Made by a program: the position numbers and the translations under genes. From the NCBI GenBank assembly GCA_004321885.1, contig SCQK01000026.1, forward strand, positions 1 to 1,417: DNA of 1,417 bases, given 5' to 3'. Shown one piece after another: positions 1 through 1,417 of this stretch (positions are counted from its first letter, which is position 1; each line of letters opens with the position of its first letter). The DNA comes from Patescibacteria group bacterium. GTDB lineage: Bacteria; Patescibacteriota; Patescibacteriia; Magasanikbacterales; GWA2-37-8. The notes under the pieces are model-generated. The model was not told the DNA's origin and did no database searches. It saw nothing but the letters and a program-made list of their open reading frames with translations.

Positions 1-1417
1 TCATGACAGCGCGTCGAGGATGTGCGCGAGCGAACCGGTCGCGACGCCGACGACTCTGTCGGCCGCGCCGTAATAGAGAAATAGCGCGTCGCCCCGCGCC
101 ACCGCACCGCAGGAGAAGACAACGTTCGCAACCTCGCCCTCCTTTTCGTATTTCTCTATCGGCTCGAAGATAGGGTCGGCGGTGCGCGCGAGCACCGACG
201 TGCCGGAGGCGTCGAGAAGCGCCGCGCCGAGGCGGTAGGTACCGTGGCGCGAGACGCCGTGATAGATCATGAGCCACTTGTCGCCGACCCGTATCGGCGG
301 CGCCGCGCTCCCGACCTTCGCTCCGTCCCACATGCCGCGCCGCGGCGCCATAATCTCGATACAACGGCTCACGCGCTTTCCCGCGGAGAGGTCGGGCAGG
401 AGGTCGGCGCATATCATATTGTTGATGCGGTGGTAGAGGAGGTAATTTCCGTCGACCTTCTCGGGCAGGAGCGCGAGGTCCTTATCGTCGACGCCGTCAG
501 GCGTCAGGAGAAACGGCGCGCTCCACGCGTCGAACCGCCGCGCGAGGAAGTCGTCAACGCTTATGGACGAGACCGCTCCCTGCGGGACGCGCACGCCGTC
601 GTATGCCGTATAGGTCATGTGGAGGATATTGTCGATGCGTACGATGCGCGGGTCCTCACAGCCGGAGTTGCCGAGCGGACTCCCATGTTTCATTTCAAAA
701 TCGGCACGCGGCGCGTAGACCGGAGCGGACAGGCGCTCGTCGATGGTGATGCCGTCTTTGGAAACGGCGAGTCCGATGGTGGACGTGTTCGCGCCGTCCA
801 TCGCTCGATAGAGGAGATGCACCGAGCCGTCGAGGTCGATGGCGGCGGGGTTGAACACGGCGCGGCTCTCGAAGCCGTCGCCTCGCGGCGCGAGGATCGG
901 ATTCTCTGCCGCGCGGTTGAAGGTGCGCGCGGGCCGCTCGGGGTCGAGGGCGCGCATAAGGTCGCGGAGCTTCACGCTCGCCTTGGCGCAGACGGTGTCC
1001 GCCGCGCCATACCAGATATTGAGCCGACCATCTTCGCCGAGAGTCGCGCTCGTCGGGAAGACGATGTTCGGCACGAGGCCGTACTCTTCATAAAATTCTT
1101 GCGGCACCAGGATTGCTTCTGTGCGCGCTATCAGCTTTTGCGGATTTTTTGTGTCAAAAAGCGCCGCCTCGACGGAGAAAACGCGTTTGTGCTCGTCGTA
1201 ATAATTCTGGATATAGGAGTAGATGACCAGCCACCCCTGCTCGGTCAAAAGCGGCGCCGCGCCGACTTCGACATGGTCGCCGTCGTCGCGGCGCATCTCC
1301 GCTATCGCGTGGTCAGCGAGATGTTCGTGCCACTCTTTCCAATATGCTTCGTCAAAGAAATCCTCGATTTTTTTGGCGCGGGCGAGTGCGATGGTCGGCC
1401 GCGGATGTTCCGCGGTC
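1..1417 (-). CDS. Glycoside hydrolase family 130 (DUF377) protein, likely a beta-mannoside phosphorylase or glycosidase. It has a tandem two-module architecture. It is 5'-partial: the stop codon is at nt 1-3 and the N-terminus lies beyond nt 1417.
   Basis: The minus-strand frame is open from nt 1417 down to the TGA at nt 3-1, at least 471 codons. I hand-translated nt 1297-1416 and found no stop: ...TAEHPRPTIALARAKKIEDFFDEAYWKEWHEHLADHAIAE, followed by MRRDDGDH.... The GH130 hallmark motifs are in the expected order: NPILAP / FESRAVFNPAAI near the module start, LLYRAMDG, the catalytic-region motif GCEDPRIV (Asp215 at nt 652-654), MTYTAYDG, DDKDLALLPEKVDGNYLLYHR, AAPPIRVGDKWLMIYHGV, and a C-terminal NVVFSCGAVARGDALFLYYGAADRVVGVATG. 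Codon usage is GC-rich at third positions throughout, consistent with a real gene in a high-GC genome. Confidence 0.88.
   Translation of the reverse strand, partial: TAEHPRPTIALARAKKIEDFFDEAYWKEWHEHLADHAIAEMRRDDGDHVEVGAAPLLTEQGWLVIYSYIQNYYDEHKRVFSVEAALFDTKNPQKLIARTEAILVPQEFYEEYGLVPNIVFPTSATLGEDGRLNIWYGAADTVCAKASVKLRDLMRALDPERPARTFNRAAENPILAPRGDGFESRAVFNPAAIDLDGSVHLLYRAMDGANTSTIGLAVSKDGITIDERLSAPVYAPRADFEMKHGSPLGNSGCEDPRIVRIDNILHMTYTAYDGVRVPQGAVSSISVDDFLARRFDAWSAPFLLTPDGVDDKDLALLPEKVDGNYLLYHRINNMICADLLPDLSAGKRVSRCIEIMAPRRGMWDGAKVGSAAPPIRVGDKWLMIYHGVSRHGTYRLGAALLDASGTSVLARTADPIFEPIEKYEKEGEVANVVFSCGAVARGDALFLYYGAADRVVGVATGSLAHILDALS
4..906 (-). other. Complete GH130 catalytic beta-propeller module (module 2, residues ~131-431 of the listed ORF)
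   Basis: The module begins at ENPILAPRGDGFESRAVFNPAAIDLDGSVHLLYRAMDG and ends at the protein C-terminus. It carries the GCEDPRIV motif and basic residues K272 (nt 481-483), H289 and R290 (nt 427-432) and R164 (nt 805-807). These residues sit in motif contexts where characterised GH130 phosphorylases place phosphate- and substrate-binding residues. Confidence 0.8.
943..1417 (-). other. C-terminal portion of an upstream, second GH130-like module (module 1). Its N-terminal half lies outside the window.
   Basis: This segment aligns motif by motif with the C-terminal third of module 2. HAIAEMRRDDGDHVEVGAAPLLTEQGWLVIYSY matches RCIEIMAPRRGMWDGAKVGSAAPPIRVGDKWLMIYHG. KRVFSVEAALFDTKNPQKLIARTEAILVPQEFYEEYGLVPNIVFPTSA matches YRLGAALLDASGTSVLARTADPIFEPIEKYEKEGEVANVVFSCGA. 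GEDGRLNIWYGAADTVCAKASVKLRDLMRAL matches RGDALFLYYGAADRVVGVATGSLAHILDAL. A linker, PERPARTFNRAA (nt ~907-942), follows. Confidence 0.7.

What the first reader, a model, noticed from the sequence alone, without database searches (positions are those of the whole stretch)
1..1417. Two GH130 (DUF377) modules fused in tandem in one polypeptide
Characterised GH130 enzymes (e.g. Bacteroides 4-O-beta-D-mannosyl-D-glucose phosphorylase, UhgbMP, Thermotoga Tm1225, the Thermoanaerobacter beta-1,2-mannoside phosphorylases) are single-module proteins of roughly 300-400 aa. Where two occur together they are normally adjacent separate genes. Here one continuous frame encodes the last ~150 aa of a GH130-like module, a 12-aa Pro/Arg-rich linker (PERPARTFNRAA), and then a complete second module. 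The internal protein-level repeat is clear by eye: the AAP(P/L)..GWL.IY block, the NVVF.(C/T) block and the (Y/W)YGAAD block each appear twice. A fused double phosphorylase or glycosidase could act on two linkages of a mannoside or N-glycan substrate, or could pair an active module with a degenerate one.
Basis: partly seen in the sequence, partly recalled or inferred. Interest (0 to 1): 0.55.

Follow-up and report, generated by a model that had tools for sequence, protein, structure and literature searches.

The report
Fused double GH130 mannoside enzyme, Patescibacteria
The window holds the last 471 codons of a roughly 638-residue protein of ultra-small (Patescibacteria) bacteria in which two different GH130 sugar-cleaving modules are permanently fused. 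One looks like a normal beta-1,2-mannoside phosphorylase; the other has consistently lost its phosphate-binding site. The layout is real, widespread and untested, but it belongs to a well-known enzyme family.

Summary
The minus strand (nt 4-1416, stop at 3-1) is one open frame. It encodes the last ~157 aa of one GH130 module, a ~7-aa linker, then a complete second GH130 module.

The contig ends inside the gene. Hundreds of homologues at 49-87% identity are 632-664 aa and carry two full GH130 modules. All named sources are Patescibacteria (Kaiser-, Adler-, Nomura-, Taylorbacteria, Paceibacterota).

The modules differ:
- **Module 2 (M2)** keeps every residue used to predict a beta-1,2-mannoside phosphorylase, in 77 of 77 species.
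- **Module 1 (M1)** keeps the sugar-binding residues and the catalytic Asp. Its three phosphate ligands are replaced (Arg to Thr/Ser, Lys to His/Gln, His to Ser). An invariant Glu sits where phosphorylases have an invariant Gly.

The gene lies in a conserved cluster: a membrane-anchored single GH130, then the tandem gene, then a HAD-type hexose-phosphate mutase.

Most likely M2 makes alpha-mannose-1-phosphate for the mutase. M1 is probably a non-phosphorolytic partner, either a hydrolase or a binding/pseudo-dimer module.

GH130-GH130 proteins are listed in CAZy but none has been characterised. I rate this a new variant of a known kind, of moderate interest.

The parts
1..1416 (-). 3' part (471 codons plus TGA stop at nt 3-1) of a gene for a tandem GH130 protein of ~638 aa. 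The 5' end runs off the contig.
   Evidence: open frame. (P0001 is an identical partial NCBI protein on a 1417-bp contig; full-length homologues are 632-664 aa).
946..1416 (-). C-terminal ~157 aa of GH130 module 1 (M1), corresponding to residues 168-324 of the full-length homologue P0013. It contains His48 (nt 1273-1275), Glu50 (nt 1267-1269) and Ser67 (nt 1216-1218). These are the M1-specific replacements at the phosphate site. It also contains Asp140 (nt 997-999), the conserved sugar-binding Asp of the YGAAD motif.
   Evidence: PF04041, profile 195-318, 78 bits. (residue conservation). (coordinates).
925..945 (-). Short inter-module linker DPERPAR (aa 158-164).
   Evidence: TF.R...NPIL after it is homologous to the N-terminus of M1; coil between helix 317-323 and the first strand of M2 in the model of P0013.
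4..924 (-). Complete GH130 module 2 (M2, aa 165-471) with the full phosphorylase residue set: Arg204 (nt 805-807), Glu254-Asp255 (nt 652-657), Lys312 (nt 481-483), His329-Arg330 (nt 427-432), Lys367 (nt 316-318), His386 (nt 259-261), Asp453 (nt 58-60).
   Evidence: PF04041, 180 bits. (NF052550, 287 bits, below the 450 cut-off). (best solved relatives 9FJ8 and 7FIP)..
1..4 (-). ATGA on the minus strand. The TGA stop of the tandem gene overlaps an ATG. In homologous loci this ATG starts the next gene, a HAD-type hexose-phosphate mutase.
   Evidence: window nt 1-4 read ATGA on the minus strand, and the same ATGA ends the tandem gene in 35 of 85 loci; 4-nt overlap with the mutase gene in L001 and L003.

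Best explanation
The window encodes the C-terminal three quarters of a cytoplasmic, ~638-aa hetero-tandem GH130 protein of a Patescibacteria (Paceibacteria or Kaiserbacteria-like) bacterium.

**Shown:**
- Two five-bladed-propeller GH130 modules are joined by a ~7-aa linker in one conserved polypeptide.
- M2 carries the complete residue set of beta-1,2-mannoside phosphorylases.
- M1 keeps the -1/+1 sugar-binding residues and the catalytic Asp. It has lost all three phosphate ligands and gained an invariant Glu in the phosphate pocket.
- The gene is flanked by a third, membrane-anchored GH130 gene upstream.
- A full-length homologue of HAD-type alpha-hexose-1-phosphate mutases lies downstream, often with an overlapping ATGA.

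**Inferred:**
- M2 phosphorolyses beta-1,2-mannosides from the non-reducing end to alpha-mannose-1-phosphate.
- The mutase converts that product to mannose-6-phosphate, so no ATP is spent on sugar activation.
- M1 binds the same kind of glycan but cannot use phosphate. It most probably acts as an inverting hydrolase, with Glu217 (P0013 numbering; Glu50 of the window protein) as general base, on a linkage or chain end that M2 cannot take.
- M1 also replaces the second subunit of the homodimer that single-module GH130_6 enzymes form.

**My sub-confidences:** tandem GH130 architecture 0.97; M2 is a beta-1,2-mannoside phosphorylase 0.7; M1 is catalytically active as a hydrolase 0.35.
For: **Architecture**
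- establish the open frame and the two Pfam matches.
- The 120 best proteins are 75-100% identical to the query; apart from six shorter entries (471-605 aa, including the query's own partial record) they are 632-664 aa long.
- All 80 best GTDB species loci cover query residues 1-626 or more (two begin at residue 6 because the contig ends there), at 49-81% identity. All named sources are Patescibacteria.
- The AlphaFold2 model of P0013 has pLDDT 87.8 and pTM 0.88.
- Its best Foldseek matches are Teth514_1788 and Teth514_1789, with target-normalised TM-score (TMt) 0.84-0.89.

**Active-site residues**
- Reference positions come from PMC7660257 and PMC12814180.
- M2 has R371, E421, D422, K479, R497, H553 and D620 invariant in 77 of 77, and K534 as Lys in 75 and Arg in 2. 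The E/K pair predicts beta-1,2 linkage.
- M1 has R43, E91, D92, K144 and D307 in 77 of 77.
- In M1, R497 corresponds to T162 (T59/S13/A4/L1), K534 to H215 (H71/Q4/F2) and H553 to S234 (S75/A2).
- M1 has E217 in 77 of 77 where M2 has Gly536 in 77 of 77.
- The register was checked against the strand positions of the model and the ungapped BLAST alignment.
- The same M1 signature holds in 20 of the 22 M1-classified domains from the 50%-identity cluster representatives.

**Operon**
- The upstream GH130 gene is present in 76 of 80 loci. The 4 exceptions are at contig ends.
- The HAD gene lies directly downstream in about 74 of 80 loci.
- The HAD protein aligns over its full length with L. lactis alpha-phosphoglucomutase 4BND (E 2e-38) and with eukaryotic-type phosphomannomutases.

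**Variable fusions that suggest physical cooperation** (S = the upstream membrane-anchored module type; X = a weak-scoring N-terminal domain; both are described in the full report)
- S-M1-M2 in one 971-aa protein, with 3 Pfam stretches.
- S-M2, M2-M1, and free M1 next to an X-S protein.

**Precedent and quaternary structure**
- Loss of the basic phosphate ligands and gain of Glu marks the GH130 beta-1,2-mannosidases (PMC4599007).
- Teth514_1788 is a native dimer (PMC12814180).
Against: - No biochemistry exists for any member.
- Neither module reaches NCBIfam equivalog cut-offs: NF052550 scores 348 against 450, and NF058598 scores 137 against 550.
- M1 is closer in sequence to GH130_6 phosphorylases (7FIP, E 4e-31) than to the known hydrolases (5A7V, E 9e-9).
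- M1 has no signal peptide, whereas known GH130 hydrolases are secreted.
- The equivalence of E217 with BT3780 Glu268 rests only on alignment end-points. I had no model coordinates, so distances in the active site were not measured.
- The loop 167-170 next to the invariant H164-T165-D166 is low-confidence in the model.
- No transporter or obvious glycan source lies next to the cluster.
- The mutase could be specific for glucose phosphates rather than mannose phosphates.
Confidence: 0.6

Rival explanations
1. M1 is a catalytically dead pseudo-enzyme. It serves only as an intramolecular 'second subunit' (pseudo-dimer partner) and/or a carbohydrate-binding module that positions beta-1,2-mannan chains for M2.
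For: All three phosphate ligands are gone. Single-module GH130_6 enzymes are native dimers, and loops of the neighbouring subunit shape the active site in GH130_4 (PMC12814180). The 7-aa linker and pTM 0.88 indicate a fixed two-propeller body. GH130 proteins carry no CBMs (PMC7660257), so a binding module would have to be recruited from the family itself.
Against: The catalytic Asp92 and the neighbouring Glu91, Lys144, Arg43, Asp307, Glu217 and Asp166 are invariant or nearly so across 49-81% identity and in more distant clusters. That is more conservation than binding alone would require, although several of these residues do bind sugar hydroxyls. Free-standing M1-type genes exist (L086).
Confidence: 0.25
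2. M1 (and/or the upstream membrane-anchored GH130) is a GDP-mannose-dependent beta-1,2-mannosyltransferase. Together with the M2 phosphorylase and the mutase it runs a synthesis/degradation cycle of an internal beta-1,2-mannan reserve, analogous to Leishmania mannogen (GT108 MTP enzymes).
For: GH130 beta-1,2 phosphorylases have weak GT activity. GT108 strict transferases differ from GT/phosphorylases by loss of the Arg at the base of loop L2 (PMC12814180). MTP-2 and MTP-4 appear among the fold matches. The upstream module type S lacks exactly that Arg but keeps the other basic residue and the His. No importer lies next to the cluster, which fits an internal polymer. The cluster is conserved in reduced genomes.
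Against: In Uhgb_MS, R202A abolishes GT activity and R242A lowers it 10-fold. M1 has Thr and His/Gln at these positions, plus a Glu in the phosphate pocket that should repel a nucleotide-sugar phosphate. No beta-1,2-mannan is known from Patescibacteria. No GDP-mannose pyrophosphorylase gene was seen in the flanks.
Confidence: 0.12
3. The apparent fusion in this window is an assembly or gene-calling artefact, and the organism really has two adjacent GH130 genes.
For: The contig is only 1417 bp, comes from a metagenome, and the N-terminus is missing.
Against: The frame is continuous across the junction inside the window. The junction sequence ALDPERPARTF recurs in independent assemblies from NCBI, JGI, ENA and Logan. 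79 of 80 species loci carry one ORF.
Confidence: 0.02

Closest known systems
Teth514_1788 (1,2-beta-oligomannan phosphorylase, PDB 9FJ8/9GPH) and Teth514_1789 (beta-1,2-mannobiose phosphorylase, PDB 7FIP) of Thermoanaerobacter sp. X-514, subfamily GH130_6
   Same: They are the best sequence and fold matches for both modules. They share the E/K linkage pair, and M2 shares the Arg/Lys/His phosphate site. Both are cytoplasmic. Two GH130 units work side by side in one locus and feed alpha-Man1P into metabolism (PMC4264767).
   Different: The Thermoanaerobacter enzymes are two separate ~300-aa genes, both true phosphorylases, forming homodimers. Their locus has an ABC importer, a GH5 enzyme, a Man1P guanylyltransferase and a GT4 enzyme. 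Here the two units are fused, one lacks the phosphate site, and the partners are a third GH130 and a HAD-type mutase.
GH130_3 beta-1,2-mannosidases (BT3780, PDB 5A7V; BACOVA_03624, PDB 3QC2; Dfer_3176)
   Same: M1 shares the defining logic. The catalytic Asp, Glu and Lys are kept, the basic phosphate ligands are lost, and a Glu is placed in the phosphate pocket (PMC4599007).
   Different: M1 has no signal peptide. It is much closer to GH130_6 phosphorylases than to these hydrolases. It scores far below the NF058598 cut-off. It has only one clearly placed Glu (E217) plus Asp166, rather than the Glu227/Glu268 pair. This looks like an independent, convergent loss.
GH130-GH130 bimodular entries in CAZy (PMC7660257)
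   Same: The domain architecture is the same. The authors noted it as rare: 6 multimodular sequences among 1592 in CAZy, four of them GH130-GH130.
   Different: In those four, both modules fell into the same sequence-similarity meta-node, and none was characterised. Here the two modules are only 28% identical and have different active-site signatures. I could not read Table S2, so I cannot say whether any of the four is a member of this family.
GT108 mannogen enzymes of Leishmania (MTP1-7; PDB 6Q4Y, 6Q50)
   Same: They share the five-bladed propeller fold and act on beta-1,2-mannose. The family mixes paralogues with and without a full phosphate site that together make and break one polymer.
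   Different: They are eukaryotic and single-module, with only 13-16% identity to the model. Their strict transferases keep most phosphate contacts, which M1 does not.

Membership tests
GH130 / Pfam PF04041 (both modules) | Match to the family HMM above the gathering score | tested here: met
   Window M1 fragment 78 bits and M2 180 bits against a cut-off of 26. Full M1 of P0013 scores 117 bits over profile 19-318 of 320.
GH130 / Pfam PF04041 (both modules) | Five-bladed beta-propeller fold | tested here: met
   AF2 model of P0013 has pLDDT 87.8. Foldseek TMt is 0.84-0.89 to 7FIP/7FIR and 9FJ8/9GPH. Foldseek aligns one module at a time. The second module is supported by the matching strand pattern and the full-length HMM match, not by a separate fold search.
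GH130 / Pfam PF04041 (both modules) | Catalytic proton-donor Asp (UhgbMP D104) and the -1 subsite Asp (D304) | tested here: met
   M2 has D422 and D620 (window Asp255 and Asp453). M1 has D92 and D307 (D92 lies outside the window; D307 is window Asp140). All are 77 of 77.
GH130 beta-1,2-mannoside phosphorylases (GH130_4/_6; EC 2.4.1.339/340), applied to M2 | Glu/Lys pair at the UhgbMP Y103/R150 positions (beta-1,2 linkage predictor) | tested here: met
   E421 and K479 are 77 of 77. The rule comes from PMC7660257.
GH130 beta-1,2-mannoside phosphorylases (GH130_4/_6; EC 2.4.1.339/340), applied to M2 | Phosphate ligands Arg (UhgbMP R168 / Uhgb_MS R202), Lys/Arg (K212 / R242) and His (H231) | tested here: met
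   R497 and H553 are 77 of 77. K534 is Lys in 75 and Arg in 2. The mapping to Uhgb_MS was read from the alignment.
GH130 beta-1,2-mannoside phosphorylases (GH130_4/_6; EC 2.4.1.339/340), applied to M2 | NCBIfam equivalog NF052550 (beta-1,2-mannobiose phosphorylase) score at or above 450 | tested here: not met
   287 bits for the window protein and 348.5 bits for full P0013 summed over both modules. It is a relative, not an equivalog.
GH130 beta-1,2-mannoside phosphorylases (GH130_4/_6; EC 2.4.1.339/340), applied to M2 | Phosphate-dependent cleavage of beta-1,2-mannosides giving alpha-Man1P | not testable with these tools
   This needs an enzyme assay.
GH130 phosphorylases, applied to M1 | Phosphate ligands Arg / Lys(Arg) / His | tested here: not met
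   T162 (T59/S13/A4/L1), H215 (H71/Q4/F2) and S234 (S75/A2). Glu217 is 77 of 77 in place of the invariant Gly.
GH130_3 beta-1,2-mannosidases (BT3780 type), applied to M1 | Absence of basic phosphate ligands, with carboxylates in their place (Glu227/Glu268) | tested here: inconclusive
   The basic ligands are absent, and E217 and D166 are invariant or nearly so. Equivalence of E217 to Glu268 is inferred only from alignment end-points. No residue-level alignment or coordinates were available.
GH130_3 beta-1,2-mannosidases (BT3780 type), applied to M1 | Signal peptide / secretion | tested here: not met
   Full-length homologues start MFVIRRDPHNPIL, with no hydrophobic leader. This was read from the sequence; no predictor was run.
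GH130_3 beta-1,2-mannosidases (BT3780 type), applied to M1 | NCBIfam equivalog NF058598 score at or above 550 | tested here: not met
   137.5 bits for P0013, and the best stretch lies in M2.
HAD-IIB hexose-phosphate mutases (eukaryotic-type PMM / L. lactis alpha-PGM), applied to the downstream gene in homologous loci | Full-length homology and the N-terminal DxDxT motif | tested here: met
   4BND matches at E 2e-38 over aa 4-256, and PMMs at E 4e-16 or weaker. The FFDLDGTL motif is present. PF03332 scores 45.8 bits against a cut-off of 22.4. Only its ATG is in the window.

The most novel reading that the evidence does not exclude
Paceibacteria-type Patescibacteria run a dedicated three-paralogue GH130 machine with graded phosphate sites. 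The membrane-anchored S module lacks the Arg, M1 has no phosphate site and has gained a Glu, and M2 has a full phosphorylase site. This machine builds, trims and phosphorolyses an internal or cell-associated beta-1,2-mannan, and a HAD-type mutase links it to glycolysis. It would be a bacterial counterpart of the Leishmania mannogen cycle, serving as carbon and energy reserve in organisms with minimal metabolism. The variable fusions (S-M1-M2, S-M2, M2-M1) would then mark a physical complex.
Probability: 0.12. Interest if true: 0.75.

Novelty: new variant of a known kind. Interest (0 to 1): 0.42.

Why it matters
GH130 is a well-studied family used for oligosaccharide synthesis, and it is almost always monomodular.

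This is a large, conserved clade in which a canonical phosphorylase module is permanently fused to a paralogue that has lost its phosphate site. It gives a natural test case for two questions: how phosphorylase, hydrolase and transferase chemistry switch within one fold, and whether the fusion replaces the usual homodimer.

For Patescibacteria, which have very small genomes and few known carbohydrate pathways, the cluster is conserved in hundreds of species. It holds three GH130 modules plus a mutase. That points to beta-mannoside use or storage as a core trait that nobody has tested.

If the protein is only a fused pair of ordinary enzymes, the result is a routine annotation improvement: 'hypothetical protein, partial' becomes a tandem GH130 with a predicted beta-1,2-mannoside phosphorylase module.

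Tried and rejected
1. **Upstream sequence of this gene.** This is impossible, because the window is the whole contig. I used homologues instead.
2. **Supplementary Table S2 of PMC7660257.** I wanted it to identify the four CAZy GH130-GH130 proteins, but it is not held.
3. **Foldseek against afdb50.** I wanted to see how UniProt names the tandem proteins, but the library was not available.
4. **Residue-level alignment of M1 to BT3780 (5A7V).**
   - Only the five best alignments are printed, and 5A7V never ranked that high.
   - That held even with a 51-aa query around Glu217.
   - Only alignment end-points could be used.
5. **My first eyeball mapping of M1 Glu217 onto the phosphate-binding Lys534 of M2 was wrong by two residues.**
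   - The ungapped BLAST alignment, the UhgbMP alignment and the strand register of the model all agree.
   - They put His215 opposite Lys534, and Glu217 opposite the invariant Gly536.
6. **Three alignments placed the M1 counterpart of the phosphate Arg at T162, A163 or after a gap.** No placement gives a conserved basic residue. T162 is supported by the strand register.
7. **L008 as a natural split.** Rejected: the break (450 + 185 aa) is not at the module border.
8. **Plus-strand ORFs of 84, 56 and 55 aa.** They have no Pfam match and lie antisense in 60-68% GC DNA, so I treat them as spurious.
9. **Rfam.** Nothing was found in the window.
10. **Cluster-member names for other architectures.** They gave almost no taxonomy.
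11. **Literature search for GH130 in Patescibacteria.** Nothing specific was found.
Full report
**1. What is in the window**

- The only long open frame is on the minus strand. Nt 1416 down to 4 give 471 sense codons, followed by TGA at nt 3-1.
- It runs off the 5' end. The window is the entire 1417-bp contig, deposited as 'hypothetical protein EPN28_05035, partial [Patescibacteria group bacterium]' (P0001).
- Pfam PF04041 (Glyco_hydro_130) matches twice:
  - aa 28-157 against profile positions 195-318 of 320 (78 bits);
  - aa 183-470 against profile positions 32-318 (180 bits).
- Plus-strand ORFs have no family match. No Rfam family is present.

**2. Is the whole protein a tandem?**

- The 120 best database proteins are 75-100% identical over the full 471 aa. 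Apart from six shorter entries (471-605 aa, including the query's own partial record), they are 632-664 aa long, and 72 of them are exactly 638 aa.
- They start MFVIRR(D/E)PHNPIL and give two GH130 stretches each.
- Scanned alone, the N-terminal 330 aa of P0013 match the Pfam profile from 19 to 318 at 117 bits. Module 1 is therefore a complete GH130 module.
- M1 and M2 of P0013 align end to end at 28% identity, E 1e-26.
- The stretch after the linker (TF.R...NPIL) is the counterpart of the N-terminus of M1. The linker is therefore only about seven residues (DPERPAR), not twelve.
- An AlphaFold2 model of P0013 has pLDDT 87.8 and pTM 0.88.
- Its best solved-structure matches are the single-module enzymes Teth514_1789 (7FIP/7FIR) and Teth514_1788 (9FJ8/9GPH). 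The target-normalised TM-score (TMt) is 0.84-0.89 and the query-normalised score (TMq) only 0.42, so each covers half of the model.
- No GH130 chain in the Foldseek PDB results spans both modules; every GH130 match covers about half of the model.

**3. Distribution**

- All 80 best cover query residues 1-626 or more (two begin at residue 6 because the contig ends there), at 49-81% identity.
- Every named source is Patescibacteria: Kaiserbacteria, Adlerbacteria, Nomurabacteria, Taylorbacteria, Paceibacterota, Minisyncoccia and Parcubacteria. Some TPA bins are labelled 'Saccharibacteria'.
- 79 of 80 loci carry one ORF. L008 is broken at aa 450, not at the module border.
- A search of 50%-identity cluster representatives gave 428 clusters at E 1e-30 or better.

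**4. The two modules are not equivalent**

Published predictors (UhgbMP numbering) are:
- proton donor D104;
- phosphate ligands R168 and H231;
- +1 subsite R59, Y103 (Glu in beta-1,2/1,3 enzymes), R150 (Lys in beta-1,2 enzymes) and D304 (PMC7660257).

Uhgb_MS R202 and R242 are phosphate ligands whose mutation hits activity (PMC12814180). From the printed alignments, Uhgb_MS K184, R202 and R242 correspond to M2 K479, R497 and K534.

Residues at these positions in 77 tandem proteins from different species:

| Role | M2 | M1 |
|---|---|---|
| +1 subsite Arg | R371, 77/77 | R43, 77/77 |
| Linkage Glu | E421, 77/77 | E91, 77/77 |
| Proton-donor Asp | D422, 77/77 | D92, 77/77 |
| Linkage Lys | K479, 77/77 | K144, 77/77 |
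| Phosphate Arg | R497, 77/77 | T162 (T59/S13/A4/L1) |
| Phosphate Lys/Arg | K534 (K75/R2) | H215 (H71/Q4/F2) |
| Phosphate His | H553, 77/77 | S234 (S75/A2) |
| Pocket Gly | G536, 77/77 | E217, 77/77 |
| -1 subsite Asp | D620, 77/77 | D307, 77/77 |

- M1 also has a nearly invariant H164-T165-D166.
- The register is supported by the ungapped BLAST alignment and by matching strands in the model: 156-163 with 491-498, 215-218 with 534-537, and 228-237 with 547-555.
- Glu217 lies two residues after His215 on one strand, so it faces the same side as the lost Lys. This is inference; I had no coordinates.
- M1 is almost as conserved as M2 (0.69 against 0.74 mean column identity).
- The M1 signature R-E-D-K / T,S,A,N / D / E / S,A,C / D recurs in 20 of the 22 M1-classified domains from the 50%-identity cluster representatives, including free-standing ones (one of the 20 has Asp at the Glu position).
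- In the window, the M1-specific residues are His48, Glu50 and Ser67. The M2 set is Arg204, Glu254, Asp255, Lys312, Arg330, Lys367, His386 and Asp453.

**5. Gene context**

The homologous loci carry the cluster below.

- **Upstream GH130 gene (type S).**
  - It encodes ~385 aa and is present in 76 of 80 loci. The four exceptions are at contig ends.
  - 73 of 76 have an N-terminal hydrophobic helix followed by Lys/Arg-rich sequence.
  - Type S keeps Glu, Asp, Lys and His. It has Ser/Asn/Gly/Ala at the Arg497 position, and an Arg shifted one residue from the Lys534 position.
- **Inserted gene.** A 306-aa protein of no known family lies between S and the tandem gene in 5 of the 80 loci.
- **The tandem gene.**
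- **Downstream HAD-IIB gene.**
  - It encodes ~250 aa and lies directly downstream in about 74 of 80 loci.
  - It aligns over its full length with Lactococcus lactis alpha-phosphoglucomutase 4BND (E 2e-38) and with eukaryotic-type phosphomannomutases. PF03332 is above its cut-off.
  - The tandem gene ends in ATGA in 35 of 85 loci, and in L001 and L003 that ATG is the called start of the mutase gene. The window begins with the same ATGA on the minus strand.

**6. Other fusion states**

Among cluster representatives and their contigs I found:
- S-M1-M2 in one 971-aa protein (three Pfam GH130 stretches);
- S-M2 (697 aa);
- M2-M1 in reversed order (645 aa), next to a 579-aa protein with a weak-scoring, GH130/GH32/GH43-like N-terminal domain (here called X; see item 5 of the things noticed in passing) plus an S-type module;
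- a 612-aa X-S protein followed by a free 329-aa M1.

Fusions in varying order among the same three module types are the classic sign of proteins that work together. This is inference.

**7. Mechanism**

- *M2.* With the Glu/Lys pair, the full phosphate site and no signal peptide, it is predicted to be an exo-acting, inverting beta-1,2-mannoside phosphorylase producing alpha-Man1P. The adjacent mutase would convert that to Man6P. This is the energy-saving route described for other GH130 systems (PMC4264767).
- *M1.* It cannot bind phosphate in the known way.
  - In Bacteroides GH130_3 enzymes, loss of the basic residues and gain of Glu227/Glu268 gives beta-1,2-mannosidases (PMC4599007).
  - In BT3780, Glu227 occupies the phosphate position.
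  - HMMER end-points are consistent with M1 Glu217 being the counterpart of BT3780 Glu268. M1 210-311 aligns to chain 265-371, and Asp307 falls at chain 367, which I take to be natural residue D363. This is only suggestive.
  - I therefore favour a hydrolase role (0.35), followed by a pseudo-enzyme or pseudo-dimer role (0.25).
  - A GDP-Man transferase role is less likely for M1, because the equivalent Arg mutations abolish or reduce GT activity in Uhgb_MS. It remains open for the S-type protein.
- *Quaternary structure.* Teth514_1788 is a native dimer. The short, conserved linker and the high pTM suggest the fusion fixes a hetero-'dimer'. This is inference.

**8. Comparison and novelty**

- Both modules are GH130 members by HMM score, fold and catalytic Asp.
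- M2 works like, and probably is, a GH130_6-type phosphorylase, but it does not reach the NCBIfam equivalog score.
- M1 fails the phosphorylase test. It is not a member of GH130_3: it has no signal peptide, is distant in sequence and scores low. It resembles GH130_3 only in logic.
- Li et al. noted GH130-GH130 proteins in CAZy, four sequences with both modules in the same similarity cluster.
- No other paper in the searchable library mentions the architecture, and none links GH130 to Patescibacteria in any detail.
- My rating is a new variant of a known kind.

**9. Verdict**

The added value of this analysis is fivefold:
- (a) the fusion is ancient and fixed in a large Patescibacteria clade;
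- (b) the modules are functionally different paralogues;
- (c) there is a conserved three-GH130-plus-mutase cluster;
- (e) the window ends exactly at the overlapping start of the mutase gene.

Interest is moderate at 0.42. The find is solid and testable, but it lies inside a well-understood enzyme family.

Noticed in passing
window 1-4 (minus strand): The contig ends exactly at an ATGA, where the stop of the tandem gene overlaps an ATG. In homologous loci (L001, L003) this ATG starts a HAD-type hexose-phosphate mutase gene. The same ATGA ends the tandem gene in 35 of 85 loci, which suggests translational coupling.
   Followed up: partly
L001:6820-7974 and the equivalent gene in 76 of 80 loci (L006-L085): A third GH130 gene (~385 aa) always lies just upstream.
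- It has an N-terminal hydrophobic helix followed by a Lys/Arg-rich stretch (73 of 76), so it is probably membrane-anchored with the catalytic domain in the cytoplasm.
- It lacks the phosphate-binding Arg (Ser/Asn/Gly/Ala instead) but keeps the His and a basic Arg one position away from the Lys534 site.
- Its function is unknown.
   Followed up: partly
L003:7073-7993; also L010, L023, L030, L054, L065: A ~306-370-aa protein is inserted between the upstream GH130 and the tandem gene in a minority of loci. The L003 copy has no Pfam or NCBIfam match and no solved relative.
   Followed up: partly
P0122 (971 aa), P0124 (697 aa), P0127 / L087:2243-4180 (645 aa), L086:2808-5648: The same three module types occur in other fusion states:
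- S-M1-M2 as a triple fusion;
- S-M2;
- M2-M1 in reversed order;
- free M1 next to a two-domain X-S protein.

The taxonomy of these contigs was not established.
   Followed up: partly
P0153, P0160 and about 80 further 50%-identity cluster representatives of 590-650 aa: A large class of ~610-aa proteins has an S-type GH130 module at the C-terminus. The ~270-aa N-terminal domain gives only weak GH130, GH32N or GH43 hits, so it may be a strongly diverged propeller. This could be a second, more degenerate kind of tandem.
   Followed up: no
P0231 and relatives (1115-1217 aa; Bacillota / Dethiobacteria MAGs): Very long proteins carry a GH130 module only at the extreme C-terminus (about aa 870-1190). 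The N-terminal 850 aa were not examined.
   Followed up: no
L008:4977-6893: This is the only one of 80 species loci where the tandem gene is broken (450 + 185 aa, 6-nt gap). The break is inside module 2, so it is probably a frameshift or sequencing error rather than a natural split.
   Followed up: no
window 1051-1350: GC content drops to 0.55, against 0.63-0.68 over nt 1-1050. The drop lies over the part of M1 that includes a helical segment (P0013 residues ~184-203). That segment is absent from the Teth514 enzymes in the alignment.
   Followed up: no
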